A program made the translations under genes and the position numbers. The notes below the pieces were generated by a model, which saw only the letters and a program-made list of their open reading frames with translations, was not told the DNA's origin and did no database searches. A stretch of DNA of 61,572 nucleotides, counting the filler, from Deltaproteobacteria bacterium (GTDB lineage: Bacteria > JAEEML01): assembly GCA_016283195.1 (NCBI GenBank). It is 4 parts of 4 records of this genome, joined end to end, with 100 filler letters (N's around TTAATTAATTAA, not from the genome) between each part and the next. Parts side by side here need not be neighbours in the genome. Positions count along the whole stretch, not along the records: positions 1 to 5,960 come from JAEEML010000043.1; 3 more parts are not named here. One strand, given 5' to 3'. Below, piece after piece: positions 1 to 61,572 of the stretch (positions within the stretch are counted from its first letter, which is position 1; every line of letters starts with the position of its first letter).

Positions 1-102
1 TATGTGGAAGAGGCGGTGGAAAAAGAGGGCGGCAAGATGAATGAAACCCCTTTGAACCATTTGGAAGAGCTCTGGCAAGAGGCCAAAAAGAGCGGCTGCT
101 AA
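1..102 (+). CDS. mazG: C-terminus of MazG-family nucleoside triphosphate pyrophosphohydrolase (partial)
   Basis: Frame 1 reads YVEEAVEKEGGKMNETPLNHLEELWQEAKKSGC*, matching the typical MazG tail (vE...G..l....L..le.lW.eAK). Confidence 0.65.
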   Translation, partial: YVEEAVEKEGGKMNETPLNHLEELWQEAKKSGC

Positions 103-187
103 CTTTTATTATCTGCCTTATGCCTTAGATTGATATTGCGGCAATAGAGCTAATTGGGCTAAAGCGGCGGGTGAGCTTTAAACTTTG

Positions 188-859
188 TTACTCTCCGTTT
201 TCCTTATTAGGTTTGGCCCACAGCGCTCCGGCTTCTTTAAGAGCCTGCTCTATTTCCGGTGTAGAGGCAAATATCAGCGCCGTTTTCCCTTGATTATTTT
301 GGGCGTTAACCTCGGCGCCGGCGGTGATAAGGGCCTTTACTACGTCTAAATGCCCATTATAAGCGGCTAATATCAGCGCTGTGGTCCCCTCATTATCTTT
401 GGCATTAAGATCGGCCCTGGCGGCAATAAGGGCCTTTACTACGTCTAAATGCCCATTATAAGCGGCAAATATCAGCGCTGTGTTTCCCTTAGGACTTTGG
501 GCATTAACCTCGGCGCCGGCGGCAATAAGGGCCTTTACTACTTCTGTGTGCCCATTATAAGCGGCTAATATTAGCGCTGTGGTCCCTTCATTATCATTAT
601 CTTGGGCGTTAACATTGGCGCCGGCGGCAATGAGGCACTTTACCTCTTCAAGATTGCCCTTAGCGGCGGCTATCATGATGGCTTGTTGGATATCGGTATT
701 GGCATCCTGGCAATTATTTGGAGAGATATTAGCGGAATTATGGCTATTGCCCCGGAAGGTTCGGCAGCTTATTGGGAAGAGAAAGAGGCTTAGAGCCAGC
801 ATGGCATTAACGGTTATGGACATAAAGCGGAGCTTTGATGTGCTTTTTAAGCCGATCAT
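188..859 (-). CDS. Ankyrin repeat protein, probably exported or a lipoprotein
   Basis: About 5 canonical 33-aa repeats (G.TALI.AAYNGHLDVVKALIAAGA.VNA); hydrophobic N-terminus ending FPISC. Confidence 0.9.
   Translation of the reverse strand: MIGLKSTSKLRFMSITVNAMLALSLFLFPISCRTFRGNSHNSANISPNNCQDANTDIQQAIMIAAAKGNLEEVKCLIAAGANVNAQDNDNEGTTALILAAYNGHTEVVKALIAAGAEVNAQSPKGNTALIFAAYNGHLDVVKALIAARADLNAKDNEGTTALILAAYNGHLDVVKALITAGAEVNAQNNQGKTALIFASTPEIEQALKEAGALWAKPNKENGE
270..640 (-). repeat. 99-bp tandem repeats encoding the ankyrin units
   Basis: GGGCCTTTACTAC recurs at 331, 430 and 529, and the flanking DNA is nearly identical. Confidence 0.85.
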
Positions 860-894
860 AAAAATTCCTACATAGTTGGTGGTTGGTGCTAATT

Positions 895-1722
895 TTACGG
901 TAATTTAAAAATGCTTTCTGCTATTTCATCCAGCCAGGAGCCCTCGAAAAGCTCAATTTGCCCGGCATCGACGGTGGCAGCCAGCTTGGGATCGAGGGGA
1001 ATCTCGGCGGTGAGCGGAATGCCGTAGCGCACGGCTATTTCATCAATATGGCTCTCGCCGAAAATATGGTGCTCTTTGCCGCAATCCGGGCAGGTGAAGT
1101 AGCTCATATTCTCCACCAGAGCCAAAACCGGCACGCTCATCATTTCGGCCATGCGCACGGCTTTTTCTACAATCATGCCCACAAGCTCTTGCGGCGAGGC
1201 CACAATAACAATGCCGTCAATCGGAATGGACTGAAAGACGGTCAGCGGTACATCGCCGGTGCCCGGAGGCATATCGATAAACATGATATCCTGTTCGCCC
1301 CAGTGCACATCGGTCCAAAATTGCTTTACTGTGCCGGCCAGAATGGGACCGCGCCAAATTACCGGGTCGGTTTCGTGTTCCATCAGTAAATTGAGCGACA
1401 TGGTGGCAATGCCGGTATGGGTCATAACCGGTTCCATACCCATTTCGCCGCCGCCGACTTTTTCTTTAAGCCCAAAGGCTTTGGGAACTGAGGGGCCGGT
1501 TATATCGGCATCCATAATGGCGGTTTTTTTCTCGGCGCGCTGTGCCAAAACGGCCAGGAGTGAGGTAACAAGGCTTTTACCTACTCCGCCCTTGCCGCTC
1601 ACCACGGCAATGACTTTTTTCACTTTGCTAAATTCATTTAGCGGGGCCAAAAGCGCTGCCCGATCCTTAGAAGCGCAATTTTCGCCGCAACTGTCGCAAT
1701 GATGGGTACATTCTTCACTCAT
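895..1722 (-). CDS. mrp: Mrp/NBP35 (ApbC) Fe-S cluster carrier ATPase
   Basis: Deviant Walker A SGKGGVGKS, DADITGPS, PVIWRGP, DMPPGTGD, ENMSYFTCPDC; N-terminal Cys cluster CTHHCDSCGENC. Confidence 0.93.
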   Translation of the reverse strand: MSEECTHHCDSCGENCASKDRAALLAPLNEFSKVKKVIAVVSGKGGVGKSLVTSLLAVLAQRAEKKTAIMDADITGPSVPKAFGLKEKVGGGEMGMEPVMTHTGIATMSLNLLMEHETDPVIWRGPILAGTVKQFWTDVHWGEQDIMFIDMPPGTGDVPLTVFQSIPIDGIVIVASPQELVGMIVEKAVRMAEMMSVPVLALVENMSYFTCPDCGKEHHIFGESHIDEIAVRYGIPLTAEIPLDPKLAATVDAGQIELFEGSWLDEIAESIFKLP

Positions 1723-1758
1723 AATAGCTCCCTGATTTTATGGTTTTTTAGTGCAAAA

Positions 1759-3945
1759 TTATTTGCACCTTATGGTGGCAACTGTTTCCAGGCAATTTTG
1801 CTTAATTTGTTCTTGCTCGCCAGCGGTAAAGAGGCAGGTGGCAATTATTGTATTTTCCGGGCAGGCGACCAGTGTTTGCAAGGTATATAATAATACGCCG
1901 CCGTTAATTTCGCTTTGCCAGTGGCTGCTAAAAGCAGGAGTACCGGCGATTTCATGAGTTTTAGATGCCAAAAGTTTTACATTTTGGTAATTTTTATAGA
2001 GCGCTCCGGCTAGCTGATTTTCCAAATTTTTGGTGCTTTCCGGCGTAAAAAGCATTTTTTGCGCCGCTCTATTGACATTGATGGAATTTATATGGCCATC
2101 GGGAGTGACCGGGGCAATAAGCTGCACCAAAGCGGAACTGGTGCCGTTATATTGTCTCTTTACGCTGGGTGGCATATTATTTACTACATCGGGGGCCAGA
2201 GAGGGCGGTAGGACAAACCATTTTCTTGGAGCTAGCAGGCTAAATGAGTCAAAGTCCACCAGCCGTGATTCCTGATAAGGGGAAAGTAGACGGATATTTT
2301 CTTTTAATTCCAGTGAACTGATTAGATTTTCCAGCATACTTTCATAGCTTTGATTCGGCTCATTGTCCATAGGCGCCAGTAAAGTGGCCGAAAAGAGATT
2401 ATCGCCGCTGTTTATGAGTACGGCTATGAGCTTATTTCCCGCTGCATTGGCACTTTCTGCCTGGCTCCAAAGCCAGGTGGTGCGGTAACCGCCGATAAGG
2501 CGCTCTTTGGAGATTAAATTGCTTAATCCCAGTAACGAGGCCATGTGCTTAAATTTGCTTATGAAACCGGCTTTAACCGCCGCGGCAGAGATTGCCTGCG
2601 GGTTATATGGGGTTCTGCTCAAAGTGAGCCGGCCTTTTATGCCATTTTTGCTTTCGTTTAAGGTAAATTCCTGTATCCATGCCCCCGGCTCCTCCGCACC
2701 GCTATTTTTATTTTCTTGTACCTGCCAGGAGCTGGGCGGGGTAAAGGCCATATAGTCGCTGGCAATTTTGCCATTAATCGGGCCTAAAAAAGCATATTTG
2801 GGGCGCAAAACTGGCGGGTCGGTAAAGACTAGACTGGAAGCTGTTTCGGCACACTGTTTTTGGCCGATAGCAGTATTGGCCTCATGATATGTACACATAA
2901 AACAAGTGGCATATTTTCTGTTTAGCACATAAATAAGCTCTGTTTTGATATTGGAATTTTCGCTAAAGGAAAGGTTATTTATATTTATTTGCTTGAGGCC
3001 GTTAACCATATTGAGGCCGACAAGTTGGGGAGCCGATTTAGAATTTTTGGCAGCGCTTTCCACAATGCGCCCGCCAAGCTCTTTAAGGGCATCATCATCA
3101 TCGAGCGGTGATTCAAGATTTACTTTGGTGACGGTTATGACAAAGTTAGTATCCGGAGAAATAAGCGAAACATCTTCACTTGGATTATAAATACCGCGAA
3201 TAGCCGGCGGCAGGGCTAAAGAAGCCAAATAGTTTAAACCTTTGGGAATGCTGTACCAGTTTTTGGGAACTATAAAAGAATAATCGGCGGTTTTATATGT
3301 GCCGCCGGCCAAATAGGCTTCGGCTCCGGGTTTAGGCATTTTAAGAACCATGGAGCCGGCTACAGCCAGGCAGACGCTAGGAGCGCCCGGGGCAATTTTT
3401 GATTCACAAATGAGAGTGGTTAAAGCTCCTTCCGGCCAGTTAATAAAAATTTCTTCCAAAAGTGTGGGTTCGCCGTAAACTTTAGTGGTTTGGCCCTCAT
3501 TATCAATTTCCTTAGCCACTCTGGTATAACGGCTACTAAAGGCTATAGCCTCCCGTTCGCCGATGTTAAGCTCCTTTCCGCTAAGTAACTGATAATCCTG
3601 TAATGACTTATAATCATTGGCGTAATTTGAAATTAGCCCCTCTTTTAAAGTGGCAAAATCGCTAAAAACAGATTTCTCCTGCATATATATGTAAGCGCGG
3701 TTTTTACCCAACATATCGGCGGCGAGGAAAACAGTTTCCTGATTCTTTAAGTAAGATTTGAATTCTTCCGGTACCAGGTCTAAAGAAGTGCTATCGTAAA
3801 CTGTCCAGCCCCTGGGTAACGATAAATCGGCAAATGGGGTCTTAAGCGGCTTTTCGTTATCAAGCGGTAAGGCATTATTGTTAAGACAGCCGACCATTAG
3901 AGTCAGGGTGATCATAGCCAGGCAGTAAGCAAATTTTTGAAACAT
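1759..3945 (-). CDS. Lipoprotein with four tandem PsbP/DcrB-like domains (hypothetical)
   Basis: Lipobox MVGC; four roughly 170-190 aa units beginning LSLPRGW, FIVPKNW, FTPPSSW, LLAPRKW. Confidence 0.6.
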   Translation of the reverse strand: MFQKFAYCLAMITLTLMVGCLNNNALPLDNEKPLKTPFADLSLPRGWTVYDSTSLDLVPEEFKSYLKNQETVFLAADMLGKNRAYIYMQEKSVFSDFATLKEGLISNYANDYKSLQDYQLLSGKELNIGEREAIAFSSRYTRVAKEIDNEGQTTKVYGEPTLLEEIFINWPEGALTTLICESKIAPGAPSVCLAVAGSMVLKMPKPGAEAYLAGGTYKTADYSFIVPKNWYSIPKGLNYLASLALPPAIRGIYNPSEDVSLISPDTNFVITVTKVNLESPLDDDDALKELGGRIVESAAKNSKSAPQLVGLNMVNGLKQININNLSFSENSNIKTELIYVLNRKYATCFMCTYHEANTAIGQKQCAETASSLVFTDPPVLRPKYAFLGPINGKIASDYMAFTPPSSWQVQENKNSGAEEPGAWIQEFTLNESKNGIKGRLTLSRTPYNPQAISAAAVKAGFISKFKHMASLLGLSNLISKERLIGGYRTTWLWSQAESANAAGNKLIAVLINSGDNLFSATLLAPMDNEPNQSYESMLENLISSLELKENIRLLSPYQESRLVDFDSFSLLAPRKWFVLPPSLAPDVVNNMPPSVKRQYNGTSSALVQLIAPVTPDGHINSINVNRAAQKMLFTPESTKNLENQLAGALYKNYQNVKLLASKTHEIAGTPAFSSHWQSEINGGVLLYTLQTLVACPENTIIATCLFTAGEQEQIKQNCLETVATIRCK

Positions 3946-4151
3946 TATATACTCCGCAATCCGGCGTTATTTATGTCCTCTAGCTGCACGGACTTTAAGA
4001 ATTACCCGTACCGGGCGGCGCAAGGTTAGCATATTGCGCTTTATTCAGCCAGACTTTTTAGCTCATAAAAGTGCGCCAAAGATAGACAAGCAGACTATTG
4101 AACGGCTAAGTGTTAGGTGGTAAATGGCTTTTTCTAAAGGAGGGCATAAAG

Positions 4152-5033
4152 ATGGAAAGTAGTGCCCGGCTGGTTAAAAGAGTAACGATAAACGGCATTT
4201 TGGTTAATATAGCTCTGGCTGTAGCTAAAATCGTTGTTGGTTACCTTGCTTCTTCAAAGACTATGATAGCCGATGGTATTCACAGTTTTTCCGACCTTTT
4301 GACCGATGCCGTTTTGCTCATCGGAGTGAAATTTTGGAGTGCTCCGCCGGATAAAGAGCACCCTTACGGCCACGCCCGTTTTGAAACTTTGGTGACTGCT
4401 ATTATAGGCCTGTTTTTGGGAATTGTGGCGGTTCTTATAACCAAAGGCGCGCTAAGTAGCCTCTCGGCCGGCGAGCAGGTGGCAGCCAGAAGCGGCTATG
4501 GTTCAATTCTAGTGCTTTTACTGGCTATTGTGGCTAAAGAGCTGCTTTATCAATACACAACGCGGGCGGCGCAAAAAATTCATTCCAGCGCTTTAAAGGC
4601 CAATGCCTGGCACCATCGCAGCGATGCCATTTCTTCGGTGCCGGCGCTTCTGGCGGTGAGTATCAGCTATTGGCAACCTACTTGGTATTTTATTGATGCC
4701 GTTGGCGCTATTGTTGTCGGCGCTATGCTTTTAGTTGTAGCCGGGCGCATTACCAGCACGGCGCTTTCCGAACTTTTAGACCGCTGCCCGGAGGGCATTC
4801 AGGAGCTTTGTCATCTGGCCGAAGAAATTCCCGGTGTGGTTAATGCTCATGCGCTTAGAGCTCGCAAATTGGGTGCTGATTTGATAGTTGATCTCCATGT
4901 GGAGGTGGACCCGGAGATGACTGTGCGCGAGGGCCACGAAATAAGCACTGCCGTGGAGCGCCATTTGGTGGCTAGCCATAAGCAGGTAGCCGAAGTTATT
5001 GTGCATATCGAGCCGGCCGGTGAAGGCGATTAG
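4152..5033 (+). CDS. Cation diffusion facilitator (FieF-like) transporter
   Basis: ADGIHSFSD, HPYGHARFE, AWHHRSDA and a C-terminal dimerization domain ending VIVHIEP. Start placed at the ATG after GGAGGG. Confidence 0.92.
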   Translation: MESSARLVKRVTINGILVNIALAVAKIVVGYLASSKTMIADGIHSFSDLLTDAVLLIGVKFWSAPPDKEHPYGHARFETLVTAIIGLFLGIVAVLITKGALSSLSAGEQVAARSGYGSILVLLLAIVAKELLYQYTTRAAQKIHSSALKANAWHHRSDAISSVPALLAVSISYWQPTWYFIDAVGAIVVGAMLLVVAGRITSTALSELLDRCPEGIQELCHLAEEIPGVVNAHALRARKLGADLIVDLHVEVDPEMTVREGHEISTAVERHLVASHKQVAEVIVHIEPAGEGD

Positions 5034-5044
5034 AGGAGCAGGGC

Positions 5045-5512
5045 ATGACCATGTATATAACTACTCAGGGCTTCAATGTTTTAGCTGCTGAATATAATCA
5101 CTTAAAAAGTGTTGAGCGGCCTAAAGTGGTTAACGAAGTGGCTGAGGCGGCAGCTCTTGGAGACAGGAGCGAAAATGCCGAATATATTTATGGTAAAAGG
5201 CGCCTTAGGCAAATAGATAGCCGGATGCGCTATTTGGATAAGGTTTTTAGCGAGCTGGAAGTGATTAATCCGGCCACTCCGCGCGGGGAAAAGGTTTTTT
5301 TCGGGGCCACGGTTACTCTTTATGACGAAGATCAGGATGCCGAAACAACCTACCAGATAGTTGGCCCCATGGATACTTTGGACGATATACACATCAGCTA
5401 TTTGTCGCCGGTGGGTAAGGCCTTATTGGGGCGCTCTCTCGATGATACCATTACCGTGAGGACGCCCAAAGAGGTGCGGCACCTGACAATCAGTGAAATA
5501 AAATACATTTAG
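5045..5512 (+). CDS. greB: Transcription elongation factor GreB
   Basis: AAALGDRSENAEYIYGKRRLRQIDSRMRYL; ISYLSPVGKALLG. Confidence 0.92.
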   Translation: MTMYITTQGFNVLAAEYNHLKSVERPKVVNEVAEAAALGDRSENAEYIYGKRRLRQIDSRMRYLDKVFSELEVINPATPRGEKVFFGATVTLYDEDQDAETTYQIVGPMDTLDDIHISYLSPVGKALLGRSLDDTITVRTPKEVRHLTISEIKYI

Positions 5513-5598
5513 CAGCGGCTTAGTTTATTGCGCAGTGGCCAAATATTGGGTAGATTCAGCGTTGCATGTGTTGGACCGCTGCGTTAATGAAGATTATG

Positions 5599-5757
5599 AG
5601 TTACAACTATTTCGGGTCTTACGCCTTCTTCTGGTCAAGTACGGAGTACTTTAGTTCCCTCGCATACTACCTGATCGTGGGTAGCAGCAGTGCCGACATG
5701 AACTACAGCAGCAAGACGTACGGCTACTCGGTTCGCTGCCTCAAGGACTTAAACTGA
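5599..5757 (+). pseudogene. Orphan FISUMP (Fib_succ_major) C-terminal segment resembling a DGR variable region
   Basis: Encodes SYNYFGSYAFFWSSTEY...AYYL.V...N..SKTYGYSVRCLKD; 29 of 52 codons end in C; no upstream FISUMP N-terminal part. Confidence 0.75.
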
Positions 5758-5768
5758 GGGCTACCTCA
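5755..5768 (+). other. Short hairpin overlapping the VR-like stop codon
   Basis: TGAGG-GCTA-CCTCA: 5-bp stem with a GNNA loop. Confidence 0.5.
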
Positions 5769-5776
5769 CCCGGTCA

Positions 5777-5848
5777 CCTGACACACTTTGGCACACTTTT
5801 GACACACCTGACACACTTTTGACACACTTTTGACACACTTTGTCAAAA
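5777..5848 (+). repeat. About six 9-11 bp GACACACTTTT-type direct repeats ending in an inverted repeat
   Basis: GACACACTTT, GGCACACTTTT, GACACACCT, then GACACACTTT three times; TTTTGACA-CACTT-TGTCAAAA at 5828-5848. Confidence 0.9.
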
Positions 5849-5905
5849 CAGTGCGAAACACATTAAAGACTCATAATTACAACTTGTTATATGTCTTTTG
5901 AGCTT

Positions 5906-5921
5906 TGGCACGCAATTTGCA
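5906..5921 (+). promoter_or_regulatory. Sigma-54 (-24/-12) promoter
   Basis: TGGCACG-CAAT-TTGCA is an exact consensus match. IHF-like TTACAACTTGTTA lies upstream and RBS AAGGAG at 5953-5958. Confidence 0.8.
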
Positions 5922-5960
5922 TTCAGATGGGCCGGTCAGACTATCTGGCAAAAAGGAGCA

Positions 5961-6060
5961 NNNNNNNNNNNNNNNNNNNNNNNNNNNNNNNNNNNNNNNN
6001 NNNNTTAATTAATTAANNNNNNNNNNNNNNNNNNNNNNNNNNNNNNNNNNNNNNNNNNNN
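5961..6060. other. Artificial contig linker
   Basis: N-run containing TTAATTAATTAA, which places stops in all frames. Confidence 0.97.
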
Positions 6061-7677
6061 GCGGCCGCCCTTAAGGCCGCCCTGGGCAGCGCCCCGCCAA
6101 TTACCGCTACTGAGGCGGAGGCGCTGAAATTTGTTTATAACCGCGCCCCCGGCCCCGGCTATTTAAAGGGCATAAACCACGCGGCCTTGGTGAGCGGCAC
6201 TATCAGCTCTTTTCAGGGACTTATCATCGGAAAGCTTTTGGCCATAGAGCCCCACGCCCTCTATGTAGCGGCCAAAGACGGGGCCCAAAACAGCCAAGTT
6301 TATAAGCTTAAAGCCGGCGACGGCCTGGCTATCGGCTGCCCCGGGGGCGCGGTGAATTATGATGAATGGGCCCAGGGCGGCCGCCTCTATAATATGGAAT
6401 CCTGCCGCTATAAAGGCATAGAGGCACTAAAGCTCACCATCGGCCCGGAGCGGCTTAATCCGGCCAAATTCAAAACCGGGCTTATTGTTTATAAAAATTA
6501 TGATAATGATTTGGCTAAAGAGCTGGAAAAAGCCCTAAAACGGCGGCCGCAGGTTTTTAGCCCCTATACTCTATCCGCCGACCTCACTCTTATCGACCTT
6601 AAAGCCGGCTTAAACTGGCAACTATCAGGCGCTGACGGCCGGCCTTTGGCTGATTTTAGGCAGGATCTCTCAGAGGCTATAGACCAAAATAGCGCCATCA
6701 CTACAGAAATTCTGGCCAAATATCTGGGCCGCCTGGGCGAGACGCCCTTTCGGCTGGGCCCGGTAACTCTTAGCCAAAACGGCCGGGAAGTCAGCGCGCT
6801 GCCGCTGGCTCTTCCCCCCAGCAGACTAAACAATTTGCGCCGGGAAGCGAGCGCCTATTTTGCCCCCTTCTGCCGCCAAGTTCCCAAAAATCAGGCGGCC
6901 AAGGAGTTTTGGCCAAATATAGAGCTAATAGCGCCGAAGGCCAGGAGCCTCTCCGTACTGCTCCGCACCGGCGAACAAGTGCAAGCTCTTTGGGCCGCGC
7001 CGGCAGTAAGTAAGCTAAACATTATTTATTTAGACCTACCGAGCCGGGAATTAGCCGATCTCCTGCCGCTATTAAAGGCGGCCGGCCGCCCCTTTGGGCT
7101 GGCACTGCCCTATATTGAGCTGCCAGGCGATCCTCTTTTTGAGAAAATCCTCGCCTATCAGCCTGAGGCTCTTTTGGTGCGTACTTTAGGCGAGCTTAAA
7201 AAGCTCAAAGATTACCCGGGCCTCCTAGTTGGTGACAGCTCACTGAATGCCAGTAGCTGCCCGGCAGCGGCGCATCTGTTGGCGGCCGGCCTCAGCCGCG
7301 ATACACCAGGCTGGGAGCTTTTAGACTCCGGCGCGGCCCTCCCGGGCGAGAGGAGCTCCCGGCTCGAGCAGCTTATTTATACACACCGCCCGCTAATGGT
7401 CACCCGCCACTGCCTACTGGCCGCCGGGAGCGGCCGCGAGAATTGCCAAACTTGCCAAAATCATGGGCAAAACCGGGCATTTCTCAAGCTGTGGCCGGCG
7501 GATAAAAAGCCGCCCATGCTCTTACGCACAATTTGCGGGCAATATAGTGTTCTCTATAGCCAAAAAGCGGAAACTTTTGCCCCTATGGCTTCCGGCCCCG
7601 GTTTTTACCGCCTGGAGTTTTTGCAGGAAAACGAGGCGGAATTACTGCAAGTTATAGACAATTATCTAAAATTGTAG
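6061..7677 (+). CDS. U32 peptidase family / DUF3656 protein (RlhA-like), 5' partial
   Basis: Open from the gap; YNR..GPGYL.GINH, LGRLGETPF, LPPSRLNNLRR, RPLMVTRHC. Confidence 0.8.
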   Translation, partial: AAALKAALGSAPPITATEAEALKFVYNRAPGPGYLKGINHAALVSGTISSFQGLIIGKLLAIEPHALYVAAKDGAQNSQVYKLKAGDGLAIGCPGGAVNYDEWAQGGRLYNMESCRYKGIEALKLTIGPERLNPAKFKTGLIVYKNYDNDLAKELEKALKRRPQVFSPYTLSADLTLIDLKAGLNWQLSGADGRPLADFRQDLSEAIDQNSAITTEILAKYLGRLGETPFRLGPVTLSQNGREVSALPLALPPSRLNNLRREASAYFAPFCRQVPKNQAAKEFWPNIELIAPKARSLSVLLRTGEQVQALWAAPAVSKLNIIYLDLPSRELADLLPLLKAAGRPFGLALPYIELPGDPLFEKILAYQPEALLVRTLGELKKLKDYPGLLVGDSSLNASSCPAAAHLLAAGLSRDTPGWELLDSGAALPGERSSRLEQLIYTHRPLMVTRHCLLAAGSGRENCQTCQNHGQNRAFLKLWPADKKPPMLLRTICGQYSVLYSQKAETFAPMASGPGFYRLEFLQENEAELLQVIDNYLKL

Positions 7678-7771
7678 AAACGTAAAATCTTACGTTTCAT
7701 AAATCCGTAGAGGGGCTATACATCCGTAGAGGTAATGGAAATCCGTAAAGGCGTAAAATTTTACGCCCCAC
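7674..7771. repeat. GTAG-type REP-like palindrome cluster between convergent genes
   Basis: GTAGAAACGTAAAATCTTACGTTTC and GGCGTAAAATTTTACGCC palindromes; ATCCGTA(G/A)AGG at 7703, 7722 and 7741. Confidence 0.65.
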
Positions 7772-7775
7772 ATAT

Positions 7776-8204
7776 TTATGAGCGCAGGTATTTATCTATT
7801 TCGGCCAGAGCTTCGATATTCTTTACATGGGACAGGGAATCCATAAAGGCATCAACCATATAATCACGGATTTTCTCCGCATCTTTCACATCCAAATCGG
7901 CTGCTAATTTGGCTATCAGATCTTTTTCGGCTGCGCTGATTTTTCTGTCGGCCAAAACCACCATCCAGCAGCCTTCCAAAAGCATAATGCGCTCATCGGC
8001 ACCTAAAACGGCTTTAGCACCGGCCACATCAAAATCTTTAGCTGCTAGGCTGGCAAAATTCTCTTTGGTATCGATGGCAGTTAAAAAATCGGTAATCAGC
8101 GCTTTCTCCCGCTCGTCAACACCATCGCATGAGGCAACTTTTACCATGGCATGGGCAATAACAACTGCCTGCTCGTCATTAATCTCTTTCTCGGTAAGTA
8201 ACAT
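7776..8204 (-). CDS. TerB-family (tellurite resistance-like) protein
   Basis: VASCDGVDEREKALI and VVLADRKISAAEKDLI, the duplicated TerB-type motifs. Confidence 0.75.
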   Translation of the reverse strand: MLLTEKEINDEQAVVIAHAMVKVASCDGVDEREKALITDFLTAIDTKENFASLAAKDFDVAGAKAVLGADERIMLLEGCWMVVLADRKISAAEKDLIAKLAADLDVKDAEKIRDYMVDAFMDSLSHVKNIEALAEIDKYLRS

Positions 8205-8324
8205 TCTAATCCTCCAAGGTAGAACAAATTCCGGTGCCTACCATACAACACGAGCCGCATATTGGGAAGTCCCAATATGCGGCTCGCGAAAAAAAGCTAC
8301 CAGCTATAGCTATAAGCTATTGGC

Positions 8325-9935
8325 TCAGTTGCAGGAGCCTTGAACAGCCTGATTTTGAGAAAGCTGTTTGTCACAGCCGGCCACGCCTTCATTGTAGCGG
8401 CACCAGTTGTTCTTAATATCTTCAGCGGAGATGCCGCTGAATTTATGCTTGTTGTTGGCAATCCAAGTGGGGCTGGCGCCGATTTCAAGTTGTTTGGCCA
8501 ATTTGATGTTTTCGCTGTGAAGTTTGCAGCCCTCTTCGGCAATACATTTTTCCATAACCTTCACATCGATACCATCTACAGCACATTTTTGCCAATCGCT
8601 GCTACGGATATCTTTGTTGCGGCAAATGATGTAATCCATGTATTTGTTGTTCTTGGCATAGTGTTTCATAGCGCAGAGTTCGCGGATGTTTTCATCAACT
8701 TCGCCTTGGCCATGGAGAGCATTGAATTTGCAATCGCCAACTTCATCAGCAATGTAATTGATATGGAAATCAATCTTGTCGGCGGGGATGGTATCGAGAA
8801 CCTCTTTCACCGAGTTAAGAGCACGCACGCCATAGGGGCATTGTGACATAACGAATACTTCGAGTTTGCCTTTTACTTCCTGGCGGCAGATGAGAGTATT
8901 GACACAGGTATCATCGGCGCAGTCAACTTTGCCGTTACCGGTATCGTCGATGCCGTTGTCACAAATTTCAGCTGTCGGGTCAAAGTTGCCCATTTCCAAG
9001 ATGCTGTTATCGCCAACTTTTTTAGCTCTCATGATGAAGCGGCGCATCTCGTCAACTTTATTCACATTGGCATCAAAAATCATAACAGGCAGATATTTGA
9101 GGCCGTTATCGGCAAAGATTTTTTTGCCTTCTTCGGTACCGTAATCAACGGCTTTCACTTTGAGGCCGGGCATCATGCCTTGGAAGTGGTTTTGCATACG
9201 AGCAACGCGCATACCGCAATCTTTGCAGCGGCTATCGGAAACAACAGTCATGTTAACTTCCGGCGGCGGGGGCAGAGCGGCACAGACATCCGGTACCTTG
9301 CCATTTTTGTCAAAAGCACCGCAGATAGCGCGCAGGAAAGCATCTTCGCTACGGCCGCCGTTGTAATCTTTACCACCGATTTTCATAGTGGGAGAACCTT
9401 GGGCACCGACTCTTTGCGCTTTGTCAAAAGAAGCAGCGAGAAGGGTTTTGCCTTCTTCACCTTCAAAGCAGGCCTTAACTTTAGCCAAATCAACACCGGC
9501 TTTGGAAGCGCAGCTTTCCCAGTTGCCGGGGATAGCGCGGATATTTTCGTTCATACAGTTAACCATATCCATGTATTTGGCCGGAGAGTGTTTGGCGGCA
9601 CAGAGCTGTACTTTGTCGCCCTGCACTTCGCTATCGCCGTGCATTGAGCTTAAGTTGCCGCCATTATTGGAGCCAATATAATCAATGCTGAAATCAACAT
9701 TGTTGCCCAGTTTTTTGAGTACCGGGTAAATGCCGTCTTCCACCTGTTTACCAAAGGGGCATTGCGACATAACGAAAAATTCCACTTTCACAGCACCGGG
9801 AGCCGGCTTAGCCGCATCGGCAGCAGATTTGGCATCAGCTTTGCCGCTATTGTTGCTTGCCGGAGGACAACCCATAGTTAATAAACCAGTGGCTAAAAAG
9901 CCGGTTGTCACTAGACTCTTTACGATCTTGTTCAT
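8325..9935 (-). CDS. Lipoprotein with tandem GILT/DsbA-like thioredoxin-fold domains
   Basis: Lipobox TMGC; two F(F/V)VMSQCP(F/Y)G...HG..EV...C domains with cis-Pro motifs GSPT and ASPT; EICDNGIDD.GNG.VDCAD repeat. Confidence 0.7.
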   Translation of the reverse strand: MNKIVKSLVTTGFLATGLLTMGCPPASNNSGKADAKSAADAAKPAPGAVKVEFFVMSQCPFGKQVEDGIYPVLKKLGNNVDFSIDYIGSNNGGNLSSMHGDSEVQGDKVQLCAAKHSPAKYMDMVNCMNENIRAIPGNWESCASKAGVDLAKVKACFEGEEGKTLLAASFDKAQRVGAQGSPTMKIGGKDYNGGRSEDAFLRAICGAFDKNGKVPDVCAALPPPPEVNMTVVSDSRCKDCGMRVARMQNHFQGMMPGLKVKAVDYGTEEGKKIFADNGLKYLPVMIFDANVNKVDEMRRFIMRAKKVGDNSILEMGNFDPTAEICDNGIDDTGNGKVDCADDTCVNTLICRQEVKGKLEVFVMSQCPYGVRALNSVKEVLDTIPADKIDFHINYIADEVGDCKFNALHGQGEVDENIRELCAMKHYAKNNKYMDYIICRNKDIRSSDWQKCAVDGIDVKVMEKCIAEEGCKLHSENIKLAKQLEIGASPTWIANNKHKFSGISAEDIKNNWCRYNEGVAGCDKQLSQNQAVQGSCN

Positions 9936-10144
9936 TCTTTTCTCCTTTTTACAATTCCGCCGCTCACCTTATGTGAGACAAACCAATCGGCAAAATCAAC
10001 CCGCAAACTAGACAATTTATTCCTCCTTGGCAATGACTTTTTTCACTTTTTTATTTTATGGCAATAGCCTACCCTATTCCAGCTAACCATTGCAGGAAAG
10101 GTCAAAAAATGTTATTGCCCACTCGCCGGGCTTTGGGAGGTCTT

Positions 10145-10690
10145 GTGTCCGATAATATTTATACCATATTTCCCGATGATTTAGCTGATGAAAGCCACTT
10201 GTCTTTAACCGAGGCGGCTCTTTTACACGAAAGTAAGCGCCAAAGTTATGTTAAAAAAGAAAAGCGCGATTATTCGGCAGCTTATGCCATGATTGGCCAA
10301 AAACCGGCAGAGCGGCATGAAGAGCCGAAAGAGGCCGAAAAAGCCGCTTCTTTAGCTGCAAGTATTCTGCCGGCAGAGCGCTCAAAGGCCGCTTTTATTA
10401 GCCGCGGGCTCAGCAAAAAAGCACCAAATACTCTGGACACTTCCGGAATAAAACAATTTTTGGCCGGTGAAGATCCTGATGGCGGCCATCTTTTTGAACT
10501 GAGTTTTGCCGAAAACCTCCTAGGCGGTTTAAGGTGCTCTTTAAGCAGCTCAGCCGGCCGGGTAAAAGCCGTTTTTTATGCCAGCTCTCATGAAGCAGCA
10601 CGCCGGCTGGAAGAAAATCTGCCTCTTCTCCGCGAAAAACTTTTAAGCCGTGGCCTCCATGTGGACGAACTGGCAGTAAAAGTAGAATAA
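10145..10690 (+). CDS. Protein with FliK/SctP-like hook-length control C-terminal domain
   Basis: C-terminal LGGLRCSL...VKAVFYAS..EAARRLEENLPLLREKL..RGLHV; GTG start after GGAGG. Confidence 0.6.
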   Translation: MSDNIYTIFPDDLADESHLSLTEAALLHESKRQSYVKKEKRDYSAAYAMIGQKPAERHEEPKEAEKAASLAASILPAERSKAAFISRGLSKKAPNTLDTSGIKQFLAGEDPDGGHLFELSFAENLLGGLRCSLSSSAGRVKAVFYASSHEAARRLEENLPLLREKLLSRGLHVDELAVKVE

Positions 10691-10714
10691 CTTATAATCA
10701 AAGGATTTATATAT

Positions 10715-13114
10715 ATGTGGCAAAATGCTATCGGAAAACTGGCCCAAAGTTTGGTAACGCATCCTAAACGTTATGTAACAGCTATTTTGCTGCTAGCGGC
10801 CGCCGCCGGCCTTATTTGCCTTAATTTGCACTTTGATTCCAGCTACGAAGCGCTGCTCCCGGAAAATAGCCCCAAACTAAAAGCCACCGACCAAGTGCGC
10901 GAGCTCACAGGCGGTTTTCGCCAGTTGGTTTTGGCTGTGGAAGGCAGCAGTTTAGAGCGCCTGGCTCTCGCCGAAAAGCTGGCTTTAGCCTGCGAAGATT
11001 TGCCTGAAATAAACCGCGTCGAGCTAAAGCAACCGGTTGATTTTTTTACCGAAAAGGCGCTCTGGTTTTTACCGGAAGATGAGCTTAAAAATCTAAACGA
11101 AACCATAAGCGAAGCCATAGAGGCCAGTTTGGCAGCGCGCGATCCTTTAAATCTCGGCCTGATGGATGAGGAAGAGGCAAAAGAGGAAGAAGAGGAAGCC
11201 TGGCAAGCGGTAAATCAATTAGTGGCTAAGCTGAAAAATAAAATTCCCCAAAAAAATCCCTATCTGGAAAGCAGTGACGGCCGCTATCTTTTTTTGGTAG
11301 CCGTGCCATCAATTAAATTTAGCGATATGCAGGCGGCTATTGATCTTTTAAATAAAATTGAAAAGATTATCGCCTCGCTGGAGCCGCAGAAACAGGGCAT
11401 CAGCGTCTCTATGGCCGGCAATCTGAAAATTGTGGAAGAGCAGCATGAAACCATGACCATCGACCTCACGGTGGCCGCTGTTTTGGCTCTTTTACTCTCG
11501 GTGCTTTTGGTCGCTATTTTTACCAAAAAAATAAGAGCGCCGTTTTTAATCGCCTTAGCCCTTTTAACCGGCATTGCTCTAACCATGGCTCTAACAACAT
11601 TAACTATTGGTAATTTAAATATTATCACCGGTTTTTTAATTTCAGTGATTGTGGGGCTGGGCATCGATTTTGGCATCCATATATATATACGTTACAAGCA
11701 GGAGCTGAAAGCTGCCCCAAGTAGCCCGGAGGCCGCTATGGAAAAGACGGTTAAAGGCACTTTTACCCCGGCCCTCATTGCTGCTCTCACCACCATGGGC
11801 ACATTTTTTTCCTTTTATTTTGCCGAGTTTCGCGGTTTTTCGGAATTTGGTTTAATTGCCACTATTGGTGTGGCTTTTACCTTTATCTCCTCCTTTTTGC
11901 TTTTGCCGCCCCTCCTCGTCTTGCTGGATAAAAAAGCACCGCTTCCCCCAAAAGCCCTGAAAACTAATAAGCCTTTACTCACCTTAAAGCGTTCTATAAT
12001 AGTTATTGTCCTCCTGCTAGCCTTATCGGCTTTTGGCTGGGCTAATGCCACTAAAATTGAATTTAGGAATGATTACAAAAACTTACGCGGCGTCTCTGCG
12101 GCCACGGCCTTTTTGGATTATGTAGATAATGAAATGGGCGGAAGCTTAAGCCCGGCCGTTTTACTCTTTGATTCGCTCACTGATACTCAAAAAGCGGCCG
12201 CCATTTTGCGCGAAGAAATAAAAAAAGAGACCGGCGGCGAAACCGCGCGCGTTTTAAAACTTTTTGCCGCCAGCGATTTATTGCCGCTAAAAAGCGCCGC
12301 TAAAGAAAAAACCATGGAGAGCCTGCGCGATTTGCTCTTGGATGAGGCTCTTAACGAGGCGCTTAATGAGGAGAGTGAGCGCGGCAAAGAGCTCATGAGA
12401 GCGCGCCAAATGGTTAAAGCGGAGCCTTGGACCTTTAATGACCTGCCGCCGGAGCTAAGAGCCCGTTTTAGCACTAAAAACGGCCAAAAGTATCTTCTCT
12501 ATCTCTGGCCGCACCACCGTTATGAAGCCGATTATGAAGCGGCCGCCTGGGAAGAATTATTGGAAAAGCTTTCCGCCCAGCTAACAGCGGCCGGCCTCCC
12601 ACATCTCATGGCCGATGAGACGCTTATTTTGGCCTGGGTTTATAAACTAATTCTGCACGATAGCCCCAAAGTGCTGGCTATCGCCGCTCTCATCACTTTG
12701 CTCTTTTTACTCATCGACCTGCGCTCCTTTAAAAAAGCGGCTCTGGTGGCCACGCCGCTCATTCTCGGCCTCGGCATCTTCTTTGCGCTGATGCGCCTTT
12801 TCAGCCTGGAGCTCAATATGTTTAATATTATTGTCTTGCCCAGCATGATTGGCATCGGCATCGATAACGCCATTCATATATATCACCGCTATAAACTGGC
12901 CGGCCCGGGGCAGCTTGATTTTGTTTTGCGATCCACCGGCGTGGCCGCCTTTTTGGCCACCTCCACCACCATAATCGGCTTTGGTTCCAGCATAGTCTCC
13001 CACATGCCAGGGCTACGCTCTTTGGGGATTTTAGCCATCATCGGCCTCTCGGCTATGTTTTTAAGCGCCGTGGTCTTTTTCCCGGCTCTCTTAAAATTAT
13101 TGGAGCGCAAATGA
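10715..13114 (+). CDS. MMPL/RND family transporter
   Basis: Two-fold repeated transmembrane architecture with GLGIDFGIH and GIGIDNAIH motifs. Confidence 0.9.
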   Translation: MWQNAIGKLAQSLVTHPKRYVTAILLLAAAAGLICLNLHFDSSYEALLPENSPKLKATDQVRELTGGFRQLVLAVEGSSLERLALAEKLALACEDLPEINRVELKQPVDFFTEKALWFLPEDELKNLNETISEAIEASLAARDPLNLGLMDEEEAKEEEEEAWQAVNQLVAKLKNKIPQKNPYLESSDGRYLFLVAVPSIKFSDMQAAIDLLNKIEKIIASLEPQKQGISVSMAGNLKIVEEQHETMTIDLTVAAVLALLLSVLLVAIFTKKIRAPFLIALALLTGIALTMALTTLTIGNLNIITGFLISVIVGLGIDFGIHIYIRYKQELKAAPSSPEAAMEKTVKGTFTPALIAALTTMGTFFSFYFAEFRGFSEFGLIATIGVAFTFISSFLLLPPLLVLLDKKAPLPPKALKTNKPLLTLKRSIIVIVLLLALSAFGWANATKIEFRNDYKNLRGVSAATAFLDYVDNEMGGSLSPAVLLFDSLTDTQKAAAILREEIKKETGGETARVLKLFAASDLLPLKSAAKEKTMESLRDLLLDEALNEALNEESERGKELMRARQMVKAEPWTFNDLPPELRARFSTKNGQKYLLYLWPHHRYEADYEAAAWEELLEKLSAQLTAAGLPHLMADETLILAWVYKLILHDSPKVLAIAALITLLFLLIDLRSFKKAALVATPLILGLGIFFALMRLFSLELNMFNIIVLPSMIGIGIDNAIHIYHRYKLAGPGQLDFVLRSTGVAAFLATSTTIIGFGSSIVSHMPGLRSLGILAIIGLSAMFLSAVVFFPALLKLLERK

Positions 13115-14778
13115 AAAAAAGCGCCAGGGCAGCACCTAAGGCCAACTCGCTAAAAAGCACTTTAGCCTTTATAGCCCCATATATAAGGCCCTATCTGCCT
13201 GCTCTTATTGGGCTTTATATTCTCATTGCCTGCTCGGCGCTCCTGGCCCTCCTCTTGCCCTGGTTCTTTGGGGAGCTTTTAAATAACGCCGCCGAGAAAA
13301 ATTTTGAATTACTCAACAAAAACGCTGTATTATTATCCATAGTGGTTTTGGCAAGTTCCGGGCTTTCCTATTTACGCACCAAATTTTACAGCGTTAAAAC
13401 CGAGCAAATAACGGCGGCACTGCGTCTTATGACCTTCCGCAAAATTCTCACTCTACCCATTAGCTTTTTTGATAAAAATCCCGCCGGTGAGCTGCTTTCA
13501 CGTTTAAATAGCGATGTTGAGGCTTTAAACGAAGCTATAACCAAGGCGCTGGCCCAATTTTTGCGCCAGGCACTAATGGTGCTGGGCGCTTTATGGCTCC
13601 TGGCTACTATTTCTCTTAAGCTGGCCCTTATTATGTTTTTAATCTTTCCGCCTGTGGCTGTTTTAAGCAAATACCTGGGCCGGAAAATTCGCCATATAGC
13701 CTCTAGGCGCCAGAATGAACGCGCTCTGCTTACGGCTTTTGCCGAAGAGAGTTTTGGCCAGATTAAAGTGCTCAAAGCTTTTGGCCAAGAGGAGGAGCGC
13801 GGCCGCCTTTTCACAGAAAAAAACAGCAAACTTATTGAAACTCAGCGCGAGGAGGCACAAAACAGGGCTATTGCCGTTTCTTTATCATCTTTGGCCATGA
13901 ACGGAGCACTGATTTTTATCATGTGGTTTGGCGCCCGTGAATTAAACCAAACGGCCGCTTTTGCCGGCGGCGATTTACTTAAATTCGGCCTCTACGGCCT
14001 CTATCTGGCCGGGGCGGTAAGCGGACTTAGCGAAATATATCATGCGCTCGCGCGGGCTGCTGGAGCTTCTACGCGCCTGGCGGCTATTTTAGCGGAAAAT
14101 AGTGAAAAGTTTGGCACCCTGGCTCTGCCGAAAAAAGCCGATATAAGCATAAAAGATCTCTCCTTTAGCTATGAAACCCGCCCGGGCACTATAGTGCTAA
14201 AGCAGCTCTCATTTAATATTAAAAGCGGAGAAAGAGTGGCTATCATGGGCCCCTCAGGCGCCGGCAAAAGCACTCTCGTGGCTTTAATCATGGGCTTTTA
14301 CCGTCCAGAGGCCGGCAGTATCAAAATCGCGGATAAATCGCTTTATGAATACGACATCGCCGCCTGGCGCCAAAGCATTGGCCTAGTAACTCAGGAGACA
14401 GAGCTTTTTTCCGGCACTATAGCGGATAATATTACTCTTTGGCGCCCATGCCGGCCAAAAGAACTGGCCGTTCTCTGCCAAAAAGTGGGCCTAAGTGATT
14501 TTGTGGCTTCCTTACCGGCCGGCCTTGATACACCTGTCGGCGAACGCGGCCTGGCCCTCTCCGGCGGCCAGCGGCAGCGCATAGCACTGGCCAGAGCGCT
14601 ATTCAGCCGGCCCCGCCTTTTAATTTTAGATGAACCGGTAGCCGCTCTCGATGAAAAAACCGCCGCCGGCGTATGGGCTTCTTTGGCAGAAATAACCGCC
14701 GATACCACAACGCTGCTGATTACACACCATCTGCCAAGCAAACTAAATATAGATAAGATTATAGAATTGCCGCTCTAA
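13111..14778 (+). CDS. ABC exporter, fused permease and ATP-binding domains
   Basis: Transmembrane domain followed by GPSGAGKS, LSGGQRQR, LILDE and H-loop ITHH. Confidence 0.92.
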   Translation: MKKSARAAPKANSLKSTLAFIAPYIRPYLPALIGLYILIACSALLALLLPWFFGELLNNAAEKNFELLNKNAVLLSIVVLASSGLSYLRTKFYSVKTEQITAALRLMTFRKILTLPISFFDKNPAGELLSRLNSDVEALNEAITKALAQFLRQALMVLGALWLLATISLKLALIMFLIFPPVAVLSKYLGRKIRHIASRRQNERALLTAFAEESFGQIKVLKAFGQEEERGRLFTEKNSKLIETQREEAQNRAIAVSLSSLAMNGALIFIMWFGARELNQTAAFAGGDLLKFGLYGLYLAGAVSGLSEIYHALARAAGASTRLAAILAENSEKFGTLALPKKADISIKDLSFSYETRPGTIVLKQLSFNIKSGERVAIMGPSGAGKSTLVALIMGFYRPEAGSIKIADKSLYEYDIAAWRQSIGLVTQETELFSGTIADNITLWRPCRPKELAVLCQKVGLSDFVASLPAGLDTPVGERGLALSGGQRQRIALARALFSRPRLLILDEPVAALDEKTAAGVWASLAEITADTTTLLITHHLPSKLNIDKIIELPL

Positions 14779-15969
14779 CTACCAGCCTATATCTTCGCAT
14801 CCGCTGGAGATAATGGGATCTTCGGCCGCTGTTTTTCTGGGCACTTTGGGCCACCAGGGAGTTCTGGCCGCTTTTAAATTATGCGGTTCGGCAAGCTCGC
14901 CAGGGCGGGGTAATAAAATATCGACACCCTCTTGGTGACCGGCCGTTAAAAGGCGCTCAATCGGCTCCGTCCAGCTATGGCGCGCCAGGTTAAAGAGCCC
15001 CCAGTGCACACCCATAAGTGTTTCGCCGCCGGCCATGATATGGGCTTTTACCGCCTGTTCCGGCCCCATGTGCCAATCCGGCCAATTAGCGTTATATTGA
15101 CCGATATCAATCATGGTTAAATCAAAGGGCCCAAGGCGCTGGCCAATCTCGCGTATCCCCGGGAAAAGGCCGCTATCGCCGGAATACCAAACACTGCGAT
15201 TTTTGCCCTTAAAAGCAAAACCGGCCCAGAGTGTTTTATCGGCTCCGATGGGCCACAGGCGGCCGGAAGTATGCCGCGCCGGAGTAGCCGTTATAGTAAC
15301 ATTTTTAACATCAAAACTCTCCCACCAGTCTATTTCCTTAATGCGCTCCGGCTTAATACCCCAATATTTGAGGTGCGCCCCCACACCGAGCGGCACTATA
15401 AAACGCACGTTCCAATGCTCCATAGCCTTTATGGTATCATAATCCAAATGGTCATAGTGGTCGTGCGAGATAATAACCGCATCAATAGGCGGCAAATCAT
15501 CAAGATCTATTAGTGGGTCATACCAACGCTTAGGCCCTAAAAGCTTAGTCGGCGACGGACGCTCGGACCAAATGGGATCAATAAGAAGTGTAGCGCCCTC
15601 GATTTCCAGAATAACCGTCGAATGGCCCAGCCAGGTAACTCGCAAATCTTTATACGGTTTTTGGGCAAAAGATTCTTTAGTAATATGCGCCAAAGAGAGA
15701 TCATCATCCGCCGGCACGTTATAGGGATTAGACTTAAAGCTCTCTTTAATACTACCCCGCCAATTATTCTTTAGCGGCAACGGGCCGACAAAGCGGTTAT
15801 CATACCAAAATTTGGAGGCACTCAAAACCTGGTCGCGGTGCTCTTTATCGGGGCTGCGCCCCAGACGTTGCCAATTCATAATGAGAAAAGAAACTATAAC
15901 CCCCAAAACTATTGCAGCAAGCGAAGCGCCAAACAATTGTAATCCGCTCCTTAAATATCCTTTAGCCAT
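14779..15969 (-). CDS. MBL-fold metallo-hydrolase (RomA/NAPE-PLD-like)
   Basis: TWLGHST, ISHDHYDHLD, PARHTSGR, HMGPEQAV, HWG; N-terminal transmembrane segment. Confidence 0.9.
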   Translation of the reverse strand: MAKGYLRSGLQLFGASLAAIVLGVIVSFLIMNWQRLGRSPDKEHRDQVLSASKFWYDNRFVGPLPLKNNWRGSIKESFKSNPYNVPADDDLSLAHITKESFAQKPYKDLRVTWLGHSTVILEIEGATLLIDPIWSERPSPTKLLGPKRWYDPLIDLDDLPPIDAVIISHDHYDHLDYDTIKAMEHWNVRFIVPLGVGAHLKYWGIKPERIKEIDWWESFDVKNVTITATPARHTSGRLWPIGADKTLWAGFAFKGKNRSVWYSGDSGLFPGIREIGQRLGPFDLTMIDIGQYNANWPDWHMGPEQAVKAHIMAGGETLMGVHWGLFNLARHSWTEPIERLLTAGHQEGVDILLPRPGELAEPHNLKAARTPWWPKVPRKTAAEDPIISSGCEDIGW

Positions 15970-15981
15970 ATTTCGTCCCAA

Positions 15982-17577
15982 CTATTCCAAAAGCAATTGA
16001 TGGAGCCCCGGCAGGCGCAGTTTCTGTCCCACATAGAGTGTCCATTCACGCCCGTGCGAGCGCTTCTTATTTTTGGCAAAAAGCGCTTTGTTAAGTTGCA
16101 AAAGCCGCGCTTTTGTTATGCCAAAACGGCGACAAATCGTGCTCACATTATCACCTTTTCTAACAGTATAATAGCGAAAAGCGTCTTCGCCCAGTAAAAG
16201 AACAATATCGAGCGGCGCAGCCTTTTTCAGCATGGCGGTGAGGTGCTCATCGCTAAGGCGATCTACAGTAGGCAGAGCAGCGGAAAGAGCGGAAAAATCC
16301 TCATCTTTAGCCATAAGTTGCCACTTGCCGAGCGGCGTTACCCCCAGGGGATAGCGGCGATTCATCTTAATGAGCATATCGTAATCGGCCCCGGCCTTCT
16401 GGGCCAGCTCTTGCAAACGAATAGCTCCTTCGCCCTCTAAAAGTTTGGGCACATAATTCTTACGCGGCGGCAAATCATAACCTTTAGCCCGCCGCCAGGC
16501 CATCACCATGAGCACCATAACAATGCGCGGCTGGTAGCGATAAGTCTCGGTGGCAATATAGGTGGGCGTGCTGTAGCGCGTATATTTTAATTCGCGGCAA
16601 TCACTCTTTTTTTGCCTTTTAAGCGCCTGGGAGACGCGGTAAATGCCGCCGTTATAGGCCATAATAGCGCAGGAAAGCGGCGATTTTGTCCACTGAAAAG
16701 CTTTTATATTTTCCCTTGTTAGCTCAAAAGCGGCGCGGCTCGCCACCGGCCAGTCAAAGCGCAAATCTTCGGCCGGGTAAGGATCTTCTTCACCTAGGCG
16801 CCTTGCTATGCGGCTAAAGGTAGGGCGCATAAATTGCCACGGCCCGCCGGCCCCGGCCCAGGAGATGGCATTGGTATTAACCATGCTCTCCACCACCACC
16901 AGAGCTTTTAAGGCATCAATAAGGGCTATCTCCCCTGCCTCGGCTTTTAAAGCTTCCGGGAAATGTTCTAGCGCCTCTTTTTCTATAATGGGAAAATAAA
17001 TTTCTTCACCGCGATCCAGAGCTTTATGTAACCTAGCCTGAGCCCGGCAGCCGCCATACCAGGAGATAAACTGCTCTCTCACCCGCACATGAGAAAAAGC
17101 CATATCTTCCATATTAAGGGCTGTAAGCGGCGCTAATTTGCCGCTGGGCATAGCAGCCAAAAGCTCATCAAAAGAGCGAATACAGGGAATTTCGCCGCGC
17201 TCCGGCTGCACTATTTCATCAGCTTCGGCGGCTAAGAGGCTATCGGCACTATCACTTTGGGCATCACTTTGGCCATCGCTTTGGCTATCGGCAAAGTCGC
17301 TATCACCATCAGAAAAATCTCTATTTTGGCTATCGAGATCACTTAAAGCATCGTTAGTTTGCGCTGCAGTATAAGGCGCATCGCTGGCAGAATCATGACT
17401 AGAACTTTGGGCGTCAGAAAGCGCATCGCCCTCTTGTTCGCCGGCAGTTTCGCCTGAGCTCTCAGCCGGCAGATAATTAGTCAGAGTGACTTTTTCCGGC
17501 GCCGCCACAGGGCGCGCAGCGGGCTGGCAGCCCCATAAAAGCGTGGACAGTAATAGGTATGGCAAATGTTGCTTCAT
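15982..17577 (-). CDS. MltD-like lytic transglycosylase lipoprotein with C-terminal LysM
   Basis: Lipobox LWGC; VES...A.SWAGAGGPWQFM; AYNGG; ETYRY; LysM YTVRKGDNV...GQKLRLP. Confidence 0.85.
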   Translation of the reverse strand: MKQHLPYLLLSTLLWGCQPAARPVAAPEKVTLTNYLPAESSGETAGEQEGDALSDAQSSSHDSASDAPYTAAQTNDALSDLDSQNRDFSDGDSDFADSQSDGQSDAQSDSADSLLAAEADEIVQPERGEIPCIRSFDELLAAMPSGKLAPLTALNMEDMAFSHVRVREQFISWYGGCRAQARLHKALDRGEEIYFPIIEKEALEHFPEALKAEAGEIALIDALKALVVVESMVNTNAISWAGAGGPWQFMRPTFSRIARRLGEEDPYPAEDLRFDWPVASRAAFELTRENIKAFQWTKSPLSCAIMAYNGGIYRVSQALKRQKKSDCRELKYTRYSTPTYIATETYRYQPRIVMVLMVMAWRRAKGYDLPPRKNYVPKLLEGEGAIRLQELAQKAGADYDMLIKMNRRYPLGVTPLGKWQLMAKDEDFSALSAALPTVDRLSDEHLTAMLKKAAPLDIVLLLGEDAFRYYTVRKGDNVSTICRRFGITKARLLQLNKALFAKNKKRSHGREWTLYVGQKLRLPGLHQLLLE

Positions 17578-17634
17578 GCTAAATAACCCGCCCTGCCCAC
17601 AGTAAAAAAAGCGGCCGAGAAACGGCCCGCCGCC

Positions 17635-18690
17635 TTAGAGCAAAAAGGCCAGGCCCAATAGTAGCACAGCTGGCGCCAAAAAGAACTGATAACCTTCCTG
17701 CCATAATTTGCGCATAGTGGAACTCTGCTCTTTGGCTTCAAGATTTACCTTTATATTTTGGTCATATATGGCCTCAAGATCCATCTCGCCACTCACGGAG
17801 CGCACATAGGCGCCGCCGGTCTCCAGAGCTATTTTTTGCAAAATAGTCTCATCGAGAGCGGTAGTTATCATCTCGCCACGACGGTCGGTTTTAAAGCCGC
17901 CCTTTTCTTCCGGAATGGGCGCGCTTTCGTTTTTACCGATGCCAATGGCATAAATTCTCACTCCCTCTTCGGCGGCCCGTTTAGCCGCTTCCAGCGGTTT
18001 TCCTTCATGATCTTCGCCATCGGTAATCAAAATAATGGCTTTAGACTCGCGCGGCGAATCTTTGAGCAGATTAGTAGCGCTATCAATAGCGGCGGCGAGC
18101 GCCGTGCCGGGAACAGGTATCAAATCGGGAGCCAGTTGGTCTAAAAACATTCTAATGGCTCCGTAATCCAAAGTGAGCGGACACTCCACAAAAGGTATGC
18201 CGGCAAAGGGCACAAGAGCCACCCGGTCGCCATCGAGGCGCTCCAAAAGGTCGCTTATTTCTCTTTTAGCTCTCGTTAAACGGTTAGGATCGATATCGCC
18301 GGCCAGCATGGATCGCGAGACATCCACCACGAGAGCAATATCTACCCCTCGGCGCTCAATATTTTCCAAGCGGTACCCCCACTGTGGGCGAATTAAAGCC
18401 AAAGTAGCCAGCCAAATGGCCAAAATAACCAGCATGGCTTTATAAACGGCCCGCCGCCGCCACTTTAGGGGCATAAGGCGCTCTATGGCCGGCCACTCGG
18501 CAAATAAGAGAAGCGCCCGTTTTTTAAAGTAAAAGCCGAGATAATAAATAATCAGCACTAAAGGCACGACAAAAATCGCGGCGAGATATGTCAGGCTCCC
18601 AAAATGCGGCACAATAGAAAGTGTCAGCGCGGTGCCCAGGCCGATAATCAGTAGTAATGCCACTAAATCGCGCAGTGTAAATCCCATCAC
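17635..18690 (-). CDS. VWA-domain protein BatB-like
   Basis: LIRPQWG, MIDAS motif DVSRSM, PNRL.RAK, LITDGEDHEG. Confidence 0.85.
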   Translation of the reverse strand: MMGFTLRDLVALLLIIGLGTALTLSIVPHFGSLTYLAAIFVVPLVLIIYYLGFYFKKRALLLFAEWPAIERLMPLKWRRRAVYKAMLVILAIWLATLALIRPQWGYRLENIERRGVDIALVVDVSRSMLAGDIDPNRLTRAKREISDLLERLDGDRVALVPFAGIPFVECPLTLDYGAIRMFLDQLAPDLIPVPGTALAAAIDSATNLLKDSPRESKAIILITDGEDHEGKPLEAAKRAAEEGVRIYAIGIGKNESAPIPEEKGGFKTDRRGEMITTALDETILQKIALETGGAYVRSVSGEMDLEAIYDQNIKVNLEAKEQSSTMRKLWQEGYQFFLAPAVLLLGLAFLL

Positions 18691-19682
18691 GGCACCTTCC
18701 TGATGAGGGTATTTTGTAAAATAACCGAGAGAATGAGCAAAATGAGGCCGGTAATTAAAAAAGGCACATAGCGCTCGTTATATTCCATGTGTTCTTTGAC
18801 TTTTATCTCCACTTTTTCCATCTGGTCGATGAGTTTATATATCTCAGTGAGCGACTTGGTATCGGTCGCCCGAAAATAACGCCCGCCAGTCAAAGTGGCC
18901 ATTTCGGTAAGCGTCTTTTCATCTATATCCACATCTTCATAGCGCACTCTTTTGCCAAAAATCGTCTCTTCGATAAAGGGCGCTTTGCCGCGCGTGCCCA
19001 CTCCCACGGTATAGAGCTTAATACCAAAAGTAGCGGCAATTTCCGCCGCTCTTTTGGGGGCAATTTCGCCGCTGTTATTTTGGCCATCAGTCAAAAGAAT
19101 CACCACTTTGCTCTTGGATTCAATCTCCTTTATGCGCTTTACGGCAATCGCCACTGCATCGCCTATAGCCGTAGCATTGGCCCCGGCATGGCCTATCCCT
19201 ATATTGTCCAAAAAATTAAGTAAAACGCCATGATCGAGAGTCAGCGGGCACTGCGTAAAGGCATGCTCGCCAAAAACCACCAGACCGAGGCGGTCGGCCG
19301 GGCGGTTTTTCACAAAATTGGCCACCACCTCTTTGGCCACCTCAAGACGCGTCCGCTTGGTGGTGTCAAATTCCAAATCGCGAGCCTCCATACTGCCGGA
19401 AGTATCCAGAGCCAGAATAATATCAATACCGTTGGTTTCCATCTCGCGCAGGGTGTGGCCGAATTGCGGCCTGGCTAAGGCAATCACCAAAAAGATAAAG
19501 GCCAAAACCTCTAACGCAAACGGAATATAAAGCAGGTACCAGCGCCCGCCGCGCCCCGCTTTTTTGAGGGCCGAAAGGTCGGAAAAACGGATTTTCCCGC
19601 CTTTATGCCCCCAAAAAGTTAAGTAAATAGCCGGGATCAAAAGCAAAAGCAGAAAGAAAAATTCCCAATTGGCAAAGCGCAT
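18687..19682 (-). CDS. batA: VWA-domain protein BatA
   Basis: ALARPQ, DTSGSM, TAIGDA, LLTDGQNNSG, TGGRYFRA. Confidence 0.88.
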   Translation of the reverse strand: MRFANWEFFFLLLLLIPAIYLTFWGHKGGKIRFSDLSALKKAGRGGRWYLLYIPFALEVLAFIFLVIALARPQFGHTLREMETNGIDIILALDTSGSMEARDLEFDTTKRTRLEVAKEVVANFVKNRPADRLGLVVFGEHAFTQCPLTLDHGVLLNFLDNIGIGHAGANATAIGDAVAIAVKRIKEIESKSKVVILLTDGQNNSGEIAPKRAAEIAATFGIKLYTVGVGTRGKAPFIEETIFGKRVRYEDVDIDEKTLTEMATLTGGRYFRATDTKSLTEIYKLIDQMEKVEIKVKEHMEYNERYVPFLITGLILLILSVILQNTLIRKVP

Positions 19683-19684
19683 TT

Positions 19685-20698
19685 TTAATCCTCTTCCGGC
19701 TCCGCTTCGGCCGTCAGCTCACGCGTATCATCAACAAAACGCTTCACTTCGGCGAGCTCTTCATTGCCGTTTTCTTTTTTAAGCAAAATACCGGCATATT
19801 TAACCCGATCAAAAGAGCGCAGCATATTGATAGCCGCCCGCGAGTGCAAATCATCGAGAGTATTAACTTTATAGAGCACGCTGCTGAGCTCTTCCGTCGT
19901 CATATCGGTGGCATTAACTTTAAAGCGGTTTTCCACATATTCTTTCAATATAAACGATAAGTTAAAGAAATAGTTCCGCTGCTGTTTTTCATCACCCAGC
20001 GGGGTATCCAGCAATTTGGCCAGGCGGTCATAGGCTATTTCATGAGCCGGGCGCTTTACCAATTCGACAGTATCTTTTTTCTTTTTCAGAAAATAAATAA
20101 TGGCCGCACCGCCGGCGGCTATGATTAAAATTATAACTAAAAGCCATGGAAATTTGGCCGGCACTTTGGGGAGCGGCTTAAGGTCGCGCAGAGTGAGGCT
20201 GCCGCCGTCGGCTATTCTGGAAGCCACATCGAGATATATTTCGGCCGTTTTAGCCGTTAAAAGCGCACCATTTTCACTGGCGCCGTCACCTGCCTCCAGG
20301 GTATCGGAGGCAGCGTCACCGCTATACCACTCCGGGCGGCCGTAATTTATTTCCATAGCCGGCAAAATATAGGCGCCGCTGATATCAGCCCTAAGTTTAT
20401 ACCAATATTTGGTAATAATACGGCCGGCGACTTCTTGCGGCTCGTCTTTGCCGGCATCGGTTACTCTAAGGCCCTCTATCTTAGCTCCAAATTGGGGAAT
20501 ATTCACCGTGAGGCGGGCATCGCGGTCCACAGTGACAGTGTATAAAATAGTGTCGTTGGTGGAGGGGCTCGCATTATCAACCGCCGCTCTGAGTTGCAAA
20601 GGCGGCTGCGCCGGCGCAAGTGCCTCTTTGGGCTGCCGGCAGGCAGAGAGACACAGAAGGCCGGCCACAAGCCATACTAATTTTCCTTTAAAAATCAT
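19685..20698 (-). CDS. BatD-like/DUF4381-like lipoprotein with transmembrane anchor
   Basis: Lipobox LSAC, Ig-like region, LRDLKP-TM segment, ATDMTTEE, DRVKYA; lies within the Bat operon. Confidence 0.65.
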   Translation of the reverse strand: MIFKGKLVWLVAGLLCLSACRQPKEALAPAQPPLQLRAAVDNASPSTNDTILYTVTVDRDARLTVNIPQFGAKIEGLRVTDAGKDEPQEVAGRIITKYWYKLRADISGAYILPAMEINYGRPEWYSGDAASDTLEAGDGASENGALLTAKTAEIYLDVASRIADGGSLTLRDLKPLPKVPAKFPWLLVIILIIAAGGAAIIYFLKKKKDTVELVKRPAHEIAYDRLAKLLDTPLGDEKQQRNYFFNLSFILKEYVENRFKVNATDMTTEELSSVLYKVNTLDDLHSRAAINMLRSFDRVKYAGILLKKENGNEELAEVKRFVDDTRELTAEAEPEED

Positions 20699-21699
20699 TT
20701 TATTTCCTCAGCCAGATTTTCCGGAAAGAACTCAGCTTCTTCAACAGCCAGTGCCTCTTCCAAAAGATCGCCATAAACCTTTTGCAATTTTTCGCTCATA
20801 TAGGCTTCGGCTACTTTGGGGCGAATATCGGCAAAAGCCGGCGCGGCGCCGTCCTTGGGCGTAAAGCGACTCTTATTGGCTTCATAATAATTTTTCAGAT
20901 CGTCTTCTTCTATCTTACCACGACTTAAAAGCTCATTTTGCAAGAGTTTTTGCACCAAAAGCTGGCGCGTTAGCTGCACTAACTGGCGGCGCACTTCCGG
21001 GTCTTCGTCCAGTTTTTGCCTTAAAGCTTTGCGCTCTAAAAGCTCCTCGGCCACAAAGGCCCGGGCAAAAGCCATTTTTTGCTCCGGCGTATTTACCTTG
21101 CCGGCCATTTGCGGCGGCAAAGCGGCTAAAGCCTGCTCTATATCGGCCACAGTAATAGAGGTGTCACCCACTTTGGCAAAGAGTTTGCCGCCGCGCTCCT
21201 TAGCCGCTTTGCTATCCAGATTACTGGCCGTTTTCAGGGCATAGCGGGCAGCGCCCAGTTTTTTAAGCCCTTCCAAAGAGGCCACTATTTTGGCCGCTAT
21301 CTCCCCTTTTAAGGCGCCGGGCGGATTGGATTCATCAGCCAAATAGAGAAAAGTCAGCGCCCGCTCGTAGTTGCCCTCTTCGAGATAGAGCGAGGCAGCA
21401 GTAAAAGCCAGTTTGGCCCGCTCTTCGCCAAGTAGTTCCTCTTGTAAAAGATAGGTAGCGAGCAAATCGGCGGCCTGACTTTTCACTCCGGCCCCCCTAA
21501 GGCGGCCGGCTGTCTCACGCAGCACTTTGGGGGAAATTTCGCTTTTTAATTCCACCTCTTTATGAGCCGAAAAATAGTAAAAAGCACCCAGCGAAGCTGC
21601 GAGCAAAAGTGTCCAAAGCATAATAAAAACAGTGCGTTTATCAAAGAGCGGGCGCTTTACCGTCTGGGTGCGCGTCCGTAAATCTGCCAAATCGTCCAT
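20695..21699 (-). CDS. Membrane-anchored TPR plus SurA/PrsA N-terminal-like chaperone
   Basis: N-terminal TM, TPR-like helices, AKVGDTSITVADIE, LKNYYEANK..F, FADIRPKV. Confidence 0.6.
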   Translation of the reverse strand: MDDLADLRTRTQTVKRPLFDKRTVFIMLWTLLLAASLGAFYYFSAHKEVELKSEISPKVLRETAGRLRGAGVKSQAADLLATYLLQEELLGEERAKLAFTAASLYLEEGNYERALTFLYLADESNPPGALKGEIAAKIVASLEGLKKLGAARYALKTASNLDSKAAKERGGKLFAKVGDTSITVADIEQALAALPPQMAGKVNTPEQKMAFARAFVAEELLERKALRQKLDEDPEVRRQLVQLTRQLLVQKLLQNELLSRGKIEEDDLKNYYEANKSRFTPKDGAAPAFADIRPKVAEAYMSEKLQKVYGDLLEEALAVEEAEFFPENLAEEIK

Positions 21700-21717
21700 A
21701 AGCTCTCCACCTATTAC

Positions 21718-22689
21718 TTAATAGCCAATATAAATAGCTTGACGCCCCGGCCGGCCGCTCACTCTAAAGTAGCGCACCAGCTGGTTGGTATAAGGCTTAT
21801 CGGTTGAAATATCTATCAAATCAACGCTCATGCCGGCCAAGAGATGGCGCAGTTCCTCGCTTCTTTTGGCGGCGAGTTTCTTAAATTGATCTCTTACGCG
21901 AGCGCTGCCGCTATCAAGGAGGAGTGTCTGGCCGCTTTCGGCATCTAGGAGCTCAATAAAGCCGATATTGGGGAAGGTGCGCTCTCTGGGATCGGAGATA
22001 TTTACCGCCACCACCTGATGACGGCCCGCAAGGCGCCTTAAGGCCTCGTCAAAACCTGTGCCCAAAAAGTCCGATATCAAAAAGACAACCGCCCGGCGGT
22101 GCAAAACTTTGCCCAAATAATCGAGCGCTGCGCCTAAATCGGTAGCCCGCTCCTCGCTGTTTTGCCGCAAAATAGCTCTAATGACCCGCCAAACGTGGTT
22201 TTTGCCCTTTTTGGGCGGAATATAATTTTCCACCTGGTCGGAAAAGGTTAAAAGGCCCACTTTATCATTGGAATGAATAGCCGTATAAGCGAGCGTGGCT
22301 GCCACTTCGGCCGCCACCTCATGCTTAAATTTGGCGCTGGTGCCAAAGCGGCTGGATCCGCTGACATCCACCACCAAAAGCACTGTGAGTTCGCGCTCTT
22401 CGCGGTATTCTTTTACAAAGGGCACGCCGCTTCTGGCTGTGACATTCCAATCAATAGTGCGCACATCGTCACCGGGCTGATAGGTGCGCACTTCCTCAAA
22501 TTCCATACCGCGCCCTTTAAAGGCGCTAGTATATTCGCCGGCCATAGCCTCACTCACCTGATGGCGCACTCTAAGCTGAATGGCCTGAATCTGGGCCAAA
22601 AGCTCCGGCGAGAGCAACTCGGCATCACCTATCTTGGGCGGCGCCTCCTGGGGCGTTTTTTTAAATAAATTATGGAAGAATTTCCACAT
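21718..22689 (-). CDS. DUF58 domain protein
   Basis: GRGMEFEEVRTYQPGDDVRTIDWNVTAR; ISDF. Confidence 0.92.
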   Translation of the reverse strand: MWKFFHNLFKKTPQEAPPKIGDAELLSPELLAQIQAIQLRVRHQVSEAMAGEYTSAFKGRGMEFEEVRTYQPGDDVRTIDWNVTARSGVPFVKEYREERELTVLLVVDVSGSSRFGTSAKFKHEVAAEVAATLAYTAIHSNDKVGLLTFSDQVENYIPPKKGKNHVWRVIRAILRQNSEERATDLGAALDYLGKVLHRRAVVFLISDFLGTGFDEALRRLAGRHQVVAVNISDPRERTFPNIGFIELLDAESGQTLLLDSGSARVRDQFKKLAAKRSEELRHLLAGMSVDLIDISTDKPYTNQLVRYFRVSGRPGRQAIYIGY

Positions 22690-22702
22690 ATTATCTCACC
22701 TG

Positions 22703-23692
22703 TTACGGCACATCCACGCGGTCGAAAATCTGCATGATAATATCATCTGATGTTAGATTCTGGGCCTCGCCCTCATAGCTTAGAGCCACACGGTGGCGCA
22801 GCACATCAAGGCCTATGGTCTTTATATCCTGCGGAGTTACATAAGAGCGGCCATTCATGAAAGCGAGCGCCTTAGCCCCCTTATTCAAAAAGATGGAAGC
22901 ACGCGGCGAAGCGCCGTATTGAATGAGCCCTTCCAGTTTATCCAGGCCGCAAAGTTTGGGTTTTCTCGTGGCATAGACAATATCCACAATATATTTTTGC
23001 AACTTTTCGTGGATTTTCACTTCATCAACGATTTCGCGGGCCGCCAAAATATCTTCCGGCGTAGCCACTTTGTTTACCGTGAGCTTTTCATTTTGCCCCA
23101 TGCGCTGCACAATGGTGAGCTCCTCTTCTTTGGAGGGGTAATCCACTTTTAATTTAAACATAAAGCGGTCCACTTGGGCTTCCGGCAAGGGATAAGTTCC
23201 CTCCTGCTCAATGGGATTTTGCGTGGCCATCACCAAAAAGGGTTTAGGGAGCTTAAATGTTTCGTCGCCAATGGTCACTTGCCGCTCCTGCATGGCTTCT
23301 AAAAGCGCACTCTGCACCTTGGCCGGCGCCCGGTTTATTTCATCGGCCAGCACCAAATTGGCAAAAATCGGCCCTTTCTTTACGGTAAATTCGCTGGTAG
23401 CCGGGCGATAAATTTGTGTACCGGTAACATCGGCCGGCAGCAAATCGGGCGTAAACTGAATACGGCTAAAAGTGGTGCTTAAAGCTTCGCTCAAAGTATT
23501 AATGGCTGTAGTCTTAGCGAGCCCGGGCACACCTTCAACCAAAATATGACCATCGGCAATAAGGCCTAAAATAAGCCGTTCCAAAAGCTCGCGCTGGCCC
23601 ACCACCACTTTGGACATCTCATCCAAGACAGTATGAATAAAGCGGCTCTTTTCTGCTACTTTGTTATCAAGTTCTTCCAGTGGAATAGACAT
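22703..23692 (-). CDS. moxR: MoxR family AAA ATPase
   Basis: EGVPGLAKT, RIQFTPDLLPAD, DEINRAPAKVQSALLEAM, ATQNPIEQEGTYPLPEAQ.DRF. Confidence 0.95.
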   Translation of the reverse strand: MSIPLEELDNKVAEKSRFIHTVLDEMSKVVVGQRELLERLILGLIADGHILVEGVPGLAKTTAINTLSEALSTTFSRIQFTPDLLPADVTGTQIYRPATSEFTVKKGPIFANLVLADEINRAPAKVQSALLEAMQERQVTIGDETFKLPKPFLVMATQNPIEQEGTYPLPEAQVDRFMFKLKVDYPSKEEELTIVQRMGQNEKLTVNKVATPEDILAAREIVDEVKIHEKLQKYIVDIVYATRKPKLCGLDKLEGLIQYGASPRASIFLNKGAKALAFMNGRSYVTPQDIKTIGLDVLRHRVALSYEGEAQNLTSDDIIMQIFDRVDVP

Positions 23693-23878
23693 TATTTTCC
23701 TCCATAATTTCCGGCACCGGGCCGTTTGCAGCCTCTTAACCGCTAAAGTGGGGCAATTATTCCCAAGAAATGCTAATGGCCAATTTCTGTTTTCGCCACC
23801 TTCCCACCGACAAAAACTAATCTATTGATTTTAAAAGAATATCAATTTCAAGAATCGCAATTTTTGGGTATCACGTCT

Positions 23879-24307
23879 TCAAAGGCGATTACTGCCGGAG
23901 AGCTGCTCCAATTGGCTTTTTAAGATGGAATTAAGCTTTCTCGTCACGGCGCAGCGCAGATCCGCCGGGAGTTTATGCAAACGTTCTATCAGTAAAGCCT
24001 CAGCCTCGCTTAAAACCGGCTGCCCGGCCGCTTCTTTCTGGCATTGAGGCAAAAGCGCCGCTTTGATATGTTCCGGCGCGGTTTCGGCAAAAGCGAGGCG
24101 CTGCAAAGCCGCTTCATCGGCCACTCTGAATTTCAGGCAAATGCGCCGCACCACTGCCTCGGAAGGCTTGGAAACTCCGGCTTCCCACTGGCCCACATAG
24201 CCCGGGGAAACTTCCAAAACTTTGGCCATAGCCCGCTGGCTGAGCTCCTGCGCTTCCCGAAGCGCTTTAATAAAATCACCGAAGCGGCTGAATGTTGTGA
24301 GTTCCAT
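23879..24307 (-). CDS. XRE-family HTH transcriptional regulator
   Basis: FGDFIKALREAQELSQRAMA..LEVS..YVGQWEAG...PS. Confidence 0.85.
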   Translation of the reverse strand: MELTTFSRFGDFIKALREAQELSQRAMAKVLEVSPGYVGQWEAGVSKPSEAVVRRICLKFRVADEAALQRLAFAETAPEHIKAALLPQCQKEAAGQPVLSEAEALLIERLHKLPADLRCAVTRKLNSILKSQLEQLSGSNRL

Positions 24308-24392
24308 AACCTCCTCCCGGCTTTTTTAAAGCTAAACACCTTTATAAAAAGTGCAACCTTTCTCTTTACCAAATAGCGATAAAAGCTTATAC

Positions 24393-24492
24393 NNNNNNNN
24401 NNNNNNNNNNNNNNNNNNNNNNNNNNNNNNNNNNNNTTAATTAATTAANNNNNNNNNNNNNNNNNNNNNNNNNNNNNNNNNNNNNNNNNNNN
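24393..24492. other. Artificial contig linker
   Basis: N-run containing TTAATTAATTAA. Confidence 0.97.
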
Positions 24493-24493
24493 T

Positions 24494-25276
24494 ATAAGGC
24501 AGATTCAAGAAGTGAAGAATGCCATCAAGACCTATGAGCTGTATTCAACTCTGGATGCTTTTAAGGAAAAAGATTTGTTAAAAGCTCATGGGGTGATGAT
24601 GCAGGCTTTACTTGATGACGCCGGAAGCTACAGGCGCGGCGGAGTAGGAGTTTTTGGTAAAGAGGGCATAGTTCATCTGGCTCCGCCGGCTGATAGGGTG
24701 CCCTTTTTGATGAATGATCTTTTTACCTGGCTAAAAAATTCTAAAGACCACCTCTTAATTCGCTCCTGTGTTTTTCACTATGAATTTGAATTTATACACC
24801 CTTTTATTGATGGTAATGGGCGGACAGGGCGGTTGTGGCAATCGCTGATTCTCGGTAAGCTGCACCCTCTTTTTGAGCATTTGCCGGTTGAAAATATGGT
24901 TTATGCCAATCAACAGGCTTATTATGAGGCTATTAATGCCAGCACTGGTGCCGGTGAGTCGGGCCCCTTTATTGATTTTATGCTCAGCGAAATATATAAA
25001 ACACTAAAAGAGCATCAGGGAGCCCAGCTTTCGCTTGGAGGAGCAAATATTGCCGATGAGTTCGGTGTAAAGTTCGGTGTAAAGTTCGGTGTAAATGGAA
25101 AGAAAGTTTTAGAGCTACTAAATTTAAATCCGGCAATTTCGGCTGGCGAGATAGCGGAAAAGCTGGGGCTTAGTAAACGCGGTGTAGAAAAACAGCTTAA
25201 AAAGTTTCGTGATCTAAGGATAATCAGTCGTCAGGGCAGTGATAAAAACGGCCTATGGATTATTAATAAGGAATAG
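24494..25276 (+). CDS. Fic family protein with C-terminal HTH, 5' partial
   Basis: Canonical HPFIDGNGRTGR motif; C-terminal HTH ending RQGSDKNGLW; open from the gap. Confidence 0.9.
   Translation: MRQIQEVKNAIKTYELYSTLDAFKEKDLLKAHGVMMQALLDDAGSYRRGGVGVFGKEGIVHLAPPADRVPFLMNDLFTWLKNSKDHLLIRSCVFHYEFEFIHPFIDGNGRTGRLWQSLILGKLHPLFEHLPVENMVYANQQAYYEAINASTGAGESGPFIDFMLSEIYKTLKEHQGAQLSLGGANIADEFGVKFGVKFGVNGKKVLELLNLNPAISAGEIAEKLGLSKRGVEKQLKKFRDLRIISRQGSDKNGLWIINKE
25059..25094 (+). repeat. Three copies of a 12-bp in-frame repeat
   Basis: AGTTCGGTGTAA three times, encoding FGVK FGVK FGVN. Confidence 0.9.
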
Positions 25277-25366
25277 CCCTTTGGCGCTTGAAAATCGGCC
25301 GCTTTTGCAGTAAAGTGCGCGCCGAACTTAGGCCAGCCAAAGAAGGCCATAAGCGGAGTTACAATA

Positions 25367-28081
25367 ATGGGAAAATTAATTTCGGTTGGCGTGAATGACG
25401 AGATGCGCTCGGCGTATCTGGAATACGCCATGAGTGTTATAGTCGGTCGTGCCTTGCCTGATGCCCGCGACGGCTTAAAACCGGTGCATCGGCGCATCCT
25501 CTTCTCCATGCACGACATGGGGATAACGAGCGATTCCAAGAATACCAAAAAGTCGGCTTCCATCGTTGGTGAGTGTATGGGTAAATATCACCCCCACGGT
25601 GATAGCTCCATTTATGAAGCCCTGGTGCGTATGGCCCAGCCCTTCTCTATGCGCCACACTCTGATTTACGGCCAGGGTAACTTTGGTGATATGGACGGCA
25701 ACCAGGCCGCCGCCATGCGTTATACCGAAGCCAAACTCGATAAATTGGCCGATAACATGATGGCCGATTTGGAGAAAAAGACTGTCGATTTTGTACCCAA
25801 CTATGACGGCGAGCATGCTGAGCCCACCGTTTTGCCGGTGACTTTCCCCAACCTTTTGGTGAATGGTTCTTCCGGTATTGCCGTTGGTATGGCTACTAAT
25901 ATTCCCACTCATAATCTGGGGGAGACTATTGATGCCACCATTGCGATGATTCATGACCCGGAAATAACCGTGCCCGAGCTGATGAAAATCATGCCCGGCC
26001 CCGATTTCCCCACCGGCGGTATCATTTGCGGCGCGAGCGGCTTGCGCCTGGCTTACGAGACGGGGCGCGGGCTCATCAAAATCCGCGCCAAAGCGGCTAT
26101 TGAGACCGATAAGCAGGGTGCGGAATCCATCGTTATTACCGAGCTCCCATATCAAGTGAATAAGAGCGAGCTTTTGCAGCGCATCGGCGAGCTCCACCGC
26201 AACAAGATTATTATGGGTATAAGCCCCAGCAAAAAGGTGGAAGATCTCACCGATCTTGATAACGGCCTTAAGATAATAATCCATATTCAAAAAGGATTTT
26301 CGGCTGATGTGGTTTTGAATCAGCTTTATAATCAAACCCAGCTGGAAAGCTCCTTTGGTATCAACTTTTTGGCTATCGACGACGGCCAGCCCAAGACGCT
26401 CACTCTGCCTGATATGCTGCGCTGCTTTATTAAGCACCGCCGCGATGTGGTGCGTAGGCGCACTAAATTTGAGCTTGATAAGGCGAGAGCCGGCTTTAAC
26501 CGCGTGGCTGTTTTACGGGTGGCTCTGGATTATATCGACCGCATTATTGAAATTATCCGCACCAGTAAAGATACCCCCGAAGCAACGGCCCGTCTCATGG
26601 CCGAAAACTTTATTTTGAACCCGGTGATGCACGAGCTTTTGGCCCGGGCTGAGGAATATACCGCGCCTTTTGGCAAAAAGCTGAATATCGGCGATGTGCT
26701 GCACTTTAGCCGGGAGCAGGCCGAGGCTATCTTAGACCTCAAATTGCAGCGCTTAACCGGCCTGGAGCGCGAAAAACTGGAAGCTCAGGCCGAAGATTTC
26801 CGGCAAAAGATGGAATATCTTTTGGCTATTTTGCGCAGCGACAAGCGGCTCATGGAAGTTATTGTCGAAGAGCTGGAAGATGTTAAGGCCAAATTTGCCG
26901 ATAAAAGGCGCACCCAGATTGATTACACGGCTGAAGACTTTACCATTGAAGATTTAATCGAAGAGCAAAATATGGTGGTGACCATCAGCCATCAGCATTA
27001 CATTAAGCGCTGTAAACCGGCTCTCTACCGCAGCCAGCGCCGCGGCGGCCAGGGTCTCCATGGCATGGCCACCAAAGATACCGATTTTGTGGAAAAGATT
27101 TTCACCGCTTCCACTCACGATTATATGCTCATCTTTACCAATAATGCCCGTTGCTACTGGCTCAAAGTCTATGAGCTGCCCGAGGGTGACCGCACGGCGC
27201 GCGGTAAAGATATTGTCAATTTGATCGATCTCCAGCCCGGTGACTCCATTGCCGCCGTGGTGCCGGTGCGCCATTTTGACGATGAACACTTTGTGATCAC
27301 CGCCACCGAGCAGGGTATTATCAACCGCCGCTCGCTCATGGCTTATTCTAACCCGCGCTCTAAAGGCATTATTGCTACCGGTCTCACCGAGGGCGATCGC
27401 ATCATTGATGTGCAGATTTCCAACGGCAAGTCCGATGTCATTATTACCACCCGCTATGGCAAAGCCATTCGCTTTAATGAGCAGGAAATTCGCGAGACCG
27501 GCCGCACCTCTGTCGGCGTGCGCGCCATTACTCTTGGCGATGACACTACTTACGGCCCCGATGGCGTAGTGGCTATGCAAGTGGTGGCTGATGCCAGCAA
27601 AGATCTGTTGAGCGTTTGCGAAAACGGTTACGGCAAGCGCACGCCCATTGCCGAATATCCGCAGCAGCACCGCGGCGGCCAGGGGCGCATTGCCATTAAA
27701 CTCAGCGAGCGCAACGGCGGCCTGGTGGGCGTGGTGGCCTGCGAAGAGGGCGAAGACCTCATGATTATGGCCGACAACGGCATAGTTATCCGCACACCTA
27801 TCGAAGATATTCGCTCCATCGGCCGCAATACTCAGGGCGTGCGTCTCATCAATATCAATAACAAAGATGAAGACAAATTAGCCAAGGTGGTGGCTGTGGT
27901 CACTGTCGATCGTGAGCCGGAAGAGCCTGAAGAGCCTGAAGAAGTAAGCGCTAATGAAGGCGGAGAAATTCCGGAAGGTGAGGCGGAAGCCAGTGCAAAT
28001 GGCGAAAAACCCATTGAAGATACAGATGAATCTTCCAGTGAAGAATTAGCTTCGGATGCTACCCCCGCTAATGAAGAATAA
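25367..28081 (+). CDS. gyrA: DNA gyrase subunit A
   Basis: [25 protein letters not shown], catalytic AAMRYTE, GyrA-box QRRGGQG, beta-pinwheel repeats and acidic tail. Confidence 0.96.
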
Positions 28082-28082
28082 T

Positions 28083-28988
28083 ATGCTACGCTCTCTTTTC
28101 CTGGCGCTTTTTTTAACCTTAACGCTTGCTGCTTGCCAGGAAGAGCGGGTGAGCATAGCTCTGGCTGATATTGAAGAGCTCATGTCTCAGGGGTCTGCAC
28201 CCTCTTATAAAGCTGCCGAAAAATTGGCCTATGATACGCTGAAAAAGCTTAAAGCCAATAATAGCCCGGCTGCCATAGAAGAGCGGCGCACGGTGCTCAG
28301 GGCACTTATTGAAATTAAACTTAAATTTCGCCAGGATCCCCAGGCGGCAGTTGATTTACTTAAGCAGCTTGCCGCTATTGCCGGCCCGGAAGAGCGCTAT
28401 AAAATAAAGCTCTCTATGGCTAATCTCTTTGAAAATGAACTGGGCCTTATCACTGAGGCAGTTTTTGTTTTGCAAGAGGTTATCGCCACCGCCGAAAAAG
28501 AGGGGCGCGATGATTTGGATGAGAATTATTATCGGTTGATAAAAGATCTTTTTGCTCTCCGCAAATATGAGCAGTGCCGCGAAGCTGTGCATCAACTTTC
28601 TCTTAAATGTCCTGATTCGCCCTATTTGGTGCGTAGCCGCCTTATTGAGGCCAATAGCTTTTTTATTCAGGAAGAATATCATAAAGCTATAGCTTTGCAC
28701 CGCGCTCTTTTGGAGGAGCCATTGACGCCGGAAGAGCAGGGCACGGTTTATTTTGAACTTGGCAGCTCCTACCAGATGTTAAATGAACAAAAAGAGGCCC
28801 TAGGTTATTATAAACTGGCTCTAAAAGGGCATAAGAACCCGCAAATGGTGCAAAATCACATTAGCTATATGCAAATTTTGCTGGATAACGCCAATGTGGA
28901 AAAGCAAATCCGCCGTTCCAAGTTGGAACAGGCTTATCTGGAGCGGGCCTCGCCGGAAAATGAGCACGAGATGCGCCTCATTAGGTAG
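28083..28988 (+). CDS. TPR-repeat lipoprotein
   Basis: Lipobox LAAC; TPR-like helices such as YFELGSSYQ...EALGYYKLAL. Confidence 0.75.
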   Translation: MLRSLFLALFLTLTLAACQEERVSIALADIEELMSQGSAPSYKAAEKLAYDTLKKLKANNSPAAIEERRTVLRALIEIKLKFRQDPQAAVDLLKQLAAIAGPEERYKIKLSMANLFENELGLITEAVFVLQEVIATAEKEGRDDLDENYYRLIKDLFALRKYEQCREAVHQLSLKCPDSPYLVRSRLIEANSFFIQEEYHKAIALHRALLEEPLTPEEQGTVYFELGSSYQMLNEQKEALGYYKLALKGHKNPQMVQNHISYMQILLDNANVEKQIRRSKLEQAYLERASPENEHEMRLIR

Positions 28989-29069
28989 TCTTGCTGATCT
29001 TTTCGGTAAAATACTTGAATAAATTATATTATTTTGCTAAAATAGTGCAGCTTTTTGTGGGAGGCGATT

Positions 29070-30791
29070 ATGCGTATTACCAAGCTGTTAGGAATCTTAA
29101 CTGCCAGCCTGCTCCTTGTTTCCTGTGCCAAAAAAGAGGCCGAAAGGGTGCCGGAAGACGCTTTGCAAGTTAAAACCGCAGATCCAGCTTCCGTTGATAT
29201 ACCAGCCGATGAGCCGGGTGATAAGCCAGGTGATAATGGGCCGTTAGATAACGAGCATACCGATGAACAGTTGGAAATTCCTGATAATTTACCGGATGTT
29301 ATTGAGCCGGATGAAGATGAGCCGGAAGAGCCGGAAGTCGATCCAACTCTCAACATAGATGCTTACACTGAAGAGCCGCCGGCACCGGAGGGCGCTTCGT
29401 GTATTCTTGATTATGGCTTTAGATACGATAACATGACGCTGGAAAACTTGGCTTATATGTTGCCAACGCCGCGTATTATTTGGGATAGCGCCTGGCAAGG
29501 TGAGCCGGAGCCCGTTAATCTTACCCCGGATAGTGACCGGATTGCCTACCCCGAAGAGGAACCGCCGGCTTATTATCTCTTAAAAATGCGCCGCGGTTTT
29601 CATAAAGCGGCTACCAGCCTGATTATGCCGGCTTATACTGATACCTTGCCTCTTTTTGACCGCGCCGCCGCTTGGAATGATGATGAAGAGCGTTGTTATA
29701 TTTATCCGCAGTGGGCTTCTCAGGGGGGCGATAGCTTAACTCAGGATAAAGCCTATGATCTTTATGTGAAAATTGCCGAGCTTACCGTTGGTGTGACTTT
29801 GAACCAAGCGGCCGAGCGGCGTAATGTAATTGGTATTCGCGGTGCTCACCCGGGGCAATTCTTTTACAACGGCGATGGGCCGAACCGCTTTAATGATACC
29901 ATTGTTTTGCTTTGGAAAGATAAGGCCGGTAAAAAGTATGTGCGTGAATTTCCCGTGAATACCAATACCGGTGTGCAAAAAACGCGCAAGAGCGGCCAGG
30001 CTTCCGCCCTAAAAGCCAACCGCCATTATCGCTATAAAAACGGCACGCACAAAGGTTATAATGCTCTGCAAATTAATGAGTACAGTTATAATACCCGCGA
30101 CGATGCCAACAACAACGGCCACATTGATAACGACCGCAACGGCTGGCTCTCGCCGCGTGATAATCCTCAGGATTACGACCGCACCGGTAGCGGCCACAAT
30201 ATTCACTATGGTAAAGCTACAGCTCTTGAGACTTCGCCGGTGAGCAATTGGTCGGCCGGTTGCCAGGTTATCCCCGGTGTGGAAAACTGGACCATGTTTA
30301 TTACCAATGCCTGGACAGGGAGCGGCGCGGCCGTAGATTATTATCTGGTTGATGCCCGCGATATTGATAAGCGCGTTTTTACAGACTGCTCGCCGGATGG
30401 CAGCCATGACTGCCCATTCCCGATAGTTTTTACAAATGGCTCATTTAGTGCCAGCGGTACTTTAAGCGGCAATGCCCCGGATAATGCTTTTGATGCCTAT
30501 AACTGCGCTCCTGATACCAATGAATCCGGCCCGGAAGCTGTCTATTTCTTCACTTGGGACGGTAGCAGCACAGCTAAAAAGGAGCTTACGGTGACTGTCT
30601 CCAGCGCCGACGGCGACCCGGATATCCACCTCTTAAATGCCGATGACGTAAATGATTGTATTACCCGCCATGATAAAACTTTTACGGCGACAATAGACCC
30701 CGGCCGCTATTTTATTATTGTTGATACTTATGTGCGGAGTAGCGGCGAAGTGCGCGAAGGTAGCTACGAACTTACCGTTTCTTTGAAATAA
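29070..30791 (+). CDS. Lipoprotein with YkuD/L,D-transpeptidase-like motif and C-terminal PPC-like domain
   Basis: Lipobox LVSC; acidic linker; GHNIH...NWSAGCQV; C-terminal DPDIHLL...PGRYFIIVD...GSYELTV. Confidence 0.6.
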   Translation: MRITKLLGILTASLLLVSCAKKEAERVPEDALQVKTADPASVDIPADEPGDKPGDNGPLDNEHTDEQLEIPDNLPDVIEPDEDEPEEPEVDPTLNIDAYTEEPPAPEGASCILDYGFRYDNMTLENLAYMLPTPRIIWDSAWQGEPEPVNLTPDSDRIAYPEEEPPAYYLLKMRRGFHKAATSLIMPAYTDTLPLFDRAAAWNDDEERCYIYPQWASQGGDSLTQDKAYDLYVKIAELTVGVTLNQAAERRNVIGIRGAHPGQFFYNGDGPNRFNDTIVLLWKDKAGKKYVREFPVNTNTGVQKTRKSGQASALKANRHYRYKNGTHKGYNALQINEYSYNTRDDANNNGHIDNDRNGWLSPRDNPQDYDRTGSGHNIHYGKATALETSPVSNWSAGCQVIPGVENWTMFITNAWTGSGAAVDYYLVDARDIDKRVFTDCSPDGSHDCPFPIVFTNGSFSASGTLSGNAPDNAFDAYNCAPDTNESGPEAVYFFTWDGSSTAKKELTVTVSSADGDPDIHLLNADDVNDCITRHDKTFTATIDPGRYFIIVDTYVRSSGEVREGSYELTVSLK

Positions 30792-30911
30792 GATTTTTCC
30801 CACAGCAGCCGCTATAATAAAAAGCAAAAACTAAAGAATAAGCAGAATTGTTGCGCAAAAACTAAAAAATAACTATTATACGCGCGGATTTTGTGGGGAG
30901 AGGAGTCCTTT

Positions 30912-32174
30912 ATGGCCGGTCGTCGTCACAAGCAAGATGAGTTACGTTGTTCATTCTGCGGCAAAGAGCAGGCCGAAGTGCGCAAACTGGTGGCCGGCCC
31001 GGAAGTGAGCATTTGCAACGAATGTATTAAAATATGCGTAGATATGCTGGCTGAAGAGTTTGCTCCCCACCCAAAGCAAGATACAGAGCTGCATCTCTTT
31101 TTGCCCCATGAAATAAAGGCCTATCTTGACCAATATGTCATTGGCCAGGAGCAGGCCAAAAAGGTGCTTTCGGTGGCTATTTATAACCATTATAAGCGCC
31201 TTATTTCCCAGGAGTCCGGGTCGGCCGACGATGTAGAAATCACTAAGTCCAATGTGCTGCTCTTGGGTCCTACCGGCACCGGCAAAACCCTTTTGGCCCA
31301 GACTTTGGCCCGCCTTTTAAATGTGCCGTTTACTATTGCCGATGTCACCACGCTAACCGAGGCCGGCTATGTGGGCGAAGATGTAGAAAATATCATTGCC
31401 AATCTGTTGGCAGCGGCCGACGGCGATGTGGAACGCACGAAGCAAGGCATTGTTTATATTGACGAAATTGATAAAATAGCCCGCCGCAGCGGCGACACGC
31501 CGGCCGCCACCCGCGATGTGGGCGGCGAAGGGGTGCAGCAGGGCCTTTTGAAGCTCATTGAAGGCACAGTAGCCATGGTGACCCCGCATGGCAAGCGCGG
31601 CCTCACTCAGGTGGAGACCATCCCCATTGATACGCGCAATATCCTCTTTATTTGCGGTGGTACTTTTCAGGGGCTGGAAGAGGTAATCAGCCGGCGTATA
31701 GGCCAGAAATCACTGGGTTTTGGCGCGAATTTAGAACAAGCGGAAAAGAAGAACAGCGGCGAAATTTTGAGCCATGTGGAAACCGAAGATTTGGTAAAAT
31801 TCGGCATTATTCCCGAGCTCATCGGCCGCTTGCCGGTTATTGCCACTTTGGGTAATCTTAGCGAGCATGATTTGGAGCGCATTCTCACCGAGCCGAAAAA
31901 TGCCCTCACCAAGCAATATGAGGCTCTTTTTGCCATGGAGAATGTAAAGCTTACTTTTACCAAAGCGGCTATTAAAGCTATTGCTAAAAAAGCTATGGGG
32001 CACCCGGCTTCAGCGCGGGCGCTAAGAGCGGTAATTGAAGAATATATGCTGGAAATTATGTATGAAACTCCTTTTGTCCCCGGGCTCAAGGAGTGCCAGA
32101 TTGGCGCTGAAGTTTTTACCAAAAGAGAGCCACCTATCTTGATTTATAATAATCCTAAACGTCAAAGTGCCTGA
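30912..32174 (+). CDS. clpX: ATP-dependent Clp protease ATP-binding subunit ClpX
   Basis: Zn finger CSFC...[37 protein letters not shown] loop. Confidence 0.95.
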
Positions 32175-32185
32175 AAGGAGAAACA

Positions 32186-32974
32186 ATGGATCCCTTTGCC
32201 AAGCCGGATATGTTTTTTAAACGCGTTAATGAGCTTTTTGCCGAAAATACCCCTTTTGCCATAGCTACTGTTATTGAATCCGAGGGCTCCACACCGCGTA
32301 AATCGGGCGCCAAAATGCTTATAAGAGCCGATGGCAGCCACGAAGGCACGGTGGGTGGCGGCATTTTTGAAGACGAAACGGTAAAAGCGGCGCTAAATAG
32401 CCTGAAAACCATGGCTCCCACTATAGTTGGCGTGGATTTAAGCAAAGAGGGCGGCAAGTCGATGTGCGGCGGCGGCATGAAAGCTTATATCGAGCCTTAT
32501 TCGCCTCTGCCCTGGCTCATTATCTTTGGGGCCGGTCATGTGGGGCTGGCTTGCATCAGCGTTTTTCATGCTCTAGGCTTTCGTATTGCCGTAGCTGAGG
32601 AATATGCGCCCGATTTAACGCCGGAAACGCGGCCCATGGTGGATATAGTAGTGCCCACTTTTGATACCGCCAAAATGGAAGAGCTGCCCTTTGGGCCCAA
32701 TAGTTATGTGCTGGTTTGTACGCGCGGCCATGCTCACGACCTCGAGATGGCCACTTTTGCCATAAAGCATGAATTTGCTTATTTAGGCGTTATCGGTAGC
32801 AAGAGTAAATCCAAGTTTATTATGGATAATCTGCGCGCCGCTTCCCCGGATGAGGAGCGCCTAAGTAAAGTATATACGCCTATCGGCCTGCCCATCGGCT
32901 CGCAAACTCCGGCCGAAATAGCTGTGAGCCTGGCGGCGCAGATTATTGCTCTTCAGCATGGAAAAACGCTCTAA
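32186..32974 (+). CDS. xdhC: XdhC/CoxI family molybdoenzyme maturation factor
   Basis: GSTPRKSGAKM, GTVGGG, CGG, FGAGHV, TRGH..D, YLGVIGS, PIGLPIG..TPAEIAVS. Confidence 0.9.
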   Translation: MDPFAKPDMFFKRVNELFAENTPFAIATVIESEGSTPRKSGAKMLIRADGSHEGTVGGGIFEDETVKAALNSLKTMAPTIVGVDLSKEGGKSMCGGGMKAYIEPYSPLPWLIIFGAGHVGLACISVFHALGFRIAVAEEYAPDLTPETRPMVDIVVPTFDTAKMEELPFGPNSYVLVCTRGHAHDLEMATFAIKHEFAYLGVIGSKSKSKFIMDNLRAASPDEERLSKVYTPIGLPIGSQTPAEIAVSLAAQIIALQHGKTL

Positions 32975-33560
32975 ATATAAAGCCTTAGCCATTATTACCA
33001 GCGCCGGCAAAAGTTCGCGCATGGGGCAGCCCAAAGCGCTTTTGCCCTTTGACGAAAACCACACTTTTATTGAGCAGATAGTAGCTACTTACAGTGAGCA
33101 GAATATTGCCACTTTTGTGGTGACCAATGAGCTTCTGGCGCCTGCTTTGGCCCCTTTGGTGGCCGGGGCCGGCGGCTTTTTGGCCCCTTGTGCTAAGCCC
33201 GAGTGGCAGATGATCGATTCGCTGCGCTATGGTCTCTCCTGCCTGCCTGTGGCCAACCTGCCGCTCTTTATTCAGCCGGTGGATATGCCCTTTATCAGCG
33301 CGCCATTACTTAAGGCCATGCTAGAGCTGGTGGCCAAAAAGCCGGAGGCCTTTATTGTGCCGATGACTCCTGCCGGCCCCGGCCACCCGCTGCTTATCCC
33401 GCCGGGCCGCCTTAACTGGCTTAAAAGCCCGGCCACTGCTGGCGGCCTGAAAAAGGCACTTAGTGAGCTCAAAGAGCCGCCGCTCCCCCTGGCCTGGAGT
33501 GATAGCCGCCTGGCGCTTAATATCAATACGCCGGAAGATTATAAAAAATTAGGGCTTTAA
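32958..33560 (+). CDS. MocA/MobA-like NTP transferase
   Basis: SAGKSSRMGQPKALL, PVDMP, GHP, NINTPEDY; overlaps the end of xdhC. Confidence 0.85.
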   Translation: MEKRSKYKALAIITSAGKSSRMGQPKALLPFDENHTFIEQIVATYSEQNIATFVVTNELLAPALAPLVAGAGGFLAPCAKPEWQMIDSLRYGLSCLPVANLPLFIQPVDMPFISAPLLKAMLELVAKKPEAFIVPMTPAGPGHPLLIPPGRLNWLKSPATAGGLKKALSELKEPPLPLAWSDSRLALNINTPEDYKKLGL

Positions 33561-33561
33561 T

Positions 33562-34071
33562 TTACACTCCCAGCACCAATCCGCATTCCGGGCATTCTGC
33601 TCGCGCATCGGCCGGAGTAAAAGAGGTGCCGCAACCGGGGCAGGTAATGGGAGCGTCGCCATCCAGCTTTATTTCTTCATTGGCCGAAGGAGAATGGCAG
33701 CAGCAAGCAATTCCTTCTTTTTCCACACTTTTTTGAAAACGATCATTAAATATCTTTTGTACTCTTTCCAGCTCTTTGGGTTCACAGGCCAAAACACATG
33801 GTTGCTGGCCGTGGCAGTTGCAGCCGCCCTCGGCAGCCTGGATAGTGGTGGGAATATTGTAGCCAGCCAAAAGATCCTGACCTTCGCGGCAAGTGTCAAT
33901 ATAGCCCATGTGAATAACTACTACCTCCTTGCCCATGAGATAGCGATTCATTTCTATGGGGCTGGAACATATATCTGACTGCGGTTTTTCGGCAATTAAA
34001 TCGGCATCGCAGTTTTTACAGTGGGTTATTCCTTCAACAAATTCACCTTTACATATTGGGCAATAGGGCAT
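33562..34071 (-). CDS. Zn-ribbon-containing hypothetical protein
   Basis: CPIC...CKNC at the N-terminus; CPGC...CPECG at the C-terminus. Confidence 0.65.
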   Translation of the reverse strand: MPYCPICKGEFVEGITHCKNCDADLIAEKPQSDICSSPIEMNRYLMGKEVVVIHMGYIDTCREGQDLLAGYNIPTTIQAAEGGCNCHGQQPCVLACEPKELERVQKIFNDRFQKSVEKEGIACCCHSPSANEEIKLDGDAPITCPGCGTSFTPADARAECPECGLVLGV

Positions 34072-34391
34072 CTTTTCCTCCGTGGCGCCTTAAACAGCGT
34101 TGGCTACTTATATACCAATAAGACTCTCCGGCAAAGACTAAAAGGTTAGAATAGGTTTAGAACTCTCTGGTAAAAGCCATTTGATTTAGGGCTCTCAAAA
34201 CAAGAACAAACTGGGGGCTCAAGAATTAATGGGGGGCAAAAATGAATGGGCTTGTTATTTCTCAATAAATAAGTTATTATTTCCGCATCACTTGGGCCAG
34301 AGGGCCGCTTTTTAAGGGGGCGCATGAAGATGCAGTATTTTCTAGTGCGCTACGTTAAAGCTTAAAAAGCAGAGGGGCGGCGCGCATTATA

Positions 34392-34583
34392 ATGGATAGT
34401 CAGCTAAACATAAGCTATTTACCTGTTCATTTTTACTTGCGCTTTGCCGCTCCGGTGCGCGCCGATGTACCGCCCCTTTTTGTCTTGCGCAGCGTGCTGG
34501 GCAAGGAGCTTAGATCCATGTGCTGCCTGGCTCCCACTGCCAGTTGTCAAGAGTGCATGTATATTTGTATCATTTGGGCATAA
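34392..34583 (+). pseudogene. cas6: Truncated N-terminus of CRISPR Cas6 endoribonuclease
   Basis: ISYLPVHFYLRF...PPLFVLRSVLGKELRSMCC.....CQECMY resembles the N-terminus of Cys-rich Cas6; it breaks into AT-rich DNA at about 34560. Confidence 0.6.
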
Positions 34584-34602
34584 AAACGGAATAAAAGGTT
34601 TA

Positions 34603-35242
34603 ATGATGTATTGTGTTTTTTATAGATATTTTACTATAGAGCCAGATTATGAAGAAGGTAGTTGTTTACCACCTGAAATTAAAGAACTATTACATGGCGA
34701 TGAACAGCTTAAAAAAATATATGGTTGTATAGAATCAATTTATACAAACACCTCTGTAAGTCGTGTTATTAGACATTATGTGGATACCGTGCCTGTTGTC
34801 TCCTAGCCTTTCTTGCTTTCCGTTTTTTGAAACAAAGACCTTGTTGGCAAACAATAATAGTAATTTTGCTTATATCTTAGATAGTAAAATACCTGTAGAA
34901 TTTGTGGAAAAATTAAATACATCTAGTTGTTTTTATGATATTGCTAAGTCTATAGACAAACATTTAACAGTGCATATTAAAAGCATTATTAAAGAGTATG
35001 ACTTTAATGATGAAAGCTATCCAGACAGTTCTGGTTTAAATGGAATTGTTAATCAAGAATATACCAACTTGTTGCAGCTTTGGCAACTATGCCATCAAGC
35101 AGAAAAAGAGATGTTAAATATTTGCCCTGCTTTAGTTTTTTCACAAACAGCTTCCCATAAGATGAGAATGATAATTGAGCAAATTCATCGGTATGTTTCT
35201 TTCTATAACAAGAAAGAAGTGCCATATCAAGTGATTGCATAA
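34603..35242 (+). pseudogene. AT-rich hypothetical gene, probably frameshifted
   Basis: Two overlapping same-strand ORFs (34603-34806 and 34763-35242) with the same AT-rich codon style. Confidence 0.4.
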
Positions 35243-35665
35243 AAAAACCTGCATTAAATATTTTTCTTTGCTATCCTAGCTAAGGACTTAGGTTATGACC
35301 AAAAGAAGGTATACTTTGAAAGACAAAAAGATTTACAGTTTGCAAAACTTGGTGAATCAGCTCGGTGCTATGCCGATTACCAAACCGAATCTTATGATGT
35401 GGATTAATTCAATTCCGATTGTCCCCATTGAAGAAATGCCACATGCACCTCTGCTATTGTATGGCGATTTCCAATACATACTCTTATAATTGTGAGCTGA
35501 AAAACCCTCATTTAGGTCTGAACGCTTTGAACTGTGATCTCTCCCGCTAACACTGAAAACTACTACCTTTCGCCCCTCCATCAAAGAGAGATGGGCTCCG
35601 TTTAATTGTCTACTTGGAAGGGGACTGGTTACTATTTAATATCTCCTTCCACCAGCCGCCCAAAC

Positions 35666-35693
35666 CTGCTATACTGCGCCGCCGGAGGAAGTC
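35666..35693 (+). promoter_or_regulatory. Extended -10 promoter and RBS shared by both AAA paralogs
   Basis: CTGCTATACTGCGCCGCCGG(G)AGGAAGTC-ATG occurs here and at 45060-45088. Confidence 0.6.
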
Positions 35694-37244
35694 ATGAGTA
35701 AGCGTATGTTCCCCATCGGTATGCAAACATTTAGTGATATTCGCGCGCGAGGTGCTATTTACATAGACAAGTCTGCGCTCATTTACAAGCTGGTAACCGA
35801 GGGCAAAGTCTATTTCCTCTCCCGGCCGCGCCGTTTCGGTAAAAGCCTTTTAATTTCCACCCTTGAAGCCTATTTTAAAGGGCAAAAAGAGCTTTTTAGC
35901 GGGCTTGCCATAGAAAAGCTGGAAAATGAGTGGATAAAATACCCGGTTTTTCGCTTTGATTTTAGTTACAAAAAATCGGCAACACCGGAGGGCCTTTCCA
36001 ATTTAATGGACAATTTGCTCTCCGAATATGAGGCTCGCTATACTGTTCCCAAGGCTCCGGTGAATGATTATGCCCTAAGGCTAAAAAATCTCATCACTAC
36101 TGCCCACGAACAAACAGGGCAACAAGTGGTGATTTTGATTGATGAATATGATGCGCCGCTTTTGGATACCATGGCCGATGCGGCCACCTTTAAAACGCTG
36201 CGCACCATGATGCGCGATTTTTACAGCCCCTTAAAAGCTGCCGATGCCCACCTAAAATTTATTTTTTTATCCGGCATTACCAAGTTCAGCCAGCTCAGTA
36301 TTTTTAGCGAGCTCAATAATCTTAAAAATATCAGCATGAAAGATGAATATGCTGCTCTTTGCGGCATCACCAAAGAGGAGCTAAAAACGGCCTTGCAACC
36401 GGAAGTGGCAGAAATGGCCGCCAAGTTGCAAATTAGTTCTGAAGAGACTTATGAGCTGCTCAAAAATATGTATGACGGCTACCACTTTAGCAAAAATTCG
36501 CCGGATATTTTTAACCCCTTTAGCCTCTTAAATGCTTTGCAGGATAAAGATCTTAATCATTATTGGTATTCCACCGGCACGCCAACGCATCTCACCGAAA
36601 TGGTTAGTAAATACACCCTGCGCCCCGAAGATTTGGAGGGCTTTTTGGCTGGGGAGATGGATTTTAATGTGCCCTTTGAAGGGGCTGAAACACCCATCCC
36701 GGCGCTTTACCAAAGCGGCTATTTAACTATAAAAAAATTCGATGGTTATGATTACATTCTGGGCTTTCCTAACGAAGAGGTTAGAGTGAGCTTTTTAAAG
36801 GGGCTCATGCCATATTATACCAAGAAGACAGCCAGCGAGAATAACTCTGTAATTCAGCGGAGTTTGCGCTTTTTGAGAAATCACGATATTGATAGTGCGC
36901 TCACTCTTTTGCGCTCATTTTTCAGCTCCATACCCTATAATGCCGAGCGCCAGGACGAAGCGCACTATAAAACCATTTTTTATCTTATTTTTACTTTAGC
37001 GAGCGAATACAGCGTGCGCACCGAAGAATGTACTGCCGCCGGCCGATCCGATGCCCTCATCGAGACAGAAGACACCATTTATCTCTTTGAATTTAAACTA
37101 TCCGGCACAGCCGAAGAGGCGCTTAAGCAGATAGATGACAAAGGTTATGCCATAAAATATGCGGCTGGGGAGAAAAAAGTGGTTAAAATCGGCGTTAATT
37201 TTGATAAAGAGAAGCGCACTATCGAGCGCTGGGTAATTGGCTAA
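35694..37244 (+). CDS. AAA-ATPase_like plus PD-(D/E)XK nuclease (PF09820/PF08011-type), copy 1
   Basis: PIG.QTF, SRPRRFGKSL, LIDEYDAP, YDGYHF, GRSD...EFK...EALKQI..KGY. Confidence 0.92.
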   Translation: MSKRMFPIGMQTFSDIRARGAIYIDKSALIYKLVTEGKVYFLSRPRRFGKSLLISTLEAYFKGQKELFSGLAIEKLENEWIKYPVFRFDFSYKKSATPEGLSNLMDNLLSEYEARYTVPKAPVNDYALRLKNLITTAHEQTGQQVVILIDEYDAPLLDTMADAATFKTLRTMMRDFYSPLKAADAHLKFIFLSGITKFSQLSIFSELNNLKNISMKDEYAALCGITKEELKTALQPEVAEMAAKLQISSEETYELLKNMYDGYHFSKNSPDIFNPFSLLNALQDKDLNHYWYSTGTPTHLTEMVSKYTLRPEDLEGFLAGEMDFNVPFEGAETPIPALYQSGYLTIKKFDGYDYILGFPNEEVRVSFLKGLMPYYTKKTASENNSVIQRSLRFLRNHDIDSALTLLRSFFSSIPYNAERQDEAHYKTIFYLIFTLASEYSVRTEECTAAGRSDALIETEDTIYLFEFKLSGTAEEALKQIDDKGYAIKYAAGEKKVVKIGVNFDKEKRTIERWVIG

Positions 37245-37334
37245 AATTTTCCCAAAAATCACCTACTATTTCTCACAGATAGGGCGCTAGAACCTACTAA
37301 AACGCAAGAGTTTTGCTGGCCATGAAGGGTGGGG
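36891..37334 (+). repeat. 444-bp near-identical direct repeat, copy A
   Basis: Matches 46283-46726 at offset 9392, including about 90 bp past the stop codon. Confidence 0.92.
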
Positions 37335-37399
37335 CAGTAGTTTTATATAACTATAGGCTGTAGCAGGTGGTGCACGCTCACAGGCATGAAAAAGAAAGA

Positions 37400-37906
37400 T
37401 TATTCAGCCTTTTGAAGTGCCTCTCTATAAATCCCCGCCATATCGTTACCAAAGCAGCAAAAAATAACCTTTTTCACCTTTTGGGCCGGATACTCGCGGA
37501 CTTCCCGCACGGCAATAGCGGCGGCCTCCGCCCAGGGATAGCCGTAAACGCCGGTGGAAATCGCTGGGAAGGCGATAGAAGCGCAATTATTTTCCTCAGC
37601 TAGTTTAAGGCAATTTTGGTAGCAGGAGGCCAAAAGAGTCGGTTCTCCATGCCGGCCGTCACGATATACCGGCCCCGGAGTGTGAATGACAAACATGGCC
37701 GGGAGCCTAAAGCCCGGGGTGATTTTGGCCCCACCGGTCGCGCAGCCATTTAATGGAATGCAGGCTTGTAAAAGCTCCGGGCCGGCGGCACGATGAATGG
37801 CGCCATCGACTCCACCGCCGCCCAGTAGCGAGCAATTGGCGGCGTTTACGATGGCATCGACTTTTAGAGTGGTTATGTCGCCTTCGAGAACTTCGATGTC
37901 CAGCAT
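37400..37906 (-). CDS. Macrodomain O-acetyl-ADP-ribose deacetylase (YmdB-like)
   Basis: [49 protein letters not shown]. Start placed after the AGGAG RBS. Confidence 0.93.
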
Positions 37907-38028
37907 GGTAAACTCCTGAAGGTTATTAGTCATGGCACCGCGGGGAGTATAGCAGGGGAAGGAAAGTGGGGGAAGGGGTGTTTTGAGTCGGCTGCAATTT
38001 GGAACAAGCAAGGGTAATGCATGGGAAG

Positions 38029-40392
38029 CTAATTAAGATAATTATACCGGCGCTGTTTGTCCTCTATTGTAATAAATTTCATTCGTGGGCTGGGGCGGAA
38101 GATTTTTTCATAGACATAACGGCGAATCTGGTTATCGAGGTCAGTTTTTAGGGCATTAAGGTAATACTTATCTTCATCATCATTTGAATACGCCCGCTGG
38201 AGCTCATGAATAACCGATAAAATCACATATTTTTCGGCATAATCATTGCTGTTCCGATAATCTTTTTTCCCATCATTTGTTAGTGAAAAAGTACCCAGAT
38301 CTTTTCCATTGATAGTAGCTCCGGTGGGCGAAATCCTGAGCTTTTTCCAATCCCCATAATAAAAATATTCAGGAGCTTCATTTTTAAAAAATGGTAATTT
38401 TTTTATATTCATTTTTATTTTTTCTAACTGATCACCAGCCCAATTATTGGCATAAACATTAGGAAAAAAGCGTAAGGTGGCAGAGTCGAAAATTAACGCA
38501 TGAATATCATTATCTTTCACCCCCAAATCAACGCCCAGTATCGACAAGTTAAATTTAAAATATTGTTGGCTAAAAAGAAGAATAAAGGCGTTTGATATTT
38601 CATGGCCGTTATTAATTTTTGTTAATCGCTCGTTGATATCACCTCCAGTTAGGTCTTGGCATTTGTTTTCTGGAATATGATAGCAAGCAAACATGATGTC
38701 GCCGCGTTCTTCTTTGCTTATTTCAATTTTTTCTCCTGTGTCATAAGAGTATCGCGCATTTTCGAGACGTGATTCAAAAAGGTGGTAAAAGAAATCATTT
38801 CTCTTTTTATCATTCAATTGGGCAATTACAGGACGAGAAGCAATAACGTTTCCGCTTTTAAGAGCATCAATATATTTCTTAGTTTCTGTCTCATCAAGAC
38901 CTAACATTGTTTGTTTTTGCAAAAAGTATTGTTTAAGATAACGGGCAGTTTTAAATGCAGAGGTCAATTCCACATAATTATATTTAAGTTTCGCATTATT
39001 ATCAATTCTAATCGCTTTATCTATAGATTTCTCTCTGCCCTCTTTCGTATTAAAATCAGTACCTGCATCAAATAATTCAAACATTAATTCTGTCAGGTTA
39101 TCAAAATCGCTGTCTTCTGTTGCTATAATTTTGTTTGTACTTTTCCATCTGAGATCTTTAATTTGTCTAAGAGCCTTAATATATTTTTCTTCTTGAGACA
39201 GTTTATCTTTGGTTCTTGTATTTTTGCGCAAAAGGTCTTCAGCCAGGGTAGGAATCTCGTCTAAATTGCTTTCTGTGCTATTAATCGCCTTTTGAACCTT
39301 ATAAAAGGCATCGATGTATTTTTCGTATTCCTCGTTTCGTTTCCTATCGTCTTCCGGTTCTCTCAGCGAAGTGGCAAGATAAACCAAAGCCCTCGCTTGC
39401 CTATCTTCAGGTTTATTAATTTTTTCGTCTTTAAGATCAACATAGTAAATCCGTCCATGTTTATAAATAAACATTGTGTGATAGTTATCGCTGGCATAAC
39501 CTAAAACAGCATCCTCTTCTTTATAGTGGAAGGGGTCAAAATACATGAAAATTTGTACTCTGTCTTTACCTGTATTTTCTTCACCTGTATTTGTATCGCG
39601 TACGTTTTTATAAAATTCTTTGTTGTCTCCTTTAAAAGGAAGGCCACTGTCACCGATTCGTATTTTCCATTTCTCTTTTTTGCTGCTAATGACCAGAGAA
39701 TCGCGGTAAAACATATCATCTTTATTTTCATTAATCTCCAAATCATCCAAAATAGCGGCGTTGCCAGCAATTTTTAAATCAAGCAGCAGCCATTTCAACC
39801 TGTAAGTATTAAAATATTCACCTACTTCTGTTTTAATTTGTTCGCCAGTGATATTATTGAGAACTTTTTCAGCCATTTTCTGGGCATCAGTGAGAATCCC
39901 TAATTCAACAGCATAATCCCTGGCTTTTTGTTCATAAACATCGGTTACAATCCTTATGCGGCCAACATTATCAGAATTATTACCTTCGGCATCCGCACGT
40001 ATCTCGACTGTGCCCAAATTAGTACTGCCCAAAATCTCAACTTTAAAGCCATCATCACCGTTTTTATTGCTTTTATTCAGGTCAATACCAGCTTTTACTT
40101 CATAGGTTCTGATTGCGATATATGGGCCATCCTTACCTTCAAAAACTTGAAGAAAATCCAAACGACGTTTAGCGGTCACCAGCTTCATCTCGTTTTTAAT
40201 TTTTGTGATGGAAATATGGGTGTCGTATGTTTTGGATTGACGGAGTCCTAATGAAAAAGGCAGACTCTTGTATATGATGGCTTTAATATCATCTAAAGAG
40301 CAGCCGGTTAGGCAAAAAGCACATAGCAGAAGTAAGGAGAATTTAGTGGTTGCTGAGTTAGTTTTATACATTTTGTTCACCACCTTAATCAT
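38029..40392 (-). CDS. Large lipoprotein with N-terminal DUF4230-like domain
   Basis: Lipobox [15 protein letters not shown]...YEVKAGIDL...[12 protein letters not shown] is DUF4230-like; the remaining ~600 aa are unrecognized; AT-rich. Confidence 0.6.
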
Positions 40393-41203
40393 TTAGGTTT
40401 ATTTCAACATGGTCATAATCGGAATGTGTAGCTACGAATTCTTCCAGGCTAGTTAAAAATGTACCATAAATATTAGTCTCTTCTAAGTTTTTCTTGAAAA
40501 GAAATCCGTTGTCTTCATCGATAATTTGCTTTTCAAATTCTTTTTGAATTTCCGGTTTTATCTTTTTTATCTGATCGTCAGGTGTCATAGTATTGGTTAT
40601 TAAATCTTTGTTGTAGTTTATTATTGAGCCAGCCTGAAGTATTTTTATTGGCTTTGATTCCATTGTATATACCGGTATAACATCTGTTATATTTACTTTG
40701 ACATTAAATGGTAGGTCAGATGAATTTTTTTGGTAATCAAAAACAAGAGTTTTTGTGTCTCTGCTACTTCTTTCTTTATTTATTACCAAACTTTCAATAT
40801 CGGCAAATGAGATCTCAGCTTTACCTTTAATGAGGTATATATATATCTCCTTAGTATATTCAGAATTCGCAATAATAGTATCCCGTGATTCTTCTTGAAC
40901 GATAAATTTATTGAAACTAATTTCTTGAAATATAAGTTCCTGCTTCTGCAGATCGGCCAAATTGAATTCTTCAAACATATTCTGAGAATTAATATAGCAG
41001 GCTATTCCAAATGGCACTAAAAATGCCAGAACAAGGCAAATAATTGTTGAAATAATAATTCGCTTAATTGAAAAAAGTTTTTTAATACTCTTGGGAACCA
41101 TTGGCTTGCGTGATAATACGCCAAGAGTAATAATAAGGACAATAAAAATAAACGCTATAGCCCATGTAATCAGGTAATACTTATTAATATCAGTGGTGTT
41201 CAT
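40385..41203 (-). CDS. Two-TM membrane protein, DUF4230-like
   Basis: Two N-terminal TMs, then ELIFQEISF...IYLIKGKAEISF; overlaps both neighbours. Confidence 0.5.
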   Translation of the reverse strand: MNTTDINKYYLITWAIAFIFIVLIITLGVLSRKPMVPKSIKKLFSIKRIIISTIICLVLAFLVPFGIACYINSQNMFEEFNLADLQKQELIFQEISFNKFIVQEESRDTIIANSEYTKEIYIYLIKGKAEISFADIESLVINKERSSRDTKTLVFDYQKNSSDLPFNVKVNITDVIPVYTMESKPIKILQAGSIINYNKDLITNTMTPDDQIKKIKPEIQKEFEKQIIDEDNGFLFKKNLEETNIYGTFLTSLEEFVATHSDYDHVEINLND

Positions 41204-44200
41204 TTTGCATATACTCCATAAGACTCAAGTCTTTCTGTAATATCCTCGAATTCTTTTTGATTATTTTTATCTCGTTTAGTTTCTGCCAATTGTATGGCAT
41301 TGAGAGTTTTACCTCCCTCAGTAATTGTAGCATGTACATTGGCACCATACATGCGCAGATATTCCATAGCCTTGTAATCTTTATTATAAGCGGCGGCATA
41401 AAGAAAAGCTGTCCAGCCTGATTTGTCTTTGCGCTCGAGGCAATTGGGATCGTTTTTCAGCAATATCGGCAGATAGTTCAAGATAATGTCCGGAGGCGCA
41501 TGGTGTGCCAGAAGTCTTATAATAGTTGCTTCACCCTCATTTTTGCCAAAATTTGCACCAAGCTTTTTAGTGAGTGCATTGAATATACTGCGAGCTGTCG
41601 TTTCTTCATTCGTGGTTTGTCCCTTGTCCAGATTTTCGATAGCATACATCAAAGCTGTTTTATTTTGAGTGTTTTTGATAGTTATATCGGCACCTTTTTT
41701 AAGAAGGTGTTCTGTCAGTATTAGATCGCCTCTCTCCACGGCAAGAATCAGCGCAGTAGAACCGGACATCTCACCGCCACGTACTTGTTCATTGATATCG
41801 GCGTCAGATAAGGCATCAATAATGTTCTTTCTATATATACTGAGACTATTATCAAATTTACCTTTATCCTGGATTTCAAAAGCTGCGGTATAAAGTAAAG
41901 GAGTAAACTGGCCATTTTTGTATTGCTTTGTTTTTTTTGTAAGGTTTCTGTCTTTTTTTATAAAATCCTCGATATAATTATGCGAATTAAAATCTTCGTT
42001 AAGTTCAACTTCTATTGCCGTAAAAATTGATTTGCCGAGCTGGCGATTCTCATTAATAAGTTTTTTGATAATGTAGCTACGCTTGTTGCTAAAGGCATAA
42101 TCAATAGCATTTTGGCCCTTGCTGTCTTCCTTGTATAAACCGGCTCCATAATTGATCAGCATTTCAATTATATCATCGTTGTCAGCCATATGAATTGGCC
42201 GCGTTCCGTCTTTTTTGTTTATTGGCTCATCCAAGCCTCTATGTTGAAATTTATTTTGTTTGTCAAATAAAATCTTTAATACGCACTTGCGATCGGAAGC
42301 ATCTGGTTTTTGTTGAACATCAGGTGTACCTACTATTGCCGCATAAACAAAAGGATCAACCGGAGTCTGCTTGTCACCGATTCTTTTTGATATATCAGCG
42401 CTGTTTGGCATACGATCCAACCATTTGTTGAGCCAATCCTTGGCATCACTCTTGTCGCATCCATATTTAAAGGCATAATCGATCAAAGAAAAAATTGATT
42501 CTGAGCTTCCGATATCATTTTGCGGAGTAGCGGGTATATTTTTTTCCAAGATATGATTTACAACATCTCTACGATCAAATTTTAAAGCATAATCAAGGAC
42601 ATTTTTGCCTTCAGTAGTCCGCTCTTGCCAGGATATTTTGATTTCACCATTATCAGTACAGCTATCTTCAGTATATCCGTCAAGAAGCTGAATGACTTTA
42701 TCAAAGGCACCATTTATCTCAAAAACTTTATTGTTGTCCTCATGCTTTTTTATCAGAATGTGAACCAAATTTTCTTTTATACTATTACGGCATTTCGAGT
42801 CCGAGTTCTTGACTGAAGCTGAATTTGGAGTCTTGAGTATACGATTACTTTTATCTTTACAGATTATTTCTCTAAATTCATTATCTTGCGGCAACTTGTG
42901 ACCGTCGTCCAGCCGAAAGCCAAGGTAGGCTGCCATATCGTTTTCACAGTTCTCCGCCTTGTAATCCAGGGCACTTTTGCCACACTCCGTCTTAAAATCA
43001 CACTTGGCGGGAGCATCTTGTTTTCGCAGGTCACCGCCATTTTGTACAAAGGTGTTATAGAGATCTTCATAATTCTTTTTGGCGACATAATGGAATGGTG
43101 AATATTTGTGCTGGCCTTTTATGCCAGGGAACTGATTGTTTTTCTGGAGATAGTTTGGGTCAGCATGGTGCTTTATCAATAGATTAATTATTTCTTCTCT
43201 CTCTCTCTTTTCTTGGTCATTCTCACTATTAAGCTTAATGATTGCCATTAGAAGCTGCGTGAACTCTCCGGACATTTGGTTATCTGTCCCTGTTATTTGT
43301 AATGGGTTGTTGTTTAGGTTATCAAGCTTTTCATACTCAAGGTCAAGGAGTTGTTTAATAGCTGTTTTGATAAAGGATTCCCTGCCAGATGTTTGTTTGG
43401 TTTCATCATAATCAAAGAATAAAGTATTTAGTACTGATGTTTTGGCAAGTTGGCCAGATTTTCCGGATATCGGTCCAACCTTGGCATTTATACAATCGCC
43501 TTCCCCTTTACATTTTTCAAAAATCTTATCAAATATGTTGCTGTTTCCTGTCGCTTCTCCGATTTGCGCTGCCAGATAAAGCGGTGTATAAGTTATTCCA
43601 TCAATAAGCGTTTTATCTGTTTCAGCCTTATGAGTGATTAATTTATCTATTAAACCATAATCATTAGCCTGTTTGTTGGAAGAAAGCTTATAATAAAGCT
43701 TATATAAAAGGTAGGTTAGGGCCGTGTATTTAATTCCGCCGACACTTAGCTCATTGTCTACATTGATATTCTTTTTATTACTAGCTTCAACTTGCCCCTC
43801 ATCTAAAAATTTGTCAATATTGTCTAATAATCCTTTCTCTGGCTGTTTTCCTGAATCGACAATAGATTTAATCAAATAAGAAAATGGTGCTGCGCTTATT
43901 CGTGTTTTGCTGTCTGAGATAGTGGTTTCTATTGAAGCGGTTCCTTTTTCACGGTCAAGTATGAGGTCAATGATTCTTGGATCGTTGGTATAACAGGCAG
44001 CAAACAGTGGGGTTAATTGCTTGAAGTCTGAACCAAACTCTTTACTAATTAGGTCCTCCCTGGCATAGTGCTTACTACCAATATAGGTATTAACGTCTGC
44101 ACCTTCTTGGATGGCTTGGTCAATGATGCGATAATTTTTATGAAGAATAAGGTTAATAAGGATTATTTGTTTATATTTGAGATTATAAAAAACATACGGA

Positions 44201-44541
44201 AGCATTGCCTCTATAAGATCGTCATCACCTTGTTCAATGGCATAGTCGATTGGAAGATAATTATACTGATCCGGTGTGGTGAGCTCTTCCCGCAGATCGT
44301 CTATCAGATTTGTTTGATCTTCCTTGTCATCTTCTTTATCTTTTATATCTTTTATACGTTTGTCCATGAGGACTTTATGATATTTATCTATCTCAGGTAA
44401 ATTATTGTGATATTTCTCGGAAATATCTTGGAAAGTACATCCGGTTGTTGCTTTGAAGAAATTAAAAAAGTCACACCCCAAGGCCGACGCTTTCCCCGTA
44501 AAGGCCAAACATATAATGATTGTCAGTAAAATTATCCGCAT
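41200..44541 (-). CDS. 1113-aa secreted ankyrin repeat protein
   Basis: Signal peptide ending ASA; many divergent ankyrin units (TPLFAAC, TPLYLAA, SPFHYVA, GSTALILAVERG, GWTAFLYAA). Confidence 0.8.
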   Translation of the reverse strand: MRIILLTIIICLAFTGKASALGCDFFNFFKATTGCTFQDISEKYHNNLPEIDKYHKVLMDKRIKDIKDKEDDKEDQTNLIDDLREELTTPDQYNYLPIDYAIEQGDDDLIEAMLPYVFYNLKYKQIILINLILHKNYRIIDQAIQEGADVNTYIGSKHYAREDLISKEFGSDFKQLTPLFAACYTNDPRIIDLILDREKGTASIETTISDSKTRISAAPFSYLIKSIVDSGKQPEKGLLDNIDKFLDEGQVEASNKKNINVDNELSVGGIKYTALTYLLYKLYYKLSSNKQANDYGLIDKLITHKAETDKTLIDGITYTPLYLAAQIGEATGNSNIFDKIFEKCKGEGDCINAKVGPISGKSGQLAKTSVLNTLFFDYDETKQTSGRESFIKTAIKQLLDLEYEKLDNLNNNPLQITGTDNQMSGEFTQLLMAIIKLNSENDQEKREREEIINLLIKHHADPNYLQKNNQFPGIKGQHKYSPFHYVAKKNYEDLYNTFVQNGGDLRKQDAPAKCDFKTECGKSALDYKAENCENDMAAYLGFRLDDGHKLPQDNEFREIICKDKSNRILKTPNSASVKNSDSKCRNSIKENLVHILIKKHEDNNKVFEINGAFDKVIQLLDGYTEDSCTDNGEIKISWQERTTEGKNVLDYALKFDRRDVVNHILEKNIPATPQNDIGSSESIFSLIDYAFKYGCDKSDAKDWLNKWLDRMPNSADISKRIGDKQTPVDPFVYAAIVGTPDVQQKPDASDRKCVLKILFDKQNKFQHRGLDEPINKKDGTRPIHMADNDDIIEMLINYGAGLYKEDSKGQNAIDYAFSNKRSYIIKKLINENRQLGKSIFTAIEVELNEDFNSHNYIEDFIKKDRNLTKKTKQYKNGQFTPLLYTAAFEIQDKGKFDNSLSIYRKNIIDALSDADINEQVRGGEMSGSTALILAVERGDLILTEHLLKKGADITIKNTQNKTALMYAIENLDKGQTTNEETTARSIFNALTKKLGANFGKNEGEATIIRLLAHHAPPDIILNYLPILLKNDPNCLERKDKSGWTAFLYAAAYNKDYKAMEYLRMYGANVHATITEGGKTLNAIQLAETKRDKNNQKEFEDITERLESYGVYAK

Positions 44542-44710
44542 CTAAACTTTTCCTTCCTGAGTGTATCTATCCTGTATTGACGCATTATAGTCTCTCATTA
44601 AGAAGCAAAGCCCAATAAATTGGCGCGATAAATTATATGAAATCTTCTATAATTAAATAAACTTACTGAACTGAACATTACCAGCCCCTTATGGCTAAAA
44701 ACCGTAAAAA

Positions 44711-44739
44711 AAACTAGCGAATCGGTTTGGGGCTGTCAA
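44711..44739 (-). promoter_or_regulatory. Putative sigma-70 promoter for the ankyrin operon
   Basis: Minus-strand TTGACA-N17-TAGTTT about 170 bp upstream of the ATG. Confidence 0.45.
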
Positions 44740-45088
44740 GCGGAAAATTGGGTATTTGACAACCAATTAATTCTTGGACACGCTTGTCTCATGAACTTTT
44801 CCCTCAAACCATTGTTAGAACCGGCTAACTGCTCCAATGTCAGCCAAGCTCTCCTCACGAATATAAAAGGGTGGGACTATCAAATTACGATAGTGCAAAG
44901 AAGAAAAATAAAAAAAATGATTCTCGTCCCCAAAATGCCAAGCAGTGGCTCTAGGCCGGTGGACTAGCATTTGGGCTGTGGCCACTTGCCAGGAATTAGC
45001 AAATTTACCCGAGTTTTTTCACAGAGGCCCTTAAAGAGCCTATCAGCAGGCCATTTTTTCTGCTATACTGCGCCGCCGGGAGGAAGTC

Positions 45089-46636
45089 ATGAGCGAGCGT
45101 ATGTTCCCCATCGGTATGCAAACATTTGGAGATATTCGCCGGCGCGAAGCTATTTATATTGATAAAACAGATCTCATTTATCAGCTGGTGACAGAGGGCA
45201 AAGTCTATTTTTTCTCCCGGCCGCGCCGTTTCGGTAAAAGCCTTTTAATTTCTACACTTGAGGCCTATTTTAAAGGGCAAAAGGAACTTTTTAAGGGCCT
45301 AGCCATGGAAAAACTGGAGAAGGAATGGCTAGAATACCCGGTTTTTCGCTTTGACCTCTCCGGCTCAAAATATACCGATTTGGCAATGCTCCAGGAAAGC
45401 CTGAATTTTATTCTGGCTAAATATGAGAACATTTATGGCCGGGCCCCAAATGCTGAAAAGCCGAGCACCCGCCTCAAATGGCTTATCGAAAGTGCCCATG
45501 CCAAAACTGGCAGGCAAGTTGTTGTTTTAGTTGATGAATACGACGCGCCGCTCCTTGATACGCTGGTTGATGATGCCACATTTAAAGAAATGCGCACTAT
45601 GTTGCGTGACTTCTATAGCCCCTTAAAATCGGAAGATGCCAATTTGCAATTTGTTTTTTTGACCGGCATCAGCAAATTCAGCCAGCTCTCCATCTTCAGC
45701 GAGCTCAATAATTTAACCAATATTTCCATGAATAACGAATTTGCCGCCCTCTGTGGTATCACCAAAGAGGAGCTGAGCGAGCAGCTAGAGCCGGAAATAG
45801 CTAACCTGGCCAAAGCTCTTGGCATTACTCCGGCGTCAGCTCTTTCCCGGCTAAAAAAGAATTACGACGGCTACCACTTTACTGCCAAAAGTCCGGATGT
45901 TTTTAACCCTTTTAGCCTTTTAAACAGCCTCAAGGATAAAGAATTTAAAAATTATTGGTATTCCACCGGCACGCCGACTCATCTCACCGAAATGCTTAGT
46001 AAATACACCCTGCGCCCCGAAGATTTGGAGGGCTTTTTGGCCGGGGAGATGGATTTTAATGTGCCCTTCGATGGGGCTGAAACGCCCATCCCGGCGCTTT
46101 ACCAGAGCGGTTATTTAACCATAAAAAGCTGCAGGCGCAATTTATATACTCTGGGCTTTCCCAATGAAGAGGTGCGTGTCAGCTTTATTAAAGGACTCAT
46201 GCCTTATTATACCAAAACTTCGCTCTCCCAGAACAGCTCTTTTATTGTGCATTTAATGGACGCTCTGGATAATTGCGCCATCGATAGTGCGCTCACTCTC
46301 TTGCGCTCATTTTTCAGCTCCATACCCTATAATGCTGAGCGCCAGGACGAAGCGCATTATAAAACCATTTTTTACCTCATTTTTACCCTGGCCAGCGAAT
46401 ACAGCGTGCGCACCGAGGAATGCACTGCCGCCGGCCGATCCGATGCCCTCATCGAGACGGAAGACACCATTTATCTTTTTGAATTTAAACTATCCGGCAC
46501 AGCCGAAGAAGCTTTAAAGCAAATAGATGACAAAGGTTATGCCATAAAATACGAAGCCGGAGAGAAAAAGGTGGTTAAAATCGGCGTTAATTTTGATAAA
46601 GAGAAGCGCACTATCGAGCGCTGGGTAATTGGCTAA
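45089..46636 (+). CDS. AAA-ATPase_like plus PD-(D/E)XK nuclease, copy 2
   Basis: Same motifs as copy 1; the C-terminal ~117 aa differ at one residue. Confidence 0.92.
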   Translation: MSERMFPIGMQTFGDIRRREAIYIDKTDLIYQLVTEGKVYFFSRPRRFGKSLLISTLEAYFKGQKELFKGLAMEKLEKEWLEYPVFRFDLSGSKYTDLAMLQESLNFILAKYENIYGRAPNAEKPSTRLKWLIESAHAKTGRQVVVLVDEYDAPLLDTLVDDATFKEMRTMLRDFYSPLKSEDANLQFVFLTGISKFSQLSIFSELNNLTNISMNNEFAALCGITKEELSEQLEPEIANLAKALGITPASALSRLKKNYDGYHFTAKSPDVFNPFSLLNSLKDKEFKNYWYSTGTPTHLTEMLSKYTLRPEDLEGFLAGEMDFNVPFDGAETPIPALYQSGYLTIKSCRRNLYTLGFPNEEVRVSFIKGLMPYYTKTSLSQNSSFIVHLMDALDNCAIDSALTLLRSFFSSIPYNAERQDEAHYKTIFYLIFTLASEYSVRTEECTAAGRSDALIETEDTIYLFEFKLSGTAEEALKQIDDKGYAIKYEAGEKKVVKIGVNFDKEKRTIERWVIG

Positions 46637-46726
46637 AATTTTCCCCAAAATCACCTACTATTTCTCACAGATAGGGCGCTAGAACCTACTAAAACGCACG
46701 AGTTTTGCTGGCCATGAAGGGTGGGG
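46283..46726 (+). repeat. 444-bp near-identical direct repeat, copy B
   Basis: Matches 36891-37334. Confidence 0.92.
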
Positions 46727-46785
46727 GAGAGCAGTGCCCAAAGGTACTGGAGTTTTAATGAGAAATCATTAATTTTCGCTTATTA

Positions 46786-48222
46786 CTAAAAGGTGAGCGC
46801 CAGATTCAAGGAGCCGGATTTTTTGCCGATAACCGGATAAACAGCCATTTGATGCTGTTTTTTTAAATCCTCGAGCCGATGTTTGGTTTTCACTTCAAAA
46901 ACAGTGAAGACAATAGAGCCGGCAATAGCTGCGCCGCCCAGAATCATCATAGTTACCCCCGGGACACCTAAATCTGCATCACCTAAACTGGTGGCGAGTA
47001 ACATTCCGGTGCCGGCAGTAAGAACGAGCGCGCCGGGAATCGCCAGAGCAACCCTACCGGCATGAAAGCCCTTCTTTTTCTTTTCATAACGGGCAATTAT
47101 AGATTCGGTAACCTCTTGGTTAGCTTCGCCTTTTACACAGCGAATTGAGAGATGAGTATCCTTGCTACCGCTGTTTACAGCTACATTGTTGGTATCTACA
47201 TAGAGCCCATAGGCTTTTAGAGCGCCTTTTTCGGTGCTTGACCAGAAATAAGCGGCAGTTTCAAAAGGTGTGCAACCGTGGCGGTCGCAGTAGCCGGCGG
47301 GTTTAGCTCCGAAGCCGGAGGTATTTTTTCCGCCTTCCCATGATGTATCTCTAAGCTTTTCTGAACCTTTTACCCCTTTGCCAACCATGCCGTAAAGAGA
47401 GTCAAATTCCGCTTTTGAAGGCAGGTGCCAGCCACTTGGGCACACTCTTTGGGCATCTTCCCAATTATATAAATAAGCAAATTTTTCTATATCTTTAGTG
47501 GGTTTGTAATTTATCTTATCATCAAGATAGCGCATATTTTCCGTTATCCATATTCTGCCGCCAATGTTGGCAGTTTTATATCTGTTGCCGTCACGCGGAT
47601 CGGTAAAGCCGAAGACATCGCTATCTTCCTCAAAGTTTTTGATGCAGCGAACCGAAAGCCTTTCGGTTGTTTGATTATTGCATTTTTGGGCGGAAACACT
47701 CTCCGGCAATACCGAAAAAGAGAAGGCGTTGATACCGTCGCTATCACACTCGGTGCTGGTCCAGAAGTAAGCGCCGGAACCAAACATGACATAGCTGCCG
47801 GATTCGCTGTAGCCAGAGGGCAGTGCCCCGAAACCTGATTCGTTCTTCCCACCTTCCCAGCTTTCATGGCGGAGATTTATAGCGCCTTCTTTACCGTCTC
47901 CGACATTGCTTAAAAGTCTGGCATATTCTACTCTGGTTGGCAAATGCCAGCCGACCGGGCAAACTTTCTGCGCATCACCGTAGGCATATAAACAGCCGTT
48001 ATCTTTCACGGACGCACCATGGCGGCTATCGACGCTGCAGGAGATATTTTCGCTAATATACTTCATATGTTCGGCCAGCCAAGTCCCGCCGCCGATTTTT
48101 ACTGTTTTGTAAGTGTTGCCGTCGCGACTGTCGGTAAAGGTACCGTATTCCTGCGCCAGAGCCGGAGAAGCAAATGACAAGACAGCCAAACAAATTGCTG
48201 CTTTTAGCCCTAAATTAACCAT
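46786..48222 (-). CDS. Secreted tandem FISUMP (Fib_succ_major) domain protein with hydrophobic C-terminal tail
   Basis: Signal peptide; two FTD.RDGN.YKT..IGG..W..E...CP.GWHLP...GFGA.P.G...FW.STE...S.RC domains. Confidence 0.88.
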   Translation of the reverse strand: MVNLGLKAAICLAVLSFASPALAQEYGTFTDSRDGNTYKTVKIGGGTWLAEHMKYISENISCSVDSRHGASVKDNGCLYAYGDAQKVCPVGWHLPTRVEYARLLSNVGDGKEGAINLRHESWEGGKNESGFGALPSGYSESGSYVMFGSGAYFWTSTECDSDGINAFSFSVLPESVSAQKCNNQTTERLSVRCIKNFEEDSDVFGFTDPRDGNRYKTANIGGRIWITENMRYLDDKINYKPTKDIEKFAYLYNWEDAQRVCPSGWHLPSKAEFDSLYGMVGKGVKGSEKLRDTSWEGGKNTSGFGAKPAGYCDRHGCTPFETAAYFWSSTEKGALKAYGLYVDTNNVAVNSGSKDTHLSIRCVKGEANQEVTESIIARYEKKKKGFHAGRVALAIPGALVLTAGTGMLLATSLGDADLGVPGVTMMILGGAAIAGSIVFTVFEVKTKHRLEDLKKQHQMAVYPVIGKKSGSLNLALTF

Positions 48223-48334
48223 ATGGCCTCCTTTAGTTTCTCTTTGGAAAAAATGCGCCTGTATAGGCGCAAAACAAGCGAAATTATTGAAAAAATATGA
48301 AAAAAGTACTTGAAAAAAACTTGGAAATGTGTTA

Positions 48335-48369
48335 GAACTGAACTGAACTGAACTGAACTGAACTGAACT
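48335..48369 (+). repeat. (GAACT)7 pentanucleotide microsatellite
   Basis: Seven perfect copies; a shorter ACTGAACTGAAC lies at 44665-44676. Confidence 0.95.
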
Positions 48370-48492
48370 TATTAAAAGCCCTTACGAGAAAGACAAAAGC
48401 AGGGCGCAAGCTAATATAGATAGCAATTAATTGCAAGCACTTTTCCTTTTTGTGGTGAGCGAAAGCGGATATTTGATATTTGCTCTTGGTGC

Positions 48493-48985
48493 TTATAAGG
48501 CGCAGAAGTTATAGACGTCGGCAGCTTTACATTCTTTACCGTCGGCACAGCCAAGGGAATTATCGCCATCTTTGGTGCAGAGTTTGTGGCAAACATTGCC
48601 TTTTATACAGACCAGCCCTTTAGCGCAAGCGTTTGCAATATCACAGGCTTCACCAACTTGCTTAGTGCCAGCTTTTATAGCAGTCAAAGAATCGCCTATT
48701 GGTTGGCATGTTTCAGAGAGAGAAGCGTCATCGCTATATTCCCCATTGGCGCTAACAGTGTAAGTGCATTTCTTTTTGCATACACCCACATTGGGTTTAA
48801 TGATTGCACAAATGTCATTATCGCCCTCACAATCATTGCTAGTGGTGCAAGTACCAGAGATAGGCATGTCTCCAACGCAAGCACCTGTGCCCAAAAAATA
48901 GCTGTCAGGGCCAACGCTATATAGCGGCTCGCAATATTGGTTGTCATTGCACTCCGTTTTGCCATAATAGTCGGTGCATTTTTTG
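48493..48985 (-). pseudogene. 5'-truncated Cys-rich repeat protein
   Basis: The Cys-rich frame (KCTDYYGKTECNDNQYCEP...GEAC....CAKGLVC...CHKLC) extends upstream of the ORF call, with no in-frame ATG or signal peptide before a stop. Confidence 0.5.
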
Positions 48986-49142
48986 GAAAAAGTTGAAAAA
49001 AAGACTTGACAACCGATTATAGATCTAGCACCCTTGCTTGATTAACCATTGCCCGTCCTCCATAGCACCAGAAACAAGACGATTTTACCTAGTGTATTGG
49101 GCCTAGGCAATACCCAATCTATATTAATTTGTATTTAAAATT

Positions 49143-49631
49143 TTATAGCCTATGAGCCAGCGCCACGGCAATGGCCAGAGCATCGGAAGCATCTTTGGTT
49201 TTGATAGGCGGCAGGCCCAGCAAAATAGAAATCATTTCGCTCACCTGCTCTTTGCTGGCGTTACCGTTGCCCACAGCCGCTTTTTTTACCGCTGTGGGCG
49301 CAATTTCGCTGATTTGCACCCCGGCTTGTTCCATAGCCAGCATAATGACGCCGCGCACATGGCCCAAAACCAGGGCGCTGTGAGTATTTTCGGCATGAAA
49401 AATGGCTTCTACAGCTCCGGTCTCCGGCTGAAAGCGCTCAATAACAGCGCCGATTTTGGTATAAAGATTGGCCAGGCGGGCGGGGAGAGGAGTCTTTGTG
49501 CTCATGTTGATGACTCCATAGCCCAGGCACTTTATCTGGCTGCGCGGCGCGAGTTGCACTACGCCCCAGCCGCAGTGAATAGAACCGGGATCAATACCGA
49601 GTAATATGGGATAAGAGGGGAGGCTAGCCAC
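49143..49631 (-). CDS. ruvC: Holliday junction resolvase RuvC
   Basis: LGIDPG, VEAIF, VKKAAVGNGNASKEQV, DASDALAIA. Confidence 0.95.
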   Translation of the reverse strand: MASLPSYPILLGIDPGSIHCGWGVVQLAPRSQIKCLGYGVINMSTKTPLPARLANLYTKIGAVIERFQPETGAVEAIFHAENTHSALVLGHVRGVIMLAMEQAGVQISEIAPTAVKKAAVGNGNASKEQVSEMISILLGLPPIKTKDASDALAIAVALAHRL

Positions 49632-49636
49632 GGCTA

Positions 49637-50389
49637 TCAGGCGTTTTGCAGCCTTTCGAGCTCTTCTTCGTCGATGTCAAAGTTGGCATAGACATTACTG
49701 ACATCGTCACATTCTTCCAGCTTATCGATGAGCTTTAAGTTGTTGGCTGCATCTTTGCCGGTGACTTTAACGGTGTTGTCGGGCACGCGGGTGACTTCGG
49801 CCGAGATGTATTCCATCTTTTTGGCATCAAAGCCTTCTTTGACATCCACAAAGCTGGCGACATCGGTGGTGACGGTGATTTGATCGTCTTCCTGGGCCAC
49901 ATCATCGGCGCCGAGGTCGAGAGCGATTTCCATCAGCTCATCTTCGCTGTATTTGGCGGCATCAAAGATGATTTGCCCGCATTGTTTAAACATATAGGCC
50001 ACGCAGCCGGAGGCGCCCAAATTGCCGTTGGATTTGGAGAAAATCTGGCGCACATCGGAAGTGGTGCGGTTTTTGTTATCGGAAGTGGCTTCCACAAAAA
50101 TAGCCACGCCGCCGGGGCCGTAACCTTCAAAGGTCATTTCTTCGATGGTTTCGCCCTCGAGTTCGCCGGTGCCTTTTTTGATGGCGCGGTCGATATTGTC
50201 GTTGGGCATGTTTTGCGCTTTAGCTGTGGCAATAGCGGTACGCAGGCGGGCATTGGAAGTGGGATCACCGCCACCAGAGCGGGCAGCGATGGTGATCTCG
50301 CGGATTAATTTGGTAAAGATTTTGCCGCGTTTGGCATCTGCGGCGCCTTTTCTGGCTTTAATGGTGCTCCATTTGTTATGACCTGACAT
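49637..50389 (-). CDS. yebC: YebC/PmpR family protein
   Basis: MSGHNKWSTIK...EGYGPGGVA...DNKNRT...DDV.NVYANF. Confidence 0.96.
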   Translation of the reverse strand: MSGHNKWSTIKARKGAADAKRGKIFTKLIREITIAARSGGGDPTSNARLRTAIATAKAQNMPNDNIDRAIKKGTGELEGETIEEMTFEGYGPGGVAIFVEATSDNKNRTTSDVRQIFSKSNGNLGASGCVAYMFKQCGQIIFDAAKYSEDELMEIALDLGADDVAQEDDQITVTTDVASFVDVKEGFDAKKMEYISAEVTRVPDNTVKVTGKDAANNLKLIDKLEECDDVSNVYANFDIDEEELERLQNA

Positions 50390-50461
50390 TTAAGGTACTC
50401 CTTTAGTTTTAAAGCTTGAACCCTACCAAAGAGGGCAGGGTTGCATAGCATGGTTTAAGAA

Positions 50462-51982
50462 TTAATTCAAGCGTTTCTTAGGGAAGAAAATGAGGAAAAA
50501 GGCAAAGAGCAGGAGAAAAGCGGTGTCGGCATGAGAAGTGGCATTGCAACCGCTTTTAACTTCTTTGGTGGTACTCTCTGCCGGTTCGCCTTTTGGTTTA
50601 TAAACAGCGATATAGCCCTTTTTCTCTTTGATAATTTCGCCGCCACCCCAAGTGACTGTTAAAGTAACGGTATAGTCTCCGGGGGCGATGTATTCGTGAG
50701 TGGGGTTTTCTTCGCTGGAAATGGCCCCGGTGTCACCGAATTTCCACTTGTAACCGGTTATTTCTCCGCCCTTGGTGGTATTGGTAAAGGCGACTTTCAG
50801 CGGGGCATAACCGGCAGTCGGTGTGGCAGTGAAGTCCACGACCGGTTCAGTCGGCTTAATAATTTTGGCAGTGACATTTATTGCCGTGCTGTGGCCCATC
50901 TCACTATTAACAATAATCTGGTTGTTTAATTTGCCATCGCTGGCAGCGTCATTATTAATAGAGATAGTAACCACTTGTTCTTCGCCGACATTCAAAGTGC
51001 CGTCAAGCGGATTCATAAGCACCGGAGATTTGGTTTGCGCACTCCAGCGAACAGCCCGGCCGCCGCAATTGCGCACAGTGATGGTTTTGCTGGCAGAAGC
51101 GCCGTAAATGGATACATCGCCGAGATTTATTGCTTCCTCGGAAATGCAGGGATAACCGGGCAAGTCCGCTTTATTAAAATCAAAATAAAGCACATTGTGC
51201 CCGATTTCCAGCGGTGAACCGCTAGCCAAATTAACGGTGTCGGCCAGGACCTTCATGTAGCCCTTCATACCCCACTTCTCGCCGAGAATATTGCGAATAA
51301 TGAAGAGCAGGCGGCCCTTGTCATCGGTTTCCCAGCCAACCAGCGTGACGGTGTAAACGCCGATAGAGGCCTCCTCGGCTTCCGGTTCATAGAGGCCGCT
51401 GGTATAATTTCCCATGCTGTTAAAGAAAGTCATGGTAATAGCCAGTGGGCCATGTTCGAGAAGAGCTTTTTTGAGAGTCTCCTTTGTGTGGGAACCCTGT
51501 AAATCGCAATTAGCGGCTTTAAGCTGCCGCTGAGCAATTTGGGCACAGTTATTGGTTGAACACTCCGGAGCTATGTTGTTAGCCGGAGTAGGTGCCAGAG
51601 ATACACACTGTTCATCGGTGAGCCCGGTTGTTATGCGGCTGCAAATATTTTTAAAAAGCTGGCCGGCTATTGGTGAATCATTGCATTTTTCGCCGGCGTA
51701 GTAGCCACATTGATAAGTATATTGCTCGCTGAGATTGATATGATAGCCGGGCTCATTCAGTTGCGCGGCCATAGCTCCCTCGATAGCGGCATTTACTCCA
51801 TGCTCCCAACACCTTGTTTCTTCCAGGGCACTGAGAGAAGCCACATGATTTTCAAAGGGAGGCAAAAAGTTTTTACCGCCGACATTTGTCCAGCTGAAGG
51901 CTGCGTCAGACACGGTGGCACTACCGGCTGCCGGCAAATATGCACTAAGCAAAGAGCTGATAAGCAAGATGTGGAAAGTCAT
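50462..51982 (-). CDS. Papain-like C1A-fold protein with Ig-like and PKD domains and a MYXO-CTERM-like tail
   Basis: CW, NLSEQY, HGPL, VTLVGW, IRN..G.KWG.KGY; PKD motif WKFGD...NPTHEY..PGDYTVTLTV; tail SGC-TM-KKR. Confidence 0.75.
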   Translation of the reverse strand: MTFHILLISSLLSAYLPAAGSATVSDAAFSWTNVGGKNFLPPFENHVASLSALEETRCWEHGVNAAIEGAMAAQLNEPGYHINLSEQYTYQCGYYAGEKCNDSPIAGQLFKNICSRITTGLTDEQCVSLAPTPANNIAPECSTNNCAQIAQRQLKAANCDLQGSHTKETLKKALLEHGPLAITMTFFNSMGNYTSGLYEPEAEEASIGVYTVTLVGWETDDKGRLLFIIRNILGEKWGMKGYMKVLADTVNLASGSPLEIGHNVLYFDFNKADLPGYPCISEEAINLGDVSIYGASASKTITVRNCGGRAVRWSAQTKSPVLMNPLDGTLNVGEEQVVTISINNDAASDGKLNNQIIVNSEMGHSTAINVTAKIIKPTEPVVDFTATPTAGYAPLKVAFTNTTKGGEITGYKWKFGDTGAISSEENPTHEYIAPGDYTVTLTVTWGGGEIIKEKKGYIAVYKPKGEPAESTTKEVKSGCNATSHADTAFLLLFAFFLIFFPKKRLN

Positions 51983-52005
51983 GTGCGCCTCCTACAAAAA
52001 AATAA

Positions 52006-52626
52006 TTATTTGCCACCGCCGATATTACCAAAGCGGAAAGAGATACCGACGTGCAAACCATGGTAACCTAAATCAAAGCGCATAGCGGCAGCTTTGCTGA
52101 AGTTCCAATAGGCACCGATCGAAGTTTCCCAATCGAAGTCCGCAGCGCTGTGACCGTTATAGCTACGTGCGGCCCAGAATCTTACACCAAAGAGGGTGCG
52201 GATATAGACGGTCCAAGCTTTGGTGAGGTAGAGCGAATAGCGCACGCCGCCCATAATACTTTGATAATAGGCGGTGGAATAGCCATAATCGCCATACCAA
52301 AGACCGAGAGTTGTACCAACTTCAATTTCAAAAGAATCGTTAAGAGCCGGAGCAAAGCCGTTGGGTACGATGGGAATATCGAGCCAGAGTGAAGGACCGA
52401 CATACCACCAGTTGGCGCCCACGGTGACATCGAGAGTGAGCGGGCGGCCATGCTTTGTGCCTTTGGGCTCTTTTAAAGTCAGCTTGCTGCTTTTGCCTGA
52501 AGACTCGGAACTGCCGGAAGAAGAGGAGCTGGCAGAAGATTCCTCTTTGGTTTCTTCATCGGCATAAGCAGCGGGAGCAGCGAGTAACATAGCGGCTATT
52601 AAGGCCCATAACATTGATTTTTTCAT
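52006..52626 (-). CDS. Small outer-membrane beta-barrel-like protein
   Basis: Signal peptide, Ser-rich linker, and aromatic-rich amphipathic strands ending GISFRF. Confidence 0.55.
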   Translation of the reverse strand: MKKSMLWALIAAMLLAAPAAYADEETKEESSASSSSSGSSESSGKSSKLTLKEPKGTKHGRPLTLDVTVGANWWYVGPSLWLDIPIVPNGFAPALNDSFEIEVGTTLGLWYGDYGYSTAYYQSIMGGVRYSLYLTKAWTVYIRTLFGVRFWAARSYNGHSAADFDWETSIGAYWNFSKAAAMRFDLGYHGLHVGISFRFGNIGGGK

Positions 52627-52720
52627 AAAATCCTCCTAATTGTACCGAATGCGGTACGAGTTTACGCCACACCTTATAAACGAATTTTTCTATGGCCTCA
52701 ATGAAAAAATTAGTTTTAAA

Positions 52721-52820
52721 NNNNNNNNNNNNNNNNNNNNNNNNNNNNNNNNNNNNNNNNNNNNTTAATTAATTAANNNNNNNNNNNNNNNNNNNNNNNN
52801 NNNNNNNNNNNNNNNNNNNN
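52721..52820. other. Artificial contig linker
   Basis: N-run containing TTAATTAATTAA. Confidence 0.97.
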
Positions 52821-52821
52821 A

Positions 52822-53187
52822 AATATAGCTAATTATTTGCAAAAAGCAGCTGTTGAAATTACCTGCACTGATTTTGCCGGCGCCTCTCAAAGCGTTAAAG
52901 AAAATGATTTTGTGTACTTTGACAGCCCCTATGTTCCCGAAAGCGCCACTGCCGATTTTACCGCTTATGCTAAAAATGGTTTTAAAACGGGAGACCATGA
53001 ACGGCTTGCCACCTTATTTAAAGAGCTCGATCAAAAAGGGGCCAAGCTAATGCTCTCCAATAATGATGTAGAAATGGTGCGTGACCTTTATAGCGGCTAT
53101 AAATTCAGCCATTTAAGCGTTAAGAGACTCATCAACCGCGAAGCGGCAAAGCGCCAAGGCAAAGAAGTTATTATTACTAATTATTGA
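52822..53187 (+). CDS. Dam/DpnII-like N6-adenine DNA methyltransferase, C-terminal part
   Basis: DFVYFDSPY, FTAY...F, MLSN, R.IN....R..KEVIITNY; 5' part lost in the gap. Confidence 0.88.
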   Translation, partial: NIANYLQKAAVEITCTDFAGASQSVKENDFVYFDSPYVPESATADFTAYAKNGFKTGDHERLATLFKELDQKGAKLMLSNNDVEMVRDLYSGYKFSHLSVKRLINREAAKRQGKEVIITNY

Positions 53188-53403
53188 GAGATATTATCAT
53201 GTTGTTCCGCCCAAAGTGAACTAGGCGAATCCGCTACCTGTGAGGGCGAGAAATTGTAAAAATAGAGAACAGCAAGATGCCAATAATTTTCGGTAGTTGC
53301 CTAAATATGGCCCGCAATCGCCCCAAATTCAGCTTTTAAAAACTCCCCCAAAATGATACTTCACCAGGTGTGCGCCTTAACAGCACGCATGAGGTATTTC
53401 AGG

Positions 53404-54123
53404 ATGATTATCTTTATAACCAGCAGTCCCTGTTTGGAAGGTGAAGCCGAGATAACAGGCATGAACGGCTTCTTGGATGACTTACGGGCGGCGGTGCCGG
53501 AAGGGGCAAAGGGGCTCTTTGTCACCGCCGCTCCCGATGATGAAGGGTATAGTGACTGGTGCGCCTATTCTATGAAAAATTCTCTGGAAATATCGGGCAT
53601 TAGCTTTAATTCTTATGATTTGCTCGACCGGCGCACTGCCTCTGAGGCCGCCGCCTTGGTTAGCCGGAGCAATTTTATTATCTTGGGCGGCGGCCACACG
53701 CCCACCCAAAATGCCTTTTTTCAGGAAATAGAGTTAAAAAAGCTCTTAAAGGGCTTTAAAGGCGTCATCATGGGCATCAGCGCCGGCAGCATGAATCTGG
53801 CTAAAACCGTCTATTCCCACCCGGAAGAGCCGGGCGAGGCGGTAAGCCCGGAATATCAGCGCTTTTTGCCTGGCCTTAGCCTCACCACCTACCAAATTTG
53901 CCCGCATCTCCAGAAGGTGCGCTATAACATTTTAGACGGCCTCCGCCTTTTTGAAGATGTCATTTTTAAAGACAGCTTTGGCAATACCTTTTACGCCCTG
54001 CCCGATGGCAGCTATATCCGTCAGGAAAAAGGGCACGCCGTTCTGCGCGGCGAAGCCTATCTCATAAAAGATGGGGAGATGCGGGAAATCTGCCGGGAAG
54101 GCGGAGAAATTAAGTTAAAATAA
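53404..54123 (+). CDS. Peptidase S51 (dipeptidase E-like), class I glutamine amidotransferase fold
   Basis: IILGGGH, nucleophile elbow GISAGSMN, PH. Confidence 0.8.
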   Translation: MIIFITSSPCLEGEAEITGMNGFLDDLRAAVPEGAKGLFVTAAPDDEGYSDWCAYSMKNSLEISGISFNSYDLLDRRTASEAAALVSRSNFIILGGGHTPTQNAFFQEIELKKLLKGFKGVIMGISAGSMNLAKTVYSHPEEPGEAVSPEYQRFLPGLSLTTYQICPHLQKVRYNILDGLRLFEDVIFKDSFGNTFYALPDGSYIRQEKGHAVLRGEAYLIKDGEMREICREGGEIKLK

Positions 54124-54143
54124 GCCTAAATAATATCAATTAA

Positions 54144-56660
54144 TTAGAATACCTGGCCGGAGAGTTTGCCGGTGACGGTGAGGCCGATGATAACATCGTT
54201 AGCAAAACCGGTATCTTTGCCTTTTTCCCGATAGAAGAAGAAATCATCGGTAACGCTAAAGCCGAGAGGCCCAATAACGTTAAGAATGAGTTTATTGTGC
54301 CAAGTGCCCTTAACTGTGGGGTTATCCACAAAATCGCTCATGAAGATATTGAGATTGGACTCGGCCATAAGGGTAAAGGGGCCAACTTCCGCCAAAGTAA
54401 CGAGGTCCAAAGTATAACCGGTTTCCACACCAAAGACCACCGGGTCATTGGCATCTAAGAGCTCTTTTTGCCAGCCGCAGCCGATTTTGAACTCAAACGG
54501 TGTCCAGGGTTTCCAGCGCACACCAAGGGTGGCTGTTAGCTCCAAGTGGTGATAATCACGCGGGGCCGGTGTAATAGTGCCATCGGCAGCTTTGGTTTCA
54601 CCGGGCTTCGTAAATTCCGATTCCAAAACCGCTTCGGCATAGGGCAGCGGAATGAACCAGGAAGGCATCATCTCTTTGAAGCCGTTATAGCGATAAAGAG
54701 CGGAGAAGGTCATTAAATCTTCGCTTTCCACATAAGGTTCGGCATCAACAGAGCTCATGCTGTAACGCAAAATAGCCTGAGCGGTAAAGAGGTGCAATGA
54801 AGAAACACCATCAGCCTTTAAATGCAGTAGGCCGCGCAAAGAGCGCTGCTCTGATCTCTGCAAGAGCGCCTGGTCATAGCCAATCTCATCTTTAACCGAG
54901 GTATCGGTGAAGCTTAATTGTCCCAATCCATAGAAATACCAGCGGGCTTTTCTCGCCAGATTGGGGAAATTTTTCACTGGGTCGATAGCTACCGGTTTTT
55001 TGCCGGTGTACATGGGATCATTAAGATGATCTCTTGTTAAATCGGCCATAGTAGGCGGTGTGGGGCTCTTGCGCGGTTTATAAACTTTGAGGCGGCCAGT
55101 AAAGGCAGACATATAACCCTTGCGCCCGCTGGCCAAGGATTCGGCCACGCCAACGGTAAAGCGATCATCACCGGCCGGAGCGCGGCCGTTGATGGTACCG
55201 GCAGCACAATCGGCACCGTAAATAACAATGCCGCTCTTGCCGTATTTGGCTTTTTCTTCATTAACCACAGCGCAGAGGCCCAAAATTTCGCCGCCTTTGA
55301 GTTTGGCGGTGTAAACAGCGCCGTTGTCGGAAATGCCGGCAAAAAGCTGGTGCTGGCTGATATTACCCTTGATGGGGAAATATTCGGGATTAACCATATT
55401 GCTGTCGAAAATCAAAATCTCGCTGCCGGTGGCATGGCGGGTGCTCTGAGCAATAAGTTCGCCAAATTGTTCGGCGCTCATCTCACCATTAATAGCGGCG
55501 ACGCTCACCGGTTTATTCATCTCCTCGCAATAGGCTTTTACTTCGTTATCAAAAGTGCCGGCCAAGGTGCTGTCGGTTTTATCGGGGCTGATTTCAATGA
55601 GAGTGCTGTCGCCGCGCACCATTTTCCAGCCCTCTTCGGTGCCTTCAAATTCCAAAGAGAGTTTATTAAAGCCGGTGCCGTCGGCCGGAGCCGAGAAAAT
55701 AGGAGCAGCATTATTATTCATCTCGATGCGGTAAGCCAGAGCATCGCCGCCCTCATAACCTGCAGCCAGCACCAAGTCAATATCGGCTACTGTGCGGGCC
55801 AGAGCAATGGTTTTGGCCGGAGCGGAGTTACCGTCATCAATATCGACAACGGCAATAACCAAATCGGCCCCTTTATCCTTGGCTTTAGCGGCTAGTTCTG
55901 AAGCGGCGTCATCAATTTTCTCAATGGTGAAATCCTCGGTGTTGGCTTTATCGGCCAGGCTATTCAGCTTATCGGCAGCAATACCCAGGAGGGCTATTTT
56001 CAAGCCGTTTTGCTCCACCATGCTGTAACCGTCTTCGCTGCGCAGGCCGGTATATTTGCCCTCTTTAGCCTTAATATTACTAATAAACATGGGGATTTTT
56101 TGGGCCTGAATCTCGCTGTAATAGGCTTTAAAAATTTCCGGATCGAGGTAAAAATCATAGCCGCCGGGGAGCACATAATCAAATTTGGCTTTGCCCCAAA
56201 GTTCGGCCAGTTCCTTGGCACCATCCGCCCCCCTTTCCAGAAAGCGGCGAGCCATGGGCGTGGGGCCCAGGAGGCTACCGGCAGAGATAACCAAACTGTT
56301 GCCCCGTTCGGCGGCGATAGTGCCTAGAATATTGGCATAGCTGGTCTCTTTTTTGCCCTCTTCGCAGCTAAGCGGAGCAATAGCGCCGTTTAAATCGGCT
56401 AAAAAGAGCAAATCAAGTTGGCCTTTTTTGCCGATTATGCGGCTGTAATCGCGTTTATTTTTCTTTTTGCCGTCTTTATCGGCAGCCGCCACCGCTTCGG
56501 TAGCCGGAGCTTCTTCGCTCACGGCATCGTTATTTTGGGCTTCGCTTGCGGCATCACTCACCGCGTCCGCCGCCTCAGCCTTGGCCGTTTCCGCTGCCGG
56601 ATCAGCCACCTGACCCAGCAGGAACAATGAAATCACTAGCAATTCTTTCATCATCTTCAC
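54144..56660 (-). CDS. Degenerate 5'-nucleotidase-like domain fused to a putative outer-membrane beta-barrel
   Basis: UshA-like landmarks (NGLKIALLGI, GADLVIAV, IDLVL) with altered metal ligands; the C-terminal ~260 aa are amphipathic strands ending in F. Confidence 0.6.
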   Translation of the reverse strand: MKMMKELLVISLFLLGQVADPAAETAKAEAADAVSDAASEAQNNDAVSEEAPATEAVAAADKDGKKKNKRDYSRIIGKKGQLDLLFLADLNGAIAPLSCEEGKKETSYANILGTIAAERGNSLVISAGSLLGPTPMARRFLERGADGAKELAELWGKAKFDYVLPGGYDFYLDPEIFKAYYSEIQAQKIPMFISNIKAKEGKYTGLRSEDGYSMVEQNGLKIALLGIAADKLNSLADKANTEDFTIEKIDDAASELAAKAKDKGADLVIAVVDIDDGNSAPAKTIALARTVADIDLVLAAGYEGGDALAYRIEMNNNAAPIFSAPADGTGFNKLSLEFEGTEEGWKMVRGDSTLIEISPDKTDSTLAGTFDNEVKAYCEEMNKPVSVAAINGEMSAEQFGELIAQSTRHATGSEILIFDSNMVNPEYFPIKGNISQHQLFAGISDNGAVYTAKLKGGEILGLCAVVNEEKAKYGKSGIVIYGADCAAGTINGRAPAGDDRFTVGVAESLASGRKGYMSAFTGRLKVYKPRKSPTPPTMADLTRDHLNDPMYTGKKPVAIDPVKNFPNLARKARWYFYGLGQLSFTDTSVKDEIGYDQALLQRSEQRSLRGLLHLKADGVSSLHLFTAQAILRYSMSSVDAEPYVESEDLMTFSALYRYNGFKEMMPSWFIPLPYAEAVLESEFTKPGETKAADGTITPAPRDYHHLELTATLGVRWKPWTPFEFKIGCGWQKELLDANDPVVFGVETGYTLDLVTLAEVGPFTLMAESNLNIFMSDFVDNPTVKGTWHNKLILNVIGPLGFSVTDDFFFYREKGKDTGFANDVIIGLTVTGKLSGQVF

Positions 56661-56677
56661 CTACCTTGTTAAAGGGT

Positions 56678-57562
56678 TTATTCTGTGCGGCCATCAGCGG
56701 CCGGAACATAAAATGGATGGGGATTTTTGGGCTGGTAGCCAAATTGCTCGGCCATCTCACCCACTATTTGCACATAAAAAGCACTGGGATTATAGCGATA
56801 TATCGCTTTATAAGTGGCGCTGCCCGGCTCTATGGCTACGCCATTTTTAAAGCCGTGGCGGTGTAAATAATTGGCGCAGGAAGCTATAGCCTCAGGCCAA
56901 TTGCCGAGATCAATAAAGCCGTCACCGTTTTCATCAACACCGTAAGCTTTGATACTTGATGGCATAAATTGCGGATAACCTATAGCCCCGGCATAACTGC
57001 CCATCACTGCGAGAACATCATGTTTTTCATAAAGCTTTATCAAAGTGGCCAGTTCATTAACTGCCCAGGCGCGGCGGCGCGGATAACCGATGGCAATGGT
57101 AGCGAGAGCATTAAGAGCCCGGTAGCGCCCTTTGTGGCGGCCAAAGCGCGTCTCCACTCCGATAAGGCCGGCTAGAGCCGCCTTATCAACGGCATATTTT
57201 TCACCTGCTGCTGCGAGCTCGCTTTGGTGCTCCTCTAAAAAAGCCATACCTTCCTTAAGGCGCTCCGGCTTTATAAATATATTGCGATAACGCTCATAAG
57301 TCATGGATTTTTCGGCAGGTTTAGTCATTTGCGGCACAACGTCATCGTAATAACCGGCGCGCTTATCAGCCGCGATTTTTTCCCACACTTCGGCCTGCAC
57401 TCCGGCGGCGATAAGGGCCTTTTTAACTTCGTCATAGGCCCTAACCTCACTGCCGGTAAGAGCCTTAAAGCCCCCTTCCCTAATGGGTTTCGGCTCCTCA
57501 TCGGCCCGGGCAAAGCCAACATAACCAATAAATATTATTAAGAAAATGCTTAAAAGTCGCAT
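56678..57562 (-). CDS. mltB: MltB-family lytic murein transglycosylase
   Basis: GVETRFG, GSYAGAIGYPQFMPSS, EF-hand DENGDGFIDL, YRYN.S. Confidence 0.88.
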   Translation of the reverse strand: MRLLSIFLIIFIGYVGFARADEEPKPIREGGFKALTGSEVRAYDEVKKALIAAGVQAEVWEKIAADKRAGYYDDVVPQMTKPAEKSMTYERYRNIFIKPERLKEGMAFLEEHQSELAAAGEKYAVDKAALAGLIGVETRFGRHKGRYRALNALATIAIGYPRRRAWAVNELATLIKLYEKHDVLAVMGSYAGAIGYPQFMPSSIKAYGVDENGDGFIDLGNWPEAIASCANYLHRHGFKNGVAIEPGSATYKAIYRYNPSAFYVQIVGEMAEQFGYQPKNPHPFYVPAADGRTE

Positions 57563-57685
57563 TAATAAATCCCTTTGGCGCCTAAATTCTCGGCACACCG
57601 GCTAGCGGCACATTACTACATCTAATCGCGCTCTTCTAGGTTATTTGTTATTGCAATTAAATTTATTATTCATTAAAAAGGCAGC

Positions 57686-59536
57686 ATGAAATGGGCTAGT
57701 CGAACAAACCAGCTGCTTCTTGATTTGATTGTGCTTTCACTGGCCTATTGGCTCTCCTTCTTTATCCGCTTTGAAGGCGATTTACCTAAGCGCTTTATAA
57801 CATTGCTCTTTTTTACCTGGCCTTATACGCTCATTTTAAAATTTCTGGTTCTCCACATCACCGGTGTTTTAAAAATTTCCTGGCGCTATATCTCCCTAAA
57901 AGATGTCCTGCGCATCGTCCTCGCCGCTTCGATATCCTGCGCCGTTTTGCTTTTAAGCCGCGCCCTATTCGGCGAGCTAACTCTGGCTTGGAAATATGCC
58001 CACTACGGCACCATTCCCTATGGCATTATTTTAATAGACTTTTTGCTCACCATTTTGGGGCTTTCCGGCATTAGATCATTGCGCCGCCTCGTTTCCGAGC
58101 ACATAGAGCTGAAAAAAGTGCCCGATCTTCCGGAAAGGCGCGTTCTTTTGGTCGGCGCCGGGCAATCGGGAGTAACAGTGGCCAGAGAGCTTGCCGCGCA
58201 CCCGGAAATGGCTCTAAAAGTCATTGGCTTTTTGGATGATGACAAAGCCAAAATCGGCACCACCATCGGCGGCATAAAAGTACTGGGCGATACCGCCGAA
58301 ATTGCTTCCTGGTGCCAAAAAGAAAAAGCCGATGAAATTCTCATCGCCATCAGCAAGATAGCCGGGCCGCAAATCCGCCGCCTCACCAAACTCTGCCGGA
58401 AAACAGGCCTTGAAACCAAAATTATTCCCAGTTTGCATGAGCTGGTGGGCGGCAATCTTTCTGTAAATAGTATCCGCGATATTTCTATTGATGACCTTTT
58501 GGGCCGCGAAGCCGTTAATCTCGATTTGGAACTTATAAACCCATTATTAAAAGATAAATGCGTGCTGGTAACCGGCGCCGGCGGCTCCATCGGCAGCGAG
58601 CTCTGCCGCCAAATCGCCAATTTTGCCCCCAAAAATCTGCTTTTACTGGAACAAGCCGAAAATCCCCTCTTTGCTATCAGCAACGAGCTTAAAGCCAAAC
58701 AAGTACCCATAACTTCCATAATTGCCGATATTACCGATCGCGCCCGCATTGAAGATATTTTTGCTACCTATCAGCCGGAAGTGGTTTTTCATGCCGCTGC
58801 CCATAAACATGTGCCGCTCATGGAGCTAAATCCGCAAGAGGCTATTAAAAATAATGTCACGGGCACGAGAGTAATGGCCGAAACAGCCAGTAAATTCGGG
58901 GCCAAAGCCTTTTTGATGATTTCTACCGATAAAGCAGTCAATCCCAGCTCGGTTATGGGCGCCAGCAAGCGCATCGCCGAGCTCATTGTGCAAAGTCTTT
59001 CCGCCCGCTCGGCCACCAAGTTTGTCGCTGTGCGTTTTGGCAATGTTTTGGGTTCTTCGGGCAGCGTTATCCCCACCTTTTTGCAGCAAATTCGCGCCGG
59101 CGGGCCGGTTACCGTCACCCACCCGGATATGCGCCGCTATTTTATGACCATACCCGAAGCCTGCCAGCTGGTTTTGGAGGCCATCTCTCTGGGCGAAGGT
59201 GGGGAAATATTTATTTTGGACATGGGCAGCCCGGTAAAAATAGTGGATTTGGCCCGCGATTTAATCACCCTCTCCGGCTTAAAACCGGGTGAAGATATAA
59301 AAATCATTTTTACCGGTATGCGCCCGGGAGAAAAACTCTTTGAAGAGCTTTCGGTGAGCTCAGAACATGCCGAAAAGACCAAGCACCCCAAAATCTTTAT
59401 CGGGCGCATTGCCGCTGCCGACAGCCAAGCTCTGGCCCAAAAGGTCAGCGCGCTGGAAAAAGCCGCAGGAGAAAACAACGCCGCCGCCCTGCCGGCTCTC
59501 ATTAAAGCCATTGTACCGGAATACAGCGGAGCTTAG
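57686..59536 (+). CDS. CapD/PglF/WbpM-like membrane-bound UDP-sugar 4,6-dehydratase
   Basis: Four TMs, GAGQSG, TGAGGSIGSELCRQ, HAAAHKHVP, STDKAVNP..MGASKR, RFGNVLGS.GSV, GMRPGEKLFEE. Confidence 0.93.
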   Translation: MKWASRTNQLLLDLIVLSLAYWLSFFIRFEGDLPKRFITLLFFTWPYTLILKFLVLHITGVLKISWRYISLKDVLRIVLAASISCAVLLLSRALFGELTLAWKYAHYGTIPYGIILIDFLLTILGLSGIRSLRRLVSEHIELKKVPDLPERRVLLVGAGQSGVTVARELAAHPEMALKVIGFLDDDKAKIGTTIGGIKVLGDTAEIASWCQKEKADEILIAISKIAGPQIRRLTKLCRKTGLETKIIPSLHELVGGNLSVNSIRDISIDDLLGREAVNLDLELINPLLKDKCVLVTGAGGSIGSELCRQIANFAPKNLLLLEQAENPLFAISNELKAKQVPITSIIADITDRARIEDIFATYQPEVVFHAAAHKHVPLMELNPQEAIKNNVTGTRVMAETASKFGAKAFLMISTDKAVNPSSVMGASKRIAELIVQSLSARSATKFVAVRFGNVLGSSGSVIPTFLQQIRAGGPVTVTHPDMRRYFMTIPEACQLVLEAISLGEGGEIFILDMGSPVKIVDLARDLITLSGLKPGEDIKIIFTGMRPGEKLFEELSVSSEHAEKTKHPKIFIGRIAAADSQALAQKVSALEKAAGENNAAALPALIKAIVPEYSGA

Positions 59537-59542
59537 CTTTTT

Positions 59543-60394
59543 ATGGATAAAAAGCTCAAAATAGAAATAGTAAAACAGCTAAATATCACCCAAAAACTTT
59601 TAGCTGTCTGCCGCCTTTTTAAAAAAGCCCATATCCGCTTCGCCGTTTTAAAAGGCGCCCACCTGGCTTATGCTTATTACGCGCGGCCTGAGGATCGCCT
59701 TTTTAGCGATATGGATATTTTAATAGCCCCTGGCGATCGCCTGCGGGCAGTTAAACTTTTAGAGCAAAATTTTTCTCTGCGCTTTTACCGCCCTTTTCTT
59801 AAAGAAAAGCCCATAACCCATTATAACGACACCATCGTGCTGGATGGTTATGAGCTGGATTTGCACTATGACTTTAGCCCATATCACCGGTATCCGATTG
59901 ATATTAATGATTTTTTAGCACACACTAATTCGTTTTACATAAATGGCCAAGAGCTCCCGGGCCTGGCGCCGGAATATCTTTTGGCCAATTTGTCCATCCA
60001 TGCCCTAAAGGGCTATTATGAAATAACTCTAAAACATTTGCAGGATGTAGCTAAGGTTACGCAAAAGCGCCCGGTTAACTGGGAGAAGCTCTATGATTTA
60101 CTCGCCGGCTGCGGGGCAACTTATGGCAGTTATTATTATTTTCTAGCAGCCACAGCACAAACCGGAGCGGCAATTCCGCCCGAATTTATGGCCAAATTAA
60201 AGCCCCCCGTTTGGCGCCGGGCGGCCTTTAGTCACTTTGTCTCTATAGACACTCTGCCCATGCCCTGCCGAAAAATGGCCCTCCATAAATTGCAAATCAC
60301 TCTTTCGCCGCTCGTGCAAGATAACTCTCTCGCTTGGATAAACTCGGTAATAAGCTACTTATTAAAGCATAATAACCAGCTAGCTACGCTATAA
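59543..60394 (+). CDS. Nucleotidyltransferase family protein (NTP_transf_5-like)
   Basis: VLKG..LA..YY.....R...DMDIL, ELDLH, L..L.IH. Confidence 0.8.
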   Translation: MDKKLKIEIVKQLNITQKLLAVCRLFKKAHIRFAVLKGAHLAYAYYARPEDRLFSDMDILIAPGDRLRAVKLLEQNFSLRFYRPFLKEKPITHYNDTIVLDGYELDLHYDFSPYHRYPIDINDFLAHTNSFYINGQELPGLAPEYLLANLSIHALKGYYEITLKHLQDVAKVTQKRPVNWEKLYDLLAGCGATYGSYYYFLAATAQTGAAIPPEFMAKLKPPVWRRAAFSHFVSIDTLPMPCRKMALHKLQITLSPLVQDNSLAWINSVISYLLKHNNQLATL

Positions 60395-60498
60395 ACCAAC
60401 TTGCCCCTTGACAAATCGCCCTGAATGCTTACCCTTGCCACTGGAAAAATTGCTGCTATGTGGCAGCAAAAATTTTAGTAACCAAAAAGAGGTAAATC

Positions 60499-61572
60499 AT
60501 GAATCAACCAGACATCAAGTATCTTTTTGAACCACGCTCCGTCGCCGTTATCGGCGCTTCTGCCACTCCGGGTAAAATCGGTTACCTGGTGATGGATAAC
60601 ATTATTAGCTCCGGTTTTAAGGGCGAAGTTTATCCCATTAACCCCAAAGGCGGCGAAGTTTTAGGGAAAAAAGTTTACAATTCTGTTTGTGATATTGAAG
60701 GCGATGTTGATATCGCCGTTATTACCGTTCCGGCTAAATTAGTGCTCGCTGCCGTTACCGAATGTGCCAAAAAGCATGTTAAATTCATTCCCATCATCAC
60801 CTCCGGCTTCTCCGAGGTGGGTGAGAGAGAACTGGAAAAAGAGATTGTGCGCGTAGCCAATGAAGGCGGCTCCCGCGTACTCGGCCCCAATATCTTTGGT
60901 ATCTACTCCGCCGGCGCTCCCGTCAATGCCACCTTCGGCCCCAAAGTGGAAAAAGTGGGCAACGTGGCCATTATCACCCAGTCCGGCGCTCTCGGTATTG
61001 CCATGATCGGTAAAGCCGGCGTGGATAATTTGGGCCTTTCCACCATCGTCTCCGTGGGTAACAAGAGCGATATCGATGAAGTTGACCTTTTGGAATACCT
61101 CATTAAAGACGACAAGACCCGCACCATTCTCATGTACATGGAAGGCGTGCACAACGGCCCCAAATTTGTGGAAACTTTAAGGAAAGTCACCAAGATTAAA
61201 CCGGTTGTCGTGCTGAAATCCGGCCGCTCCAAACGCGGCGCCATGGCTGCTGCTTCCCACACCGGCTCTCTCGCCGGCACCGACGAAGTGTTTGATGCCG
61301 TGATGAAGCAGTGCGGCGTTATCCGCGCCGATACCATCCAGGAAGCTTTTGATTGGTGCAAATTCCTGGGCAACGCTCCGGTGCCTAAGGGCGAAAACTG
61401 CGTCATCGTCACCAATGGCGGCGGCGTGGGTGTTATGTGTACCGACGCTTGCGAAAAATACAACATCAAGCTCTTTGACGACCAAGAGATGTTAAAGCGC
61501 GAGTTCACCCCCATGACTCCCGCTTTCGGTTCCACCAAGAACCCCGTTGATATCACCGGCCAGGCCAAAGCC
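60499..61572 (+). CDS. Acetate--CoA ligase (ADP-forming) family protein, 3' partial
   Basis: Own translation: MNQPDIKYLFEPRSVAVIGAS..PGKIG, GPNIFG, ITQSGALG, SVGNKSD, KSGRS..GA.AAASHTGSLAG, VTNGGGVGV, NPVDITG. Absent from the ORF track because it has no stop in the window. Confidence 0.92.
   Translation, partial: MNQPDIKYLFEPRSVAVIGASATPGKIGYLVMDNIISSGFKGEVYPINPKGGEVLGKKVYNSVCDIEGDVDIAVITVPAKLVLAAVTECAKKHVKFIPIITSGFSEVGERELEKEIVRVANEGGSRVLGPNIFGIYSAGAPVNATFGPKVEKVGNVAIITQSGALGIAMIGKAGVDNLGLSTIVSVGNKSDIDEVDLLEYLIKDDKTRTILMYMEGVHNGPKFVETLRKVTKIKPVVVLKSGRSKRGAMAAASHTGSLAGTDEVFDAVMKQCGVIRADTIQEAFDWCKFLGNAPVPKGENCVIVTNGGGVGVMCTDACEKYNIKLFDDQEMLKREFTPMTPAFGSTKNPVDITGQAKA

Follow-up and report, generated by a model that had tools for sequence, protein, structure and literature searches.

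A segment of 52 codons downstream of greB, close to a contig end in the draft assembly GCA_016283195.1 (Deltaproteobacteria bacterium), encodes the end of a FISUMP surface protein, and on balance we consider it an inert, untranslated relic consisting of the tail and stop codon of a foreign gene. This reading draws on the lack of a gene body, of a ribosome-binding site (by eye), and of an open frame upstream, where in-frame stops lie just ahead of the fragment; on codon usage that is foreign compared with the host-like usage of the resident FISUMP gene; and on the absence of a template repeat (TR), RT, or Avd from the 61.5-kb window. The relic would sit in the spacer between greB and a putative sigma-54-type promoter. 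The fragment and its 3' flank may have arrived there together, in a roughly 0.3-kb unit whose ends now carry a composite 19-nt repeat, and decay in place from a full gene probably did not occur. The C-ending, TAC-rich codon pattern would reflect the source of the piece (a donor genome rich in C3 or the template of a DGR) and not present activity at this locus.

A FISUMP C-terminus without a gene body

The window, i.e., the whole 61,572-nt stretch of DNA analyzed here, joins four contigs through artificial linkers; features near a linker are therefore at contig ends, and adjacent parts need not be genomic neighbors. The fragment is on contig 1, 200 nt short of its end. The features needed to place it are as follows.

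Four contigs of 5960, 18332, 28228, and 8752 nt, with N44-TTAATTAATTAA-N44 linkers between them
5961-6060, 24393-24492, and 52721-52820: the artificial N linkers, the first marking the end of contig 1 (1-5960)
4110-5033: cation-efflux gene, upstream neighbor
5045-5512, plus strand: greB, intact, 155 aa, upstream neighbor of the fragment
5513-5598, plus strand: junction from the greB stop to the start of homology, with no FISUMP similarity in any frame
5566-5757, plus strand: longest ORF over the fragment, 63 aa, with in-frame ATGs at 5566, 5587, and 5596
5599-5754, plus strand: the fragment, homologous to the C-terminal third of a FISUMP/Fib_succ_major domain (CLec2-class), 52 codons, C-ending and TAC-rich

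The fragment reads in frame to ...SVRCLKDLN, followed by TGA at 5755-5757. Profile searches matched it to the very end of the family models, at positions 139-187 of 187 in Pfam Fib_succ_major (E 8.8e-6; 26.5 bits vs. a cut-off of 33.9) and 126-176 of 176 in TIGR02145 'FISUMP' (E 2.5e-7; 31.6 bits vs. a cut-off of 41.65). With two thirds of the domain absent, neither score reaches its curated cut-off. The fragment carries every one of the seven residues (W, S, S, A, S, R, C) that are invariant in the family alignment A3, with the C-terminal signature W-S-S ... A ... S-x-R-C present, and none of the N-terminal blocks (WMAENL, YGxLY, CPxGWxLP, LPAGY) was found upstream of approximately 5596 in any frame. 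These matches, together with the stops described below, bear out the proposal of an earlier note on this DNA that only a FISUMP C-terminus is encoded downstream of greB.

Protein searches returned 776 representatives related to the fragment at E <= 1e-3, chiefly long multi-domain proteins, with P0002 (73% identity) as the closest full FISUMP domain and best long relative. An AlphaFold model of P0002 (pLDDT 92.1) places the fragment equivalent at residues ~103-154, which form the last five strands; four helices and one earlier strand of the model have no counterpart in the fragment. Among PDB structures, the model's top match was the C-terminal domain of Legionella Lcl (E 3.2e-3, probability 0.99, TM 0.41/0.47), followed by Bd2740-C, 4eps, and snake-venom C-type-lectin-like chains; TM was low throughout, and a sequence search of the PDB gave no match. 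The model thus appears weakly closest to C-type-lectin-like structures. As the fragment supplies C-terminal beta-strands only, of a domain of some 150-190 residues, it would be unable to fold alone as that domain.

In tblastn searches with FISUMP proteins, 97 of 103 alignments begin at 5590-5632 and two begin further in; the remaining four begin at 5539-5578 (34-36% identity), and of two such early starters that were displayed, one crosses a stop. In-frame TAG stops lie upstream of the fragment at 5521-5523 and 5551-5553. Both being TAG, a reassignment of this codon could in principle rescue the frame, yet the upstream translation shows no FISUMP similarity and we rejected this option for that reason. 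No Shine-Dalgarno-like sequence was seen by eye before any of the three ATGs, and the 63-aa ORF is probably untranslated. Scans of the fragment locus for sigma-70 promoters and terminators gave no promoter-like or terminator-like site, an Rfam search of 5300-5960 gave no match, and neither did blastn of 5513-5960 against phage and plasmid collections.

Upstream, the named relatives of GreB (52-70% identity) came from MAGs labelled Bradymonadia, Myxococcota, or Deltaproteobacteria, and we accordingly regard the host as Bradymonadia/Myxococcota-like. Within the protein collection, the window greB is the sole member of its 90% cluster, and the nearest greB (P0157) is 85% identical. P0157 is on a 5844-nt contig, a length close to the 5960 nt of contig 1; synteny of the two contigs would mean that the assemblies break at matching places. 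Elsewhere in the window we observed, at the beginning of contig 1, a tandem repeat (266-643, 99 nt x 3.8) that encodes ankyrin repeats, a perfect 12-nt x 3.1 repeat inside a Fic/HTH gene (25059-25095), and a pair of AAA-ATPase_like plus PDDEXK_9 paralogues (35694-37244 and 45089-46636) that lie 9392 nt apart and share 73-90% DNA identity in blocks.

Codon usage and the repeats that flank the fragment

One full-length gene of the same family is resident in the window.

46786-48222, minus strand: resident FISUMP gene, 478 aa, two domains

Recounting gave the same codon figures as first reported: third bases in the 52 codons of the fragment were C in 29, G in 11, T in 9, and A in 3, and its tyrosine codons were TAC in eight cases and TAT in one. 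Host background, from 53 window ORFs of >= 150 aa, had a C3 of 0.286 and a TAT:TAC ratio of 492:172, in agreement with the earlier statement that nearby genes favor TAT (which made up 0.75 of the tyrosine codons in a set of 49 ORFs). Binomial probabilities were 3.7e-5 for the C3 of the fragment and 1.4e-4 for TAC. At least 29 C-ending codons occurred in 2 of 3243 host windows of 52 codons, the fragment's C/(C+T) ratio was matched by 0.5% of such windows, and 1.1% were equally atypical in overall codon choice. The resident FISUMP gene, on the other hand, has host-like usage (C3 0.32; 13 TAT, 8 TAC) and, at 42% identity to the fragment, is neither its template nor a near copy.

C-ending codons also occupy scaffold positions of the fragment (CGC, TGC, CTC, GAC). 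In a hand count, 12 of 17 fragment codons aligned to AAY codons of a verified TR (that of locus L018, below) end in C, compared with 17 of the 35 others. The codon pattern of the fragment would be expected from a template of foreign composition and also from a donor genome rich in C3. The spacer upstream of the resident FISUMP gene contains a perfect (GAACT)7 at 48335-48369 with an A/T-rich repeat of 10-11 nt beside it; the two precede a terminator-like hairpin, and the site could be one of slipped-strand change.

The ends of the proposed 0.3-kb unit, and the elements 3' of the fragment, are as follows.

5590-5608, plus strand: composite repeat, left copy, AAG-ATTATGAGT-TACAACT, overlapping the start of homology
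5866-5884, plus strand: composite repeat, right copy, AAG-ACTCATAAT-TACAACT
5779-5841, plus strand: tandem array of about six copies of the 11-nt unit TGACACACTTT (5 matches, 0.55 expected)
5906-5921, plus strand: sigma-54-type -24/-12 motif TGGCACGCAATTTGCA, followed by AAGGAG at 5953-5958, at the contig end

The two copies of the composite repeat are identical and direct in their outer 3 + 7 nt, and their inner 9 nt are exact reverse complements of each other. Including both copies, the unit measures 295 nt and holds the fragment, its stop, the hairpin described below, and the 11-nt array. The gapped composite pattern has two exact matches in the window, with 0.09 expected; a comparable composite arose five times in 20000 shuffles, for a pattern that was defined after being seen. 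Its inner 9-mer ATTATGAGT occurs four times in the window (0.33 expected), with one copy at the start of a ParA-like gene (1717-1725, minus strand).

Two kinds of mobile unit were considered for these ends. A MITE needs terminal inverted repeats directly flanked by a target-site duplication; 5593-5601 and 5869-5877 form a perfect inverted pair of 9 nt, yet the flanking AAG on the left and TAC on the right are no such duplication. For an integron cassette, no fit to the attC core and inverse core was apparent by eye against the consensus. The composite repeat is possibly a trace of how the piece was inserted, and it fits no element tested; an insertion model built on it is post hoc, as the repeat was noticed after the fact.

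The array of TGACACACTTT ends in a TGACA-N5-TGTCA palindrome (5831-5845), and its 11-nt unit is absent from the 67 related loci introduced below. It lies 65 nt upstream of a perfect match to TGGCACGCAATTTGCA, which we take to be a sigma-54-type motif on the basis of the -24/-12 consensus, and the next gene starts past the contig. This motif is the only match in the window, where 0.12 are expected; one was present in 12 of 100 shuffles. Together, the array and motif look like an enhancer-binding-protein array and promoter of a gene beyond the contig.

Possible links to DGRs: machinery, hairpins, and a second copy

The earlier note had proposed a remote DGR target remnant, an ectopic cDNA insertion, or a silent donor cassette. 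No direct support was found for the latter two. For a DGR connection, the family itself is suggestive: in the available part of Wu et al. 2018 (PMC5758913), DUF1566 and DUF823 together with Fib_succ_major form one DGR target class (category d, with CLec2 variable regions [VRs]; 51 DGRs), and remote targets are documented; the portion of Ye 2014 at hand lists Fib_succ_major among human-microbiome DGR targets. At family level the resemblance to a DGR target pointed out in the earlier note therefore holds, and a complete DGR of this type was verified here. A live DGR located elsewhere might rewrite the segment in trans as a gene-less orphan VR, for which 3' recognition elements and short 5' homology would suffice. 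We regard this as unlikely, and the evidence on it is given together with the results that follow.

The window holds no machinery, as the earlier note had said. RVT_1 and bAvd were absent among 52 window ORFs searched with Pfam, and tblastn with the RT, Avd, and accessory ORF of the verified DGR gave no match in the 61.5 kb. A repeat search for a template found no repeat family, and a scan for 'same base or A' on both strands of the window found no template (best non-self score, 119 of 170). Two near-length and five longer protein candidates included no Asn-rich one that could be a template in a stray ORF. A scan of the genome_contigs set returned no match from this genome itself and used 8-residue patterns that probably include variable residues, so a TR could be missed by it. 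The absence of TR, RT, and Avd from the window argues against a remote DGR.

Our comparison set came from the genome_contigs scan and consisted of 67 loci carrying the nearest relatives (best, 64% identity, from a Fibrobacter MAG), with 101 homologous segments, each compared against its own locus to find template copies. DNA similarity of these loci to the fragment was confined to 5599-5749, peaked at 67% (over 132 nt), showed no bias toward adenines, and did not extend to the flanks of the fragment. Only one of the 67, L018, had an RT within the fetched flanks, which again speaks against a remote DGR.

8999-12663 of locus L018 (record OX044349.1, Polaribacter MAG): complete DGR with target, 91-aa ORF, Avd-like gene, TR, and RT

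The L018 target is a 380-aa fn3 plus FISUMP-type protein, the RT has 420 aa, and target gene, Avd-like gene, TR, and RT lie within 2.7 kb; the RT (RVT_1) and the Avd-like gene (bAvd) both score above their Pfam cut-offs. A second Avd-like stretch was observed at 5221-5379 of the locus. The TR lies 1.2 kb downstream of the VR and differs from it by 23 mismatches over 161 nt, of which 21 are at TR adenines and two are not; the VR has one codon more than the TR. Aligned to our fragment, the VR is identical at 24 of 47 residues, and it resembles the fragment in codon signature as well, being C3-rich (0.46 vs. 0.19 for its whole gene, in an AT-rich host) with TAC in seven of eight tyrosine codons. 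Both the alignment and the signature favor a remote DGR. The fragment's extent covers most of this verified VR, a point against a simple relic. The earlier suggestion that homology begins roughly where a VR would begin fits only loosely, since the L018 VR starts 14 codons upstream of the fragment's homology start.

The codon signature also occurs where no RT does. C3 was >= 0.5 in seven of the 101 related segments, none with an RT in the fetched flanks. A local C-over-T shift reached P<0.01 in four of 97 segments (the other four were dropped, having short upstream ORFs), and none of these was RT-adjacent, a result that counts against the remote-DGR reading. The C3/TAC signature in RT-less relatives makes it suggestive and not specific.

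A hairpin over the stop codon was part of the original DGR argument.

5755-5768, plus strand: hairpin TGAGG-GCTA-CCTCA, 5-bp stem and 4-nt loop, enclosing TGA 5755-5757

The structure is present as described, but it is at chance level. Its folding z-score is 0.00, 94 of 200 shuffles fold equally well, and among random 50-nt stretches of the window 5.4% contain a perfect 5-bp stem with a 4-nt loop. It is accompanied by neither a T-run nor a terminator call. In the accessible part of Guo et al. 2011, the phage DGR hairpin/cruciform has a GC-rich stem of 7-10 bp and a 4-nt GRNA loop and lies 4-34 bp past the VR; with a 5-bp stem, three G-C pairs, and the loop GCTA, the fragment hairpin is outside this published pattern, which weighs against a remote DGR. 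In its favor, the L018 stop codon is also under a hairpin with a 5-bp stem and 4-nt loop, and since this verified case is equally small, the published size criterion may not hold for this class.

Hairpins were also observed in three Fibrobacter MAG loci (L001, L007, L017), 21-25 nt past FISUMP stops, with perfect 5-bp stems (~6-8 bp by eye) and 4-nt loops of CTTG or CTCG. In these genes the last ~50 codons are richer in C3 and TAC than the remainder. No RT lies in the fetched flanks, and these could be remote DGR targets or the hairpins merely terminators. In L017, two FISUMP genes (7302-7478 and 2560-2688) share 3' ends that are almost the same, up to and including 11 nt after the stop, with indels distinguishing them in between; four consecutive AAC codons occur in one of them.

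A second copy of the fragment is known as a protein. P0006 (56 aa, NCBI source), encoded by a 288-nt contig of its own, is identical to the window ORF at 50 of 56 residues (89%). It starts MKIM-SYNYFGS, as does the window ORF from ATG 5587, so that the same truncated junction is seen twice, which argues against a one-off chimera. We conjecture that the similar sizes of the 295-nt unit and the 288-nt contig would fit a repeat unit assembled alone. The six differing codons imply at least eight base changes, all explicable at first or second codon positions (synonymous changes being invisible in a copy known as protein only). Of the eight inferred changes, seven coincide with adenines in the aligned L018 TR. 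Tests of this pattern gave P = 0.08, 0.023 (not independent), 0.21, and 0.36; the differences are weakly adenine-like, as far as the inferred bases go.

None of the differences affects a family-invariant residue, and the frame is intact in both copies. If P0006 came from a relative with the 85% greB, the relic would be better kept than greB; if it came from the same population, the locus would be locally variable. The 89% identity of the relic beside the 85% of greB hints at selection, template refreshment, or a same-population variant. A neutral relic should not outlast greB in conservation, and the preserved frame and invariant residues of P0006 thus count against a relic, if it is from that relative; so does the placement of its differences on first and second positions and template adenines.

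Weighing these results, a remote DGR draws support from the target class, from L018 with its aligned VR, codon signature, and hairpin, and from the six non-synonymous differences of P0006 that spare invariant residues, but the statistics on P0006 are weak (P 0.023 to 0.36). The accessible text of Guo et al. 2011 names three things that a recipient needs, and a gene body is not among them; remote, trans-diversified targets are documented, at least in the parts of the literature available. The claim of a DGR-target remnant accordingly stands in part: class, L018, and the second copy agree with it, whereas TR, RT, and Avd are all absent from the window, the hairpin is at chance level and outside the published pattern, and the P0006 statistics are weak.

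Still less probable, in our estimate, is that the segment is an orphan VR kept by a DGR elsewhere through repeated rewriting. Copying from a conserved template would explain why a non-coding tail keeps its frame and scaffold residues, and could also account for the 89% identity of the copies against 85% for greB and for differences at template adenines.

Comparison with known systems and significance

As a putative member of the CLec2-class DGR VRs (Legionella LdtA type; PMC5758913, as far as the available text describes them), the fragment shares the domain class, a C-terminal extent of ~50-65 codons ending ...SVRC..., NNC/TAC-rich codons, and a small 4-nt-loop hairpin at the stop; unlike them it lacks a gene body, has neither TR nor RT nor Avd in the window, and carries a hairpin under the published size. 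More generally, the VR of a DGR is the 3' end of an open gene with a CLec or Ig fold, whereas here the last 52 codons stand alone with no ribosome-binding site. L018 resembles the fragment in its aligned, C3/TAC-rich VR (against its host) and in the hairpin over the stop, and differs in having target gene, Avd, TR, and RT within 2.7 kb and a VR 14 codons longer upstream.

Remote or degenerate DGR targets (Treponema denticola; Thiohalocapsa PB-PSB1, PMC10907252; Trichodesmium, PMC4143802) likewise have a VR-like segment far from the RT. Some known DGR loci lack machinery, and part of these still undergo diversification in trans (PMC10907252, PMC4143802, PMC5758913); in the portions of these papers available, the targets are open genes, unlike the VR-sized tail alone seen here. 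Among the papers listed by our literature search, no mention of an orphan VR or truncated target was found, and such relics may still be reported. Ordinary 5'-truncated pseudogene fragments, acquired horizontally, are like the fragment in being pieces without a ribosome-binding site, in a spacer, with host-foreign codon usage. The fragment differs from such remnants in that its frame and invariant residues are intact in two copies, its extent coincides with a VR, and its unit is bounded by an unusual composite repeat.

Hypervariable or repeated segments frequently break assemblies. An artefact, in which the last ~360 nt of contig 1 were misjoined to greB and the true locus has a gene body, would suit a fragment so near (200 nt) the end of a contig in a fragmented draft, with an abrupt switch in codon usage. 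We judge it very improbable: P0006, on its separate 288-nt contig, has the same junction (MKIM then SYNYFGS), and GC is not discontinuous, at 0.465 in the junction, 0.497 in the fragment, 0.438 downstream, and 0.474 in the rest of the contig (window, 0.47).

A functional element is equally doubtful, whether a small protein, a regulatory RNA, or a silent donor cassette for full-length FISUMP genes. Silent donor cassettes such as pilS and vls are partial copies, without promoters, of the variable portion of a gene for a surface protein. The fragment is likewise a promoterless partial copy, but a single one, with no known expression locus that has matching flanks, and the one FISUMP gene in the window, 42% identical, is too distant for homologous exchange. 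No close full-length partner exists in the protein collections either, P0002 at 73% being the best. Function of some kind would fit the frame and invariant residues kept in two copies, the identity of P0006 (89%) above that of the nearest greB (85%), and a 9-nt left arm, containing ATG 5596, with exact complementarity to a site lying 267 nt downstream. A protein or RNA product is opposed by the lack of a ribosome-binding site (by eye) and of a promoter-like site, by the absence of two thirds of the fold, and by the absence of an Rfam family match.

As it stands, the inert relic that we favor is a point of annotation and quality control: the 56-63-aa ORF should not be annotated as a gene, and the codon anomaly flags foreign DNA near a contig end. 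If the DGR link is true, natural retrohoming would be indifferent to whether its target still encodes anything, and gene-less relics would flag DGRs in fragmented genomes, in which remote targets escape large surveys (Roux et al. 2021). The C3/TAC signature, seen in the fragment and a handful of RT-less relatives, could in that case help to find remote targets. Should the segment be an orphan VR, it would be a sequence maintained by a retroelement and not by selection on a product, and a natural example of gene-less retrohoming.
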